A stretch of DNA of 64,000 nucleotides from a virus. Location of the stretch: the IMG/VR virus record IMGVR_UViG_3300005590_000001, positions 64,001 through 128,000 of that record; one strand, 5' to 3'. The notes below the pieces were generated by a model. The model saw only the letters and a program-made list of their open reading frames with translations. It did no database searches and had not been told where the DNA came from. Positions 1 to 64,000 of this stretch are shown here, in pieces. Numbering within the stretch: the first letter of the stretch is position 1; every line of letters starts with the position of its first letter. Position numbers and translations under genes: made by a program.

Positions 1-7432: not shown

Positions 7433-8057
7433 TACGGCAGGGAAAAATTCGTCCCAACCACTGCCGTAGAACAAACGGGACTACCCCTGAATTACAGGAG
7501 AAAAGAACAGACGGCGGAAATCCAGAAGTTAGTGTCCACTGAACCCATATATGTTTTTAGATTCCGAGTGGCTATTGTAGGATTTCGGCTATCTTGCCGA
7601 TAGAAACGGCGACTGATCCCAATCAATCAGAACGCGGGAATGTTGGATATCGCTGGACTCACCCGTAGGCTTTTGAGGATTCCCGAATTACTTCGCCGTG
7701 ATACTGTCTAATCAATACTCGGCCGAATATTGACACAGCACAAAAGTCGGCAAATCGCCGACAAACAAAATCGAACCGAGCCATTACCAAATGAGCCATT
7801 ATAGCCGATTCTAGTATAGTCGGAACATTCTCAAACTGATATCAATCTGAGAAGTCCTCTAGAATACTGACTGAGTAGGGAATCGAACCCTCAACTCGGT
7901 TCTTTCCAAAATCGCCGAACAAAAATTCTTGCAGTATTGCCGCAATAGCTTTTATCGGCGAAATCCCAAGGTGCAAGACTATCAGCATCAACCAACAAAA
8001 TGCACCTTATGCCTTACCACTGATCCAAACAGGGATCACTTATCGGCTATCCGCCAA
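7433..8057 (-). ncRNA. candidate large structured ncRNA-2 (~620 nt), family unassigned
   Basis: No credible ORF. Closing helix TGGCGGA/TCCGCCG; ATAGCCGAT/ATCGGCTAT; AAGGTGCA/TGCACCTT; TTCTCAGAT/GTTTGAGAA; GTCAATATTC/GAGTATTGAT; ACGGCGA/TCGCCGT; T-loop hairpin AGGG-TTCGATT-CCCT; most G-U pairs on the minus strand. Confidence 0.68.
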
Positions 8058-8059
8058 TG

Positions 8060-8323
8060 TTATGCAACCGGAATGCCAGTCTCAAAATGATGACTGCAAT
8101 TCGGATTGTCGCAAGTGACTTCGCAATTCAAGCACAGTTTGTTTGCTGCACCTAATTGCATCGGTCGCTGAATCGAGTGTAATTCTGCCGATCCAGCCGC
8201 CGATTCTCTGTCAACAACCTCTTGAGCGTCAGTTGAATTATTGAACGGACCCCACAATGTTGCACTACCATTAGCATTAACAACTGTGACGAACCAATCT
8301 CTATTCAAATGACTATCCAACAT
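8060..8323 (-). CDS. hypothetical protein with C-terminal Cys/His cluster
   Basis: GAGGAG RBS; CxxCxxxCxxxxCxH; directly upstream of ncRNA-2. Confidence 0.65.
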   Translation of the reverse strand: MLDSHLNRDWFVTVVNANGSATLWGPFNNSTDAQEVVDRESAAGSAELHSIQRPMQLGAANKLCLNCEVTCDNPNCSHHFETGIPVA

Positions 8324-8422
8324 GAAACACTCCTCAGAAACACAGCTTGCGAATGTCCGCCGATTGTTCTCTTTTCATGTAAATCCCGCCCGGCAAATGC
8401 CGGGCGGAATCCCAGACAACGC

Positions 8423-9058
8423 CTAGCTGTCGTCTTCGTCTTCGCCGAAATCGCCGAAGTCGAAATCGCCCATGACTTCGCCTGCGAGATTCGGTGCCCG
8501 CTTGCTGCGAAGATTGGTGTACTTCTTGACATTCTGTCGCAAAGCTACGGCAGCCTGTTCGTACAGATCCTCAGTGATATCGGTGAAACCAATATCCCGC
8601 AGACCCTCAACAGGATGAGCCACACGATCTTCGCCATCAAACGAATACTTGATGGAACTGGCGTCCTTTTCCATCGCGTTTCGAACTACCGTGTTCACGC
8701 CGCTTGTTCCGCGACCATCCACGATTCCGCCGAAGAACTTACGGCAGACCCCTTCGTAGATCTGATTCCGAGCGAATTCCAACGCACGATTCCACTGATC
8801 GCGGAAGATGTTACGTGGAATACCACCCAAACGCTTGTCCGGCAGCTTGCCATCCCAGCCGATCATTCGGCAGGCAACTTTCGGATTGGTCTCTCCGTTG
8901 ACCAGACAAAACGACGCAAAGTGCTGAAGCACGTATGCGTTAAACACTGGCGGGTCAACCGTTTCGTAATCACGAACACCCGGCTTTTCCCGCATTGCAG
9001 CAATGGAATTTTCCAAAGCTGCCGCGTACCATTCCTCAGTCTGTTTCGACACAGCCAT
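8423..9058 (-). CDS. hypothetical protein with acidic C-terminal tail
   Basis: GAGGAG RBS; ends DFDFGDFGEDEDDS; followed by the hairpin ccgcccggc-aaat-gccgggcgg. Confidence 0.75.
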   Translation of the reverse strand: MAVSKQTEEWYAAALENSIAAMREKPGVRDYETVDPPVFNAYVLQHFASFCLVNGETNPKVACRMIGWDGKLPDKRLGGIPRNIFRDQWNRALEFARNQIYEGVCRKFFGGIVDGRGTSGVNTVVRNAMEKDASSIKYSFDGEDRVAHPVEGLRDIGFTDITEDLYEQAAVALRQNVKKYTNLRSKRAPNLAGEVMGDFDFGDFGEDEDDS

Positions 9059-9101
9059 GAGAAAATCTCCTCAAAATGAGGTGAACAAAACTGTCCGACT
9101 A

Positions 9102-9410
9102 CTACGATTCGCCGAACAAAAATTCAGACAGAATGTCTTCGGTAATCGTACGATCACTCCTGACTTTCCGCCGTTTCTGTTTCCATGACAATCCCATTGA
9201 GGAACCATCAGAAAACCAATCCGTTACTTCGTCACCGAAGAACACTTTTGGAATGACCGTGCCATTCCATGCCGCGAACCGGACACACAAACGACCGTTC
9301 TCACGAAACAGGTCAGCAATCGCACACTTTTCGTGACTTTTGCCGTTAGATTCAACGATTGTGAACCGCCGGTTTTCCGCTTTTCGCGGGATTTTTAACC
9401 GTTTTCGCAC
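9102..9410 (-). CDS. hypothetical basic protein
   Basis: Start re-assigned to GTG (VRKRLK) after GGAG; the upstream extension is the TGTACA repeat tract. Confidence 0.6.
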   Translation of the reverse strand: MRKRLKIPRKAENRRFTIVESNGKSHEKCAIADLFRENGRLCVRFAAWNGTVIPKVFFGDEVTDWFSDGSSMGLSWKQKRRKVRSDRTITEDILSEFLFGES

Positions 9411-9598
9411 CGTTTTCTCCGTTTTGTTGTCGTTGTCGTTGTTTGTGGTTGTCTCTGTCGCCACCCTATAAGCTATGGAGGGCACGTTGTCCGGTTTTTC
9501 TGGCAGGATTTGACGCTGTAATTTTGAACACTGTACAAACGTTGTGCGGACACTTGAAAGGTGTACAGTGTACAAGCGTAAGGTGTGCAAATGTGAGG

Positions 9599-9668
9599 TG
9601 TACAGAGGTGGGGTCGACAAGTGTTAAGTGTACAAATGTTCATCTGTCGCGGACATTTGTCCCGCGAC
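9599..9668. repeat. ~68-bp imperfect direct repeat copy 1, ending in palindrome TCGCGGACATTTGTCCCGCGA
   Basis: tgtaca..gtggggt.gaca...tgtacaaatgttc....tcgcggacatttgtcccgcga; copy 2 at 11549-11617. Confidence 0.85.
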
Positions 9669-9712
9669 CGCCTGTACAGTGTACAAACGATCAGGAGAAC
9701 AAATGTTCAGTC

Positions 9713-9752
9713 AAACAAACCGCTCCCCTGTACAAGCGTACAGGGGAGGGTT
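9713..9752 (-). terminator. probable intrinsic terminator
   Basis: CTCCCCTGTAC-GCTT-GTACAGGGGAG followed by TTTGTTTG, just after the stop of the 536-aa gene. Confidence 0.6.
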
Positions 9753-9764
9753 GCTGTACAGATG

Positions 9765-11375
9765 TCAACTGTCTCTGCGATGGTTCAAACCACCATGCCG
9801 CCGATGACTGGGCACCTGTCCAGTGTATTGGAACATTGTACATTCGTCCATGCAGACGTGGTCCTCCATTTTCTTCTCTAGACTCTTGTACAGGTCCTTC
9901 AGGCGAGCGAAGTACGCTGAACGCTTGATCCGCCTGAACTTATGATCAGCGGCAATTCCGAGATCAGCGTCGCCGTTCTTTCGTAGACAATTGTACAGTG
10001 CCACGCGGCGGAACTTCTGATCGACATTCGGGAACATGCTGGACAGATGATCAGTGTGTTCGATCTGACTCTGCAAAAGAGCCAACTGGTTATCTGTCCA
10101 GTTCAGCGAATCGTCCATCATCATCTCATGAAGTGGAAACTTGTTCAGCTTGCCGTATTCGTCGTGAGTTCGGCGGACTGTATTCATGTACAGGTCCACG
10201 TGCTTCTCACGAGACTGACGATTCAGCATAGTGTACAAAGTTACACCGATGAACTTCAGGTTTCGCAGTGAACGGGTGTACACTACTTCCTGTGGTCTGG
10301 ACGATTGTCCAATTTGAATCCACGTCGGTTTCTGCTGGACAAATGTCCCGAAGATTCCGGTGGATTCTTCGTAACTGATCGGATGTTCAAGCGGACCTTC
10401 GAGCGAGGTCATTTTACTGAACTGACGTATATATGATTCGCTGCGGGACCGAATACTGAACTCGTGTCCAGTTTCCAAACATCTGAATCGAATTTCTTTC
10501 ACCTTGCGATTCTGTACAGTGTTCTTTTGATCAGTACGTCGGCTGACCGTTTCCATATCGACCACGTGGATTTTACTGTCCACACGTTCAACTGTACGTG
10601 CGACCAGATAGGCTTTTCCGCGGTCAGTCGGATCGAACCACCTGCACAGTGTTGAACAATTGTTCATCAAAAACGCTCGCTGGCAGGCGTCCTCAATATC
10701 ATCTCCGCTGAAAATTTGATCAGGGAGTTGCAACCCACTGGACACGCGTCCATCTCGCTGCTGATCCGGATTGAACATCTTTCCGCCCCGACCATGATTC
10801 GCGGTCCCGTCAGTGGAATGATGTACAGTAGTCCGTTCTCGCATCGAATTCAGCTTGGTGGACACGCGTTCACCCCGCTTCCGGTTCTGTGCATTGCAGA
10901 AATCGGCCACAAACGGATCACTGATCGCACGTATAGTGGTCAGAATCTTGATCTGTTCATCTGTATAGTGAATCCCGTTGTCGAGATTCGGTTCAGGTGA
11001 ACAATTGGACAGTGCCACGAACAAGCACCTTGCAGCACGAAGCGGCATTGTACATCTGTACACTGTCGGTCGTGCCATGAATCCGGTGCGTGTCCTGTAC
11101 AGTGTGAACCGAAGCATACGCTGGTCAGTTGTCCACGCGTTGTCCATATTGAGCATATGTTCAGCACAGTACCAATGATCAGTAACGTCATCGACCCACG
11201 CTGGACATTCGCTGTCCATAGACAGATGTTCAGCCATATCGGCGACTGAACCGATGTACACTGGAATTCCGGTATCTTCTGCCGCACGAATTGTGGGGAG
11301 CTGGCGGAATGCCTGCATTGACATTTGTTCACGTGTAACGCCTGTCATGGAAACGCCGGTTGGGAAACTGTTCAT
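9765..11375 (-). CDS. large orphan protein (~536 aa)
   Basis: Start re-assigned to MNSFPTG after GAGGAG; long uninterrupted frame; no family motif recognised. Confidence 0.7.
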   Translation of the reverse strand: MNSFPTGVSMTGVTREQMSMQAFRQLPTIRAAEDTGIPVYIGSVADMAEHLSMDSECPAWVDDVTDHWYCAEHMLNMDNAWTTDQRMLRFTLYRTRTGFMARPTVYRCTMPLRAARCLFVALSNCSPEPNLDNGIHYTDEQIKILTTIRAISDPFVADFCNAQNRKRGERVSTKLNSMRERTTVHHSTDGTANHGRGGKMFNPDQQRDGRVSSGLQLPDQIFSGDDIEDACQRAFLMNNCSTLCRWFDPTDRGKAYLVARTVERVDSKIHVVDMETVSRRTDQKNTVQNRKVKEIRFRCLETGHEFSIRSRSESYIRQFSKMTSLEGPLEHPISYEESTGIFGTFVQQKPTWIQIGQSSRPQEVVYTRSLRNLKFIGVTLYTMLNRQSREKHVDLYMNTVRRTHDEYGKLNKFPLHEMMMDDSLNWTDNQLALLQSQIEHTDHLSSMFPNVDQKFRRVALYNCLRKNGDADLGIAADHKFRRIKRSAYFARLKDLYKSLEKKMEDHVCMDECTMFQYTGQVPSHRRHGGLNHRRDS

Positions 11376-11548
11376 CTGTACACTCCTCAAAACAAGAGAG
11401 AAACGGTCGGCTGAACACATGTCCAGCCGCCCGGCAGACTGCCGGGAAACCCATTGTAGCAAGCTGTCCGGCAAAATCCACACAATTCGGGAAAGATTTT
11501 TACTGGAATATTGAACACTGTACAGACTATCAATGTACAAAGTGACAC

Positions 11549-11617
11549 TGTACAAGAGTGGGGTGGACATCTTTGCACTGTACAAATGTTCTCTCTCGCG
11601 GACATTTGTCCCGCGAG
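11549..11617. repeat. ~68-bp imperfect direct repeat copy 2 with palindrome
   Basis: See copy 1; the two copies bracket the 536-aa gene. Confidence 0.85.
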
Positions 11618-11675
11618 CACGTTAGAATCTGTGCCCACGGGCAGCCCGATTGCTGCCCGTTCTTACTTTTGAGAA

Positions 11676-12116
11676 TCAGCGTCGTTTGCGGCGTACTATT
11701 CTTTTGCAATCACACTTGCGTGCGGCGGCAAGAGCGGTTTTCTTGTCGATTCCCATTTCTTGCAATTCTTTTGCTTTGTCGAGAATCGACTGCATTCTGT
11801 ATTGGAATTCTTGTCTAGCTGGCGGGATATTCGTGCCATGATAATTAACCTTAATTTCATTTCCCGCTGGATACAACGATGCACCTTCTGGAACTCCCAG
11901 ATATGAGAATTCTCCATTGTGACGGAATGGTCTGTATCGTTGACGATCCTGTGCGAGATTCGGAAAGATTCCGAAAATCGTATATGTGTTTCGCTCATCT
12001 GACAGCAGATCACCAGCGTGAGACGCTGTGTATATTACGCGTTTGACGCCTTCGCGGTCTTTGAAGACGAAAACGAAATCGTACTTATGGTGACGGTAAT
12101 TTGCAGGAAACAACAT
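11676..12116 (-). CDS. hypothetical protein
   Basis: AGGAG RBS; basic C-terminus; followed by the hairpin acgggcagc..gctgcccgt. Confidence 0.7.
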   Translation of the reverse strand: MLFPANYRHHKYDFVFVFKDREGVKRVIYTASHAGDLLSDERNTYTIFGIFPNLAQDRQRYRPFRHNGEFSYLGVPEGASLYPAGNEIKVNYHGTNIPPARQEFQYRMQSILDKAKELQEMGIDKKTALAAARKCDCKRIVRRKRR

Positions 12117-12183
12117 TATTCAAACTCCTAAAACAGAGAAGGGAAACCACCCGCAGGATCCTGCGGGTGGTGGTCGTCAAGTC

Positions 12184-12411
12184 TTACAATCTTTCGATTG
12201 AGTGTATTACTTCATGCGGATCTGGATTTGATTCTGCCTTTCCGCGACACTGGATACAAACGTCCAGAATAGCATGGTCGAAAACTTTACCATCCTGCTG
12301 ACTGACTCCGGAAAAACAGACCCGGTATTTTTTCGGGCAGAGATTACAAACGTGGCATTTTCCCGGATACATCCGGTCAAGATAATTCAGAATTGCATCG
12401 TTTGATAGCAT
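12184..12411 (-). CDS. small Cys-rich protein
   Basis: Start re-assigned to MLSND after GAAGGT; CxxC motifs. Confidence 0.55.
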   Translation of the reverse strand: MLSNDAILNYLDRMYPGKCHVCNLCPKKYRVCFSGVSQQDGKVFDHAILDVCIQCRGKAESNPDPHEVIHSIERL

Positions 12412-12475
12412 TTCGTCACCTTCAGTTGAATGAAGACCACCCGCGGGACGTCCCGCGGGTGGTGGTCGCCAGATT

Positions 12476-12952
12476 CTACAGTTTCTCGATTGCGATCTCT
12501 GCCAAATTGGCATACGGATTGCCAATCCACAACTGAATGCCAGCATGCTTCGCTGTCAGCAGAGCCTGTTCATGCGTGAATTCACGCTCTTCGATTCCCC
12601 CGTTTTCCACAATTTGGACCACGATTTTCCCGTTAATGGGAAATACCATAATTCGCCGATTTTCATCGGCGACGATTCCGAAGCGATTGTCCCATCGTGA
12701 AAAGTGGGTGATTGCATACGGCGCAGCCTTGTCTTGATCCCTCAGTTCAAGATATCCCTTGGCGGTGATTTCGTTCAACTTTTCCTTGACACCATTGACA
12801 GCCATCGGACGACCAGTCTTGTCGTTGGGAAAAAATGTTCCCATTGTCCGCATTGCGGGTGGCTTTCCGTTCTCGAAAACGAATTTGCAGTAAACGTCCA
12901 AGAATCGCGCCTGTCGTTCCGTAAGTTTGTTTTCCGTTGCCTTGCGTTTCAT
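12476..12952 (-). CDS. LexA-type winged-HTH DNA-binding protein lacking the S24 peptidase domain
   Basis: LTERQ..FL......ENGKPP.MR.MG....GV.EKL..I..KGYLE fits the LexA N-terminal domain pattern LT.RQ....G.PP..RE........L..KGY; AGGAG RBS. Confidence 0.72.
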   Translation of the reverse strand: MKRKATENKLTERQARFLDVYCKFVFENGKPPAMRTMGTFFPNDKTGRPMAVNGVKEKLNEITAKGYLELRDQDKAAPYAITHFSRWDNRFGIVADENRRIMVFPINGKIVVQIVENGGIEEREFTHEQALLTAKHAGIQLWIGNPYANLAEIAIEKL

Positions 12953-13009
12953 CGTGTGAACTCCTGAAAAGAGAATGTTTGACGCGGTCGATTGCCGCGT
13001 TCTGCCCCT

Positions 13010-13037
13010 ATTCTAGCGACTGTTCTAGGATCGTCAA
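13010..13037 (-). promoter_or_regulatory. sigma70-type promoter
   Basis: TTGACG-16 nt-TAGAAT with AT-rich upstream DNA, preceding the LexA-like gene. Confidence 0.7.
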
Positions 13038-13133
13038 CAATAAAATTTTACTTTTGTGCAATGGACAAAATCACAGCTTGTTCCCATTTATAGGAATCTA
13101 AATTGTCACTATTGAGAATCCCGAAATTGAGAG

Positions 13134-13185
13134 GACCATTCCTATTTATAAGAATCTCGAAAATCGCGGACATTTGTCCCGCGAT
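13134..13185. repeat. cassette-boundary repeat (GACCATTCCTATTNATAAGAAT + CGCGGACATTTGTC palindrome), copy at 13134
   Basis: Second copy at 13550-13600. Confidence 0.8.
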
Positions 13186-13201
13186 CACGCATTTCCTTTT
13201 A

Positions 13202-13237
13202 CAAAGAAAAGAGCATCGGCCGATCTCCGATGCTCTT
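13202..13237 (-). terminator. intrinsic terminator
   Basis: AAGAGCATCGG-AGATCGG-CCGATGCTCTT-TTCTTT. Confidence 0.75.
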
Positions 13238-13248
13238 GGTCGTTTCGT

Positions 13249-13419
13249 TCAATCCTGCTTCCGGACCCTCAGGATCGTCGCTTCAGGGTATTCACTCCGA
13301 AACTTGTTCCGGGCATGCTGCTCGGATGACGCCTGAGTGACAAAATAAATTCCGTCAGCATTCTCGACACTGTACCGGGCATAAAGCTCCGGCCGATAAA
13401 CCCGTTCCTTTGTGTTCAT
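13249..13419 (-). CDS. small hypothetical protein (56 aa, below the ORF-track cutoff)
   Basis: AAGGA RBS; MNTKERVYRPELYARYSVENADGIYFVTQASSEQHARNKFRSEYPEATILRVRKQD; has its own promoter and terminator. Confidence 0.7.
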   Translation of the reverse strand: MNTKERVYRPELYARYSVENADGIYFVTQASSEQHARNKFRSEYPEATILRVRKQD

Positions 13420-13482
13420 GTTGTCTTTCCTTGTAAATCAGGAAACAAAGCGAATCACAGCGAAGTGCTGTGAACTGACACC

Positions 13483-13510
13483 ATATTAACGAGTGAATTC
13501 CGGTTGTCAA
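13483..13510 (-). promoter_or_regulatory. sigma70-type promoter
   Basis: TTGACA-16 nt-TAATAT. Confidence 0.68.
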
Positions 13511-13549
13511 CATAGCCTTATAAGAATTTTTTACTCCCAATTTTGGGAA

Positions 13550-13600
13550 GACCATTCCTATTGATAAGAATATATTCGCTCGCGGACATTTGTCTCCGCT
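13550..13600. repeat. cassette-boundary repeat, copy at 13550
   Basis: gaccattcctattgataagaat...tcgcggacatttgtc. Confidence 0.8.
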
Positions 13601-13674
13601 CGAAAACGCATAAACGCCCAAGAGATCTTGGACGAGAAAAGCCCGCGGGTTTCCCCGCGGGCTGGGTTCAGTTC

Positions 13675-14112
13675 TTATTCCAGTGGTCCGAGTTCATTCA
13701 CATCCCGAAAAATTGGCTGACACAATCGGAATTCTTGCTGTGTGCCATTCGGCCAGATTCTAAACTTCGCTCCCTCCTTCTCTCTGCAATCCATGCATAC
13801 GTTCCACATCGAATCGTTAATGTCATCATTATCAATCATCATCCCAACCCACATTCGGGTGCCGGTCAATCTGCTTCGCAGAAAATTGCGGATGATAGCA
13901 CTAGATACTGACGGGCCAGCTTTTGCTACAGGGTTGATATGGAACCACCGTACCCTGAGACCCACCTTGGTGGTTTCATAGGCAAGACACCCCGCCATTG
14001 CTCCATCAGGATACGCCATCACAACATAGTGCATATCCTGCGTCAGGAGTGATGCAGGAGCGCCCATATATTCGGCGACAGTGTCAGCAACTTCGAAATA
14101 TTCAAAAACCAT
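13675..14112 (-). CDS. putative GNAT-fold protein (degenerate)
   Basis: Start MVFEY after GGAG; VMA..DG.MAGCL.Y......L.V.WFHINP resembles GNAT strands beta2-beta4, but the canonical R/Q-x-x-G-x-G motif is absent. Confidence 0.4.
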   Translation of the reverse strand: MVFEYFEVADTVAEYMGAPASLLTQDMHYVVMAYPDGAMAGCLAYETTKVGLRVRWFHINPVAKAGPSVSSAIIRNFLRSRLTGTRMWVGMMIDNDDINDSMWNVCMDCREKEGAKFRIWPNGTQQEFRLCQPIFRDVNELGPLE

Positions 14113-14170
14113 GAGCGTTCTCCAAAAAACACCCGCGGGTTTCCCCGCGGGTGTCGATTCAGACCCAACC

Positions 14171-14461
14171 TTACAATTCAACTTCTGTCCGTGCTACGGT
14201 GTCAGCATTGAAACGGGCATGAATGCGGGCACCACCCGTTGTGCGGTCAACGCTGCATTGCATTGTGTGTGGCAATGCTGACTGAAACGCCGTGATAAAC
14301 GCGTCACAATCAACAACGTGAAACCCGATCACATTCCGGCTGATCCCGTCAGGGAATTGCAATTCCCAGACATCCGAATCCAGCACGGAAGCATATCCAG
14401 CACGGCGCAAAGTAGCGGCAAGCTGAATTTCACTTCGGTCGTCCACAATAGAAACGAGCAT
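14171..14461 (-). CDS. hypothetical protein
   Basis: 96-aa ORF between two repeat hairpins. Confidence 0.6.
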   Translation of the reverse strand: MLVSIVDDRSEIQLAATLRRAGYASVLDSDVWELQFPDGISRNVIGFHVVDCDAFITAFQSALPHTMQCSVDRTTGGARIHARFNADTVARTEVEL

Positions 14462-14515
14462 ATCAAACCCCTAAAAGAGACCCGCGGGTTTTCCCGCGGG
14501 TGGTGTGAAACTGCC

Positions 14516-14653
14516 TCACGCGAGGTAGTCGATAACTTCTTCAATCTTGGTCACTGTCCACTCTGACAACAAAACCAAGCCCCAAATTGGCATCACAAAC
14601 GCCAGCACAACTGACACTCCGATCAGAATCGGCAACTCAAACAAATCACGCAT
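14516..14653 (-). CDS. small membrane peptide (45 aa)
   Basis: Hand translation MRDLFELPILIGVSVVLAFVMPIWGLVLLSEWTVTKIEEVIDYLA, coupled to the upstream stop. Confidence 0.5.
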   Translation of the reverse strand: MRDLFELPILIGVSVVLAFVMPIWGLVLLSEWTVTKIEEVIDYLA

Positions 14654-14918
14654 CTTTCAACTCCCGTGGCCAGATAATGCTGACCGCATAATCGGCATCC
14701 CAACCGATTCGATTATTGGAAATCACAATTTGCCAGACTGCTTTGCGATTCTTCCGGGCATACCGTCGACGCTCCACGATGAACGTCTGACCCGCAAAGC
14801 TGATCTGCCTAGGTTGTCGGCGGAATTCGCTAAACTTGAAGACGACTGACCGGCCATCTTGGTGCTTCAATCCCCAGTGAGTATCGCTGGGATCCTGCGA
14901 AATATATCGCGTTGCCAT
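14646..14918 (-). CDS. hypothetical protein
   Basis: Start MATRY after AAGGG; first gene after the 14978-15005 promoter. Confidence 0.6.
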   Translation of the reverse strand: MATRYISQDPSDTHWGLKHQDGRSVVFKFSEFRRQPRQISFAGQTFIVERRRYARKNRKAVWQIVISNNRIGWDADYAVSIIWPRELKDA

Positions 14919-14977
14919 AATGTTGTTCCCTTTTGGGAAAGTATTGTTCGCTGTGACCGTCACAGCACTGAGCACCA

Positions 14978-15005
14978 ATTATAACATCGGCAGGAACAAT
15001 CGCAA
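14978..15005 (-). promoter_or_regulatory. sigma70-type promoter with extended -10
   Basis: TTGCGA-16 nt (ending TGT)-TATAAT. Confidence 0.7.
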
Positions 15006-15181
15006 GGCTTTAGTTTTATTTTCTCGTTTGTGTCGTAAGTAGTTGGGACATAACGGCTTAGGGCGGGGTTTTTCATTCTCAAAAATGGTTTTGTGGGGAG
15101 GGCCGGAATCGCCGGGGCCTCAACACACGAACTTCAGCACTTTCCCCACAACATCCGCGGACATCTGCGGGCAACCCCAAT

Positions 15182-15215
15182 AAAAAAGGCCATGTCACCT
15201 TATGATGACACAGCC
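15182..15215 (-). terminator. intrinsic terminator
   Basis: GGCTGTGTCATC-ATAA-GGTGACATGGCC-TTTTTT. Confidence 0.75.
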
Positions 15216-15245
15216 CTATCATTGTTCAACATCCTCTAAATTTTT

Positions 15246-15461
15246 TTACTCGTTTTGGTCCAAAGTCCTAAAAACAACTGATGATGTTTCATTATGTACA
15301 TACACAATGTCGCCACAGCCCCAACTTCCAGCCTTGATGACTTTGGACTCTTTGTATCCATCTTTTCCAATATAAGAAGTAACTTTGAGATCCTTTTTCA
15401 ACTCTTTCTTCGGAAATCTAGGTATTTTACGCATTTGCATCGGTCGCTTCCCCTTCCCCAA
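15246..15461 (-). CDS. small basic hypothetical protein
   Basis: Overlaps the upstream gene; start uncertain. Confidence 0.5.
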   Translation of the reverse strand: MGKGKRPMQMRKIPRFPKKELKKDLKVTSYIGKDGYKESKVIKAGSWGCGDIVYVHNETSSVVFRTLDQNE

Positions 15462-15864
15462 CGTTCATTGGGCTGCTATCGAGATCATATCCCGGAGAAT
15501 TACCGTCCCAATGAACGTTGTACCACTCATTTTTAGACATAATCTTCTCAGCCTGTGACTTTGATATGTTGTAACGTGCCATTAAGTCAGACACCTCACT
15601 GCCTCTAGCAGCAGAACGCCGTACTTTCTGGGCCTTACAAAACATAGAATAGCGATACTCTGCCTTCTCGGCCCGTGCTTTCGCGCGGACCTTCGAATCT
15701 GAAGTCCGCGCGCCTTTAATTACTGGTGTAGTCAAAGCTCTTTCACCAAGCCATCCACGTTTTGCACGCTTCACAAGTATATCTCTCGTGAGTTCAGGGT
15801 GAATTCGAGAATCTTCGAGCCAGTCCTCTATAGCCTTATCTGCACCAAATGCTTGCAAGTTCAT
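15427..15864 (-). CDS. putative DNA-binding (HTH) protein
   Basis: EDW......L..R..RGW..ERALTTP helix motif seen in phage HNH DNA-binding tails, plus C-terminal DLMARYNISKSQAEKI HTH. Confidence 0.5.
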   Translation of the reverse strand: MNLQAFGADKAIEDWLEDSRIHPELTRDILVKRAKRGWLGERALTTPVIKGARTSDSKVRAKARAEKAEYRYSMFCKAQKVRRSAARGSEVSDLMARYNISKSQAEKIMSKNEWYNVHWDGNSPGYDLDSSPMNVGEGEATDANA

Positions 15865-16009
15865 CTTTTCTCCTAATTATTTTATAAAAATTTACCGAAA
15901 GTAAGAAAATCGTAAATATTTTAAAAATTTCGGGTAATAATAAGTGTACGGCGATTCGGACATCTGCCGACTACAAATAATTACGCAAATTTTCAGGAGA
16001 ATATTAAAA

Positions 16010-16162
16010 ATGTCCGCAAAAATTATTTATGGTAACGTTGAACTGGTTATACAGGAAACCCCAGAACTAGAGCGAAGCGTAGCTTCGGACTTACAGAGAG
16101 AAGATGAAAGAAGTGATGATGAACGAGAACGAGCTATTACGTCTAACACAGTACGTAGCTGA
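16010..16162 (+). CDS. small hypothetical protein
   Basis: AGGAG RBS before MSAKII. Confidence 0.5.
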   Translation: MSAKIIYGNVELVIQETPELERSVASDLQREDERSDDERERAITSNTVRS

Positions 16163-16580
16163 ACAACTTAAGCATACCTTTACATTTGATATTTACGATA
16201 GTGATGATATTGAGCAAGAAGTATACTTTCTTATATTGGAAGCAGCACGAAAATATGATTCGGCGAAATCCACCCCGGAACAATTCTTTTATCACTTTGT
16301 ACGCAATAGATTGATAACATTGAAAAGAGATCGTTACTTCAATGAGCAAAGCGCTGAGAACAAGAAACGGCTGATGACCGCCGGGAGTCTTTCTATTGAT
16401 GTAGAGGATGAGCATAAATTGTTCGCCGATACTAATTTCTTAAATATTGTAGATGAGAAAATAGTGGCAAATTTACGCGAAGATTTTTTAAGAATGAAAG
16501 ACGGCGTTTCTATTCCACATCATTCACGGCAAAAGGTACTAGCTGCTATGAGAGTAATCGCTGAATCGGAGGAAGTGTAG
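16104..16580 (+). CDS. sigma70 region-2-like factor (putative late sigma)
   Basis: DDIEQEVYFLILEAARKYDSAKS..EQFFYHFVRNRL resembles sigma region 2 (DL.QE..L..A..FD....F.....RN). Confidence 0.65.
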   Translation: MKEVMMNENELLRLTQYVAEQLKHTFTFDIYDSDDIEQEVYFLILEAARKYDSAKSTPEQFFYHFVRNRLITLKRDRYFNEQSAENKKRLMTAGSLSIDVEDEHKLFADTNFLNIVDEKIVANLREDFLRMKDGVSIPHHSRQKVLAAMRVIAESEEV

Positions 16581-17440
16581 TGTCAATTAAAAAAGGGCGA
16601 ATGACGGATGAGGAAAAACGGCAGATAGAAAAATTGATTCCATATCACACATATGAAGAAGTCGGAGTTAAATTAAACCGTAGTCCTAATACTGTTCGCC
16701 GATACTGTCAACGTAATGGGATCACGCGGGACAAAGTTTCTAACGAAAAGAATATTGAAACGAAGATTAAAGAATCGGCACAATTTGCTCCTTTAGCTAA
16801 ACAAATGGGTTCCGCCGAAATAGATGCCGTCATTAATATTTATGAACAAATGATGCGGCAATTTGGATCAGATGTTACTTTCTCAGAAGAGCAGCAGATT
16901 TTAGACTATGCTAAGGCCGCTTGTCTTTTAGATAGAGCTATGACGCGCGAATTAGTATTACTGCAAGATATAGAGAAAATGACCAAAGAGGTACAATCCC
17001 TTGAAGCTTCCTTATCTAAGTTAAAACAAGGAACGCGCGATGATGATTTCGACGAACAAGAAGATTTATTGATGGAAAAGATTGATAGCGCTAACATTGA
17101 GAAAGCAACTGCTCAAGATGAATTAAAAACTATTCGTGCTAATCAAAATACTTTTTTCAAAATTAAACAAGATCTCTTAGATAAGATGAATTCTACTCGT
17201 AAAGCAAGGGCAAGCGAGTTGACAAAGGCTAATGAGTCCCTAGCTGATCAATTAGCATACATGCAAAAGAATCCGGCGTACCGCCGGGAATTAGGATTAA
17301 AGATGGAAAAGAATAGGCTGGGTATGAAAGAAGAATATATACGATTGTCTGAATTATATAAGTATCCTGATGGTATGGAAGACCGGCCGGTATTGAATTC
17401 AGAAATAGTTGAAGAATTAAAGAAAGAAGGCAAATTATGA
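16580..17440 (+). CDS. HTH/coiled-coil protein, candidate terminase small subunit
   Basis: N-terminal YEEVGVKLNRSPNTVRRY HTH, long coiled coil, position upstream of TerL. Confidence 0.45.
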   Translation: MSIKKGRMTDEEKRQIEKLIPYHTYEEVGVKLNRSPNTVRRYCQRNGITRDKVSNEKNIETKIKESAQFAPLAKQMGSAEIDAVINIYEQMMRQFGSDVTFSEEQQILDYAKAACLLDRAMTRELVLLQDIEKMTKEVQSLEASLSKLKQGTRDDDFDEQEDLLMEKIDSANIEKATAQDELKTIRANQNTFFKIKQDLLDKMNSTRKARASELTKANESLADQLAYMQKNPAYRRELGLKMEKNRLGMKEEYIRLSELYKYPDGMEDRPVLNSEIVEELKKEGKL

Positions 17441-18465
17441 AAATTTTAATTACCGGCGTTACAGGTCAAGTCGGTGCTTTGGCAGCTAAAAGATATTTAG
17501 ATAATAAACATACCGTTGTAGGTTTACATAGACGCTCATCTAATATGTGGCGTTTAAAGGAATTAGGAATTTCGCCGATTTTAGAATCGGGTGATATCAC
17601 CGATGCTACCTCTATGTTTAATATTATCAATAATCACCGGCCGACTGTAATTTTTAATACGGCCGCCGCTTCTCATGTCGGCGAATCTTTCAAAACTCCC
17701 GATGTAGCATTACAGCACACAGGAGCCGCCGTTCTCAATCTATTGGAAAGTGTACGCAAGGTCGGTGATTGGTATCGGCCGATAATAGTTCATTGCAGTT
17801 CTTCCGAGATGTTTGGTTCTAACTTTTCCTTTGTAAATCAGGAAGGTAAACTTGAGCATTCCAATTTAGATTTGCTAGCCAACAAACAACTGCCGAATGG
17901 TGCTTTTCAAGATGAAAATACACCTTTAGCTGCTAACTCTCCATATGCAGCTGCAAAAATTTATGCTCACAATATATGTGATTTATATAGGCGTTCATAT
18001 GGGATGCATATTATCACACCAATCTTTTTTAATATGGAATCATCTTTAAGAACAGAGGATTTTGTTACCCGTAAAATTACTTCTTATATCGGTAAATTAG
18101 AAGCTGGGTTAACAAACAATTTTTTATTCTTAGGAAATCTTGATGCTAGGAGAGACTGGTCTCATGTTAATGACAGTCTAACCGCTGTAGATTTAATGAT
18201 AGAAAAACAAAAATTTGAAGATTTTGTTGTTTGTTCTGAAAAAACACATACCATTAAAGAATTTTGTAATCAAGCATTTGGGCTTGTCAATAAAAATTAT
18301 ATGGATTATGTCAGAGTTAGTGAAAAGTTTTTCCGTCCGTGTGAAGTTCCGTATTTATTAGGATCTTCTAAAAAGTTAAAAAGTTTAGGATGGACTCAAG
18401 AAAATACTTTTGATGATTTAGTTCAAGAAATGGTACAAACTGATGTACGAAGAAGTGGGAAATAA
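17437..18465 (+). CDS. gmd: GDP-mannose 4,6-dehydratase
   Basis: ITGVTGQVG, SHVGESF..P, SSSEMFG, SPYAAAK, FVTRKIT, LGNLDARRDW, FRPCEV. Confidence 0.93.
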   Translation: MKILITGVTGQVGALAAKRYLDNKHTVVGLHRRSSNMWRLKELGISPILESGDITDATSMFNIINNHRPTVIFNTAAASHVGESFKTPDVALQHTGAAVLNLLESVRKVGDWYRPIIVHCSSSEMFGSNFSFVNQEGKLEHSNLDLLANKQLPNGAFQDENTPLAANSPYAAAKIYAHNICDLYRRSYGMHIITPIFFNMESSLRTEDFVTRKITSYIGKLEAGLTNNFLFLGNLDARRDWSHVNDSLTAVDLMIEKQKFEDFVVCSEKTHTIKEFCNQAFGLVNKNYMDYVRVSEKFFRPCEVPYLLGSSKKLKSLGWTQENTFDDLVQEMVQTDVRRSGK

Positions 18466-18466
18466 A

Positions 18467-18637
18467 ATGAACAGCAATATGCATATATTTAAGGGGACAA
18501 TTGACTTGTGCCTCAAGATGATTCAAGAATTGCAATCATCTAAGCAAGCTCGCTTAGTTGGTTTGGTAGAAGATTGCTCTTCTGGTAATAATTATGTTTT
18601 AATGTATCGAAACCCAAAAGAAATTCATGTGAAATAG
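18467..18637 (+). CDS. small hypothetical protein
   Basis: Fills the gap in the operon. Confidence 0.5.
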   Translation: MNSNMHIFKGTIDLCLKMIQELQSSKQARLVGLVEDCSSGNNYVLMYRNPKEIHVK

Positions 18638-18642
18638 AAAGA

Positions 18643-19371
18643 ATGGATTGGCTAGATTTTAGTATAAATCAAAATAATATTGGTATTCTTATTGGTACTT
18701 TGGGCTCTGCTTGGGCCGCATGGTTAACTTTTAAGAATAAACAAGGTGTTAACGTAGTTAACAAATTTGAATTATTATTAGAATCGGAGTCTAAATTAAT
18801 TGCCACTTTATGTAGTGAGATGGAAAACTTAAAAAAAGAACTTTTCGAATCACAAAAAGAAATTAATGGTTTAAATATTTTATTACTAACCGAACGTGAA
18901 AAATTAATACATTTGAATCATTTGGTAAATTCACAATTTAATTCTATTAAGGCACTACAAAAATTTTGTGAATATATTCCAACTCCAACTTGGTTAAAAA
19001 AGCCACCTAATTTAGAGGCGGGTGAAGAATATTCACGTATGTTGTTTATTAATCAAGCTTATGAAGAACAGTGGCATATTTCTAAACAATCTTATATAAA
19101 TAAAACGGATATTGAGCTCTGGCCAAAAGTAGTAGCGGATTTGTTTGCCGTAAATGATTTGGAGGTTGCGAATAAATGTATAAGTATTATCACTAAAGAG
19201 CTTGTTCCGCTTAAACCATTTGAAAAGTCTAACAACTCTGAAATGAAAGAGTGGTTAATATGGAAATTTCCTGTAATGATAGACGATACAATAACTGTTG
19301 GAGGCATAGCAATTGACCTTGAAAACAAAAACTTTAAACAGAACTATATTCTTCCACCAAGAGGAGAATGA
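18643..19371 (+). CDS. membrane-anchored coiled-coil + PAS-domain protein
   Basis: N-terminal TM helix; IP.P.WLK....LFINQAYE........INKTD.ELWP..A..F..ND..V ... WKFPV......VGGIAID is a PAS_4-like pattern. Confidence 0.7.
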   Translation: MDWLDFSINQNNIGILIGTLGSAWAAWLTFKNKQGVNVVNKFELLLESESKLIATLCSEMENLKKELFESQKEINGLNILLLTEREKLIHLNHLVNSQFNSIKALQKFCEYIPTPTWLKKPPNLEAGEEYSRMLFINQAYEEQWHISKQSYINKTDIELWPKVVADLFAVNDLEVANKCISIITKELVPLKPFEKSNNSEMKEWLIWKFPVMIDDTITVGGIAIDLENKNFKQNYILPPRGE

Positions 19372-19888
19372 CGGTTGCTCGGTTGATTATAAAACCGTTT
19401 CAAATTTTATTAAAGATTTATATGAGCTTAATTTAGAAAATTCTAAACCTATTGACATATATTTGATTAATGTTGATGGTGGTGATTGGGGTTTTGGCAT
19501 GAGCATGTATTCTGATATACGTAATAGTGATTCCCCAATTACTATTTATGGTTCTGGCCTAATAGGAAGTATGGGTACAATTATTATGCAAGCTGCTGGT
19601 TTAAGATTTTTATGTAAGGATACATTTTATCTAGTACATACCGGTAGTTTTTCTTTTGACGGAGAAGCTAAGTGTGGTATAGCTTGGGCGGAATTAAATA
19701 AATTGATGTATAAAAAAATGATTGAAATATATGCAGCACGATGCATAAATGGAGAATATTTTAAAGAACGTAGTTCATCTTTGAGTAAAGTTAAAAGTTA
19801 TTTAGATCAAAAAATTAAAACAAAGACAGATTGGTATATGACAGCTGAGGAAGCTGTGTATATGGGATTTGCTGACGGAATTTACTAA
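19313..19888 (+). CDS. clpP: ClpP-like serine protease (S14)
   Basis: I.IYL.N..GG, GLIGSMGTII, LVH, DWYMTAEEAVYMGFAD; Ser-His-Asp triad present. Confidence 0.85.
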   Translation: MTLKTKTLNRTIFFHQEENDGCSVDYKTVSNFIKDLYELNLENSKPIDIYLINVDGGDWGFGMSMYSDIRNSDSPITIYGSGLIGSMGTIIMQAAGLRFLCKDTFYLVHTGSFSFDGEAKCGIAWAELNKLMYKKMIEIYAARCINGEYFKERSSSLSKVKSYLDQKIKTKTDWYMTAEEAVYMGFADGIY

Positions 19889-20850
19889 TGGCGAAAAAAC
19901 GGCGCGGACGTAGGCGTAAATTATACAAACCTTCAACTCTTAAAGAATTGAAGTTGAATAGCAATAAGCGGCGTTATAATAAACGTTATCTTATGACCCG
20001 TAATAAGGTTTTGGCCCGAGATAACTTTACATGCCAACTTTGTGGACTGAAGGGTGTTAAGCTTGAGGTTCACCATATTCAATTGTATTCAAAGCACGTT
20101 TCTCTTCGCCGTAATCGCCGTAATCTTATATCTTTGTGTAAACAATGTCACGATGATATTAAAAATAAGGAAACATACTACAAGCCTATATTTCAAGCTA
20201 AGGTTGCCCGTAATACACGCCTTTATCGTCAGCGGAAAATTACACATGAAGAGCGAATGAAAGAATTAAGAAAGCACCAAGAACTCCCAAATAGTTTCGC
20301 CGAATACGAATATTTAGATCCTAATAAAGTTACTAAACAAAAGTATGAAGAACATTATTTACGCAAAACATGGCGTGGAATGAAATATCGAACCATGAAT
20401 AAGAATAGTAAATCATATGAGAGATATGGCGGTAGGGGCATTAAGATCTTCAAAGCTTGGTTAGATTTTGATACTTTCCGTCAATATGTCGAAACCCACT
20501 TGGGTGATCGGCCGAATGGATATTCTATTGATAGAATTGATAATGACGGCGATTACAGACCCGGAAATATTCGGTGGGGTACAAATGAAGTACAGGGTCA
20601 AAATAGAGACACTACAGTTTTAGATGAAGCAATGGCGTCCGCCATCTTCATTTTATATCATAAATATCATTTAAAACAAGTAAGAATTGCTGAAAAGATG
20701 GGGTTAAATAGTCCTACTATTATTTCGAATGTCACACGATTTAAAACTTGGCAAAATGTAACTCATAAATACATTTCAATTGTTAAGAAAAAATCGTTGA
20801 AAGAACAAATAGCAATTTACAAACAAGAAATAAAACATCAAATATCATGA
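19888..20850 (+). CDS. HNH endonuclease with two nuclease-like domains
   Basis: RDNFTCQLC..LEVHHI..NLISLCKQCH and YGGRGI...SIDRIDNDGDY.PGNIRW. Confidence 0.85.
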   Translation: MAKKRRGRRRKLYKPSTLKELKLNSNKRRYNKRYLMTRNKVLARDNFTCQLCGLKGVKLEVHHIQLYSKHVSLRRNRRNLISLCKQCHDDIKNKETYYKPIFQAKVARNTRLYRQRKITHEERMKELRKHQELPNSFAEYEYLDPNKVTKQKYEEHYLRKTWRGMKYRTMNKNSKSYERYGGRGIKIFKAWLDFDTFRQYVETHLGDRPNGYSIDRIDNDGDYRPGNIRWGTNEVQGQNRDTTVLDEAMASAIFILYHKYHLKQVRIAEKMGLNSPTIISNVTRFKTWQNVTHKYISIVKKKSLKEQIAIYKQEIKHQIS

Positions 20851-21527
20851 AGTTAGAAAATCAAAACTTTGGTAAACTTACTGTTATATCAAAAGATCCT
20901 AACAATAAAAATAATTGGATTTGTTTGTGCGCGTGTGGGAAACAAAAATCTATATATCAGGGGTCTTTGACCAGAAAAAGAGGTAATGTTACTTCGTGCG
21001 GATGTAATCCCAGTAGGAAACACAAGGATTTAACAGGTCGTACTTTTCATTATTGGACAGTAATCAATATACAAACTAAACGTAGAAACAGAATGATCTA
21101 CTGGAATTGTCGCTGTAAGTGTGGTGTGGAAAGATCCGTAAGAGCTGGTGATTTATTAAATAATACATCTAAATCTTGCGGATGTTGGAATCTTGAAGCA
21201 GCTTCGAAAAAATGGAGTAAAGAAAAAAATCCATCATGGAATCCCGATCTATCTAATGAAGAACGTTTACAGAAAAGAAATATTAATGAATTTAGAAATT
21301 GGCGGAAAGCTATTTATCATAGGGACAATTACACTTGTCAAAAATGTTTTCAACAAGGTGGATCTTTAAATGCTCATCATCTTGATGGTTGGCATTGGTG
21401 CGTAGATCGTAGATTTGATATTGATAATGGTGTTACTCTTTGTCGTTTGTGTCATTTAAAATTTCATAAACGTTTCGGTCGCAAAAACAACACCAAAGAA
21501 CAATTTAATAGGTTTATTAATGTTTAA
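20847..21527 (+). CDS. HNH homing endonuclease
   Basis: Two G.LTV...W.C.C.CG...SCGC repeats plus RDNYTCQKC..HH..NGVTLCRLCH. Confidence 0.88.
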   Translation: MKLENQNFGKLTVISKDPNNKNNWICLCACGKQKSIYQGSLTRKRGNVTSCGCNPSRKHKDLTGRTFHYWTVINIQTKRRNRMIYWNCRCKCGVERSVRAGDLLNNTSKSCGCWNLEAASKKWSKEKNPSWNPDLSNEERLQKRNINEFRNWRKAIYHRDNYTCQKCFQQGGSLNAHHLDGWHWCVDRRFDIDNGVTLCRLCHLKFHKRFGRKNNTKEQFNRFINV

Positions 21528-21984
21528 ATTAATCGTAGATACTAGGGAAAAAAAGCCGTTTGATTTTATCGGCATACATAATAGAACTATTTCCCGTAAA
21601 CTAGATACCGGCGATTATTCTATTGAGGGATACGAAGATAAGATAACTATCGACCGTAAAGCTACAAGCGCCGAATTAGCAATTTGTTTAGGATCTGCTA
21701 AAGTTAGATTCTATAAGGAATTAGAAAGGATGAGAAGTTTTGACGAAGCTTATATTGTCTGCGCTTTTCCACTTTCTCACATTCATTGCTTTCCTACGCA
21801 TTCAGGAATCCCTCGCAAATTCCAACGCAGAGTTAGGATTAAACCTGCTTTTCTACTTAAAAGTATTAGAGAGATTGAAGAAGAATACGGCGTCGAGTTT
21901 ATCTTTTGTGAAGATAGAGATATGGCCGAATACGAAACTTACAGTATATTAAAAAACTATTATGAGAATAACCAAAGACGTTAA
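21520..21984 (+). CDS. ERCC4-domain nuclease
   Basis: IVDTREK, LDTGDYSI, IDRK. Confidence 0.82.
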   Translation: MFKLIVDTREKKPFDFIGIHNRTISRKLDTGDYSIEGYEDKITIDRKATSAELAICLGSAKVRFYKELERMRSFDEAYIVCAFPLSHIHCFPTHSGIPRKFQRRVRIKPAFLLKSIREIEEEYGVEFIFCEDRDMAEYETYSILKNYYENNQRR

Positions 21985-24025
21985 AAGTAAACTAAAAGGA
22001 ACATTCCTCTATAACAAGACTAGTAATGAAATTATAGAGAAGATTAAAGGTGATGCTAGGTGGAACATTCTCGCCGATGACGATTCCTTGTATAATCCTC
22101 TCTTTAATTTACCGGATGAGGGTATGGAAGATTTTGCGAGGTATGTATCGTATTTAATGTCTCACCCGGATTATTTTTATTTAATGATTCGTTTATTATT
22201 TAATATGGATTCATATCCATTTCAATGTATGATTATTCGAGAAATGTACAATCACCGTTTCCCGATGTTAATCGGTTCTCGTGGTATGGCTAAAACAAGC
22301 ACGCTGGCTTTATATACCATTATTAGAATGATTACAATTCCCGGCACAAAAGGCGTTGTTACTGGTGCTGGTTTCAGACAAGCAAAACTGGTCTTTGAGT
22401 ATATTGAAAATGTCTGGAATAGATCGGCAGCTCTAAGATCAATTTATAAAGGTGGTAAAAATGGACCGGTACACGGGGCAGACGCTTGGTCTTTTCGTCT
22501 TGGTGAGTCTATTGTGTGGGCTTTACCTGTTGGCCATGACGGTAGTAAAATTCGTGGGTATCGTGCTAACTTCCTTATCAGTGACGAATTTGCGTCGATG
22601 AATAAAACGGTCTTCGAAGAAGTTATCTCTCCGTTCCTTTCCGTATCTTCAGACCCAATCGGACAAATGGACCATGAAAAGAGTCTTAAGGTGTTTAAAC
22701 ATCTTGGTGCAGATATCAGTGAAAAGGATCTCGTGAATGATATTTTACAGAACCAATTAATTCTTAGTGGTACGGCATATTATAAGTTTAATCACTTTTA
22801 TGAATATTTTGCTAAATGGCACCGAATTTTAATGACCGGCGGAGATCCTGAGAAACTCGAAGAAATATTTGGAGATGATGCATCTGCTAGTCATAATTGG
22901 AAAGATTATTCCTTACTCCGTATTCCTGTTGGTCTTGTTCCAGAAGGTTTCTTAGATAAGTCTCAGATTCAGCGTATTAGAACTCATACGGCAAAAGATG
23001 TTTTCCTTAGAGAGTATGGAGCTTGTTTTGTAGATGATAGTGATGGATTTTATAGACAAAGTCTTATTCAGAATTGCACCGTTACTCCTGACAAAAAAAT
23101 AGAGATTGATGGAGCCGAAGTTAAATTCTCACCCATGTTATACGGCGATCCTCAAAAACGTTATGTCTTTGGTATTGATCCCGCATACGAGGGTGATAAT
23201 TTTGCCATTGTTGTTCTTGAAGTTGAAGAACACTACCGCAAGATAGTACATGTATGGACTACACAAAGCAAAGATCATAGACAAAGACTTAAGGATGGTG
23301 TGATTACCGAAGTTGATTATTTCTATTATTGTGTTAGAAAAATCCGTGATTTGATGTCACGTTTTCCTTGTGCTTATATCGCTATGGATACATTTGGTGG
23401 TGGTAAAGCAATTATGGAAGCTTTCCGCGATACCAGCAGAGCTAAAGAAGGTGAGCGCGCTATCCTGCCAGTGAAAGATCTTGATAATAAACCTGTGGAA
23501 ACAGACTTTATTGTCGGCGACCATATTCTTCATATGATTACTCCTACCTCAGAATGGAACGAGACGGCTTATCATGATCTTAAGAAAGATATGGAAGCCA
23601 GAACTATTCTATTTCCTTATGATGATAACTTAAATGCAGGTTTGGCCGAATACTATGATGAGTCTTTAGGAGAGGCTAAAACACTTTATGATACTTTGGG
23701 TGATTGTGTTTATGAAATAGAAGAGCTTAAAAAAGAATTAACTACGATTATGATTGTAGAAACTCCAGCTGGACGCACAAAGTTTGTTATCGCTGGTGAT
23801 CAGCTTAGCACAGGAACTAAAAAAACAGACTTACATAAAGACCGTGTTTCGGCTTTAATTATGGCTAATTATGTTGCGCGCAATTTTTCTTCTTCGTCTG
23901 CCCGTCCAATTAACCCTGACGTGGGTACGATGCATGGGTTTCTACAACGCTCGGACAAGGGTACCATGTATTACGGCAGACCTGAAATCGCCGAAAAATT
24001 GAGCAACCTCTATAGAAATGTGTAA
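21962..24025 (+). CDS. terL: terminase large subunit
   Basis: Walker A GSRGMAKT, IRG + Walker B LISDE, motif III SGT, REY, nuclease GIDPA and C-terminal KDR.SA. Confidence 0.92.
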   Translation: MRITKDVKSKLKGTFLYNKTSNEIIEKIKGDARWNILADDDSLYNPLFNLPDEGMEDFARYVSYLMSHPDYFYLMIRLLFNMDSYPFQCMIIREMYNHRFPMLIGSRGMAKTSTLALYTIIRMITIPGTKGVVTGAGFRQAKLVFEYIENVWNRSAALRSIYKGGKNGPVHGADAWSFRLGESIVWALPVGHDGSKIRGYRANFLISDEFASMNKTVFEEVISPFLSVSSDPIGQMDHEKSLKVFKHLGADISEKDLVNDILQNQLILSGTAYYKFNHFYEYFAKWHRILMTGGDPEKLEEIFGDDASASHNWKDYSLLRIPVGLVPEGFLDKSQIQRIRTHTAKDVFLREYGACFVDDSDGFYRQSLIQNCTVTPDKKIEIDGAEVKFSPMLYGDPQKRYVFGIDPAYEGDNFAIVVLEVEEHYRKIVHVWTTQSKDHRQRLKDGVITEVDYFYYCVRKIRDLMSRFPCAYIAMDTFGGGKAIMEAFRDTSRAKEGERAILPVKDLDNKPVETDFIVGDHILHMITPTSEWNETAYHDLKKDMEARTILFPYDDNLNAGLAEYYDESLGEAKTLYDTLGDCVYEIEELKKELTTIMIVETPAGRTKFVIAGDQLSTGTKKTDLHKDRVSALIMANYVARNFSSSSARPINPDVGTMHGFLQRSDKGTMYYGRPEIAEKLSNLYRNV

Positions 24026-24027
24026 TA
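24016..24027 (+). promoter_or_regulatory. candidate late promoter AAWTGTGTAATW
   Basis: Same motif 18-38 nt before the portal, protease (26088-26099) and tail tube (41937-41948) starts. Confidence 0.55.
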
Positions 24028-24046
24028 GTTATTAACACGTACTTTA

Positions 24047-26074
24047 ATGAGGATTACAATGAGCAATGAAATTAGTCGTATAACTGCAGCGTGCAATAAG
24101 GCTGCTTTAGAAGGTGCCGGAGCGCAGAATACTGTTACATCAGCTATAGGCTCTTCTTTCTTAACTGGAAATGTTCAGGTACGATCAAATGAATATAAAC
24201 GGAGTGATTATACATATTGGAGACCTTCAGAACGCATTCCTCAGCCATCAGATCATAATGAGGTTGTTAGAGCTTGTTCTGATGTTTATAACAATATTGG
24301 GATTGTCCGTAACATTGTAGATTTAATGGCTGATTTTGCCATTAAGGGTTTTGATTGGACGCATACTAATAGATCGGTAGAACTTTTCTATAAGAACTGG
24401 TTTAAGTATATTGACGGTCCTAATTTCATTGAACGATTCTGTGTCTCATTATTACGAGATGGTTCAGCTCCTGTATATAGAGAACTAAGCAAAATTCCTA
24501 CTGATATTGCTAGAGACTGGAAGCGTGCTAGAAGTGCGGAGTTTCAAAGCTTTGAATCTAATAAGTTGACTTTGCCTAAAAGTTATACTATTATTAGTCC
24601 GATGTTCCTATTTGATCATGATCCTACCAGTAATACTTTTGCGAAAAAGCCAGTCTTAAGAGTACAACCACCAAGGGGTCCGCTTGTTTTGGGTGATAAT
24701 TCTAATCATGAGCAGATCTTAAGAACTACAAATCCCGGCGCCTTCCGTGCTTATAAGAGTATACCCGCTGATTTACGAGAAAAGAAGATAGTGCAGGATG
24801 GTAAGGATATTGATATTTATCATTACCGGAAAAATGACTGGGAATTATGGTCATTACCTGTAATTTACTCTATCTTAGAGCCACTAATTATGCTGCAGAA
24901 AATGCACCTGTGTGACTCTTCTGCTTTAGATGGTGCTATTTCGAGTGTTAGATTGTGGCGTGCTGGTTACATTGATCAGAATAACGCCTTGAATTCTATT
25001 ATTCCGTCGCCGGAAGTTTTAAAGAAAATTCGAGATATTGTTCTAAATAATATTCACGGCGGTGTCCTAGATATATTTTGGGGTCCGGATTTGGACTTTA
25101 AAGAATCTAGCACTAATGTACACGACTTCTTAAAGCCTGATAAATATACTCATATTATGAATATGATCTATGACGGCATGGGCATCCCTCCAGCTTTGAT
25201 TGGTGGAGGAGCCGCTAGTTCCACTACAGGATTTACTAATAACTTCATTTCTATGAAAATCTTTGTTGAAAGATTAAATTATATTCGTATGAAGTTAAAA
25301 GAATTCTTAATGACTGAATCTAAAGTTGTTCAGTCGGCGATGGGATTTAGTACTCCGGCCGTCCCAGTATTTGAAGATGCGATTGTTTCCGACGAAAACA
25401 ACTATCATTCTGTACTTATTGAACTTTATGACCGTGACGTTATTTCTTTAGAAACTATGCGAGAAGAGTTTAATAAGTTAAATCATATTGAACAATCTCG
25501 TGTTCGGAAAGAATATAAACGGCGAGATAAGGAACTCTTACCGCCGAAGACCGGCCGGTATTATCAAGCTATTGATCAAGATCCTGAACCGGAAGTGGTT
25601 CCATCAGCACCTAAAAAGAATAGTGAAGCACCACCCGATAAAGGTGGTAGACCAAATAATTCCAATGACACAAAAAAAAGAAAGCCGAAAGTTGTTAACC
25701 CAACCTCAGCCGCCGATATGCTTCAAGCTCAATCTTGGGCAAGAGAAGCTTTAGATAAAATTGGCGATATTGTGTCACCCATTTACTTACAACTTAAGAA
25801 AAAGACTAGCGCTCGGCAACTTACAGATAAAGAATCTGCCGAATTAGAAGATTTAAAATTAGGTGTTTTGTTATATTTCTCTCCTTGTAAGTCGTTTTCT
25901 ACCAAATGTGTCAGTGAAGCTTTAAATAATATTCCTAATATAGATCAAGCTAAATCCTTACGGGATAACCTTTTAAAAGAGGTTCCTGCTAAATTTAATA
26001 GGGAAATTAATAAAGATGACACAAGAAAAGCTGCTGCAGCGGCCTATGTTATGACAAAAATGACACAAAATTAG
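24047..26074 (+). CDS. portal protein
   Basis: Synteny after TerL; GIVRNIVDLMADF, GMGIPPALIGG, IS.ET.RE and GGRP in the C-terminal tail. Confidence 0.8.
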   Translation: MRITMSNEISRITAACNKAALEGAGAQNTVTSAIGSSFLTGNVQVRSNEYKRSDYTYWRPSERIPQPSDHNEVVRACSDVYNNIGIVRNIVDLMADFAIKGFDWTHTNRSVELFYKNWFKYIDGPNFIERFCVSLLRDGSAPVYRELSKIPTDIARDWKRARSAEFQSFESNKLTLPKSYTIISPMFLFDHDPTSNTFAKKPVLRVQPPRGPLVLGDNSNHEQILRTTNPGAFRAYKSIPADLREKKIVQDGKDIDIYHYRKNDWELWSLPVIYSILEPLIMLQKMHLCDSSALDGAISSVRLWRAGYIDQNNALNSIIPSPEVLKKIRDIVLNNIHGGVLDIFWGPDLDFKESSTNVHDFLKPDKYTHIMNMIYDGMGIPPALIGGGAASSTTGFTNNFISMKIFVERLNYIRMKLKEFLMTESKVVQSAMGFSTPAVPVFEDAIVSDENNYHSVLIELYDRDVISLETMREEFNKLNHIEQSRVRKEYKRRDKELLPPKTGRYYQAIDQDPEPEVVPSAPKKNSEAPPDKGGRPNNSNDTKKRKPKVVNPTSAADMLQAQSWAREALDKIGDIVSPIYLQLKKKTSARQLTDKESAELEDLKLGVLLYFSPCKSFSTKCVSEALNNIPNIDQAKSLRDNLLKEVPAKFNREINKDDTRKAAAAAYVMTKMTQN

Positions 26075-26116
26075 TCTTTTATAAAAAAATTGTGTAATTA
26101 TTTACAGAGGTAAATT

Positions 26117-27445
26117 ATGAAAATTTTCAAGGCTGAAGCTGAGATTGCAGATCTCATAAAAAATAATTCAACGGCGGTTTATGCCCCGATTATCTCATTA
26201 CAAAATAAAGATGAGCTTTCTGCTGACCGTAAAAAAGTTCTTGCGGCTTTTAGCCTTGATAAAAATTTTGATGTTTATTTCATTAATAGCATTTTAGCTA
26301 GTGTTGGTGTTAACAAGAATGATGATGTATTCTTAGCTTCTGAATTATGGGCAGCTAAAGATACTCCGGTATACAAACAATTCAATTATATGCACAATGA
26401 AAAAGATATCATTGGGTGTATCATTAAAAGTGCTGCTGTAGATTCTAATGGCCAACCTATCGTAGATGCTTCTAAAGCTAACGAAATAAACGATGTAATA
26501 ACACAAGCAGTCATTTGGACTTATTGGGATGATCCTCAGCTTTCAAAAAGAATGTCTGAGATTATTCAACGAATAGAGGCTAACGAACTATTTGTATCAA
26601 TGGAATGTTTATTCCATGAGTTTGATTACCAATTAACTAATGCATCTGAAACTAAAATTGTAAATCGTAATAACGATACCGCCTTTTTAAGTAAACACTT
26701 GAAAGTTTATGGTGGTTCTGGTCAATATGACGGTTATGAAGTTTCAAGAGTATTAAGAAATTATGTATTTAGCGGCAAGGGTCTTGTTGACAATCCTGCC
26801 AATCCTAGAAGTGTAATCGATTTTACCGTAACCAAAGCATCTAATCAGGAGAATATAATGACCTTAGATGAATTGCAGGCCGAGCTTGATCGAACAAAGG
26901 CAGAATTGAAAAATGTTAATGATGAATTTGCCGCGTTCAAAACAGCGCAAGCCAGTGATGCTGATCACAAAGCTGAAGTTGATGGCTTAAATAAGCAAAT
27001 CGCAGAACTTAAGCGAGTAATTGATGAGTATCAAGATAAATTTGACACTGCTAAAGCAGAAGCAACCTCAAAGGTTGACGAAGTGGTTAAGCTGTATGAA
27101 GCAGCTAAAGCAGAAAATGTTGAATTAAAAACAGAAGCTGTTAAGGCAGCTCGAATTGCTAAACTTGTCGCTGTGAAAGTCAGCGAAGATCGAGCATCGG
27201 AAATTTGTGCAACGTTTGCCGGTGTTAGTGATGAACAGTTTGATGAATTAGTGAAAACTTACGCCGCTCTTTCAAAACAGTCTGCTGCTCCTAACTTTGA
27301 TAAAGTTGAAGCTGAACAGGATGAATCATCTGAAGCTGAGTCTAAAAAAGACGATAAAGAGATGGAAGAATCTGAAGCTGAGACTAAATGTAAGTCAATT
27401 GCAGCTGAAATTGGCGAAATTCTTTCTTTGAATACTAAGGAGTAA
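26117..27445 (+). CDS. prohead protease fused to coiled-coil scaffold
   Basis: N.NDD.F, FNYMH..IIG, VSMEC, FSGKG.V.NPA, then a long Ala/Glu/Lys coiled coil. Confidence 0.78.
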   Translation: MKIFKAEAEIADLIKNNSTAVYAPIISLQNKDELSADRKKVLAAFSLDKNFDVYFINSILASVGVNKNDDVFLASELWAAKDTPVYKQFNYMHNEKDIIGCIIKSAAVDSNGQPIVDASKANEINDVITQAVIWTYWDDPQLSKRMSEIIQRIEANELFVSMECLFHEFDYQLTNASETKIVNRNNDTAFLSKHLKVYGGSGQYDGYEVSRVLRNYVFSGKGLVDNPANPRSVIDFTVTKASNQENIMTLDELQAELDRTKAELKNVNDEFAAFKTAQASDADHKAEVDGLNKQIAELKRVIDEYQDKFDTAKAEATSKVDEVVKLYEAAKAENVELKTEAVKAARIAKLVAVKVSEDRASEICATFAGVSDEQFDELVKTYAALSKQSAAPNFDKVEAEQDESSEAESKKDDKEMEESEAETKCKSIAAEIGEILSLNTKE

Positions 27446-27448
27446 ATA

Positions 27449-27916
27449 ATGGCTCTTAAGCACCAGATTCAAGTTCTTGAATATGATTTAAGCCGATACA
27501 TGCAGACTGCCGGAACTCGCGGTGGAGTTGTGTGCTTGGCTAATACTGGTACGTTCACTCCGGACATGGATCATCAGGACAATGTTGTGTCCTATGCAGC
27601 TGATCCTTCTGGTAAAGAACCCGTTGGACTGTTAATGCATACAGTTCGTTCCTACGATGTAACTGAAGTTGGTCAGAACTTCCAGAATCTGGATGTTGTT
27701 CCTCTGAACTCTAAAGTTACTCTTATGCGAAAAGGTACCTGTTCTACAGACATGGTTGATCCTTCTCGTTTATCTAGCATTGTTCCCGGTCCTGCGTATT
27801 TGACCGGTTCAGGTTTCTTATCTGATGAAGTTAGCGCGATGAACCCACAGGTCGGACGGTTTATGTCCTCTGCTGATTCTGATGGCTTCGTTAAAGTTTC
27901 TGTTCACCTTGACTAA
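27449..27916 (+). CDS. capsid decoration/cement protein
   Basis: 155 aa between the scaffold and capsid genes; PVGLL...G...TD....G.AY....G.L...VGRF pattern. Confidence 0.62.
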   Translation: MALKHQIQVLEYDLSRYMQTAGTRGGVVCLANTGTFTPDMDHQDNVVSYAADPSGKEPVGLLMHTVRSYDVTEVGQNFQNLDVVPLNSKVTLMRKGTCSTDMVDPSRLSSIVPGPAYLTGSGFLSDEVSAMNPQVGRFMSSADSDGFVKVSVHLD

Positions 27917-27933
27917 ATTGGAGAATTGACATA

Positions 27934-28944
27934 ATGTCGAAATTATTTAGTGAAATTTCTGAAGAAACTAAAGAAGTTTTGAAGTCTACGGCTTCACGCG
28001 ATGAAGCAGTGCGCGCCAAAGCTATCACTCAGTTTCTTGAAGCTGTCGAACTCCCGATTCGACAGGGTGTGATGGATGGTGAGAATACCGGTGGTATTTT
28101 CAATGTCACACAAATCCCTGCTGGAACAACCCCTGAATTCCCGATTGACTTTGTCGAGCCGGGTACTGAAGGACAATTCTTAGCGTGGACAAATCCGGGT
28201 AAAGGTTATATTCCTGCGATCGCAATCAACGGTTCGAAAATCGTTGGTCAGATCATCGGATCTACCTTTGCTGTTGAATACGATCTGGAATACGCACGTA
28301 ATGCACGATGGGATATTCTGGCTCGTCTTTCTGAAGTCTTCATGGCGTCTTTCGTCAAGAAGCGTAACGATGATGGTTGGCATACGCTTTTAGCTGCTGC
28401 TGCCGGTCGTGGTATGTTGGTTTATGATCCGGCTGCTTCAGCTGGTTCGTTCTCGAAGAAGCTTTTCTCTCTGCTACGATGCTCAATGGCTCGTAACGGT
28501 GGTGGAAATCAGACTTCCTTGAAGAAATCCCGAGCCACCGATGTATATATTTCTTGTGAGGGTGTCGAAGAAATCCTGAACTGGGACCTGTCTCAAGTTC
28601 CTGATTCTGTTCGAGCACAGCTTTATAATATGAGCAATGGTCAAGATACTGTTGTGGATATTTTAAAGACTCGCGTTCATGAAATGTATGAACTTGGTGT
28701 TGGCCAAGAATATCAGACTTACTACTCTACCAATCTTGGTGGATCTCTAGAAAGTTCCGATACTGAACTTGGTATTGCTCTAGACCTTGCAAATCGTGAC
28801 TCTTTTATCTTTGCCTTTACTCAGCCTCTAGAGGTTTACGAAGATCCTGCTCTGCATAGATCTCAAATGGGTGGATGGTATGGATGGGAACGTTACAGCG
28901 TTTTAGTTCTTGACAATCGACGAATTCTTCCTATCAGCTTCTAA
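27934..28944 (+). CDS. major capsid protein
   Basis: 336 aa, synteny, strong RBS, biased codon usage, followed by a terminator. Confidence 0.82.
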   Translation: MSKLFSEISEETKEVLKSTASRDEAVRAKAITQFLEAVELPIRQGVMDGENTGGIFNVTQIPAGTTPEFPIDFVEPGTEGQFLAWTNPGKGYIPAIAINGSKIVGQIIGSTFAVEYDLEYARNARWDILARLSEVFMASFVKKRNDDGWHTLLAAAAGRGMLVYDPAASAGSFSKKLFSLLRCSMARNGGGNQTSLKKSRATDVYISCEGVEEILNWDLSQVPDSVRAQLYNMSNGQDTVVDILKTRVHEMYELGVGQEYQTYYSTNLGGSLESSDTELGIALDLANRDSFIFAFTQPLEVYEDPALHRSQMGGWYGWERYSVLVLDNRRILPISF

Positions 28945-28972
28945 GAAAGCTGGGGAAAATTAATAAAAGATT

Positions 28973-29014
28973 TGGGCCTACGCAACTCTGATGGGGTGTG
29001 ATAGGCCCATTTTT
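28973..29014 (+). terminator. intrinsic terminator after the capsid gene
   Basis: TGGGCCTA...TAGGCCCA-TTTTT. Confidence 0.75.
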
Positions 29015-29107
29015 ATATCATTAATTATAAGGTATTATTGAATTATGAACTCGAATATCATTCAAAGACTCGGGAACTTCCGAGAGAAACTGTGGGGGTG
29101 GAAATAG

Positions 29108-30232
29108 ATGACGACATACTACGCGACACACAATGCAGCGGGCGGCGGTGCCGGCACATCTGTCGGTGACCCGTTCACTTTGCAGGAACTGTTCGACACT
29201 GTCACCAATTCCGATCTAGGGTTGATCTGCAACACCGGCACGTATACCCCATCGGCTCAGATTGATGTGGATAACGGTGCAAATGTTGGCACGGTTTCTG
29301 CGCGAACCCAAATCCGCGGTGCCGCATCGGATGGCACCGACGATGGGACAATTGCGACGATCAGTGGAAGCAGTCTCGGAGCATCCACCGATCTGATCAG
29401 TATTGACATCAACTACTATTACATCGCAAATCTAAGGATCACTGGAGCGACGCGATACAACGTCTACAGCGATTCGGATGGCAGCATCTGGGAAAACTGC
29501 CGGCTGGACAACGCGACCAGTCATGGATTCTGGCAGCAGACGAATCTTGACACCACCATCTTCAAGGTATGCGAAATCGACAACAACGGCGGTGCAGGAT
29601 ACACCGGCGGCTTCGACTCGCGAGGCTGTGGGATATGGGAGTCGTGCAGTATTCACGACAATGGCAGCTTTGGACTGAAACTCACTCCCGTCGGGAGAAT
29701 GATCGACACGATTGTCTTCAAGAACGGCGGCGATGGCGTGCGGATAGATATGAATTCGCACAGTACTGAAAACGGTGCGATCATTAACTGCACAATTGAT
29801 GGCAACACTGGAGACGGCATTGAAAGTGTGAACTCCACAATCGCGTCTGATTCGATGTCGATCGCCGATACGATCATCAGTAACAACGGAGGGTATGGGA
29901 TCAACCTCAACAGTACTCCACTGACGGGGTTCCAACTCAGGTTGCTGTGTGTCCCGACCAGCACAGGTGCAAATTCATTGGGGCAAATTGATGCTGGAAG
30001 CCTGCCTGCGGACACGGTGACAGATAACCCGGACTTTGTGGACAGAACAACGGGCGGCAGCGAGGACTACACGCCACAAGGCACAGGGCTGAAAGTGACG
30101 CGGTCTCCAATCAGTGGTGTCGGCGGCGACAGCTATAAGTGGGTTGGGGCAATTCAACCAGATACAGCATCGAGCGGTGGTGGCCTATTGGGGGTGACTG
30201 CTGCGTCTATGTCGGGAGGCATGAGAGCATGA
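29108..30232 (+). CDS. right-handed beta-helix virion protein
   Basis: Repeated C.I.NNGG.G / I.KNGGDG / I.GNTGDG turns; GC-rich relative to its flanks. Confidence 0.75.
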   Translation: MTTYYATHNAAGGGAGTSVGDPFTLQELFDTVTNSDLGLICNTGTYTPSAQIDVDNGANVGTVSARTQIRGAASDGTDDGTIATISGSSLGASTDLISIDINYYYIANLRITGATRYNVYSDSDGSIWENCRLDNATSHGFWQQTNLDTTIFKVCEIDNNGGAGYTGGFDSRGCGIWESCSIHDNGSFGLKLTPVGRMIDTIVFKNGGDGVRIDMNSHSTENGAIINCTIDGNTGDGIESVNSTIASDSMSIADTIISNNGGYGINLNSTPLTGFQLRLLCVPTSTGANSLGQIDAGSLPADTVTDNPDFVDRTTGGSEDYTPQGTGLKVTRSPISGVGGDSYKWVGAIQPDTASSGGGLLGVTAASMSGGMRA

Positions 30233-30660
30233 CAGCAATTCTTGCAGGATCAACTGACCAATCAGTCGACGTGTTCATCGCGGACTCGTCGTCATCAGTC
30301 GGGGCGGGCCTCACGGGGCTTGTCTACAACACATCGGGCCTCACGTGCTACTACCGCAAGGGGGCCACAGGGACTATGACCGCGTTGTCGCTGGCAACAC
30401 AGACGGTTGGTGGTGCCCATTCGGACGGGGGGTTTGTCGAGATCGACGCCACAAATGCTCCGGGTCTCTATCGTCTGGATCTCAGCGACACAATTGTTGC
30501 GGCTGAAGGACGGGCCAGTCTATACCTGCACGGTGCGGCGAACATGGCACCATGCGTTGATCGAATTGACTGTGTGCCGATCCCGTCCAACGTCAAGCAG
30601 ATCAATGACGTGGCAATCACGGGCGATGGTTCTTCCGGTGACAAGTTCGGGGTTGACTGA
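30229..30660 (+). CDS. small virion adaptor-like protein (paralog family with 38483 and 39252)
   Basis: ATGA coupling; EIDATNAPGLYRLDL vs ELDAANHKGIYIFDL. Confidence 0.6.
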   Translation: MTAILAGSTDQSVDVFIADSSSSVGAGLTGLVYNTSGLTCYYRKGATGTMTALSLATQTVGGAHSDGGFVEIDATNAPGLYRLDLSDTIVAAEGRASLYLHGAANMAPCVDRIDCVPIPSNVKQINDVAITGDGSSGDKFGVD

Positions 30661-32930
30661 TGGCGAACGACGTTCTTGAACCAATCTTCGGCGATGTGTG
30701 GGGCGACGTGTGGGAGCAGGATGCTCGCCCCGCGTCATGGCCGGATTACATGGCCAACCGGAAGATCACCGGCCTGACGACGATCACACCAAAGATCAAG
30801 TGCCAACTTGTCAGCGGCACGATGCCATTTGCGGTGCAGGTGTCTGCCGAGCAGACCACGTATGACGCATCCGGAAACCCCTATTTCGATTTGCACTACG
30901 AGTGGGACTTTGGCGACCCGTCCTCCACGGAAATCTTCTACTCGAAGATGACAGGGCAGTACCTCAATTCCAACAGTGATCAGATTACGCCTGACGCGAC
31001 GCACCTTTATCGCAGTGACGGCAGCTACACAATCACGCTGACGGTCAAGGGAATCAACGAGTACGGGCAGACGGTTTCCGCCAGTACAACGAGCATCCTG
31101 ACGCTCGGCGACTACGAGATATTCATGGGCGGTGCGACAGGCGGCACGTTCACGCTCACGGTCGATGGACAGACAACCTCGGCGATCGCTTATGACGCTA
31201 CGATGGCAACCATCGTCACCAATCTGGAAGGCCTGAGTACGGTCGGCAGCGGCAACGCAAGAGACACAGGGCGAGGGACGTTTGAGCTGTGCGGTGACTT
31301 GGCTGGCGACACGCTGACGGTCTCGGCGAATTTCGGCAGTCTGACAGGTGTTGGAACTGGCGACTCTGCACCTCAGTTGATTGAGCGGGCAACAAGTGCG
31401 ACGGCATCGAGTATCACGGTTGCGGATCTAACGGGGTGGACACAACGCTGGTTCGATCCAAGTGCTGGAACGAATGGCGATGGGTTGTCGTCTGCTAGTC
31501 CGTGGAATGACGCCAGTGAGGCGTTCGATCATTTGAGTTCCAGCGTCAACTCATCGGACAAGGCGTGGCTGTGGCTGGCAACCGATTCGACGTGGGAGAT
31601 CGAAGCAAACCGGATACCGATGGAGAGTGTCAGTGGGAGAGTCATTGCCGCGTACGGTTCTGGGGCGAAACCGATCATCAAGAATGAAACAGGAAGTTTC
31701 ACGTTCAATGTTGAGTTGTTCTACTTCGCTCTACCGTACTCGTCAGGCGGAAACCTGACGGAATCAGAATTTAAGATCATCGGGTGCGACCTTCGCGGGA
31801 CACGAACAAGTGCCATTGCGTGTGTGCAAATTACACAGACAAACAATGGCACCAGCACAACACCTCGCACATGGTTTCGTGATGGTTTGATCGCTGATTG
31901 CGACTTCACCCGAACTGCTGGAAGTGGTCAGCTTTATCGCACGGATGGTACAGAGACTGTTCACAATGTTGTGAGTTGGGACACCGACTATGACGGGGGT
32001 GCATTTGAAGCATTAGCGACGTTAAATCTGAATATGGCAGACTGGGTCTCATGTGTTGGCGGTTCATTCAAAGGAATCGACGGCGATGACGTTTTTCATC
32101 ATCACGTCTATCCGAAGGTTCACAACCATTGGCTCTGTGAGTGGGTCACATTCAAAGAGGTGATATCTGCAAATTATTGTGTAAACACAAACACTCAAGG
32201 CGATGGTGCCTGTCGATGGTTTGTGTTTTCAGATTGCGATATCACCGGCACGAAGAATGGCATCGACGCCAGTAACTTGCAAAACAGTTACGACGAAGGC
32301 GACACGTCCTGGATTCAGGACATGATTGTTCAGGGGTGCGAGTTTCATGATCTGACGGAATCTGGAATTGCGGCATGGAACGTGAAGTCAGTGGATATTA
32401 GGCATTGCGTTTTCGCGAACAATGCCTCGCTGAATATCACCATCTCCCGCGTGGCTCTTTGTGATGACCTCCGTGTCCATAATAGCCGATTCTACGGCGA
32501 GTTGTGTGCCATTCGGATGTGGCAAGACAACGGGACATTTTTCGGAAACAAAGTACACAATACGGGGTCAACGATCCAGACGGCGATTCAGCACGAATCG
32601 GATGAAATGGATATCACGACTTGGGATGCGGATCAAAATACGCTGTGGGCACCGAACAATACTGAAATACTCTACGGACGCGACGGCGAGGGTTACGAGT
32701 CATTCGAAGACTGGCAGGCGTATGGCCATGACGCCAACGGGCAAGAGGCGGACCCGTCGTTCGACGATCCCGCGAATGGCGTGCTGGAGTACAACTGGGC
32801 AATACCTAGTTATGATAGTTTGCCAGAAGTTTCTGGAGATACGGATGTTGGTTCCATCACTAGATTAGTCGGCTATGATATAGCCGGTAACGTCGCTTTT
32901 GATATTAGTTCAACAAATTTATGGTCTTAA
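30660..32930 (+). CDS. PKD-domain + beta-helix virion/receptor-binding protein
   Basis: YEWDFGD...H.Y...GSYTITLTV (PKD), GGTFTLTVDGQTT.AIAYDA flexible-tail motif, C-terminal beta-helix. Confidence 0.75.
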   Translation: MANDVLEPIFGDVWGDVWEQDARPASWPDYMANRKITGLTTITPKIKCQLVSGTMPFAVQVSAEQTTYDASGNPYFDLHYEWDFGDPSSTEIFYSKMTGQYLNSNSDQITPDATHLYRSDGSYTITLTVKGINEYGQTVSASTTSILTLGDYEIFMGGATGGTFTLTVDGQTTSAIAYDATMATIVTNLEGLSTVGSGNARDTGRGTFELCGDLAGDTLTVSANFGSLTGVGTGDSAPQLIERATSATASSITVADLTGWTQRWFDPSAGTNGDGLSSASPWNDASEAFDHLSSSVNSSDKAWLWLATDSTWEIEANRIPMESVSGRVIAAYGSGAKPIIKNETGSFTFNVELFYFALPYSSGGNLTESEFKIIGCDLRGTRTSAIACVQITQTNNGTSTTPRTWFRDGLIADCDFTRTAGSGQLYRTDGTETVHNVVSWDTDYDGGAFEALATLNLNMADWVSCVGGSFKGIDGDDVFHHHVYPKVHNHWLCEWVTFKEVISANYCVNTNTQGDGACRWFVFSDCDITGTKNGIDASNLQNSYDEGDTSWIQDMIVQGCEFHDLTESGIAAWNVKSVDIRHCVFANNASLNITISRVALCDDLRVHNSRFYGELCAIRMWQDNGTFFGNKVHNTGSTIQTAIQHESDEMDITTWDADQNTLWAPNNTEILYGRDGEGYESFEDWQAYGHDANGQEADPSFDDPANGVLEYNWAIPSYDSLPEVSGDTDVGSITRLVGYDIAGNVAFDISSTNLWS

Positions 32931-33236
32931 TTGGAGAAAATAATGGATCTTTTAGATAGTAACGCAACTGGAGCAATTACTGGCTCGTGGATTACAAATC
33001 CATACAAAAAATGTGTATTTTATATAGAGGGAACACCCGGCGGGGCAACATATATTCTACGCTGGAGACCTTCAGATTCTACTGGTAATGGTAATCCAGT
33101 AGTGGTTTATAGTTCTTTTGACACAGATGCAACAACTATTAAGGCTGTGCAAGTAACTGGTGGTTGGTTTCAAGTTGAAGTTTCCGGGGGTTCCGGGGTC
33201 AATGCTATGCCACAAGTTCATCAAAGTGAAGTGTAA
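32931..33236 (+). CDS. small virion protein
   Basis: Operon position; Gly/Ser/Thr-rich. Confidence 0.55.
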   Translation: MEKIMDLLDSNATGAITGSWITNPYKKCVFYIEGTPGGATYILRWRPSDSTGNGNPVVVYSSFDTDATTIKAVQVTGGWFQVEVSGGSGVNAMPQVHQSEV

Positions 33237-33239
33237 GAT

Positions 33240-33695
33240 ATGTCTACAACCTTCCTAAGTGAAACTATACCGATGTTAAGAGCAAATATCGACGATATGA
33301 ATTCGTGCGATTATGAATATACAGATGAGCGCTTAGCTCAACTATTATTTATATCGGCCGATTACGTAAATATCGATATGTGTTGGTCTTATGACATTTG
33401 TGTATCGGCCCAAACAATATCGCCGAATCCAACTACACCAAATAAAGATGGGAAATTTTTACATTTGGTTGTTTTAAAAGCTTCGCATATTTTCTATAAA
33501 AGTCTGCAAAGTAGTTATTCTGTCGGCGGATTTAAATTGTCAGATGGACCAACTTCTATTGACTTAGGGAGTAACGCTACAAATATTAGGATGGTGGGCG
33601 ATGATTATCTAACACAGTATAATCGGCTGAAACACTCGATAATGTTCTGTAGTGGCGGATACGGCATTATAACTCCATATGGAGGCATTACTTAA
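33240..33695 (+). CDS. head-tail adaptor protein
   Basis: LR..IDD......YTDE.L...L and SDGPTSID pattern typical of adaptor proteins. Confidence 0.55.
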
Positions 33696-35722
33696 TGAAT
33701 AATATTTCAATAGTAGCACCCCGAAGCGTATTCTTATCGGACGGTAATAAAGTATTTATGCCTGATTCGCTAGGAACAGCCGGACAAATTATGGTTTTAT
33801 CATCTGATGGAACCAAATTTGAATTTAGTTCAGGCTCCGGTACAGCTTGGGGTGGAATCACCGGCACACTTTCGAATCAGTCTGATTTACAGACGGAGTT
33901 AGATGGAAAACAGGATGCAGACGCAGACTTAACTGCTCTTGCGGCTTTATCTGGAACAGACACAATTTATTATCGGTCCGGAGCAAATACATGGTCTGCT
34001 GTTACTATTGGATCTGGATTAGATTTTTCTTCTGGTGAGTTGACGGCGACTTTTACGGGCGGGATTACAGACGGCGATACTCTATCTATTGGATTAACAC
34101 TGCCGAATTCCGGCTTACATTTATTGGACACTAATGGGAGTCACGATTTAATTATTTCGCCGGGATCCGACTTAACCGCTGATCGAACACTCTCTATTAT
34201 CACTGGTGATTCTAATCGTAATTTAACACTGACGGGGGATGCAAGCATTTCTGGTACGAATACTGGAGATCAAACTAATGTCAGTGGAAATGCTGGAACT
34301 GTTACACATAATGATTATTCAGGATCAATGTCGACACTATCAATTGTGTTAACTAATGGTTCTGTGGTTGGTACTACTTTATCAGGTCCGACATGGAATG
34401 ATGATTCTGAAGTTTTTGCAATTGTTGGTGATATAACCGTCACTGGCACAGTAGACGGTCGAGATATAGCATCTGATGGAAGTAAATTAGACGGTATAGA
34501 ATCTGGAGCTGACGTAACGGATACAACCAATGTAACTGCTGCTGGGGCCTTAATGGACTCAGAAGTTGACGCCGATATTAAAACTTTAAGTTTACCGGCA
34601 AATACTACAATTTCTACATTTGGTGCAACTTTAATAGATGATGCAGATGCCGCAACTGCAAGATCTACATTAGGTGTAGACGCAGCAGGAACGGATAATA
34701 GCACAGATGTAACTTTAGCTGGAAGTTTAGATTATATAACGATTGCTGGACAAGTCATTACTCGTAATGCTATTGATTTGTCAACTGATGTGACTGGTGA
34801 TTTGCCAGTTACAAATTTGAATGGTGGTACTTCTGCTTCTTCGAGCACATTCTGGAGAGGCGATGGTACTTGGGCAACACCCGGTGGCGGAGGAAACGTA
34901 AGCAATACTGGAACGCCCGTTGATAATCAAATACCTGTTTGGACTTCCTCTACTGTTATTGAAGGTACTGCCGATCTTACTTATGATGGTTCCACATTAG
35001 CTGTCAGTGGAGATATTATATTAAGTGGAACTGTTGATGGGAGAGATATAGCTAGCGACGGCAGCAAACTCGATGGAATTGAAGCTGGTGCTGATATAAC
35101 AGATACAACTAATGTGACTGCAGCTGGCGCTTTAATGGATTCAGAAGTAGATGCTAATATTAAAACATTATCACTTCCGGCGTCTACAACAATTTCTTCT
35201 TTTGGCGCATCTCTTGTGGATGATGCAAATGCCACGGCAGCAAGAACCACCTTGGGTGTCGACGCAGCAGGAACCGATAATTCTACAGATGTCACCCTAG
35301 CGGGCACGCCGGACTACATTACTATTGCTGGACAGGTCATAACTAGGAATCAAATAAATCTTACTGATGATATTACCGGCGCATTTTCGGTGCCGTCAGA
35401 AGTGCACCATGTTAATACTAGCCAAACTCCATCCGGTACTACTGTTACTATCAATTGGACGACCAGTACATTTCAAACTTTAAATTTAGGAAGTGCTAGT
35501 GGTGATGTTACAATTTCATTTACTGATCCGTCAGGTCCTGCTCGCTTATCTATTAAATTAGTACAAGGGGCGACTGCACGAGATTTGACATGGCCCGCAG
35601 CTGTTAAGTGGGATGACGATGGTGAGATAACATGGAATTCTGACACTAGTAAGACTCGTATTTTATCATTCTTATTTGATGGAACTAATTATTTTGGCAT
35701 TCCATCTTCAACTTTTACATAA
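33695..35722 (+). CDS. fibre protein with internal 124-aa duplication
   Basis: [49 protein letters not shown] fibre motifs; repeat 34427-34798 / 35009-35380. Confidence 0.8.
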
Positions 35723-35736
35723 TATAGGAAACTTAA

Positions 35737-36357
35737 ATGGCTATTACAAGTCCAGAAGCAATAAAATTTTCAAATGAACAATTCCGCCCAGCCGCCGATA
35801 GATTGGCGCGTTGCTATTTTAAGGGCGTCGAATTAAGATCACATTGGTTGGCACTTGGTGGTACCAATGATGAAAAATATGCATTACTTCAAGATAAAGT
35901 AGAGCGCGTTGCAACATTATTTTCAGTAACTCGTGAGTTTATTTTCCGTGCTGATCGTATATGGAATTCTGACGCAATGCAGACTCTCATTCCAAATGAT
36001 GCAAATGAAGAATTGTGGGATGATCCAAGTGGTGGTCAACAAGATCCATATCGCCCACCTGTAAATGGTCAGGATTTACGACGCCTCAAGGCAAGGATGG
36101 AAGAGTTTAACAATTGGTTAGATCGTGGTACAGATGCAGATAAGCATTTTGTTAATGACGCATCTGCTATATTGCCAATTACTTATGGATATCTTGATGA
36201 CGTGTTCCGCGTTTCTCAATTTACTTCCAATAACGCTAATGGTAATCAAGCGGGTCGCTTTGCTTCGTTACGATGTGGAGATTTTGAGACTGAATTCACC
36301 GGGGCAAAACTCAATCATGTTCTTACTGTTGCTGTAAATCCTGAAAGGGCTAGATAA
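35737..36357 (+). CDS. hypothetical protein (possible fibre chaperone)
   Basis: Follows the fibre gene; AGGA RBS. Confidence 0.55.
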   Translation: MAITSPEAIKFSNEQFRPAADRLARCYFKGVELRSHWLALGGTNDEKYALLQDKVERVATLFSVTREFIFRADRIWNSDAMQTLIPNDANEELWDDPSGGQQDPYRPPVNGQDLRRLKARMEEFNNWLDRGTDADKHFVNDASAILPITYGYLDDVFRVSQFTSNNANGNQAGRFASLRCGDFETEFTGAKLNHVLTVAVNPERAR

Positions 36358-36359
36358 TT

Positions 36360-38474
36360 ATGGCCAATCCTGTCATTATTTATAATGCTAGTAGTGGAAG
36401 TGACACTGCCGCTTCAGGTGCCGGTCCAGCCACTGCCATAACTGGAAGCGGTGCTGCACACACTAATGGAACTTCTAGTACTACCATTACATTAACAAAT
36501 TCTCCTGACTTATCAGGAGTTGCTGCGGATGACATTCTCTGGCTGAACACGTCCAGCGGTTCTCGGCACCTCACAAAGATCACTGCTGTGGACGACGGAG
36601 CAGACACCGTCACAGTTGAAGATAGCTTCAACATCGGTTCCGGTTCTGCCGTCGACTATGCCATCGGTGGTAAGCGTCAGACGATTCAGAACGACGGATC
36701 AAACCCTGACCTCGAAGACGCGAAAGCAGGGTGGATCTTTGAACTGGAAGCTGGCACGTACAACATCTCGCAAGAGACGGACATATCAGCCGGTGACGAC
36801 ACGACTGGTCCTGTGGTTGTTCGTAATGCAGATGGAGCGGAGCCACTACTTAGAGCAAGCGGCACAACTGACTTACTGAATATCACTGGTGTTGTTGTTC
36901 TTCAGGGTCTTGACATAAAGGGGTCGGCATGGCGGCACGGGGTTGAGTTCAGTTCTGGAAGTGTAGGCAGAATCTATAAGTGCAAATTTCGATGTGCAGG
37001 GAGCCTGAACTTTCCGCTTAAAAACGCTGGCACCAATGCCTCGATGCTGATTGAAGACTGTTACTTCATCGACGAAGGTAGTGGTGCTGCAAGCTCTGGT
37101 TTGTTTGCGTCATCAGCAGCTAGAACAGACTTGGTCTTCCGTCGTTGCTATTTTGAAGATGGACTGTACGCAATTGACGCGGGTGGGGGGACAACTGACA
37201 GGAACTCACTTGTCATTGACCGTTGCATCTTTAACAACCAGACGACTGCCGCTATCAACGCAGATGCAACGTCGTTGTATCTTTGCTCCATCACAAACAA
37301 TGTGTTCTACAGTTCTGCCGCACAGGCTGTCATTCTGACTGGAGCCACGAATGCTGAGCAGTTCATAAATATCTTCGGAAACATCTTCAGTGAAATTGGT
37401 ACATACGGGGTTGACTATACTCCGGGTGCAGACGTTGCTGACGGGACAATCTATAACGACTGGAATGCTTTCTACAATATGACTTCCGGTAACTATACGG
37501 GAGTCAATGCTGGCGACAATGATATCTCTCTGACTACTGATCCCTTTGAGAGTTCAGGTGGTGGAGATTTTCGCCTAAATAATAATGCTGGTGGAGGATT
37601 GTTATGCCGTGGTGTTCTACCTGATGGTCCGCAAACTGGAATAGGTAGTCCCGGAACTCATGGCGACTTGGGTATATATCAACATCAACAAGATTTATTA
37701 GAAGGTGCCGACGTCACTGATAATTTAGTGGGACATTGGGAACCATCGATCGATGACGCTGGCAATGGTACTACAACATTAACTGATGAAACGGGATCAA
37801 ATAATGGTACGCTCACAAATATGGATGCTGGTGCCGATTGGGTCACAGATACTGGAGTTGGTGGTGTTCGGGCGATTGATTTCAACGAGACTGATAGTTT
37901 AGTTGAAATTGGAGATGCTGACGCATTTACTTTCGGAGATGGATCATCAGATAATCCCTTTTCTATCTCTATGTGGGTATATGCCCGTAGTACAACATCA
38001 GGATATCTAATTTCAAAATGGGACAGTACAAACGGAAGAGAATACTTTGTCGGTTTTTCAAGCGGACAATTACTTTTCCGTATTTATGATCACAGTAATG
38101 GAAAGTTTATTGGACGTGGATATGCAAGTTTTCCATCAGATGTTTGGGTTCATGTTTGCGCGTGTTATACCGGAAGTGGATCTGAGGCTGGTGTAGCTAT
38201 TTATATCAACGGGATTGCGGGATCTAATAGTTCGTCTGATGCAGCAAGTTATGTTGCTATGGAAAATGGTACCGCTACACTTTGTATTGGTAACCGAGAA
38301 AATGAAGGAGCGCCATTAGATGGTCTTGTTGATTCGGTTCGTTTATATTCGACAGCTTTATCTGCAGATGAAAGATTTATTTTAGGAGCGTCGAGACCCG
38401 GGAGAGAGTCTCCTACGGTCACAACAACAACATCATTACTACTTCCATATGGTTCTAGGATGAGTATTTTATAG
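36360..38474 (+). CDS. beta-helix + LamG (concanavalin-like) virion protein
   Basis: Central beta-helix repeats; LVGHW...FSISMWV...WVHV...IYING...LDGLVDSVRLYSTALS LamG motif. Confidence 0.8.
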   Translation: MANPVIIYNASSGSDTAASGAGPATAITGSGAAHTNGTSSTTITLTNSPDLSGVAADDILWLNTSSGSRHLTKITAVDDGADTVTVEDSFNIGSGSAVDYAIGGKRQTIQNDGSNPDLEDAKAGWIFELEAGTYNISQETDISAGDDTTGPVVVRNADGAEPLLRASGTTDLLNITGVVVLQGLDIKGSAWRHGVEFSSGSVGRIYKCKFRCAGSLNFPLKNAGTNASMLIEDCYFIDEGSGAASSGLFASSAARTDLVFRRCYFEDGLYAIDAGGGTTDRNSLVIDRCIFNNQTTAAINADATSLYLCSITNNVFYSSAAQAVILTGATNAEQFINIFGNIFSEIGTYGVDYTPGADVADGTIYNDWNAFYNMTSGNYTGVNAGDNDISLTTDPFESSGGGDFRLNNNAGGGLLCRGVLPDGPQTGIGSPGTHGDLGIYQHQQDLLEGADVTDNLVGHWEPSIDDAGNGTTTLTDETGSNNGTLTNMDAGADWVTDTGVGGVRAIDFNETDSLVEIGDADAFTFGDGSSDNPFSISMWVYARSTTSGYLISKWDSTNGREYFVGFSSGQLLFRIYDHSNGKFIGRGYASFPSDVWVHVCACYTGSGSEAGVAIYINGIAGSNSSSDAASYVAMENGTATLCIGNRENEGAPLDGLVDSVRLYSTALSADERFILGASRPGRESPTVTTTTSLLLPYGSRMSIL

Positions 38475-38482
38475 GATTACAA

Positions 38483-39112
38483 ATGGCAATTTACAAAAAT
38501 CAATCAAGTCAAAAACTACCGGTTTATGCTTACAATATAGCGTCTACTGGTGCTGAATCTGGAGACGCTTCGAACATTACAGCGCAAATTAGTATTGACG
38601 GCGGATCTTCTTCTGCTACAAATGATACAAATCCGACTGAGTTGGATGCGGCAAATCATAAAGGCATTTATATTTTTGATTTAACACAAGCAGAAACCAA
38701 CGGCGATTTACTTATCGTTAACGCCAGTTCGAGCACGGCAAATGTAGTTATTGAACCGGTAAGTGTATTTACTGCACCCGGAAGCAATTCTGGATATGAT
38801 GCAAATGTTGTAAGTATCAATGATAATACGGCAGCAGCTGTACGACTGGCTTTATCAGCTGGACAAATTATACCGGGTACTGTTACTGATGTTGGATTCA
38901 CTACTACAACAACTGAGTTTGAAGCTGAAGATATTTCTGAAGCAACTAATGATCATTATAATAATCGTACTGTATTATTCACCACTGGCTCATTGACTGG
39001 TCAAGTTGCTTCCATTAATGATTATTCTTTAGAGGGTGGTTATGGTCATTTTACAACCTCTGCAGTAATGACAGATGTCCCAGCAAGTGGCGATACCTTT
39101 CTATTAATATAA
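38483..39112 (+). CDS. virion structural protein
   Basis: N-terminal half paralogous to 30229; C-terminal DHYN.R..LFTTG.L.GQ...I.DY. Confidence 0.6.
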   Translation: MAIYKNQSSQKLPVYAYNIASTGAESGDASNITAQISIDGGSSSATNDTNPTELDAANHKGIYIFDLTQAETNGDLLIVNASSSTANVVIEPVSVFTAPGSNSGYDANVVSINDNTAAAVRLALSAGQIIPGTVTDVGFTTTTTEFEAEDISEATNDHYNNRTVLFTTGSLTGQVASINDYSLEGGYGHFTTSAVMTDVPASGDTFLLI

Positions 39113-39251
39113 TGTCTATTACACGTCTAGGTTTAACAGGAACTCCAACTACAGCATACCCTGCTGAAACACCAGCATTGGGTAGGCGTAAAATTATGCT
39201 ATATGCTTTTGAATTCCTTATCGGATTTATTTTTTATTCAGGATTACTATA

Positions 39252-39980
39252 ATGTCACTATTTATAAGCGCAGCATTAGATGAAGGTTTAAATTCACCAG
39301 AAGTAAAAGTTTATAACTTCGGCGGCTTGTCTGTGCTTGAAACAACAACTCTTACAGAATACGTTAGCCGTTCTGGATACTATCATGGATCTCTTTCTGG
39401 AGATTATTCTGGATACTATGAAGTCACTATTTGTCTTAGCGGTTCTGTGTATGCTAACAGTTATATTGACGCATATACTGACGCTACCGGAGTTGTTATC
39501 GGCGATCCACGAATTTATGATGATGACATCGCACTAATTAATGGTAGACTTGATGGTGTCCCCACAACTACCACTGTGATTAGCGGATCAGACGTTGCCA
39601 TTACTGGTTTTCCAACATGTTTCATTAAAGGAAACTCATATGTTGATGAACTCAACACGAATATTCAACAGTATGTCTATAGCAATCTTGGTGTAGCAAT
39701 GTCTGGTTTTGGCGTATATTCTTTTGCCACAGCAGATTTAAGTTTTACAGGCACTTCCCAGTCAAACGATTCCGTAGACTTTATGGTACGTTATGTTGAT
39801 CCATCTGGTGCAGATCCTTACTTTAATATAGAATTACCAGCGGCGAGTTCAAGTGATGTGATTATGGGTCTTGAATATAAAGGTGCGTTAGGATTGAGTT
39901 GGAATTCTGGAGATATTTATAAGAAGTTACCAACTGTAGAATTTTACTTTGATGAGGATTGTGTTTGTAATGCAAATTAA
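39252..39980 (+). CDS. virion structural protein
   Basis: Operon position; LTE...RSGYY motif. Confidence 0.55.
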   Translation: MSLFISAALDEGLNSPEVKVYNFGGLSVLETTTLTEYVSRSGYYHGSLSGDYSGYYEVTICLSGSVYANSYIDAYTDATGVVIGDPRIYDDDIALINGRLDGVPTTTTVISGSDVAITGFPTCFIKGNSYVDELNTNIQQYVYSNLGVAMSGFGVYSFATADLSFTGTSQSNDSVDFMVRYVDPSGADPYFNIELPAASSSDVIMGLEYKGALGLSWNSGDIYKKLPTVEFYFDEDCVCNAN

Positions 39981-40458
39981 TTTTGATAAAATAATAGAGC
40001 GTTATAATAATATTGCTGATCAGTTTTTAGATTCAGATGTTATCGGCGTCGATGCTACGTTGTATTATCCGCCAACTTTTGAAGCTTGCGAAAACTGCGA
40101 TGGATCACAATACGGCAATCATTATAAAAGTGGTGGCCCAATACCGTTTAATCATGGTAGTTGCCCAATGTGTGGTGGAACGTGTCAAAAAGAAATAGAG
40201 TTTACAGAAATTATACGTGTACGCGCGTACTCGCCGAATACTACAGATTTTAGTTCTAGATCTTTTAAAAAAATTGGTATTAGTATTGATGTCCCAAATG
40301 CAGAATTATTTACTATTTTCTATTTAGCGGATTCTGACAAAATTAAACTTTGTAACTATGCTAAAATAATGGGTCAGAGATATTCTCCAATTACTTTACC
40401 ACAACCGCATGGATTTGGCAAAGCGAGATATGCTTTTTGTTTTTGGAAGATGGTTTAA
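39970..40458 (+). CDS. head-closure/neck protein with zinc-finger insert
   Basis: CxxC...CPMCGG; synteny. Confidence 0.5.
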   Translation: MQINFDKIIERYNNIADQFLDSDVIGVDATLYYPPTFEACENCDGSQYGNHYKSGGPIPFNHGSCPMCGGTCQKEIEFTEIIRVRAYSPNTTDFSSRSFKKIGISIDVPNAELFTIFYLADSDKIKLCNYAKIMGQRYSPITLPQPHGFGKARYAFCFWKMV

Positions 40459-41075
40459 TGAAACTTATCAAAATAAAAGATAGCGCGCCGAGTATTCAAA
40501 GTAAATTAGAAAATGCTTTTATAAAGAAATATAAAACATCTTTAGGAAAGAATTTTGAAAAACGAGCGGGCGAAATATTAAATAGATTACATGATTTTTT
40601 AGCTGAAAAGTTTCGTGAAACAGATACTTATCGTAGCTTAATTTCTGGTAAGTTAAGAGCCGATTTTGGTTTTAGTGATGAATATTTATCTAGTATAGAT
40701 GAAGCAATTGATTACATGTTGGAATTAGGTATCGAATTTGAAATTAAAAATAAAAAGATAATTCTATTGGTAAACTTTTTACCAAATACAGACAATATTC
40801 ATTATTATAATAGTAACGGAAATAGAATTGATTGGTTAGATTGGTTGCTTTACTCCGGTACGGACGAGGTCGTCTCAAATTACAGAGTAAGCTACAGAGA
40901 GAACAAAGGGCGAAGTCACATGGCAATTATGATAGGCCCAAATGATGAATTTAGTTTCCAAGTTGATCCTGATTTTGCCGGAGTAGAAAATGATAATTGG
41001 ATCAGCAAAACATTAAAAAATAACATTGAACCCATTAAACGTTTCTTAATAAAGGAATTACATAATGTCGCTTAA
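40458..41075 (+). CDS. neck/tail-completion protein
   Basis: Synteny; WLDWLL. Confidence 0.45.
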   Translation: MKLIKIKDSAPSIQSKLENAFIKKYKTSLGKNFEKRAGEILNRLHDFLAEKFRETDTYRSLISGKLRADFGFSDEYLSSIDEAIDYMLELGIEFEIKNKKIILLVNFLPNTDNIHYYNSNGNRIDWLDWLLYSGTDEVVSNYRVSYRENKGRSHMAIMIGPNDEFSFQVDPDFAGVENDNWISKTLKNNIEPIKRFLIKELHNVA

Positions 41076-41937
41076 TAAAGTTAATCAACTCAGTAAAATG
41101 ATGCCCTCTGAGAAATTAAAAATTAATCTTATTTCTCTATTAGATTGGGGTTTCGTTGATAAAGGCGGCTATAATAACGTTGATTTAAACGCCACTGGCT
41201 GTTATGTAGACAATCGATCCGTCTTACATAAAGTTGTAGATCGCGGAAATACTTACTGGCAAGGAATTGAAAATTGGGTTTATGAAAGCGGAATGGAATA
41301 CGGCCCCAGTAATTCGCCGCCGTTAATCTACGTGAATGACACGCTAGATCCAACTGCCACGGTGAACTATAGAGACGGCCGAGTATCTGTTTCTTCTGTA
41401 AGTTCCCCGAGTAGCGTTAAAGCACAATATTCGTATAAGTGGGTCAATTTTACCGCTTCAAGAAATCAGCATAATAGACGTATGGTAGAGTACCGGAAGC
41501 ATTTACAGGAAGATTCTAAATTGAATCCAGAAGTGAGACTCCCTTTACCAACAGTGGCTTTTGATGTGCCGTCCATTAAATTGTCTAAACCATATGGTTT
41601 GGGCTATATGGCCCCGTCGTTTCATTATCATGATATTACGGCCCATGTTTTTGGAGAATCGGCAGAAGAAGTCGTGCGTATCCAAGATATTATAGCTAAA
41701 CAAAAAGGCTTTATTTTTGATACTTTTGATCCACAGCTCGTTAGTGATTCTGGAGATTATCCTCTAAATATGAATGGTACCTTAAATTCGGGTAAAAATC
41801 ATTCTGAATTAGCAGCTTTATATCCGTGGTCACAGATTCAGTTTGAAGAAATTGAGTGTGTTTTTGGGGATTATATCCACCAACATATTTATGAAGGTCG
41901 GATAAAAATACGCACAAAAATTGTAGTTTGTTTCTAA
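41065..41937 (+). CDS. tail terminator-like protein
   Basis: LP.VA motif, immediately upstream of the tail tube gene. Confidence 0.45.
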   Translation: MSLNKVNQLSKMMPSEKLKINLISLLDWGFVDKGGYNNVDLNATGCYVDNRSVLHKVVDRGNTYWQGIENWVYESGMEYGPSNSPPLIYVNDTLDPTATVNYRDGRVSVSSVSSPSSVKAQYSYKWVNFTASRNQHNRRMVEYRKHLQEDSKLNPEVRLPLPTVAFDVPSIKLSKPYGLGYMAPSFHYHDITAHVFGESAEEVVRIQDIIAKQKGFIFDTFDPQLVSDSGDYPLNMNGTLNSGKNHSELAALYPWSQIQFEEIECVFGDYIHQHIYEGRIKIRTKIVVCF

Positions 41938-41985
41938 AATGTGTAATATAATTAGAAGATTCTTTATATAAAGAGGTAAATCAAT

Positions 41986-43062
41986 ATGACTACTAATGTT
42001 AGATTGCATTATCCATCTCAAGCTGCTTACATCAAAGAAGATGGAGCTTCTGGTGCATACACCTATATTCACGGTATGCAATCGGGTAGTGATAATGCTG
42101 ATATTCCAACGGAAAATATTAATACTTGGGGACAGTCTAGCCCTTACGAAATTATTGAAGATACTCCAGAAGTGAGTATTGATTTTGAACGAGTTTTAGA
42201 CGGATGTGCGCCTATTTATCTTTTGGCTAGCCAAGGAGCTGCTTCAGCTACTATTTCTGGTCGAGAAGGTGTTAAATCTGTTGTTGCAATCGGTATGTAT
42301 AACTCCGCAAATAGTTATGCAAATGGATCTACACTGAGAACTGTTGAATTCTCCGGAGTTCAAATTTCTTCTGTGGGTTACACCTTTAATGTTGACGGTG
42401 CATTTACTGAAAACGTTTCTTTTGTTGGAAACGAACGAAGTTTTGCTGAGGGCGGATCAGAACTTTACGGTTCTATTCCTTCCGATCCAACATCTGGTGG
42501 AGCTGATGAACCATGTGCATTAACTGGATGTAGCGGTGGTGTTCAGCTTAAAGAAAATCTGAAATATAATGGTACGTATCCAACTTTACTACCAACAGTA
42601 ATTCCCGGAGTTTCTTCTAGCGGTACGGTAGCAATTGCTGCTGATAACATTCCAACTGTGCCAGTTCAGAGTATTTCGATTTCTGCAGACTTCGGTCGAG
42701 AAACGATCTCTATTCTTGGTGCACGTGGTGCTTATGCTAGAACAGCTACATTCCCGATTGAAGTAACATGTGATATTGAAATTCTGTCTCAAAGTGGAGA
42801 CGGTATTAATATTACAGAACTTGGCGTGTTCGATGGTTGTGACTATGCAAACGCTCCATATCAACGAATTAGAGTTGCCACTGACGGCGGTTTAATCATT
42901 GATCTTGGTAATCGTAATAAACTGACAAGTATTGCTCAGACTCACGGTGATACCGGTGGTGGGAATGCTACTTATACTCTTTCCTTTGTTGGTCAGAGTG
43001 TGATGTCGGTCTTCCATCAACAGGACCCAAGCGCGATTGTGTATTCCGGCTTCTGGCAATAA
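41986..43062 (+). CDS. major tail tube protein
   Basis: Own promoter motif, GAGG RBS and terminator; two pseudo-repeats (G.QS....E.I...G / VQS.S....RE.I..LG). Confidence 0.7.
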   Translation: MTTNVRLHYPSQAAYIKEDGASGAYTYIHGMQSGSDNADIPTENINTWGQSSPYEIIEDTPEVSIDFERVLDGCAPIYLLASQGAASATISGREGVKSVVAIGMYNSANSYANGSTLRTVEFSGVQISSVGYTFNVDGAFTENVSFVGNERSFAEGGSELYGSIPSDPTSGGADEPCALTGCSGGVQLKENLKYNGTYPTLLPTVIPGVSSSGTVAIAADNIPTVPVQSISISADFGRETISILGARGAYARTATFPIEVTCDIEILSQSGDGINITELGVFDGCDYANAPYQRIRVATDGGLIIDLGNRNKLTSIAQTHGDTGGGNATYTLSFVGQSVMSVFHQQDPSAIVYSGFWQ

Positions 43063-43089
43063 TAATCGTCAATTTAGGATTCTTAGGAA

Positions 43090-43127
43090 TGCATCGTGGC
43101 TGCTTTATGTGGTCACGATGTATTTTT
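43090..43127 (+). terminator. intrinsic terminator after the tail tube gene
   Basis: TGCATCGTGGC...GTCACGATGTA-TTTTT. Confidence 0.72.
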
Positions 43128-43135
43128 GTAAAAAG

Positions 43136-43999
43136 ATGCAGGATTTTTTATTATTTAGGATATTATTAGGGAAATTAGAATATAGGAAAACATTTATTAA
43201 AGATCCAACTTTTGAAATTAAGTATAAAGGTAGTCGTAGATACGATAAAGTTTTTAATAAATGTCAAACTCAAGATTTAATCAGCGATCAAGATGTTTAC
43301 ATCCTTTTATGCAAGGATGGTAAGTGGTCTTTGAAGGACCAAAAAGAATTAGATGACTTACCACGAAAAATTGAAAATCAAAAGATAGAATACTTTAATA
43401 GTTATTATAACCCAACATTACGCCGCAATAGTAAATACAAATTAGAAACTTATTATCGGCGTTATGAAGAGTTGAGTTTGATTAGAAATAAATTCTATTA
43501 TATGACGGCCGAGGGTATTGCCAACGGCGCTATGTGGATGGAAATGATCCAATTGATGTATAAGGGTAGCGATATTTATCCTGCTTTAAACTTTTATAGA
43601 GAGCATAATATTTCCGATAAACAAATCCGTGATATAGCTCTATCGGATAATTGGAGTTCTTATACAGCTGCTGGTAAAAATATTTTAGGCAAACCAACCG
43701 TTAAAATGACTGATTATCAAAGATCTTTATTATCTTGGAGTGCAGTATATCGTAACTGCCGTAACAATCCAGATTGTCCACCGGATAATATCTTTCGTGA
43801 TCATGATGCATTTGACGGATGGTTAATTTTAGAATCTAGAAAGAGTAAAGCAGAACGTAGAATGGCTCCATCAAGCAAAGGTATCCGAAGTGATGCTAAA
43901 AATGTTTATACGTTTGTGCAGACTAAAGAAGATGCGGAAGACGTATTGGCACTTAACAGTGGCAATAATTATCATAAAGTTAAACAGATATGCGGATAA
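43136..43999 (+). CDS. putative tail assembly chaperone
   Basis: Between tube and tape measure; start moved downstream of the terminator. Confidence 0.5.
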   Translation: MQDFLLFRILLGKLEYRKTFIKDPTFEIKYKGSRRYDKVFNKCQTQDLISDQDVYILLCKDGKWSLKDQKELDDLPRKIENQKIEYFNSYYNPTLRRNSKYKLETYYRRYEELSLIRNKFYYMTAEGIANGAMWMEMIQLMYKGSDIYPALNFYREHNISDKQIRDIALSDNWSSYTAAGKNILGKPTVKMTDYQRSLLSWSAVYRNCRNNPDCPPDNIFRDHDAFDGWLILESRKSKAERRMAPSSKGIRSDAKNVYTFVQTKEDAEDVLALNSGNNYHKVKQICG

Positions 44000-44220
44000 A
44001 TTTTGTAGATGCGGAGAAAGCTATTAAAACAACTATGGTTGGAGCTTTAACGTTTATTGAAGAACAATTAGGTGATTTATGGGGTCATAAGAAATCTGAA
44101 GATTTTACCCCAGAAGAAGAAGCAAATTATGATAAATTTATGTCAGCGAGAGACAAAATTTTAAACTTAGGTCATGATCAAATTGAAAGATTAAAGTACA
44201 AAGGAAGAAATAAAAGATGA
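43990..44220 (+). CDS. hypothetical protein
   Basis: Coupled to both neighbours. Confidence 0.6.
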   Translation: MRINFVDAEKAIKTTMVGALTFIEEQLGDLWGHKKSEDFTPEEEANYDKFMSARDKILNLGHDQIERLKYKGRNKR

Positions 44221-44939
44221 AAGAATTTACTATTGAGGGAAAGACATACTTTCTTAAGAACCCAACTAACAATTCAGTGTTGGAGTCCGAAGCTAATATG
44301 TATTCCGCGCGCGTATTCGCTAAGTTAGTGAAAGCAAAAGATGATGACGGCGAGCATATGTATATTATGCGATCACAATTAGAAGACTTTTTAAAGTCAG
44401 TTGGTGTTTATAGTCAGGATGAATTAAACTCTATCATGGAGATTAATAAGGAAATTGGCGAACTTGAGGCAAAGATTAAGAACGGCGGTGATCTTAAAGA
44501 AGGAACTGAAGCGGCTATTAAACTTAAAAATCTGCGACTATCTCTTTTGATTCTTTTAACTCGTAAATTCGAATATGATAAATATACGGTAGAGCACAAT
44601 GTTGAGAATGCCAAATTTGATTTTCTCATTACAAAGTGTATTTTAAATGAAGAGAAAAAACCGGTCTTTGAGAGTGTAGACGACTACAAAGAGAATGAAG
44701 AATTGCGAGTTGACATGCGGCCAATGATTGAAGCTTTGGCTGAAATGACAAGTTCATTTGATAGTCAATTTGAAGAAAAGTTGCCGGAAAATCAATTCTT
44801 GAAAAAATATAAATTGTGTGATGACCAATTTAATGTTTTGGAAGAAGATAAAACTGAACAGGCTGAAAATCCTGAATCACCAGTCGGTGAATTTACAGAA
44901 AAGAAAAAACCTGTTAGAAAGCGTACGACTAAAAAGTAG
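44217..44939 (+). CDS. putative tail assembly chaperone
   Basis: Acidic/helical, immediately before the tape measure gene. Confidence 0.5.
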   Translation: MKEFTIEGKTYFLKNPTNNSVLESEANMYSARVFAKLVKAKDDDGEHMYIMRSQLEDFLKSVGVYSQDELNSIMEINKEIGELEAKIKNGGDLKEGTEAAIKLKNLRLSLLILLTRKFEYDKYTVEHNVENAKFDFLITKCILNEEKKPVFESVDDYKENEELRVDMRPMIEALAEMTSSFDSQFEEKLPENQFLKKYKLCDDQFNVLEEDKTEQAENPESPVGEFTEKKKPVRKRTTKK

Positions 44940-44949
44940 GTAAGTAATT

Positions 44950-47900
44950 ATGGCTGCCGATTTTAACCTGCAGGGTGAAATTCAGATTCAACTAGCTAAG
45001 AATGCTGGTAATAAACTCAAACAAGAAATTCAGGGTTTAGAAGCTGAAATTAATTTGGGCGATAAAAGTATTGACTCACTGGTCAAGAAAATTAAAGCAA
45101 TTAAAAAAGTACCGGTGTCTTTACGGGTTTCGAACCAAGCGACATATGATAAGAATTTTGCACCTAAAACGGTTAAGGTTAAATTAGAACTCTTAAATTC
45201 TGAATTAGTTAGTAGTAAGGCAATTAAAGCCGCCGTTTCTAAAAATGCAAAATCGGTAGCCAAAACAACTTCTGATATTCTCAGGGAGAATGGTAAGGGC
45301 GCTGCAGCAGCGTTACGTCAGGATCTTGAAAGAGAATATCCTAGAATGCGTAAATTGTTGGAGCGTATTTTTGATTTAGGATCACAACCTGAAAGTAAGT
45401 TCTTTAAAACTATTCAAAATCAAGTTTTGGACTTACAAAAAACACTTGGTAAAGATGCTGGAATCGGAGATCTTGTCGATAGTTTAGTAAATCGATTTAA
45501 GGGCTTTGATTCTCGTTCTACCAGTAATCTCGTCAAAGGGTTAGAATCTGTTTATCGCGCTTTTGGTCAACTAGATCGATTGGAAAAAGACTTTCAGGGT
45601 CTCAATCTTGTAAATCCTGAAATAGATAAGGCCCGCGAGCAGATTTTCAATTTATTAAATTCTGTGGATGCTGGTAATCTAACTGCTTTAGAAACAAATG
45701 TTAAAAATGCGATAAAACCATTACGCGACGGACTTACTCAAGCTGTTCGCGATGCTAGAAGCTTTGATACTTTATTGAGTGGTTTAAAGCAACGTCGTAC
45801 AAATCTCATTGTTGCTGGTCAAGGCGCCAATTCTTCAGCCATCAGTCAAATTGATCAACAGATCAAAACCGTCCAAAAATTACAAACGGCTGGTAAAACT
45901 TTTGGTCAAGCTAGAGACAGCGATAGTTTCCGCGAAGCTTTTGCAAATGCCAAAGAAGCTCAAAGAGTTACTGATGAGGGTCGTAGAGCGTTAGAGGCTT
46001 TACGTAAATATGAAATTGATTTTAAATCATCTGATTTGATTGATTCAGAAGCGGCGCAAATCTTGCAAGCTGGTTCTCGTATTACAAAAGCTTTTGCTCG
46101 TAGTGAAAAAGCGATTGCAGATGCTAAAAAGAATTTTGCAGGCGCCAATGTTACTGAGCTACGTCAAAAGGGTGCGGCAGAATTACGGCAGATTCCTCAA
46201 TCTGTAGAGAAGTTACAAGGTGTTTTAGATACTATTGATATTTTAGGTAACGACCTAATTCAAAAGGGTATTGACCCAGCTATTATCGGCGTAGATGAAT
46301 TTCGTGCTAAGCTTGTAAATCTAGCTAAGTCTGATGCTCCATTAAATAAGATTACTAAAGAACTAAGCTTTATGCAAAATGAGCTTAAGGCTAGCGAACG
46401 TAGCTTTCGTAATATGGAAAGCTTACTAATCAATATTGACCGTATTGGTGAAACTGCTTTTCAAAGCTTTGCTGGCGGTAAAGACTTTTCTGGAGTTGTT
46501 CCGGCGCTAGAAGCTGCTAAAAAGAATATTCAATCTGGACTTAATAAAAGCGAAAGAGAGCTTAAGGCTCAATTTAACAAAGATGTCATTAATGTTCGAG
46601 ATAGAGAAAAGCTTAACACGTTAATCAATAACAATATATTTGGATTTCAAGATGCGGCAGCTGGTGGACGTCCAGATCAAAGAGGTGCTTTTGAACGAGT
46701 AGAGCGTGATTTTCGTTCTTTTGTAGATCAGGTTGTTTCTGGTGGTGAGCCAGTACGCCGACAATATACTAAGATTAAAGATGCGTTAAAACAGTTCAAT
46801 GCTGAAGCTGTAATTCTTAAAGAAGGTGGCTTTCTTAATGCTTTCGCAAAATCTACTGGTATTGCCGTTAAACGGTTAAGCGCCTTCTTAGTTTTTGGTC
46901 CAGCTCTATATTCTTTGCAATCTGGTTTATTGAGAACATTTAGTGCAGCTTTATCACTTGAAACACAATTTGCCAAAGTTGAACAAATTCTCAGTAAGAA
47001 TGTTTCTTTGACCGGTTCTGCTAGTTCAGAAACAGCAAGATTAACAGATTTTGTTTTCAACTTATCAAAATCATATGGCGTTGCTTCATCAGAAATTGCA
47101 CAAACTACTAAACTTATTGCACAAACTGGTAAGAGTGGTAGGGAATTAGAGCAAATTCTTACTGCCTTGACTAAGAGTGCATTAGGTCCTACTTTTGCCG
47201 ATATTAATCAAACCGGTGAAGCGGCTATCGCAATTCTGAATCAGTTCAGTATTAAAGGTGAAAAATTAGAAGAGGTACTCGGTGGCATTGCACGAGTCTC
47301 TGGATCTTTTGCTGTTGAAGCAGAAGGTATTGCTACTGCTGTACGTAAAGCTGGTGGTGCTTTTTCTGCAGCGTCACCCGGCGATGGCACTGGAGTCTTT
47401 GGTGAATTTGTTTCGGCGTTTACGGTTATTAAAGAGCAAACACGAGAAGCTGACGAGGCGATTGCTACTGGTCTTCGTAATATTTCTATTAGATTACAAC
47501 GTGGTAGCATTCAAAAATTCTTAAAAAAGGAACTCAATGTTGATCTGGTAAAAGGTGGTCAATTTATTGGTATTGATGCTTCAATTAAAGCTATTGGTGA
47601 ATCCTTACGTAAATTAAATATTGAGGCGGGCAGTCCAGTCTTTTCTAATATCATTGAAAAAATTGCTGGTGCAAGACAGTTTGCTAGATTGCAACCGTTG
47701 ATTTTAGGTTATGAACGGCTTGATGAAGTACAAAGGGTGTATGCTGAGGGAGCTAAGGGTGAATTAGATAAAGATGTTGGAATTGCTCTGGAAACAACCG
47801 CTTCCAAACTAACGCGGCTTTCTGAAACTTTTCAAGAATTTGCCAATTCTGTAATTAACACAACGGCATTCAAAATTCTAGTAGATGGATTTACTGGCGT

Positions 47901-50900
47901 AGCAAAAATATTAACTAATATTATCAGCCTTGTCAATAGTTTACCCGGACAAGTTCTTACTGGTATATTAGCCCTTAAAGCTTTATCTTCTCAACGCACA
48001 AAGATTCTTAGTGACATCTTTTTACGCGGTCTTGGGAGTCCTAGAGAAGGATCTTTTGCTATTCCGGGTAGAAATAGTGGGGGAATCATTCCCGGTGGTG
48101 GTCCAGATAAAGATAGTGTACTGACATATCTTACAAAGGGTGAATATGTTATTCCTCGTAAGTCGGTAAAGAAATATGGTGTTGATTTTCTTGATGCTTT
48201 AAGGCGTGGAGTTATCCCATCATATAATGTTGGTGGTGAAGTCGGCAAACAAGCGGTTCAATCTAGTTTCCAGCGACCAAATACTGGAATCGTTGGTGAT
48301 ATTAAAGCTCTACGCAGTATTTTACGTACGTTCCTTAGTTCTTTTAAAGACTTACCGCCAGAAGTTGCTGAAATGGTCAAGGCTGTACGTGTTAGAACCA
48401 TTTCTGAAAAACAACAATTTAAAATTAAAACTGGTGATAATAGAACAGTAACACGGTCTGGATCTCAATTAGCTGGTGTTGCATCTAAAACTGGTAAAAC
48501 TGTATATTTAAATCCTAAAACAGCTACTGGATTTACACCTTTACACGAAGGTGGACATATTATTGATCGTGCTTTAGGTGCTTCAACCGGTCGATCTGGA
48601 ACAGCTAGCTCGCAAAAAGATACTTTTCAACATAAAGTCGCAACAGAAATTCGTAAATCTTATATTGCGGCAGGTAAAACTTCCAAGTATAGATTGACTC
48701 AAGAAGAAATTTTTGCAGATGTTTTGGCAAAAACAACAGATGAAGCTAAACAAATTCTTACTAATACTACAGATGTAAAAACTGGATCCGCCCAACTTGC
48801 TGAATTATTCACAAAGTTAGGTGATGGGCCTATTACTGGGTTAGCTGATTTGAATGCTAGTAATTTTGGCGGAGGAGCAAAACCACCAAGTAAACCACCA
48901 ACTGGGGGAGGTCCACCATCATTCCCTAATGATCCAAATGATCCTAATAATCGTAGATCTAATGCAATTGCAAGAGCGAATGCTCGAAGACAAAGACAGG
49001 CAGCGGGAGGAGGAGGTTTGCCTCCATCTCCTCCTAATAATAAATTATTAGGAACTGGACAAAAGTTATCAAATGTATTTAGTAAATTAACACAGACTGG
49101 ATATGGTAGAATAGCAGTGGGCGGCGCCCTTATTGCCTCAATGGGTGCTCTTGCATCTACCTCAGATGATACCAAAGATTCATTTTATAAAATGACTTCA
49201 ATTATAACTGAAACTTTGGGAGCTATTGCATTAGTTAATTTTCTTTTAAAAACTGAATTTGTCAAAGGCGCATTAGCAAAAGTTGCTGGTCCAAAATTAG
49301 CAAAATCTATACCACTATTGGCAACCGGTGCTATTATAGCTTATCAGGGTTTAAAATTAGTTAGTGAAATTGCAAAACAAAGAGCAGAAGCAGATTTGAA
49401 AGCTGCTACATCCGCGGGAGAGTTTGCGAATGCTTTAGCAAGGATACAGACTTATGATCTTGGAAATGTTACTAGTGGGTTTGGTGATGCTATATTGTCT
49501 ACTTTTCAGAAAAAAGGATTTTTTGGTGGTTTCGGTAGTTTACTCAAAACACCATTCGGCGACTCTGATATTGATAAACAATTTAGAAAAAATCTCATTC
49601 CGCCCGGAACTGGATTACGCGCTGTTGGCGATTTTAATATTAGAGAAGTAGAGCGTATTTTAGAACAAAGACAAGCTGCCGGAGTTACTGGCGGTATAGG
49701 TGTCGGTGTTGAATCAAAAGTTTTCGGTACTATTGCTACTCTTCCAGAATTAATTAAAGATTTAAGAGCTTCTGGTAATCTAGATGCTAATCGAGAAGGT
49801 TTTAGGGATCAAGCTAATCAATTAAGTGCTATTCTTAAAAAACTAAGTGCAGAAGATTTTGATAGAATTAGTACTAATTTAAAAAACATTGGATTTGACT
49901 CTGCCACTATTTTTAAAGAACTTGGTATAGATATTTTAAAAGAAGCAAATATCGCTCGTGCGTTTGATAGTGTTGGAGCTTTTCTTGATAATTTAGAAAA
50001 GGTAGCCCAAGGAGCCAATGCTCGTTTGACTGGTCTAGATGCAAACCTTCAACAAATTTTAAATGCGAATGAAGGCAAGGCTTCAGTTGCTGCTGGATTC
50101 TTTGATAATGCCAAAAGAGGTTTTGGAGCAAGTCCAGAAGTTGTGCAATCTTTACGAGACGTTGCGACAGTTGATCCAAATTTAGCAAAAGCTGCACAAG
50201 CAGAAATTCAAAATGCTTTCTCAGCCAGAACTCTTTCTAGACAAGTTTCCTCTAACCAAATTAATGTTAACGAAGCGAAAGATATTGATACGTTGATTGA
50301 AGGTTTGCGGCAACGTTTTGGTAATTTGGGAGGATCTGGAGAAGTCTTTGAAACTTTCTTACGTAGTCAGCAAACTCAATTAGAAGAGGCGTTGGTTGGG
50401 GGTAGTTTTGACCCTAAGAAAATTAATGATGTAATTGAATCATTCATAAATGATTTGGATAAAGGTAACACTGATGCCGTAGCTAAATGGAAGTCTACGC
50501 AACAAAGTTATCTTGACAGTTTAACAGATTTAACCAATCAAAGATTAGAACTTGAACAAAAAATAATTGGTAGATTAAATAAAGGTGTAGACTTACAACA
50601 ACAATCTTTAGAATTTAGAAGACGGGCTAGAGGTCAGACTGGTCCATTAAGTGCTCAGCAAGCTGCTGGTTTTCAAAATCAACAATTGAATAATCTTTTG
50701 TTAGGCACCGGTATCCAAGATACCAGTGTTGCAGGATTGAGTAAGTCTTTACGTTCTACAGATGAAAGTATTGCAGGATTGCGTGGCGTGCGCAATAGTC
50801 AAAATGATATTGCTAAGCAACAAGGTATTCGTGAGAAAATAGTTAGTGCTTTAGAATATATTGCTGACGGTGGAACAACCTTTGAAAGTGCTATGGAAAG

Positions 50901-51600
50901 ATTTAATAAGGCGGCAGAAAAAGCAGCAGCTTCATCTGATAGATTGACCAATGCTATGACTGGCACTGATGCCCAATTTATTGAAACAATTAAAGCACAA
51001 GCGGCATTTAATCAAGTTACGTCTGCTAGTTCACCAGAACAAGCTAGAGCTTTACTGCTTGGATTTGGCGACGAGGTTCGTGCTGGAGTCGGTCAAATAG
51101 CCGGATCTTCCACAGAGAATAAAGAACTTTTACAATCTTCTCTTGGAACTTCTCCACTTGCGGCTGCTTCTCCTGAAGCTAAGGCTGTACAAGAAGAATT
51201 TAAGAAACGGCAAGAAGCTAATAATGTTCTCATTGGATCTCAAGCAAGTTTGATTGAGTCAAATAATAAGTTGTCAAATACTATTGAACGATCCTATCAA
51301 CTACAAACGAATATGGTGAATCAATTTGCTCAAGCTGCAGATAAAGCAGCTCAAGCTTTCGCGAATATCCCGAATGAAGTCAATCATAATTTTAATGTTG
51401 GTCCGATCGTAATGCGTTTTGAGGGAGCCGCTGCTCTCAACAATCTGAACGAAGCCGTTGGAACTCTTGTTGAGGGGCAAATTAATGAAGCGATCAATAA
51501 CTTTGGGAATGATTTACAAAGACAAAATAAAGGTATCAAAGTTTCTGCGGCTCAACAAAAACAACGTGGTGCTAATGCGGGTAAATTTGGACAAGCATAA
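44950..51600 (+). CDS. tape measure protein (TP901-type core) with embedded HExxH metallopeptidase-like domain
   Basis: 2216 aa, helical Ala-rich; core IATGLRNISIRL..IAGARQFARL; GGIIPG...DSV..LT.GEYVI; HEGGH..D at 48544 and EEIFAD. Confidence 0.9.
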   Translation: MAADFNLQGEIQIQLAKNAGNKLKQEIQGLEAEINLGDKSIDSLVKKIKAIKKVPVSLRVSNQATYDKNFAPKTVKVKLELLNSELVSSKAIKAAVSKNAKSVAKTTSDILRENGKGAAAALRQDLEREYPRMRKLLERIFDLGSQPESKFFKTIQNQVLDLQKTLGKDAGIGDLVDSLVNRFKGFDSRSTSNLVKGLESVYRAFGQLDRLEKDFQGLNLVNPEIDKAREQIFNLLNSVDAGNLTALETNVKNAIKPLRDGLTQAVRDARSFDTLLSGLKQRRTNLIVAGQGANSSAISQIDQQIKTVQKLQTAGKTFGQARDSDSFREAFANAKEAQRVTDEGRRALEALRKYEIDFKSSDLIDSEAAQILQAGSRITKAFARSEKAIADAKKNFAGANVTELRQKGAAELRQIPQSVEKLQGVLDTIDILGNDLIQKGIDPAIIGVDEFRAKLVNLAKSDAPLNKITKELSFMQNELKASERSFRNMESLLINIDRIGETAFQSFAGGKDFSGVVPALEAAKKNIQSGLNKSERELKAQFNKDVINVRDREKLNTLINNNIFGFQDAAAGGRPDQRGAFERVERDFRSFVDQVVSGGEPVRRQYTKIKDALKQFNAEAVILKEGGFLNAFAKSTGIAVKRLSAFLVFGPALYSLQSGLLRTFSAALSLETQFAKVEQILSKNVSLTGSASSETARLTDFVFNLSKSYGVASSEIAQTTKLIAQTGKSGRELEQILTALTKSALGPTFADINQTGEAAIAILNQFSIKGEKLEEVLGGIARVSGSFAVEAEGIATAVRKAGGAFSAASPGDGTGVFGEFVSAFTVIKEQTREADEAIATGLRNISIRLQRGSIQKFLKKELNVDLVKGGQFIGIDASIKAIGESLRKLNIEAGSPVFSNIIEKIAGARQFARLQPLILGYERLDEVQRVYAEGAKGELDKDVGIALETTASKLTRLSETFQEFANSVINTTAFKILVDGFTGVAKILTNIISLVNSLPGQVLTGILALKALSSQRTKILSDIFLRGLGSPREGSFAIPGRNSGGIIPGGGPDKDSVLTYLTKGEYVIPRKSVKKYGVDFLDALRRGVIPSYNVGGEVGKQAVQSSFQRPNTGIVGDIKALRSILRTFLSSFKDLPPEVAEMVKAVRVRTISEKQQFKIKTGDNRTVTRSGSQLAGVASKTGKTVYLNPKTATGFTPLHEGGHIIDRALGASTGRSGTASSQKDTFQHKVATEIRKSYIAAGKTSKYRLTQEEIFADVLAKTTDEAKQILTNTTDVKTGSAQLAELFTKLGDGPITGLADLNASNFGGGAKPPSKPPTGGGPPSFPNDPNDPNNRRSNAIARANARRQRQAAGGGGLPPSPPNNKLLGTGQKLSNVFSKLTQTGYGRIAVGGALIASMGALASTSDDTKDSFYKMTSIITETLGAIALVNFLLKTEFVKGALAKVAGPKLAKSIPLLATGAIIAYQGLKLVSEIAKQRAEADLKAATSAGEFANALARIQTYDLGNVTSGFGDAILSTFQKKGFFGGFGSLLKTPFGDSDIDKQFRKNLIPPGTGLRAVGDFNIREVERILEQRQAAGVTGGIGVGVESKVFGTIATLPELIKDLRASGNLDANREGFRDQANQLSAILKKLSAEDFDRISTNLKNIGFDSATIFKELGIDILKEANIARAFDSVGAFLDNLEKVAQGANARLTGLDANLQQILNANEGKASVAAGFFDNAKRGFGASPEVVQSLRDVATVDPNLAKAAQAEIQNAFSARTLSRQVSSNQINVNEAKDIDTLIEGLRQRFGNLGGSGEVFETFLRSQQTQLEEALVGGSFDPKKINDVIESFINDLDKGNTDAVAKWKSTQQSYLDSLTDLTNQRLELEQKIIGRLNKGVDLQQQSLEFRRRARGQTGPLSAQQAAGFQNQQLNNLLLGTGIQDTSVAGLSKSLRSTDESIAGLRGVRNSQNDIAKQQGIREKIVSALEYIADGGTTFESAMERFNKAAEKAAASSDRLTNAMTGTDAQFIETIKAQAAFNQVTSASSPEQARALLLGFGDEVRAGVGQIAGSSTENKELLQSSLGTSPLAAASPEAKAVQEEFKKRQEANNVLIGSQASLIESNNKLSNTIERSYQLQTNMVNQFAQAADKAAQAFANIPNEVNHNFNVGPIVMRFEGAAALNNLNEAVGTLVEGQINEAINNFGNDLQRQNKGIKVSAAQQKQRGANAGKFGQA

Positions 51601-53057
51601 TGTCAAGCAAAGTAACTTACAATAATAAATATTTAGAACCTGTTCAATCAGTTGCTATCAGCGTAGATCCATCGAGAACCGATGCTGGTGTGCGGTATAA
51701 TAGTCGTTATAATATAACGATTAGTGGTACCATTTTGGCATATAAAGGATCGCCTACTACCAGCGGAACATTTGGTGCGTTTGGCCCAGATGTTTGCGAA
51801 ACTATCGGCGAAAATGAATATGCCGATGCCATTATGGCAAAAAGATGTGCTATTGAATCTTTGTTTAATGAAGACAACAAACAGCTGTATCTTGGAACAG
51901 AAACTGGCGGAAACCCGCTAACCTGTTATCCAAGACTAATTAATTTTACACTTGCAGATTCTACCAATCCTGTTTATGCTCCTTATACTATTGAGTTAGA
52001 AGCAGACACTGTCTATTGTGGCAATTCTTCTATTGATCCAACTGGAGATAGCTGTGTAAGAAGTTACAGCGAAACTTGGGATATTGAATTTGACGATTCT
52101 TTAAAACTTAATTATTATGGTGATAATCGAGTTTTCAGAATAACTCATACCGTGAGTGCTGAGGGTGGCGTAGTTGCTGATAGCGGCGGGAATATTCTAG
52201 ATCCGCTTGATTGTGCGCGAAACTTCGTGTGTAATCGTATCGCCGATAACGCTTTGGTCCCCGATAATTGCATGCCGGATTTTACTGGATGTCCGACCAA
52301 ATTAAACTACGTGGACGTTCACAATATAGATGCGATCGCCGGATCGTATTCAGTTACTGAATCTTGGGTTTGTTCTTCCTCAAATTATGTAGATAATTAC
52401 ACGGTTGAACTTACACAAGATAATAAAGCATCCTGTCCGACTGTTTCCGTTAACGGCGAAGTGACAGGATTTGATACAAGAGTGAGCGGCGTAGTAGCGT
52501 CTGGAGACAGTGCTTATTCCCGTGCCGTCACCTATTTTAATAGTATTGATTCATCTGGAATTCTAAGTCGTGCCGAAGCATATACTAATTTAGATCTGGA
52601 TGACAATTATGTTTCTCGTTCTGTAAGTCTCAATCCATTTGTTGGCACTGTGGGCTACCAATACACATTTAAGAGACGTCCGATCAAACGTATTCCGAGT
52701 GCTACTTGGGAAAATATTACTCTGACTAATAATTGGGGTGAGGAAACACACTCTATTGCTAATATTTTAGGACAAGGTGAAATTATTCAAAAACTTGGTT
52801 CCGTAAAAGTATTAAAACGTAGTTTAAACATTGAAGCAACGTTCCCATGCGGAACTGGATTTCCAATTGATGGACCAAGATTTCACTCTACATATGCTAC
52901 AGATTTACAGAATGTGGTGGACTTGTATGATCCTTATAATAGATCTGGCTATGATGTTGTAGCGGTTGAATCTCAAAATGAGAATTGGGCTGAAGCAGAC
53001 GGTAGTTATACATATAGTGTTTCTTGGGTTATGCAACCTACAGGGATTTGCGTATAA
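51600..53057 (+). CDS. distal tail/hub protein
   Basis: Directly after the tape measure gene; repeated beta-rich modules. Confidence 0.55.
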   Translation: MSSKVTYNNKYLEPVQSVAISVDPSRTDAGVRYNSRYNITISGTILAYKGSPTTSGTFGAFGPDVCETIGENEYADAIMAKRCAIESLFNEDNKQLYLGTETGGNPLTCYPRLINFTLADSTNPVYAPYTIELEADTVYCGNSSIDPTGDSCVRSYSETWDIEFDDSLKLNYYGDNRVFRITHTVSAEGGVVADSGGNILDPLDCARNFVCNRIADNALVPDNCMPDFTGCPTKLNYVDVHNIDAIAGSYSVTESWVCSSSNYVDNYTVELTQDNKASCPTVSVNGEVTGFDTRVSGVVASGDSAYSRAVTYFNSIDSSGILSRAEAYTNLDLDDNYVSRSVSLNPFVGTVGYQYTFKRRPIKRIPSATWENITLTNNWGEETHSIANILGQGEIIQKLGSVKVLKRSLNIEATFPCGTGFPIDGPRFHSTYATDLQNVVDLYDPYNRSGYDVVAVESQNENWAEADGSYTYSVSWVMQPTGICV

Positions 53058-56000
53058 TGGCTACATATTTAGGATCTCATATTGAATCTTTTGATTGCAA
53101 CATGGGTTGGGGCAACGCTGAAAGTTCTGTTGATGTTACATTAGTAGACTGTGTTGGTGATGGATTATCATTTTCGGCAGGTACTATTGGCGGGCCAACA
53201 AGATTTATTTATGGTAGCTTTGATTACTTTGGTATTTTAGAAAAGTATAATACTGAAGAAAATAGTGGTGCTTACGCCAAACATAGTGCAAATATTAGTA
53301 ATGGTCTTGATATTATCAATGGTGTTGAAATCATTATTAATGATTATTATGGTAGTGTCAATAGTGTACCTAATTTACTTAATGTCTTTGGATACTTAGA
53401 AGATAGTGGTGGTTTTGGCGGTAGTGAAATTAATGATGCTGGTATGCCTTGGAAAGCCATTAGAGCTGGCGTAGAAGGAATTGTAAACAGTCCAGCTACT
53501 GGTAATTTTGGAAATGGAATTACTTATAAGGGATATAGATACAAGATTGATCTTAATGACCTGCCATCGGCTCTTCCATCATATTACAGATTTAACGGCG
53601 ACAGTATTACTCTTACTGACTTCATTGATGAGTGTTGTCTTGCTGGCGGTGCAGATTACTTTATCAGTATGGAACCAGCTACTGTTGCAGATTCTGGTAA
53701 TTTTGTTGGAATTTTTAAAGTCAATACTGTTGATAGAACTACAGAAGCCACAACTGGAAACATCGCAAGTTATATCGGCAGTAATTGTATTTCTGAACGA
53801 GAGTATGGTTTGGAAATGCGCAAAGCAACTAATGGTAAATTTGTTGTTGGGCCTCCGGTCGATCGTGTGTGGTTTGTGCTTCCAACTACCAGTGGTAATA
53901 ATGATCCCACCGGAGGAATTACACAGAGTGAATATAGTAATGATACTGTGTTGCCATACTTTGGATTAGACGGTGATGGTAACTATATTGTTGGTTACGG
54001 CCCATCTGGGGATACGAATGAATATTACTTCGATATAGATATTAAAGATGCTGGATATCCGCAGGTTACTTCTTATACTACGTGCTTGGGTGAATTACGC
54101 GCTGCTAAAAAGGGCCGACTTTCTTGGGAGGGTTACTTAGCAAAACGTAATATGAATCGTTATATTATTAATCCGACTGGTCTACAGACTGAATTTTTTG
54201 AATCTCATGCTGGACCGTCTGGCTTTGCCTTCTCAAGCTATAATGGCGTAGATACTTTTGCAATTCCTAAATATGGTTATGAACAAGCCTTTCACCAAAA
54301 GGGTAGAGCTTACGCCCACACGCACTATCCAACTAGTTCTGGTAGAGTACTAACTTATAATCATGACGGAGTACCCAATCCCTACTTTCTTAGAGCAACA
54401 GCTCTAGGATTACCAGATGCTTTTGGAATCGCAGCGGCTAGAATGCTTGAGGGTGATCTTTACACTAAAGCCTCTACTTCTTCATTTTTTGCTAAAGTAT
54501 ATACTGAATTTAAAAATACACTTGGCGTCGGAAATGAGTTTTTACAGCAAGCTTTAAGACCTAGTGATGCTAGGAATGCTAGTAAATTTGAAGATTTCAC
54601 TAATGGTAATATCGGCGATAAAACTTTAATTATTTATCGTAAGATTAAAGATTTGGCCGATAATTATTATAATCGACGATTTATGGTTTCTGCACCATTT
54701 ACCGTTGGTGCCGTTCAACCAGAATCTTATAATATCCGAACAAGTAATGAACCTACAGATCTAGGATATATAGATGAGTCTCAATGGTCTTCTGCTTATA
54801 GCAATGGTTTAATCCCTGATATCTCTGGAATTGCCACGATTACTTCTGCCGATAATAGATTTCATCCATATGTCAAATATGAAAATGCACTAATAGTTAG
54901 TACTGGAACTGGTATTGTATCCGGCCCATATGACTTTTCTGATATAAGTAGTGAAAGTAAAATCGCTAGTGTGCCAGTTACAGCATCTGGATTTATATAC
55001 TACGATATATTCATTCGATGCAGTACTTTCCCGAATATGGTTTATCAAGACACAACAACATTATTAAACCCGCGGGTAGTCATTGAAATGCCGGGCGCAG
55101 TCAAACCTATTGAGAATGTTCAATCTTATGCTAAATCCTTCTTTAATTTAATGGATGAACGCGGGAATGGAGTCGGTGGTGCTTTTGAAAATGATGCTAG
55201 CGTGAACAACGAATTCATTCAAAAAAGATTAGATAAGGTTGGTGCTGATAAAATCCAGTTTCATGATGGTGAAGAGTTCCATTATGCCGATCTTTATGCT
55301 GTACCCCTCCGCAGTAATTTATTGAGTTACGGCCCTTGGTACGCGGTTGGTGCAGATGGCGGTGTACGTTATGAGAAAAACGCAGAATTAACACCGTGGA
55401 ATTATGGTGGTTACACTGCATTGAATACTGCTGGTAATGCGAGAGCTTCTCAAGAAGTGACAAATCAAACCTTTGAAGAGGCTGGATCTGTTACTATAAT
55501 GGGTTCTCCGTTACTGAAACCGGGTGACCAATTAATAGTTAATGGACCCTATATAACAGATATGAGTGTTCGCACGTCTGATGATGGAATTCAAACTACT
55601 TACAGGATGCAATCTTGGTCTGCGCATAGAGCAATTGACAAATTACGAAGTCATAATAATCGGCGGTTACAAAGATTCATCCGTCAATCTTATCAATCTC
55701 AAAGAATTTACAGAGAAGGATTGAAAAGTGGAAGATTCTCCAATGCGGTAGATTTTATTAGCGGCTTAGCTAACAAGTTTACTAGTTTAGATGAGTACGG
55801 ACAAAGGAACAAACCTAGCACTTCTCATAACTTAATTGGCGGACAATTTAATGGTATGAAATCTGAAGTTGCCATACAACCCTTTTATAATGTTTCTGCT
55901 CAATTAAGTAGTGATTATTTTGACAAAGCATTTATGACTCTTGATGGATTATATCGTCCAGTTTCTACCGTTGAACATACTGGAATGAATTATTTTCAAA

Positions 56001-56605
56001 TTCCACCTTCTGGTATAAATGGATTGACTGGTATGGATTTAAATCCGTGGCAGAGTGGTCATGATCTTGGATTTATTACCAGAGGAACTGGATTAGATGA
56101 TACTTATGAAGAGGTAGTAAATACTGGATGGTATGATGAATTCCGTGGTGTTGGTTTTAAATATCCATCTATAGGAGTTGGTTGGGGCCGTGATCAGCAC
56201 GGACGCCCATATCCACCCAGTTCTAGTAATCCAGAAAATTATGAAGAGAATTACATAGGCGATAGTACGCTGTGGGCGGCAGCTCCAGTTGATATGAGAT
56301 TTGATACTGATTATAAATTATGGCAAGCCCCGCCCATTCAAATGGGAATAGCTTATAATGAATTTCCGGCATCAAGTGGTATTACTTCACCGTCTCAGGG
56401 AATAGTGCTTAGATACGATCCAACTTATTTAGGTGGTTCTGGGATATTATTATCTAGCGGCGATGCGTATTGTTTTGATTCTACTATGGGAATTATTGAA
56501 TCAGGAACGATTGTTTATTATTATAATATTGCCGGAAAAAATCATATTCTTTATGCGGCTTGTAACCCAGATTCTGAAGCTTTACAAATAATTGCATCAT
56601 ATTAG
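53057..56605 (+). CDS. tail tip/baseplate hub protein
   Basis: Start MATYLG; C-terminal EEAGSVT..G.P...PGD......ITD.SV....GIQTTY hub-like motif. Confidence 0.6.
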   Translation: MATYLGSHIESFDCNMGWGNAESSVDVTLVDCVGDGLSFSAGTIGGPTRFIYGSFDYFGILEKYNTEENSGAYAKHSANISNGLDIINGVEIIINDYYGSVNSVPNLLNVFGYLEDSGGFGGSEINDAGMPWKAIRAGVEGIVNSPATGNFGNGITYKGYRYKIDLNDLPSALPSYYRFNGDSITLTDFIDECCLAGGADYFISMEPATVADSGNFVGIFKVNTVDRTTEATTGNIASYIGSNCISEREYGLEMRKATNGKFVVGPPVDRVWFVLPTTSGNNDPTGGITQSEYSNDTVLPYFGLDGDGNYIVGYGPSGDTNEYYFDIDIKDAGYPQVTSYTTCLGELRAAKKGRLSWEGYLAKRNMNRYIINPTGLQTEFFESHAGPSGFAFSSYNGVDTFAIPKYGYEQAFHQKGRAYAHTHYPTSSGRVLTYNHDGVPNPYFLRATALGLPDAFGIAAARMLEGDLYTKASTSSFFAKVYTEFKNTLGVGNEFLQQALRPSDARNASKFEDFTNGNIGDKTLIIYRKIKDLADNYYNRRFMVSAPFTVGAVQPESYNIRTSNEPTDLGYIDESQWSSAYSNGLIPDISGIATITSADNRFHPYVKYENALIVSTGTGIVSGPYDFSDISSESKIASVPVTASGFIYYDIFIRCSTFPNMVYQDTTTLLNPRVVIEMPGAVKPIENVQSYAKSFFNLMDERGNGVGGAFENDASVNNEFIQKRLDKVGADKIQFHDGEEFHYADLYAVPLRSNLLSYGPWYAVGADGGVRYEKNAELTPWNYGGYTALNTAGNARASQEVTNQTFEEAGSVTIMGSPLLKPGDQLIVNGPYITDMSVRTSDDGIQTTYRMQSWSAHRAIDKLRSHNNRRLQRFIRQSYQSQRIYREGLKSGRFSNAVDFISGLANKFTSLDEYGQRNKPSTSHNLIGGQFNGMKSEVAIQPFYNVSAQLSSDYFDKAFMTLDGLYRPVSTVEHTGMNYFQIPPSGINGLTGMDLNPWQSGHDLGFITRGTGLDDTYEEVVNTGWYDEFRGVGFKYPSIGVGWGRDQHGRPYPPSSSNPENYEENYIGDSTLWAAAPVDMRFDTDYKLWQAPPIQMGIAYNEFPASSGITSPSQGIVLRYDPTYLGGSGILLSSGDAYCFDSTMGIIESGTIVYYYNIAGKNHILYAACNPDSEALQIIASY

Positions 56606-56614
56606 GATTAAGAA

Positions 56615-59491
56615 ATGAGACGCGGCAGACCTTGTGCTTGTGGCTGTGTGGAATGTGTTGGATATACTTGTACGAATCCATACACTAGCGACGGATGCTT
56701 AACACGAGTATTACAACATTTTTATGATGATTTCGAAGAACCGTATAGCAATCCGGGTTGGGAAAATGGAGACCGCTTCATTGCAACTGGTGGTTATGGT
56801 GTACCAGTAGAAAGTGGATTTGTTTCTGATACTGTTCCGGGATCATCTCTACCATCACCAGTAGATTGTTTAAGTTATATTGGCGCTTGTACTTGGTGTT
56901 ATGATTTAGCTTGTGATGGATCTGGTGTTGGCGGCAGTATAGAAATAGAAAACGGTCCAAAGATTACTGTTTGTCATGACAGCGTTGTTTTTTATCCACC
57001 TGATGGATCTGGTGTAGAAATAGCAACAAATTTTCAAAGTTGTGATAATATTGTGATGTATTTTCGTCACTATGCCATTCCGCCAGTAGGAAACTATAAT
57101 CAATCTATTCAAATTATACACAGAAGAAATGGCACCATAAGCGGATGTAATAATTATAATGGTTTAGCCGTTACACCTGCTGATACTGGAGACTGTGATT
57201 TTACAAGTTGCTCAATTTATTCAAATGATTTTGTAGAATCTACTGGACAGTATACTATTAGTTCTTCATTAGATACTGTTATTGGTGCTAATGCAACGCG
57301 AGATTGGAAAATTGATCAAGTTTGTATCACGCAGAATGAAGTTAAGAAGAATCCGGGTTGGTATGATTGTTATGACAATGGAGATTGTGGTAGATATATC
57401 AAGCCAAATTATTTTAATTGGAGCGATACATTTTGTAATTATGCCGAAGAATCTGGTAACTATATTAATTTAATTTGGGGTTTCGATATAGATGAATTGT
57501 TCTATGAAGATTGCGATTGGGAACCGCCTGTTGGATCTTCAGCTCAGGGTCTTTTTGTTACACCATTATCACAAATTACTATTGACTGGCATGATACTGG
57601 TATTTTGAATGTCGTTCCAATTATGGCCGTACAAGATGTCAATACTATTGTTTGTGACACCGGCAACACTTATGGGCGTATGGTTGCTTTTAGTGGTGAT
57701 GGTTGCGGGTGTTATGGTGATTTACCCATATTATCTTTTAATGATCCAACCAAGATGGGTATCTATGGCAGTACTTCTGCTCAAGCAGAACAGGGTAACA
57801 TGACTATAATGGGTACTACAAATCCATTTCCAAATCTTGGTCGATCTGTTTCTTGGCCCACTGATACCATTACAACTAATTGTGACTTACCAAATCATAG
57901 TAGTGATGCTAATTTATCAAATGTAAGTTTATTAACCATTCCGCGCGAAGACAATCGTTACTCTGTAAATCGCTATTATGAGCTAGAGGGTTTTTACTCT
58001 AACGATGAATTTCTTTTCGATTACACATTGGATCCGCAGTGGATTTGTTCCTATAATTGTTACAAACTCTCATTTAACACATCTTACAATTGGTGGGAAG
58101 GAACATATTGGGCAATAGAAGGTTCTGGTACTTCCTCACACCCTTTACCAAGTGGTGGACGTATTACTGGTGGTGGTGTGAATGCTTATTCAGATTTTGA
58201 TGGTATTGACTTTGATTCTATTTATGAAAGTGATCAGTGTTGTTCATCATATGATATGTATATTTATTCACCTTGTGGTGGGGGAACAACATTTTATACT
58301 GAATTACATGAAGTAAGTGGTGATCTGGCTGCCTCTACATTAACAATGAATGTAGGAGCTTCTATTTTTAATTCATTTATGTCCGCTGGCAACTTTCAAG
58401 CTGTTTATGATACTGATACTTCAATAAATTCTTGGTGTGCTGGTTTTGATTTTCAACAAAGTACTTGTTGTTTGTTTGATTGGGAATCAGATATTGCTAA
58501 TAGTACTGATTATAACATTGTTTCATATCCAATAAATACAGGATGTTTTCACCCCGTTTATCAAGGACTTGGTCAAGCTGATCTTAAGGCTATATGGGGT
58601 CCTCCAGCAGGTAATGGTTTACCGTTTTGTATGCTAGATCCTTTTGGATTTCCTGTTTATAATTCAGTAGATGAGCCGCAATCTAATAGAACTATTGATC
58701 AAGCAAATTCAAGACAAAGTCCTAAATTTGGTAAAGTATTTAATAGAACAGGAGCATCTGGAATATGCTTAGTTAGTACTGATGAAATTAAAATTTATGA
58801 TGCGACATTAGGATTCGGCACTTTTGCGGTTCCGGTAGATCAATGGGATGTGGCAAACGGCACCGCAGATTGCAGTTATAATAATGTATCAATTTTAAAC
58901 GGCGAAGTCAGAGCAGAATATTATTTCTATGCTGGCAGTGGAATTTCTGAATATGGTAATTATTCAGGGACGATTACTGATTTACCAGATATTGGCCATA
59001 ATTCTTTTGCGCCAAGTGGATATCCATTCTTGACTAGCGATTGGACTTATTCACACACGGTTCCTACCGCTCCTGCACATTGTTGGGTGTGGTATGATTC
59101 TGTAGATTCAGAAATTAAAGCAGCTCTAAAAGGACCACAATCTGCTTGTGCTACCTTGGATGGATTATTTGAAATTATGAGTAGATATTTTACTAGTGGT
59201 TTTCAAGGAGAATTGCTTACTGATTGGATGCAATCTGAGACAGACCTAAAAGATGGCAGATATTTAGCCGAAGTTAATGTATTGAGCGCTAGTGGTGAAC
59301 CACTTAAGTTAGAAATATTACAACCATTTAAGTCTCATATAAAATTTCCAATTGAAAATGGCGCTAATAATGGAGAAGAGCCAGACTGTCCTTCTGTGAG
59401 TGGTTTGGAAGAAATTTATTTCCGACACATTCCAAGACTTTGTAGGGTTGTGTTAACAGAAACAAGTGAAAATAGACTATGTTCATTCTAA
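56615..59491 (+). CDS. Cys-rich acidic tail-tip/receptor-binding protein
   Basis: N-terminal PCACGCVEC; dozens of Cys; synteny. Confidence 0.55.
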   Translation: MRRGRPCACGCVECVGYTCTNPYTSDGCLTRVLQHFYDDFEEPYSNPGWENGDRFIATGGYGVPVESGFVSDTVPGSSLPSPVDCLSYIGACTWCYDLACDGSGVGGSIEIENGPKITVCHDSVVFYPPDGSGVEIATNFQSCDNIVMYFRHYAIPPVGNYNQSIQIIHRRNGTISGCNNYNGLAVTPADTGDCDFTSCSIYSNDFVESTGQYTISSSLDTVIGANATRDWKIDQVCITQNEVKKNPGWYDCYDNGDCGRYIKPNYFNWSDTFCNYAEESGNYINLIWGFDIDELFYEDCDWEPPVGSSAQGLFVTPLSQITIDWHDTGILNVVPIMAVQDVNTIVCDTGNTYGRMVAFSGDGCGCYGDLPILSFNDPTKMGIYGSTSAQAEQGNMTIMGTTNPFPNLGRSVSWPTDTITTNCDLPNHSSDANLSNVSLLTIPREDNRYSVNRYYELEGFYSNDEFLFDYTLDPQWICSYNCYKLSFNTSYNWWEGTYWAIEGSGTSSHPLPSGGRITGGGVNAYSDFDGIDFDSIYESDQCCSSYDMYIYSPCGGGTTFYTELHEVSGDLAASTLTMNVGASIFNSFMSAGNFQAVYDTDTSINSWCAGFDFQQSTCCLFDWESDIANSTDYNIVSYPINTGCFHPVYQGLGQADLKAIWGPPAGNGLPFCMLDPFGFPVYNSVDEPQSNRTIDQANSRQSPKFGKVFNRTGASGICLVSTDEIKIYDATLGFGTFAVPVDQWDVANGTADCSYNNVSILNGEVRAEYYFYAGSGISEYGNYSGTITDLPDIGHNSFAPSGYPFLTSDWTYSHTVPTAPAHCWVWYDSVDSEIKAALKGPQSACATLDGLFEIMSRYFTSGFQGELLTDWMQSETDLKDGRYLAEVNVLSASGEPLKLEILQPFKSHIKFPIENGANNGEEPDCPSVSGLEEIYFRHIPRLCRVVLTETSENRLCSF

Positions 59492-60108
59492 AATCTGAAG
59501 ATGAAATTAAAAATATTCCTCATTACACGAAGTATATATTTACATACGTTCCATTGCATGAATTTACAATGAAAGGGGCTCATGTTATACATGTACTAGA
59601 TGACCCGATGAAAATGAACCGTCCGGGATTATCATCTTATGTAATTACCCGTGGATTTGATAAGGCCGGATTAATGCGGTGGGATGAGCCATTGGAAGAT
59701 TTCATTAAAGTTTTTGAAGCAAAACAAATCATTATTTCAAATCAATCTAAAAGATATATGACATTAGGAGATGTTTCAATGGTTAGTAATACTAAAAAAG
59801 TAATTAATTTCGCCGGAGCTTTAGTTAAGCATATAGCTAATGGTTTAAAAAATGTCAGCGACGAAGAACAACAACGACGATTGGAAATTTGCAATTCTTG
59901 CCCGTTATTATTAAACGGCGAATGTTCACTGTGCGGTTGTCCAGTAGAAGAAAAGACTAAGTGGGAATCAGAAGATTGCCCAGATGATCCATCTCGTTGG
60001 ACTGGTGAAGCAAAGAAAAAGCAGGCGTTGCCGCCTGCTCCTCAAACTCAACCCGCTCCTATGAGCCAACCTAGAAAGAAAAAGGGCGGCTGTGGATGCG
60101 GTGGCTAA
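59479..60108 (+). CDS. Cys-motif protein (RL.IC..C...C..CGC....K.......CP, DUF6171-like)
   Basis: Motif in the C-terminal half; in-frame internal ATG at 59779 has an AGGAG RBS. Confidence 0.6.
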   Translation: MFILKSEDEIKNIPHYTKYIFTYVPLHEFTMKGAHVIHVLDDPMKMNRPGLSSYVITRGFDKAGLMRWDEPLEDFIKVFEAKQIIISNQSKRYMTLGDVSMVSNTKKVINFAGALVKHIANGLKNVSDEEQQRRLEICNSCPLLLNGECSLCGCPVEEKTKWESEDCPDDPSRWTGEAKKKQALPPAPQTQPAPMSQPRKKKGGCGCGG

Positions 60109-60848
60109 TTTTTTTGTTGATGCTTCTGAATGTAATTAAAGAATGCATGTCCTTGTTCTAAACTAAAATCATCTAGATTTGCCGGACCTTTAAATTCTCT
60201 TAGACATTCTTCAAGACTAATTCCAAGAGCCACTAATTTCTTATGAATTAAGTTTTTAACTCTTTCAGTAATTTTCTGAACATCAGCTGATGGTGCCGGT
60301 TCAAAGGCATCCTCTGTATAACCAGAAACCATTTCTTCAGCTGAAGTTACCTGTAGGCCGAGTGCTTTTTTGAGTGCTCGGCTTTCTGCTTTAGTCTCTG
60401 CAGTAGCTGCCGGATGTTGAGCAAATTTATTATTCTTTGTCTCTACACAATCTGCTAATCCACGAAATGTACGCACTGGATACGACACATCAATATTGCC
60501 GTAGTCAATTGGTAAAGACATTTTCCAATAAATTTGTAACTCATACAATACTGTAACCACACGACTATCTTCCGTTGGGCTTACATCAAAATTTACCGGC
60601 CCAGCAAATTTAAAATCGCCCAAATATTTTTGAGCTAATCGCCGAAGACCAATACATCTTGGATATCTTTCTTCATATTTCTCTTCTTCTGTAAGTTCAG
60701 ACATGAGCATCTCTTGCCATGCATCACTGCCATACGCAAGATTTTGTTCGTCTAGAGCCTCTTCTACTGTGGTTGGTTGTTGAGGTTCTTCAAATGCAAT
60801 TTTAAAATCATCATTTGATTCTTCATCAACTACTTTACGCTTAGCCAC
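60105..60848 (-). CDS. putative single-strand annealing protein (Rad52/Sak-like)
   Basis: F.GLAD........P.ATAETKAESRALKKALGL...SAEEM, then a C-terminal IT..V..LI helical tail. Confidence 0.5.
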   Translation of the reverse strand: MAKRKVVDEESNDDFKIAFEEPQQPTTVEEALDEQNLAYGSDAWQEMLMSELTEEEKYEERYPRCIGLRRLAQKYLGDFKFAGPVNFDVSPTEDSRVVTVLYELQIYWKMSLPIDYGNIDVSYPVRTFRGLADCVETKNNKFAQHPAATAETKAESRALKKALGLQVTSAEEMVSGYTEDAFEPAPSADVQKITERVKNLIHKKLVALGISLEECLREFKGPANLDDFSLEQGHAFFNYIQKHQQKN

Positions 60849-61230
60849 TATTTAATACCCCTTGTAAATTTTGAAAAGTTAAGTCGCAAACTGTTGGTCT
60901 ACGACCACAATATTGTTCAATTTTGTCTGCATGATCCACACATCGGCACAATAAATAATCTGCTGATCGGAATAATTCAATATTCTTTTCATACGAAATA
61001 CCATTATTGTGCCAATCTAAATCATATACATAATAAATGCGCTTACTATTAGTTGGAATTCTTTCCGCTATTAAGGCTTCTTCACCTTGCGTATATATTA
61101 AAATGTTATCCCATAAACTATATACATTTAAAATTGGTAAACAAGAAATATCATCATGAGCAACCGACGCCATAGTGAACAGTGCCGCCTGAGACGGCTG
61201 GTTCTGTATTATATTTTTTATCTGCAGCAT
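60841..61230 (-). CDS. glycosyltransferase-like fragment/hypothetical protein
   Basis: RIYYVYDL...ADYLLCR pattern like a GT-B N-terminal lobe; start uncertain. Confidence 0.35.
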   Translation of the reverse strand: MLQIKNIIQNQPSQAALFTMASVAHDDISCLPILNVYSLWDNILIYTQGEEALIAERIPTNSKRIYYVYDLDWHNNGISYEKNIELFRSADYLLCRCVDHADKIEQYCGRRPTVCDLTFQNLQGVLNSG

Positions 61231-61678
61231 CCTTTGACTCTTCTTGTTCGACTTTAGCAGGAAGCACATCAAGTTCTTTTTGTACGGTAACAATTCGTTT
61301 TTCCTTTAAATCAATAATTTTTTTACCTAAATGACTAAACCAATCTGGTAAACCATGACGAATAATAACATAATCAAAGTATTGGAAATCAATCTTTAAA
61401 TCATTATAATTCATATTGAGAATAGCAGCTTTACTATTGGGGAAAAGTCCAGATCTATATCTATTAACTAATCCGTCCTCTTCTAAGACAACAACATCGT
61501 GTCCCTTCTCTGCTAGATATTCTCCCTCTGGAGACAAACCTCCATCAAGATCTAAAATCTTTTGTCGACCTTTAACTTTATTTAAAAGTTTTTTATCGTC
61601 TTTGTCTACTGGATCTCCACCAGCATCCAAAATTCCTTTTAATTGCATTCTTTGTGTAGTTAGTGATATTTTTTTCAT
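61154..61678 (-). CDS. SAM-dependent methyltransferase-like protein
   Basis: KILDLDGG......YLAEKGHDVVVLE...FDYVI. Confidence 0.55.
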   Translation of the reverse strand: MKKISLTTQRMQLKGILDAGGDPVDKDDKKLLNKVKGRQKILDLDGGLSPEGEYLAEKGHDVVVLEEDGLVNRYRSGLFPNSKAAILNMNYNDLKIDFQYFDYVIIRHGLPDWFSHLGKKIIDLKEKRIVTVQKELDVLPAKVEQEESKDAADKKYNTEPAVSGGTVHYGVGCS

Positions 61679-62148
61679 ATTATTCCAAATGCCTTATTAT
61701 TAGTTGTTGTGATGATTCCGGTACGTCCGGTGATTTTTTCCAACTCATCAAAAATTTTCTTTTCATCTTCTCTATGAACATCATCTACAATCATTGTAAC
61801 ATCTGTATTGAATAAATCAATATTTTTTATAAATCCATACCGCCCAATAATACCCGGTGGACCATCAATTAAAATACATGAGTATTCTTTTGGTAATGAT
61901 TTTAATGCATATGCGTCATACCAACTATCTTTAATTGGCGCGTAAATATACTTTATATTTGCGGAACTATGCATACCAATAAATTTGTAATCATGTTCAA
62001 CTGAAAAAACTTTCCAGTACTTTGCTAATACAGCAGTTGCTTGTCCACTTCCTAATTCTATAATATTAGTAAAACTAGGAATATTTTGCCGCATCCAAAC
62101 AAAGATCTCGTAGTCTATTGACCACTCTCCAAAATTTTCTTTTTCCAT
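61675..62148 (-). CDS. class I SAM-dependent methyltransferase
   Basis: IIELGSGQAT, SVEHD, ILIDGPPG..GR, IVDD..R. Confidence 0.8.
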   Translation of the reverse strand: MEKENFGEWSIDYEIFVWMRQNIPSFTNIIELGSGQATAVLAKYWKVFSVEHDYKFIGMHSSANIKYIYAPIKDSWYDAYALKSLPKEYSCILIDGPPGIIGRYGFIKNIDLFNTDVTMIVDDVHREDEKKIFDELEKITGRTGIITTTNNKAFGII

Positions 62149-62828
62149 TCTTCTATCTTTTTAGATTGTCTTATCGACAATATATGGTTATCTTTCAAAA
62201 GATTATCCCATTCACAATCTTTGTATGTTTCTGGATTTACAGAGGAAAGATTGATATCAACCTTTTCTTGTAAATTGAATACATTAATACAGTTTTCAAA
62301 ATCAAATGGGGTTAGTGCCACTTTGCCTAAGCTATTAATTTTCATAATTTCTTCAATTTCGTTGGCGGCACATATGACGTTGGATTTATATAATGCTCCG
62401 GTAAATTCTTGCGGAATAGATCCACAAGTAGCGATACCATAACCCTCACCAAATACTTTTAATGAGTATCCCAAAGATTCGATCTTTTTAACAAAGATCA
62501 TACTATCTGGACGTCTATTAAATAATACAACTTCTGTTCCATAAAGCTCTTTTGGTTCAAGAAATTTTAATTGCAACGGGTCAAACCCTTGTTGAAAATT
62601 ATAATTTAATCCGGGAAATGACAGTCCGGGAGCACAAAATTTTACAGCAGGGAATTGATTCATAGCTCTTTCAGCTTCAGCTACATTCTCAGTTAAAATC
62701 ATATCCGGGATAGGATCTTCAGAAGCCATCTGAAATACTGATTTTTGTTGTATTATTAATTGGACATCTCCGCCAGAAAGAATTTTATCCGCTGACAGTA
62801 ATCCGTATATATTAGTTTTAATTATCAT
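62115..62828 (-). CDS. glycosyltransferase-like protein (CgeB-like, degenerate)
   Basis: GFDP, LKVFG.G......G.I......ALY; cluster context. Confidence 0.4.
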   Translation of the reverse strand: MIIKTNIYGLLSADKILSGGDVQLIIQQKSVFQMASEDPIPDMILTENVAEAERAMNQFPAVKFCAPGLSFPGLNYNFQQGFDPLQLKFLEPKELYGTEVVLFNRRPDSMIFVKKIESLGYSLKVFGEGYGIATCGSIPQEFTGALYKSNVICAANEIEEIMKINSLGKVALTPFDFENCINVFNLQEKVDINLSSVNPETYKDCEWDNLLKDNHILSIRQSKKIEEWKKKILESGQ

Positions 62829-63522
62829 AATTTAAAAATGATTTCGATGTATCTTCAATTGCTTCTAATTTAAATTCTTCAAAAAGTTCAAAGTCAAACA
62901 TATTTTTTCTACATGTAGAACTGCAAACTTTTTTCTTCAATCTTGCCACATCTGGCTTAGAAAGTTTAGTCAGTCCTAAAAATTTCTTATTCGATTTAAA
63001 AGTAAATGATCTGATGTTATTTAATCTATCTTGTATTAATCCAACCCCATTAGCTTTAATTTCTTTATACAATGTAGCACTATTTTCTGCATCATATAAT
63101 TTTTCAAAAGAAAAATAGGACGGAACAAATTCTCCTCTTAAGAAGAATACTAATGGGGATAAACTTGCGTTAATTCCTATTCTAACATCTTCTGCAGAAT
63201 TTGAAACATCATAAATTACATTTTCAACAATACAATATTCACTTCTTCGATCAAACTTTAATACCTTGTTTATCTTATGACCGCCGACAATAATAATTTC
63301 TGGATCATAACAAAATGCATGTATCACATCTAATTGATAATTTAATATTTCTGATCCAGCATACTCCATTAATGATGGAGGTAAATTGGATATTTTATTA
63401 CAATATGGTCTAGAATTAATAATAATAAAAGCAGCTTTGTGACACACTTGGTGTTTAGAGGCTGGCTTAACTTTATCATAAATTACACTACGACCCTCAT
63501 ATTTAAAGGTAGAGATGGGCAT
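62818..63522 (-). CDS. nucleotidyltransferase-like protein (LicC/MobA fold, degenerate)
   Basis: P.SL....G..IL.YQL......EIIIVGG....V.N..YD.SNS. Confidence 0.6.
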   Translation of the reverse strand: MPISTFKYEGRSVIYDKVKPASKHQVCHKAAFIIINSRPYCNKISNLPPSLMEYAGSEILNYQLDVIHAFCYDPEIIIVGGHKINKVLKFDRRSEYCIVENVIYDVSNSAEDVRIGINASLSPLVFFLRGEFVPSYFSFEKLYDAENSATLYKEIKANGVGLIQDRLNNIRSFTFKSNKKFLGLTKLSKPDVARLKKKVCSSTCRKNMFDFELFEEFKLEAIEDTSKSFLNYDN

Positions 63523-64000
63523 TCCTCTGTCTTAATTTACGCAAGCATTCCTCACGCACCTTACCCCGAATTGGATCAGCACTATTATTAGATCCCATTC
63601 TTACAACACTTAAAACTTCTGGGTGGTGCCAAGCAACACAATGCTGTATAGCTCTAAGCCAAAAATCATAATCTTGCGCAACTCGCATTGATTCATCATA
63701 ATAAACTTCATTACTCAACTGAGCTTTTTTAAATACCCAAGATTTTACTAAACTATTACATTGAATTTGGCAATTTCTCCACATCATTTCTGGAGTAGTA
63801 GAAATTTTATATTCTCTAGCATAGAAATCATGATCGTTATAATAATGTAAATAATCATCATATACAATACCAATTTCGTCATTACTCTCAGCAATGTTAT
63901 ATAACGTTTCTACTTTCTTATCATACATCCAATCATCAGCATCTAGCAGCTGAATATATTTCAGACCAAGTTTTAAAGCAGCATTGACGCCAACATTTCT
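63503..64000 (-). CDS. GT2-family glycosyltransferase (5'-truncated by the window edge)
   Basis: Frame open to the edge: RNVGV....YIQLLDADD; QDYDFWLR. Confidence 0.85.
   Translation of the reverse strand, partial: RNVGVNAALKLGLKYIQLLDADDWMYDKKVETLYNIAESNDEIGIVYDDYLHYYNDHDFYAREYKISTTPEMMWRNCQIQCNSLVKSWVFKKAQLSNEVYYDESMRVAQDYDFWLRAIQHCVAWHHPEVLSVVRMGSNNSADPIRGKVREECLRKLRQRNAHLYL

Follow-up and report, generated by a model that had tools for sequence, protein, structure and literature searches.

Comparative sequence evidence indicates that positions 7433 to 8057 (minus strand; 625 nt) in the genome of an uncultured phage of ~172 kb are a real structured RNA, with a covariation backing of its middle and 3' parts that is good but thin. 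The locus is previously undescribed, and its conserved part is smaller and more modular than the initial annotation had proposed. The region is noncoding, its strand is set, domain B, core C, and the 3' segment each have a defined fold, the whole is modular, and a tRNA-like element is linked to it. All positions refer to the window, the whole stretch of 64,000 nt that was analyzed, which corresponds to bases 64,001 to 128,000 of an IMG/VR virus record of 171,987 bp with direct terminal repeats.

Genomic setting

From window position 1 to ~15,900, every gene lies on the minus strand with short gaps in between. This block of small genes has a G+C content of 41 to 54% (window positions ~2000 to 16000), compared to ~33 to 38% elsewhere in the genome, and tRNA genes called by Rfam and ARAGORN are scattered across it. 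The two programs disagree in places: a tRNA at 1387 to 1458 (minus) is called by Rfam (46.8 bits) and not by ARAGORN, while a tRNA-Ile(UAU) at 1736 to 1808 (minus), called by ARAGORN, is absent from the whole-window Rfam search at the gathering score and reaches 38.9 bits (cutoff, 29) only in the permissive E-value search.

The candidate RNA lies between an 87-amino-acid (aa), Cys-rich gene and a tRNA-Asn-like gene. As initially described, it begins 2 nt past the stop codon of the upstream open reading frame (8060 to 8323, minus), which encodes the 87-aa protein and for which no Pfam or PHROG family was matched. Farther upstream, a 211-aa gene of unassigned family (8423 to 9058, minus) shows 62% protein identity between phages that are 98 to 100% identical on both sides, with five database variants at 43 to 67% identity; from these comparisons, it looks like a hypervariable or often-swapped gene.

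Each of the six frames of 7433 to 8057 contains stop codons of several kinds (two or three), so that no single codon reassignment opens the region, and coding under an altered genetic code is excluded. Independent gene callers leave the homologous gaps empty in all lineages. The promoter and terminator searches at the locus returned nothing significant, with site counts the same as in shuffled sequences.

Relatives of the locus

Three lineages (A, B, and C) are informative, giving two to three distinct sequences per module. Lineage A is this phage with near-identical contigs. Lineage B, found via the downstream 123-aa gene, is represented by L004, a 163,692-bp JGI contig, plus copies; its two variants are one base apart, and its gap between a 213-aa gene and the tRNA-like element spans 507 nt, is gene free, and folds with a z-score of -4.5. 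Lineage C is L010, a 3.8-kb Logan contig found by exhaustive profile search. A 27.6-kb contig (L002/L003/L008/L013) is uninformative for covariation because it is 99.5% identical across the RNA region. The flanking proteins are 43 to 73% identical among lineages, and searches with them retrieved lineages A, A', B, and C only, plus a 1-kb fragment that stops short of the RNA. The 87-aa gene is present in lineages A and C, where its homolog is the 83-aa gene of L010 (29% identity; E value, 6e-13), and is missing from the corresponding place in lineage B.

At the nucleotide level, blastn against 50,697 phage records gave no match to the RNA region, and exact-pattern scans of viral, metagenome, and genome contigs with three conserved motifs returned the near-identical 27.6-kb contig only or nothing. 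A D-arm pattern search matched an unrelated tRNA-Cys of a 314-kb phage. The Rfam/Infernal check called for by the initial annotation was run with cmscan on the whole window at the gathering score and on 6800 to 8600 at E values up to 10, and no family matches 7433 to 8057; this includes group I and II introns and self-cleaving ribozymes, for which no match lies within the region at E values up to 10. In lineage B, Rfam reports a tmRNA match of only 136 nt (L004, 8955 to 9090, plus; 49 bits for a gathering score of 47).

The RNA region is single copy, with no paralog or common domain elsewhere in the genome. Its lack of similarity to the other candidate RNA, at 2844 to 3525, noted at the outset, holds, and a 14-nt complementarity between the two was discarded as being at chance level (E value of 0.33 within the genome alone). 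That other candidate contains a subthreshold Twister-sister match (3237 to 3328, minus; 29.2 bits for a gathering score of 34; E value of 0.0004 in an 801-nt search). This match retains the conserved blocks GCAAGGCC, GUGUAAGCC, and GGCGCU but is missing one of the model's hairpins, and two of its four outer stem pairs are nonstandard.

Module organization

Lineage A carries, in order, the 87-aa gene, a 5' domain, hairpin A, domain B, a terminator-like hairpin, hairpin H, core C, the 3' segment, the pseudoknot module, and the tRNA-like element. Of these, lineage B is devoid of the 87-aa gene, the pseudoknot module, the 5' domain, and hairpin H. In lineage C, it is hairpin A, domain B, and core C that are missing, while the 83-aa homolog accompanies hairpin H, the 3' segment, the pseudoknot module, and the tRNA-like element. 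What all three lineages share is limited to the 3' segment and the tRNA-like element. In place of the single closed fold of ~620 nt proposed initially, we find a chain of modules that are present or absent depending on the lineage, and the helices thought to close the fold are not conserved.

The 5' domain (7968 to 8057, minus; 90 nt) is found in lineage A only, without a counterpart in L004 or L010, and is predicted to form two hairpins in addition to carrying the UGGCGGA and AUAGCCGAU strands discussed below. Hairpin A (7908 to 7967, minus) consists of a CGCCGA/UCGGCG (TCGSCGA) pair and an apical hairpin. A hairpin with the central G and C swapped occupies the corresponding place in lineage B, and MAFFT does not align the two in register (structure conservation index [SCI] of 0.03). 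A 17-nt exact direct repeat (7912 to 7928 and 9109 to 9125, both minus; E value of 0.005 within the genome), with TCGGCGA in both copies, is found in the 3' side of hairpin A and again at the end of the open reading frame at 9102 to 9620.

Domain B (7773 to 7902, minus; 130 nt) is a multihelix domain closed by GAACCGAG/CUCGGUUC (7902 to 7895 with 7780 to 7773). It includes the isolated tRNA-type T-arm of the initial annotation, AGGG-UUCGAUU-CCCU, which indeed lies at 7891 to 7877 (minus) and whose T-loop is kept between lineages (UUCGAUU in A and UUCAAUU in B). A 7-bp helix, AUUCUAG/CUAGAAU (7865 to 7859 with 7814 to 7808, minus), encloses a long hairpin, and a small covarying hairpin, GGCUA/UGGCU, follows at 7806 to 7794 (minus).

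Between domain B and core C, lineage A alone has a terminator-like hairpin, GUCGGC-GAUUU-GCCGAC followed by UUUUG (7746 to 7762, minus). Terminator-like sites are no more common than in shuffles, and the 5' strand of this hairpin is the counterpart of the core-closing strand in lineage B. Hairpin H (7704 to 7743, minus), a long hairpin with a GGCC loop, occurs in lineages A and C and not in B. It is 86% identical to L010 positions 2560 to 2596; both versions fold, that of lineage C having C-G in place of one U-A pair and containing one mismatch. At 7693 to 7762 (minus) in lineage A, the terminator-like hairpin and hairpin H together make up ~55 nt that lie between two CGGCGA copies where lineage B has a single copy. 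From its sequence, this segment looks like an insertion with target duplication or a recombination joint.

Core C (7606 to 7699, minus; ~95 nt) is a three-way junction closed by ACGGCGA/UCGCCGU that contains CGGGAAU/AUUCCCG, CUC-GCC(UACG)GGU-GAG, and the hairpin CUGAU(UGAUUGGG)AUCAG; a pairing of its invariant UUGGG loop with its invariant UCCAA bulge is conceivable. In the 3' segment (7511 to 7605, minus), an outer helix, GAAAUCC/GGAUUUC, surrounds the hairpin CCACU.../...AGUGG, and the 3' part retains the conserved sequence ACACUAAC..CUGGAUUYCCGCCGU. The 3' module (7433 to 7510, minus), present in A and C only, comprises a small hairpin, CCUG/CAGG, followed by a candidate H-type pseudoknot.

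At 18 of 21 positions, the 87-aa gene leader (8331 to 8375, minus; GAAAAGAGAACAAUCGGCGGA) is complementary to UCCGCCGUCUGUUCUUUUCUC, which belongs to the 3' segment (7501 to 7550, minus). At -40.1 kcal/mol, compared to a mean of -17.9 kcal/mol, it is the best of 3,191 windows across 16 kb of lineage A. We rejected a conserved long-range helix between the leader and the 3' segment, this pairing being the top window in lineage A and not in lineage B or C.

Covariation and strand

The sequences were aligned with MAFFT without structure fitting, and the pairs of the derived helices were counted and compared with controls in which one partner was slid; hairpin A and the pseudoknot module, being out of register in these alignments, were compared by hand. 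Across domain B, core C, and the 3' segment, 18 base pairs are changed on both sides (10, 4, and 4, respectively), compared to 0 or 1 in slid controls. The homolog covariation named as a check in the initial annotation is therefore present. Compensatory changes in excess of controls, the general sign of a conserved structured RNA, were thus found here with two to three distinct sequences per module.

In domain B, all 26 pairs are paired in lineages A and B, with 10 double changes, whereas six slid controls had none and only 29 to 50% pairing. The closing helix has another sequence in lineage B (5 double changes), and the 7-bp helix is replaced by AUCUUGU/ACAAGAU (4 double changes). RNAalifold yields a z-score of -3.2 for this domain, which was reached by 1 of 200 column shuffles. 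All 23 pairs of core C are likewise maintained, with 4 double changes and 2 one-sided (G.U) changes, against no double changes in slid controls; here, the SCI is 0.96 and the z-score is -4.2, a value attained by none of 200 column shuffles. As for the 3' segment, the outer helix retains its 7 pairs in each of the three lineages, one of them changed on both sides and one on a single side, and the inner helix reads CCACU/AGUGG versus CUGCC/GGCAG, accounting for 3 double changes.

The initial assignment of a structured RNA to the minus strand was made by majority evidence and is borne out by the alignments: in domain B and core C, all 98 of 98 cells are standard pairs on the minus strand, 7 of them G.U and none A.C. 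Since these seven cells would be A.C on the plus strand, they set the strand and point to RNA rather than to the symmetry of duplex DNA.

The 3' pseudoknot claimed initially also has a counterpart in another lineage. In lineage A, the hairpin UACGGCAG/CUGCCGUA lies at 7468 to 7433, and its loop UGGGAC (7456 to 7451) is complementary to GUCCCG (7481 to 7476). Lineage C has CAACGGAG/CUCCGUUG for the stem and GCCCCA/UGGGGC for the loop pairing, at nearly equal spacing and equal geometry; one U-A pair has become C-G, and one G.U pair has become A-U. All 8 of 8 stem pairs are maintained between the differing sequences of A and C. The loop pairing is attained by 40% of shuffles in lineage A and 3.8% in lineage C, each weak alone; the pseudoknot is a candidate.

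The long-range closing helices fared less well. Complementarity of UGGCGGA (8056 to 8050) with UCCGCCG (7518 to 7512) is present as placed, but this 7-bp helix is not conserved: lineage B offers only GCGGCG/CGCCGU in a shifted register, and 2 nt of the pairing coincide with the 3' strand of the conserved outer helix. The 9-bp pairing of AUAGCCGAU (8050 to 8042) with AUCGGCUAU (7809 to 7801), said to close a 5' domain of ~250 nt, can likewise be found at its place, but its 5' strand has no equivalent in lineage B, and its 3' strand shares bases with the covarying 7-bp helix as well as with the conserved hairpin GGCUA/UGGCU. Since the motif family of these two strands has four copies in lineage A, the 9-bp pairing is one among several possible.

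Folding energy and palindromes

The minimum free energy (MFE) of the region is -216.8 kcal/mol on the minus strand (z-score of -5.4 with 20 shuffles and -5.2 on repeat) and -172.7 kcal/mol on the plus strand (z-score of -3.9), a difference of 44 kcal/mol in favor of the minus strand. Five coding controls of 625 nt from the same block have z-scores of -2.8 to -5.0, three of them reaching -4.7 to -5.0, whereas seven late-gene controls of the same length range from +0.4 to -1.4. Because coding neighbors are equally extreme, the MFE z-score was discarded as proof of a structured RNA, and the evidence for structure rests on covariation. The early minus-strand block, coding sequences included, is unusually rich in secondary structure or palindromes. 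With the supported helices imposed, the fold loses only 9 of 242 kcal/mol in stability.

The 625 nt contain 5 copies each of GCCGA and TCGGC, for ~0.5 expected, and 3 copies of TCGSCGA, for 0.2 expected; in the entire window, TCGSCGA is found 36 times, for 4.4 expected from dinucleotide shuffles (shuffle maximum, 12). Several interchangeable pairings are therefore possible. The initial annotation had warned that its helices might be explained simply by an excess of TCGSCGA palindromes. These counts justify the caveat, which applies to hairpin A and to the long-range pairings; it does not extend to the covarying helices, which mostly do not consist of these motifs.

The tRNA-Asn-like element

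Overlooked in the initial annotation, a degenerate tRNA-Asn(GUU)-like gene (7359 to 7431, minus; Rfam tRNA, RF00005) abuts the 3' end of the RNA. Equivalent elements at L004 5877 to 5949 and L010 2778 to 2850 form a cloverleaf in relaxed ARAGORN, and the element adjoins the RNA directly in all three lineages. Its Rfam score in lineage A is 29.4 bits for a cutoff of 29, and it goes unreported in L004 and L010 at E values of <0.1; default ARAGORN misses it, and it is drawn only at a relaxed threshold (-ps90) in all three lineages. The cloverleaf is full and has no encoded CCA, the acceptor stem has two mismatches at its base, and the T stem has 4 bp. The anticodon loops are CCGUUUAU in lineage A (8 nt, with GUUU), CCGUUUU in B (7 nt), and CGGUUAU in C (7 nt), position 33 being C or G in all three, so that none has the 7-nt loop with U33 and a purine at position 37 that is expected of a tRNA.

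The element is the most conserved part of the locus, with its stems kept and an identity of 86% between lineages B and C; conservation of the flanking proteins is much lower (43 to 73%). The match of lineage A to lineage C (74% over 252 nt) spans the 3' segment, the pseudoknot module, and the tRNA-like element. No other tRNA-Asn is found among the seven tRNAs that ARAGORN detects in the genome; the element is thus possibly an odd working tRNA or a mimic, and it may be the phage's own odd tRNA-Asn.

Discussion

With a confidence slightly better than even for the explanation as a whole, we favor a multidomain phage noncoding RNA that is made within one precursor, released by RNase P, and equipped with factor-binding domains. 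The minus-strand RNA would fold into a chain of hairpin A, domain B, core C, the 3' stem-loop segment, and a hairpin or pseudoknot cap, and it would be made together with the tRNA-Asn-like element. A cut by RNase P at the 5' side of that element would leave a stable RNA of ~0.5 to 0.6 kb, whose 3' end would be shielded by the terminal hairpin or pseudoknot. The domains may act as binding surfaces, as a scaffold or a decoy, for phage or host factors, and domain B may mimic a tRNA elbow by docking its T-loop on the GG-containing strand at 7793 to 7781. We propose the precursor and RNase P steps because of the abutting arrangement and of the known RNAs of phage tRNA clusters; single-unit transcription, processing by RNase P, a role in trans, and T-loop docking are each inferred. 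The dispensability of modules across lineages B and C speaks against one machine and better fits loosely joined elements.

The main rival to a free RNA is a cis-acting structured spacer, an explanation that we consider unlikely but well worth keeping in view. The region would then belong to an early polycistronic transcript, serving there both as 3' untranslated region to the 87-aa gene and as 5' leader to the tRNA-like element, and would govern processing, stability, or translation through, e.g., RNase III or RNase E sites or exonuclease blocks. The run of same-strand genes with short gaps from window position 1 to 15,900, the gain and loss of modules between lineages (including the loss of domains in lineage C), and the equally unusual structure of the coding neighbors all agree with such a spacer, as does the pairing of the 87-aa gene leader (8375 to 8331) with the 3' segment in lineage A, except that this pairing is not the top window in lineage B or C. 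On the other hand, lineage B retains domain B and core C without the 87-aa gene, and multiway junctions with long-range covarying helices exceed the known processing hairpins of phages in complexity.

A bolder proposal, which we regard as improbable, is that the locus represents a new family of large, multidomain phage RNAs in which a conserved end, a nondecoding mimic of tRNA-Asn, and the T-loop domain engage host tRNA-handling proteins, while the upstream modules are exchangeable cargo, the whole acting as a decoy or scaffold. The proteins engaged would be RNase P, modification enzymes, anticodon nucleases, or other tRNA-targeting defenses.

It is very improbable that the region is a DNA-level element, such as a replication origin, a packaging site, or an array of protein-binding palindromes, with the helices as by-products. 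The excess of TCGSCGA in the window and its three copies here, the roughly 10-fold enrichment of GCCGA and TCGGC, and the fact that the plus strand also beats its shuffles would suit it. Yet the covarying helices lie mostly outside these motifs, their sequences change while pairing stays, and the seven G.U cells would be A.C on the other strand. Moreover, the GC skew turns at window position ~16,000 and not at 7433 to 8057, and so does not indicate an origin at the RNA region, and the region is single copy. Least probable of all is a decayed tRNA gene array, with the T-loop hairpin, the D-loop-like UUGGUAAU, and the adjoining degenerate tRNA as functionless remnants: the T-arm at 7891 to 7877 is perfect, the neighboring tRNA-like gene is degenerate, and tRNA genes are dispersed in the block, but 7433 to 8057 holds no further cloverleaf or Rfam tRNA even at an E value of 10, the second GGUUCGAUU forms the 3' half of the covarying closing helix of domain B, and the compensatory changes reflect selection for the present pairings.

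The nearest known kind of RNA is the ROOL/GOLLD group, which comprises large, ornate RNAs from bacteria and phages (Weinberg et al. 2017, PMC5737381). ROOL is a large RNA of 581 nt on average, associated with phages and prophages and of unknown function (PMC5737381). Both ROOL and GOLLD are found near tRNA genes, with suspected cotranscription, and contain multistem junctions and pseudoknots (PMC5737381); their structures have been studied by cryo-electron microscopy (PMC12286853). ROOL and GOLLD form homo-oligomers made of RNA alone. The present RNA resembles them in size class, in its many junctions and a pseudoknot (a candidate here), in its phage location, and in its proximity to tRNA genes, lying as it does in a 171,987-bp virus record beside an abutting tRNA-like gene. 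Membership nevertheless fails on the covariance models: those of ROOL (RF03087) and of GOLLD, which we take to be RF01998, gave no match in the whole window at the gathering score or in 6800 to 8600 at an E value of 10. Furthermore, the present RNA is known from one small phage clade only, and its domains come and go between lineages, whereas ROOL and GOLLD each keep one consensus architecture.

For an RNase P-released multidomain RNA, the stable RNAs of phage T4 and the MALAT1/mascRNA system would be the closest mechanistic analogies. The T4 RNAs rnaC and rnaD (species 1 and 2), whose function is unknown, are encoded among or next to tRNA genes, have tRNA-like ends, measure ~140 nt, and are matured by the tRNA processing enzymes out of precursors shared with the tRNAs. 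The adjacency to tRNA genes is alike, whereas maturation from a shared precursor is only proposed in our case, and the present region is 4 to 5 times larger, multidomain, and unrelated in sequence. In MALAT1/mascRNA, the RNase P cut at a downstream tRNA-like fold makes the 3' end of the upstream RNA, which is capped by a triple helix. There, too, a long structured RNA is followed by a tRNA-like fold; that system, however, is eukaryotic and nuclear, while here the cleavage is postulated and the cap would be a hairpin or a pseudoknot. Reminiscent of the locus as well are the 3' ends of the TMV and TYMV genomes, where a pseudoknot domain precedes a tRNA-like structure that is aminoacylated. A pseudoknot module (a candidate here) immediately 5' of a tRNA-like fold is the shared feature, but these are the ends of RNA virus genomes, as opposed to a DNA phage gene with a full cloverleaf and no encoded CCA.

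The value of the locus is limited by the small size of the clade. Large phage RNAs such as GOLLD and ROOL, often encoded beside tRNA genes, belong to the small number of RNA classes still lacking an assigned function, and the present locus provides an example that is unrelated to them and in which the link to a tRNA-like element is physical, the two being abutting. Domain B (~130 nt) and core C (~95 nt), whose folds are both small and well supported, are good subjects for probing or structure work, and the natural variants lacking domains constitute a ready-made deletion series for finding which parts of the RNA matter.

What the first reader, a model, noticed from the sequence alone, without database searches (positions are those of the whole stretch)
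9525..12952. A 2-kb cassette saturated with SOS-box-like dyads next to a peptidase-less LexA homolog
Seen: 26 TGTACA sites in 9532-11584 (fewer than one expected; only a few elsewhere in 64 kb). Many are half-sites of 14-bp dyads TGNACA-NN-YGTNCA, e.g. TGTACAAATGTTCA 9629, GAACAAATGTTC 9697, TAGACAATTGTACA 9984, TGAACAATTGTTCA 10653, TGGACACGCGTCCA 10739, TGTACATCTGTACA 11049, TGTTCATCTGTACA 11369 (over the RBS/start), TGAACACATGTCCA 11412. They run straight through the 536-aa coding sequence. Established: GAAC-N4-GTTC (Firmicutes/Actinobacteria/Chloroflexi), GTAC-N4-GTTC (cyanobacteria) and TGTTC-N4-GAACA (Verrucomicrobia) are LexA boxes with this geometry. A LexA-type wHTH gene without the autocleavage domain lies 0.9 kb away. 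Inference: either a DNA sponge titrating host LexA (forcing SOS on entry), or an array coated by the phage's non-cleavable LexA to silence a toxic early gene or act as a centromere/anchor.
Basis: partly seen in the sequence, partly recalled or inferred. Interest (0 to 1): 0.85.

Follow-up and report, generated by a model that had tools for sequence, protein, structure and literature searches.

The report
Phage gene saturated with TGTACA sites
A 2.1-kb early gene unit of an uncultured 172-kb phage, coding sequence included, is packed with the palindrome TGTACA and close variants; selection keeps these words in four diverged phage lineages, so a protein almost certainly reads them, but no result here links that protein to LexA.

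Summary
26 of the window's 31 TGTACA sites, and 26 of 61 in the whole 172-kb phage genome, lie in 9532-11584. The wider family TG[TGA][ACT]CA reaches 31 per kb there against 2.5 per kb elsewhere, and 18 of the 27 G[ATG]AC-N4-GT[ATC]C dyads in the genome lie inside.

The excess is selected on the DNA:
- It exceeds every synonymous-codon shuffle.
- Hexamer positions are spared in a 95% relative.
- It recurs in every known relative of the enclosed orphan 536-aa gene (80%, 53% and 27% identity). In the most distant one the sites mostly sit at other codons.

The unit consists of a conserved palindrome, a 15-bp-phased TGTACA array, a sigma70-type promoter, an operator dyad before the RBS, the gene, and a second palindrome and array that heads the next unit.

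The neighbour is a LexA-type winged helix without the S24 peptidase. Its own promoter carries a different dyad array, and most hexamers are not LexA-type dyads.

Best reading (0.4): an autoregulated early gene coated by its own product. Rivals are the LexA-like protein, a small basic neighbour or host factor, an iteron origin, and a host-LexA sponge. The binder is unproven. Earlier scan notes report similar motif-saturated early blocks in other phages.

The parts
11595..11617 (-). Head palindrome CTCGCGGGACAAATGTCCGCGAG of the P0004 unit. It is one of four copies in the genome.
   Evidence: It is identical in the 53% lineage L003 (six copies). In L005 the outer stem is kept but the core differs.
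11512..11592 (-). Upstream array of five 15-bp-phased hexamers: TGTACA at 11579, 11549, 11534 and 11519, and TGGACA at 11564. A GTAC-N4-GTTC dyad lies at 11580 and a 7-bp pair at 11512.
   Evidence: period 15, 3.0 copies.
11453..11480 (-). Inferred sigma70-type promoter TGGATT-16-TACAAT. The equivalents are TTGATT-16-TACAAT in L025, TTGAAA-16-TACAAT in L003 and TTGACA-17-TATAAT in L005.
   Evidence: Read. The window copy falls below the strict scan, so it rests on conserved position in four lineages.
11430..11446 (-). 5'-UTR hairpin CCCGGCAGTCTGCCGGG
   Evidence: It is identical in L003 and L025.
11412..11425 (-). Operator-like dyad TGGACA-TG-TGTTCA between the promoter and the RBS
   Evidence: It lies at the same place in L003 (TGGACAagTGTTCA), L025 (TGGACGcgTGTCCA) and L005 (TGAACAggTGTTCA).
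11369..11388 (-). RBS GAGGAG, a TGTACA between the RBS and the ATG, and the ATG inside TGTTCA (dyad TGTTCATCTGTACA)
9765..11375 (-). P0004, an orphan 536-aa protein. Its coding sequence carries 12 TGTACA, 44 family hexamers and 11 dyads.
9723..9748 (-). Terminator-like hairpin after the P0004 stop codon. It contains one TGTACA.
9648..9666 (-). Second head palindrome CGCGGGACAAATGTCCGCG, preceded by a TGTACAgTGTACA pair at 9673-9685
9525..9642 (-). Downstream array, the largest one: hexamers every 15 bp (9629, 9614, 9599, 9584, 9569), 7-bp pairs at 9562/9569 and 9525/9532, and the dyad TGTACAAATGTTCA at 9629. It heads the next unit.
   Evidence: period 15, 4.8 copies. L006 has one extra 15-bp unit.
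9102..9443 (-). P0011, a small basic protein (113 aa, pI 9.6) and first gene of the unit headed by the downstream array. It is a candidate binder.
   Evidence: The GTG start agrees with the gene call in L003.
8423..9058 (-). P0012, a 211-aa protein with an acidic C-terminal tail and second gene of that unit
12476..12952 (-). P0001, a LexA-type winged-helix protein (158 aa) without the S24 domain. It is a neighbour, not shown to be part of the system.

Best explanation
Window 9525-11617 is a self-contained early transcription unit. Its DNA has been selected to carry about 65 copies of a 6-bp palindrome family: TG[TGA][ACT]CA, with optimum YTGTACAR.

The sites most likely dock a sequence-specific, symmetric double-strand DNA reader that binds cooperatively. 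It would bind two promoter-upstream arrays with 15-bp phasing, a conserved operator dyad and a hexamer around the RBS, and about 44 hexamers inside the coding sequence. The whole gene, and the promoter of the next unit, would then be held in one extended repressive nucleoprotein complex.

The unit would then be a strongly autoregulated early gene with self-titration: the first molecules made are captured in cis by their own gene, which limits or shuts off expression and that of the downstream unit (P0011, P0012).

Shown: the sites exist, they are selected at DNA level, and they are co-inherited with this gene.

Inferred: that a protein binds them, that the protein is P0004, and that the effect is repression.
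For: 1. The enrichment is extreme and sharply bounded.
2. Selection acts on the DNA. All three full-length homologues exceed all 2000 synonymous shuffles for family hexamers and for dyads. For TGTACA alone, P0004 and P0007 exceed every shuffle, while P0006 (5 observed against 1.8 expected) is matched by 20 of 2000.
3. Against a 95% relative, hexamer positions in the coding sequence changed 3 of 264 times and other positions 64 of 1347 times (Fisher p = 0.0025).
4. Both orientations of the asymmetric variants are about equally common on the coding strand, and the upstream arrays lie outside the transcript.
5. The motif is coupled to the gene. In L003 (53% identity) all 17 TGTACA of a 12.2-kb contig lie in the gene and its flanks. 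In L025 (80%) all 12 sites of 4 kb do. In L005 (27%) there are 16 sites in 2.15 kb, mostly at non-homologous codons and in insertions.
6. Regulatory placement is conserved. The dyad between promoter and RBS and a hexamer next to the RBS are kept in all four lineages.
7. P0002 and P0003 are dispensable, because the 95% relative L006 has another gene there and keeps 27 sites.
8. Precedent that a small dimeric domain reads TGTACA cores in autoregulation: the YefM operators (PMC1802561).
Against: No DNA-binding domain, or any known domain, is detectable in P0004. Its AlphaFold model is unusable at pLDDT 37.

The largest array heads the next unit, not the P0004 promoter, so P0011 is an equally formal candidate. 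P0001 is also conserved in the three lineages whose context is known.

The TGTACA core stays constant while P0004 diverges to 27% identity.

Isolated TGTACA sites elsewhere in the genome are not avoided.

Saturating a whole gene body is not needed for simple autorepression, so part of the function is still unexplained.
Confidence: 0.4

Rival explanations
1. The phage's peptidase-less LexA-like protein P0001 is the reader. It coats the tract and silences P0004 and the next unit in a way that DNA damage cannot relieve.
For: P0001 has a LexA-type winged helix: Pfam 29.3 bits against a cut-off of 23.7, and the top Foldseek hits are LexA structures, although weak at E 0.02-0.08.

GNACA-NN-TGTNC dyads have the geometry of Gram-positive LexA boxes and are enriched: 11 observed against 2.2 expected in the coding sequence, and 18 of 27 in the genome.

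The head palindromes, including the one upstream of P0001's own promoter, have a GGACAAATGTCC core of the same dyad family. A TGTCCA-T-TGCACA pair lies just upstream of its -35.

P0001 homologues accompany the cassette in the window, L006, L025 and L003.
Against: Its own promoter, here and in L003, carries the biggest array of a different dyad (ATTCTYA-N4-TRGGAAT) and almost no family hexamers.

Most hexamers are single, or phased as direct repeats at 15 bp, not dyads.

In L005 the palindrome core is replaced while the TGTACA sites persist.
Confidence: 0.15
2. One reading: the small basic protein P0011, encoded behind the largest array, or a conserved host DNA-binding protein.
For: The downstream array is the longest: about 10 hexamers here and about 12 in L003. 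It heads the P0011 unit. P0011 is basic (pI 9.6) with basic termini and is conserved at 50% identity.

The constancy of the TGTACA core across a protein divergence down to 27% would fit a conserved host reader.
Against: In L005 the gene is followed directly by a tRNA-like sequence, with no P0011 unit, yet it keeps 16 sites.

The P0011 gene itself has no hexamers.

No host is known, and no Phd/YefM, TacA or RHH_1 family protein is detectable in the phage.
Confidence: 0.15
3. The tract is an iteron-type replication origin or plasmid-like maintenance locus, with P0004 as its cis-acting initiator. The layout would be that of P1 or F (iterons, rep gene, iterons) or of lambda, where the origin lies inside the O gene.
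For: Arrays of direct repeats in the same orientation flank the gene, and sites also lie inside it. The arrays gain and lose whole 15-bp units.

Against: There is no AT-rich unwinding element: the lowest 60-nt GC is 35%, about the genome mean.

No Rep3_N and no ParB_N were found, and no ParA-type hit passes the cut-off. The DnaB-type helicase lies 68 kb away.

The sites spread over all 1.6 kb of the gene instead of forming a compact origin. The spacing is 15 bp rather than one or two helical turns. There is no convincing long-range phasing in the coding sequence.
Confidence: 0.15
4. The tract is a DNA sponge that titrates host LexA and forces the SOS response as phage DNA copies accumulate.
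For: There are two perfect GAAC-N4-GTTC boxes, at 9697 and 10654, and many near-boxes. L003 has a perfect CTGT-N8-ACAG box at 7277.
Against: The selected optimum is TGTACA, which is not a known LexA box. Most sites are not dyads.

The tract is tied to one conserved coding gene with its own promoter and operator layout in all lineages. A sponge would not need that.

The host and its LexA box are unknown.
Confidence: 0.05
5. The sites are not a regulator-docking field. They might be targets of a modification or restriction-type enzyme (TGTACA is a type II site), a recombination or packaging hot spot, or a structural DNA feature.
For: A 6-bp palindrome is the typical target of a homodimeric type II enzyme. 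P0004 is an orphan with a conserved acidic block DDIED...TD.G. The TG/CA and TA steps are flexible (my own knowledge).
Against: TGTACA is neither avoided nor enriched in the other 170 kb. The placement at the promoter, operator and RBS, and the 15-bp arrays, look regulatory. The packaging genes start 5 kb away on the other strand.
Confidence: 0.1

Closest known systems
Iteron replicons with the initiator gene between or around its sites: P1 incC-repA-incA, F ori2-repE-incC, and lambda ori inside gene O (PMC7466680)
   Same: Arrays of direct repeats lie on both sides of one gene and sites lie inside it. The upstream array overlaps the promoter region, which would allow autoregulation. The arrays change by whole units.
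   Different: There are about 65 sites spread over the entire 1.6-kb coding sequence, against 4-14 compact iterons. The core is a 6-bp palindrome at 15-bp phasing. There is no AT-rich element and no Rep-family domain, and the replication genes lie elsewhere.
Stoperators of cluster A mycobacteriophages (L5 gp71-type repressor; PMC9283540, PMC6550527)
   Same: Many copies of one repressor site are used, beyond the promoters, to stop transcription elongation in a phage.
   Different: Stoperators are 13-bp asymmetric, oriented sites in short intergenic gaps all over the genome. Here the sites are symmetric, lie inside one coding sequence and its two flanks, and occur nowhere else.
YefM-YoeB and Axe-Txe operators (PMC1802561)
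   Same: The core is TGTACA, read by a small dimeric antitoxin domain. Paired sites sit over a promoter for autorepression.
   Different: There are two sites 12 bp apart, not dozens at 7, 8 and 15 bp. No Phd/YefM-family protein is found in the phage. This is an analogy of recognition only.
LexA boxes of the GAAC-N4-GTTC (Cheo box) type, and LexA itself
   Same: The dyad geometry GNAC-N4-GTNC is shared, with two perfect Cheo boxes. The neighbouring gene has a LexA-type winged helix.
   Different: The second base of each half-site is free (A, G or T), and T is preferred. Most sites are lone hexamers. The neighbour lacks the S24 domain, and its own promoter carries other dyads.
Decoy or titration site clusters (E. 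coli datA; synthetic decoy arrays, PMC3322331, title and abstract only)
   Same: A dense cluster of sites could buffer the free concentration of a DNA-binding protein and sharpen its dose-response.
   Different: No natural case known to me has the decoys written through the coding sequence of a single gene. Function is untested here.

Membership tests
LexA repressor (for P0001) | N-terminal LexA-type winged helix-turn-helix | tested here: met
   Pfam LexA_DNA_bind at 29.3 bits against a cut-off of 23.7, residues 8-73. A six-frame search gives 29.1 bits and it is the only hit in the genome. The top Foldseek hits are LexA structures but weak, at E 0.02-0.08 with model pLDDT 60.
LexA repressor (for P0001) | C-terminal S24 peptidase domain with a Ser-Lys dyad and an Ala-Gly cleavage site | tested here: not met
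   No Peptidase_S24 match in P0001 or anywhere in the phage genome. TIGR00498 lexA scores 23 bits against a cut-off of 111. The C-terminal 85 residues form a small beta/alpha domain.
LexA repressor (for P0001) | Binds the SOS box of its organism | not testable with these tools
   Host unknown.
SOS (LexA) boxes (for the dyads) | A 12-16-bp dyad matching the host's LexA consensus | tested here: inconclusive
   There are two perfect GAAC-N4-GTTC boxes, four GTAC-N4-GT[AT]C, none of TGTTC-N4-GAACA and none of GTTC-N7-GTTC in the cassette. Two CTGT-N8-ACAG matches are also present. The host consensus is unknown, and the selected word is TGTACA.
SOS (LexA) boxes (for the dyads) | All sites are dyads able to seat a LexA dimer | tested here: not met
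   Only about 6 of the 26 TGTACA sites have a partner hexamer at 8 bp. The arrays are direct 15-bp repeats with 7-bp pairs.
Iteron-type replicon | Repeated initiator sites next to or inside the initiator gene | tested here: met
Iteron-type replicon | AT-rich DNA unwinding element beside the iterons | tested here: not met
   The lowest 60-nt GC in the cassette is 35% here, and 27-33% in the relatives only inside arrays or promoters.
Iteron-type replicon | Initiator of a known Rep family | tested here: not met
   No Pfam, NCBIfam, PHROG or PDB match for P0004, P0006 or P0007. Rep3_N is absent from the genome.
Partition (centromere) locus | Adjacent ParA, ParM or TubZ NTPase, and a ParB-type or RHH adaptor | tested here: not met
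   ParB_N is absent. CbiA/ParA gives only a 14-bit P-loop hit, 71 kb away. RHH_1 is absent. The neighbours have no family. ParM and TubZ were not searched.
Stoperator-type repressor system | Asymmetric sites oriented with transcription and dispersed over the genome | tested here: not met
   The sites are palindromic and confined to one 2.1-kb unit.

The most novel reading that the evidence does not exclude
A class of phage early genes whose whole coding sequence doubles as a dense binding field for a symmetric DNA reader, probably the gene's own product. The gene would be at once the source and the sink of its regulator. This would act as a built-in decoy, timer or silencing domain that sets a sharp threshold for early-gene shut-off, or keeps a harmful early protein at very low dose. 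It would be maintained by co-evolution of codon choice and binding specificity over a divergence down to 27% protein identity.
Probability: 0.3. Interest if true: 0.85.

Novelty: new variant of a known kind. Interest (0 to 1): 0.7.

Why it matters
Coding sequences are rarely found to carry a second, dense layer of selected DNA signals. Here about one codon in six of a 536-codon gene overlaps a selected hexamer. The pattern has been rebuilt at different codons in a relative with only 27% protein identity, so it is a strong and lasting constraint.

That would be useful for understanding timing in phage early programmes, and as a compact part for synthetic threshold circuits.

It also gives a clear handle (TGTACA arrays, a defined promoter and operator) on an orphan protein family and on an uncharted, cassette-built early region of a 172-kb phage. 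That region also holds a second operator family and a peptidase-less LexA relative.

Earlier notes of this scan report comparable motif-saturated early blocks in unrelated phages. The phenomenon may therefore be general and under-described.

Tried and rejected
Identity of P0004: Pfam, PHROGs, NCBIfam and a PDB profile search gave nothing. An exhaustive HMMER search of 1.8 billion representatives gave only two relatives. A profile word search added none. The ESM Atlas gave no usable hit. AlphaFold on a 4-sequence alignment gave pLDDT 37, so no fold search was run on it.

More relatives: scans of viral, metagenome and genome contigs gave only 96% copies or nothing. Known phages have no DNA or protein match to the cassette.

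Host: unknown. The terminase is only 25% identical to those of Bacillus phages. The 18-mer palindrome hits 15 unrelated genomes, which is about the chance expectation by my own arithmetic.

RNA explanations: no Rfam match in 9000-13800.

Restriction avoidance: TGTACA is not depleted elsewhere in the genome.

Long-range phasing of the intragenic hexamers: only marginal, uncorrected p-values, so rejected as a claim.

My first population test (0 of 156 against 147 of 2193) was inflated by a non-homologous flank. The restricted test is the one to use.

A DnaA-box and an NtcA reading of the repeats were considered by eye and dropped, because the flanks and spacings do not fit.

No complex-prediction job was sent, because no protein-protein contact is claimed.

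Full report
**Where it is.** The window is bases 64001-128000 of a 171,987-bp virus record with terminal repeats, estimated complete. The terminase is only about 25% identical to those of Bacillus siphoviruses. The cassette has no DNA or protein match among 50,697 phage records. The host is unknown. The finding lies in a minus-strand block of small early-type genes at about 7-15 kb. This block has 46-51% GC in a genome of about 38%. It runs divergently from the late and packaging genes, which begin with a sigma70-region-2 protein at 16104.

**Observation.**
- TGTACA occurs 31 times in the window, 26 of them in 9532-11584. Shuffles give 16.2 +/- 4.1 for all 64 kb.
- The genome has 61 sites, 26 of them here. 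Outside the cassette the word is at its Markov expectation, 35 against 33.
- K-mer contrasts give the core YTGTACAR and the relatives TGGACA/TGTCCA and TGAACA/TGTTCA.
- The family TG[TGA][ACT]CA reaches 31 per kb between 9520 and 11620, against 2.5 per kb elsewhere. Neighbouring genes of the same GC content have 0-6 per kb, so base composition is not the cause.
- All 8 genome matches to hexamer-NN-hexamer, and 18 of the 27 G[ATG]AC-N4-GT[ATC]C dyads, lie inside.

**Anatomy, read on the minus strand.**
1. After the hairpin that ends the previous unit comes the palindrome CTCGCGGGACAAATGTCCGCGAG (11617-11595).
2. Next is an array of five hexamers exactly 15 bp apart (11579-11519) plus a 7-bp partner. 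Tandem Repeats Finder reports period 15.
3. Then comes a promoter-like TGGATT-16-TACAAT (11480-11453) and a 5'-UTR hairpin (11446-11430).
4. The dyad TGGACAtgTGTTCA (11425-11412) follows, then the RBS GAGGAG, a TGTACA, and the ATG at 11375.
5. The 536-codon ORF (P0004, 9765..11375) holds 12 TGTACA, 44 family hexamers and 11 dyads.
6. After its terminator-like hairpin (9748-9723) come a TGTACAgTGTACA pair and the same palindrome (9666-9648).
7. A longer 15-bp array follows (9629-9525). It heads the next unit: P0011, a basic 113-aa protein, and P0012, a 211-aa protein with an acidic tail.

The two palindrome-plus-array elements are direct repeats of each other.

**Is the pattern selected?** Four tests say yes.
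1. Synonymous-codon shuffles keep the protein and the codon usage. They give 3.6 +/- 1.4 TGTACA (12 observed), 14.9 +/- 3.0 family hexamers (44 observed) and 2.2 +/- 1.3 dyads (11 observed). None of 2000 shuffles reached the observed value. Most control palindromes are unremarkable; TGATCA, itself a member of the family, is also in excess at 5 against 1.1.
2. The same holds for the two diverged full-length homologues, P0006 and P0007. The exception is TGTACA alone in P0006, where 20 of 2000 shuffles match the observed 5.
3. Against a 95% relative (L007), hexamer positions in the coding sequence changed 3 of 264 times and other positions 64 of 1347 times, p = 0.0025. The two flanking heads changed at only 5 of 490 positions. 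My earlier, larger contrast included a non-homologous flank and should be ignored.
4. Asymmetric variants occur in both orientations on the coding strand, and the upstream array lies outside the transcript.

**Comparative evidence.** P0004 is an orphan. An exhaustive HMMER search of 1.8 billion representatives found only P0006 (53%) and P0007 (27-28%, E = 8e-6). The context of a LexA-like homologue added L025 (80%). Each relative repeats the pattern.
- In L003 all 17 TGTACA of a 12.2-kb contig lie in the gene and its two flanks.
- In L025 all 12 sites of a 4-kb contig lie in the unit.
- In L005 there are 16 sites in 2.15 kb.
- P0004 and P0006 share many sites at homologous codons. P0007 carries most of its 12 sites at other codons and inside insertions. 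Density, not position, is therefore what is maintained.
- The layout of palindrome or hairpin, array, promoter, 5' hairpin, operator dyad and RBS-adjacent hexamer is kept in all four lineages. L005 has a perfect TTGACA-17-TATAAT promoter.

**The wider architecture and the LexA question.** The palindrome occurs four times in the genome, all between 9648 and 13599 on the minus strand. Each copy follows a terminator and heads a unit. L003 has six such heads and L006 has four.

All heads except the two around P0004 are followed by a different dyad family (ATTCTYA-N4-TRGGAAT and TCCCAA-AA-TTGGGA). The largest such arrays stand in front of the LexA-like gene, both here and in L003.

P0001 does carry a LexA-type winged helix (Pfam above cut-off; weak Foldseek hits to LexA). 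No S24 peptidase exists anywhere in the phage. So "peptidase-less LexA homologue" stands.

Nothing connects P0001 to the TGTACA field beyond proximity and a shared dyad geometry. By the usual logic that a regulator's own promoter carries its operators, P0001 more likely reads the ATTCT-type dyads. That is an inference, not a result.

P0002 and P0003 can be excluded as necessary partners. The 95% relative L006 has another gene in their place and keeps 27 sites.

**Mechanism.** I commit to a cooperative, symmetric double-strand DNA reader that occupies the two arrays, the operator and the gene body. It would repress the P0004 promoter, the downstream unit, and probably elongation through the gene. 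The gene's own product is the most likely reader (0.4), because it is the only protein known to travel with the motif in all lineages.

The 7-, 8- and 15-bp spacings of a 6-bp palindrome recall repressors that line up dimer by dimer on short repeats. Examples are MetJ met boxes and omega heptads (my own knowledge) and YefM on TGTACA cores (PMC1802561). No Phd/YefM, TacA or RHH_1 domain is detectable in the phage.

**Rivals.**
- P0001 as reader: 0.15.
- P0011 or a host factor as reader: 0.15.
- An iteron origin or maintenance locus in the manner of P1, F or lambda O (PMC7466680): 0.15. It is weakened by the lack of an AT-rich element, of Rep, ParB or ParA, and by the helicase lying 68 kb away.
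- A host-LexA sponge: 0.05.
- A modification, restriction or recombination target: 0.1.

**Novelty.** Site arrays around or inside a regulator or initiator gene are known, and so are stoperators (PMC9283540). A single gene whose entire coding sequence is written over with about 27 selected sites per kb, and rebuilt at new codons in distant relatives, is something I could not find described. Other notes of this scan describe similar motif-saturated early blocks in unrelated phages. Those are unchecked leads, not evidence. I rate this a new variant of a known kind, with interest 0.7.

Noticed in passing
window 13080-13183 and 13520-13599 (minus strand); L003 2910-5700: A second operator family (ATTCTYA-N4-TRGGAAT and TCCCAA-AA-TTGGGA dyads) follows the same conserved palindrome in front of most early units. 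The largest arrays lie upstream of the LexA-like gene. A few ATTCT-N8-GGAAT matches also lie 17-24 kb before the window start.
   Followed up: partly
window 9648-9666, 11597-11615, 13165-13183, 13581-13599: The palindrome CGCGGGACAAATGTCCGCG heads four early units and is identical in a lineage with only 53% protein identity. In L005 the CGCGG/CCGCG stem is kept but the core differs. This suggests a separate reader or a structural role.
   Followed up: partly
L006 8800-9215 compared with window 11678-12466: In a 95% relative, P0003 and P0002 are replaced by one unrelated gene. Other blocks (window 13610-14125) are also swapped, with breakpoints near the palindromes. The early region is a mosaic of exchangeable cassettes.
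   Followed up: partly
window 8423-9443: The unit behind the larger array encodes a small basic protein (P0011, GTG start directly after TATAGG) and a 211-aa protein ending in an SSB-like acidic tail, DFDFGDFGEDEDDS. Neither has a known family.
   Followed up: partly
L003 7277-7292: A perfect CTGT-N8-ACAG box (CTGTATAAGAATACAG), the proteobacterial LexA-box form, lies just upstream of the P0006 promoter. The window has no equivalent at that spot.
   Followed up: no
window 16104-16580: A 158-aa protein with sigma-70 region 2 (24 bits, at the cut-off) opens the plus-strand late and packaging block. It is probably a phage sigma factor for late genes.
   Followed up: no
window 12140-12180 and 12438-12475: Near-identical GC hairpins with CCCGCGGG-type arms separate P0001, P0003 and P0002. 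GCAATCG loops recur in several terminator and 5'-UTR hairpins of the region, here and in L003.
   Followed up: no
L005 2101-2151: The contig ends in a sequence with a tRNA T-arm (GGAGTCGAACC on the opposite strand) that overlaps the 3' end of P0007. ARAGORN cannot call it because the contig is cut.
   Followed up: partly
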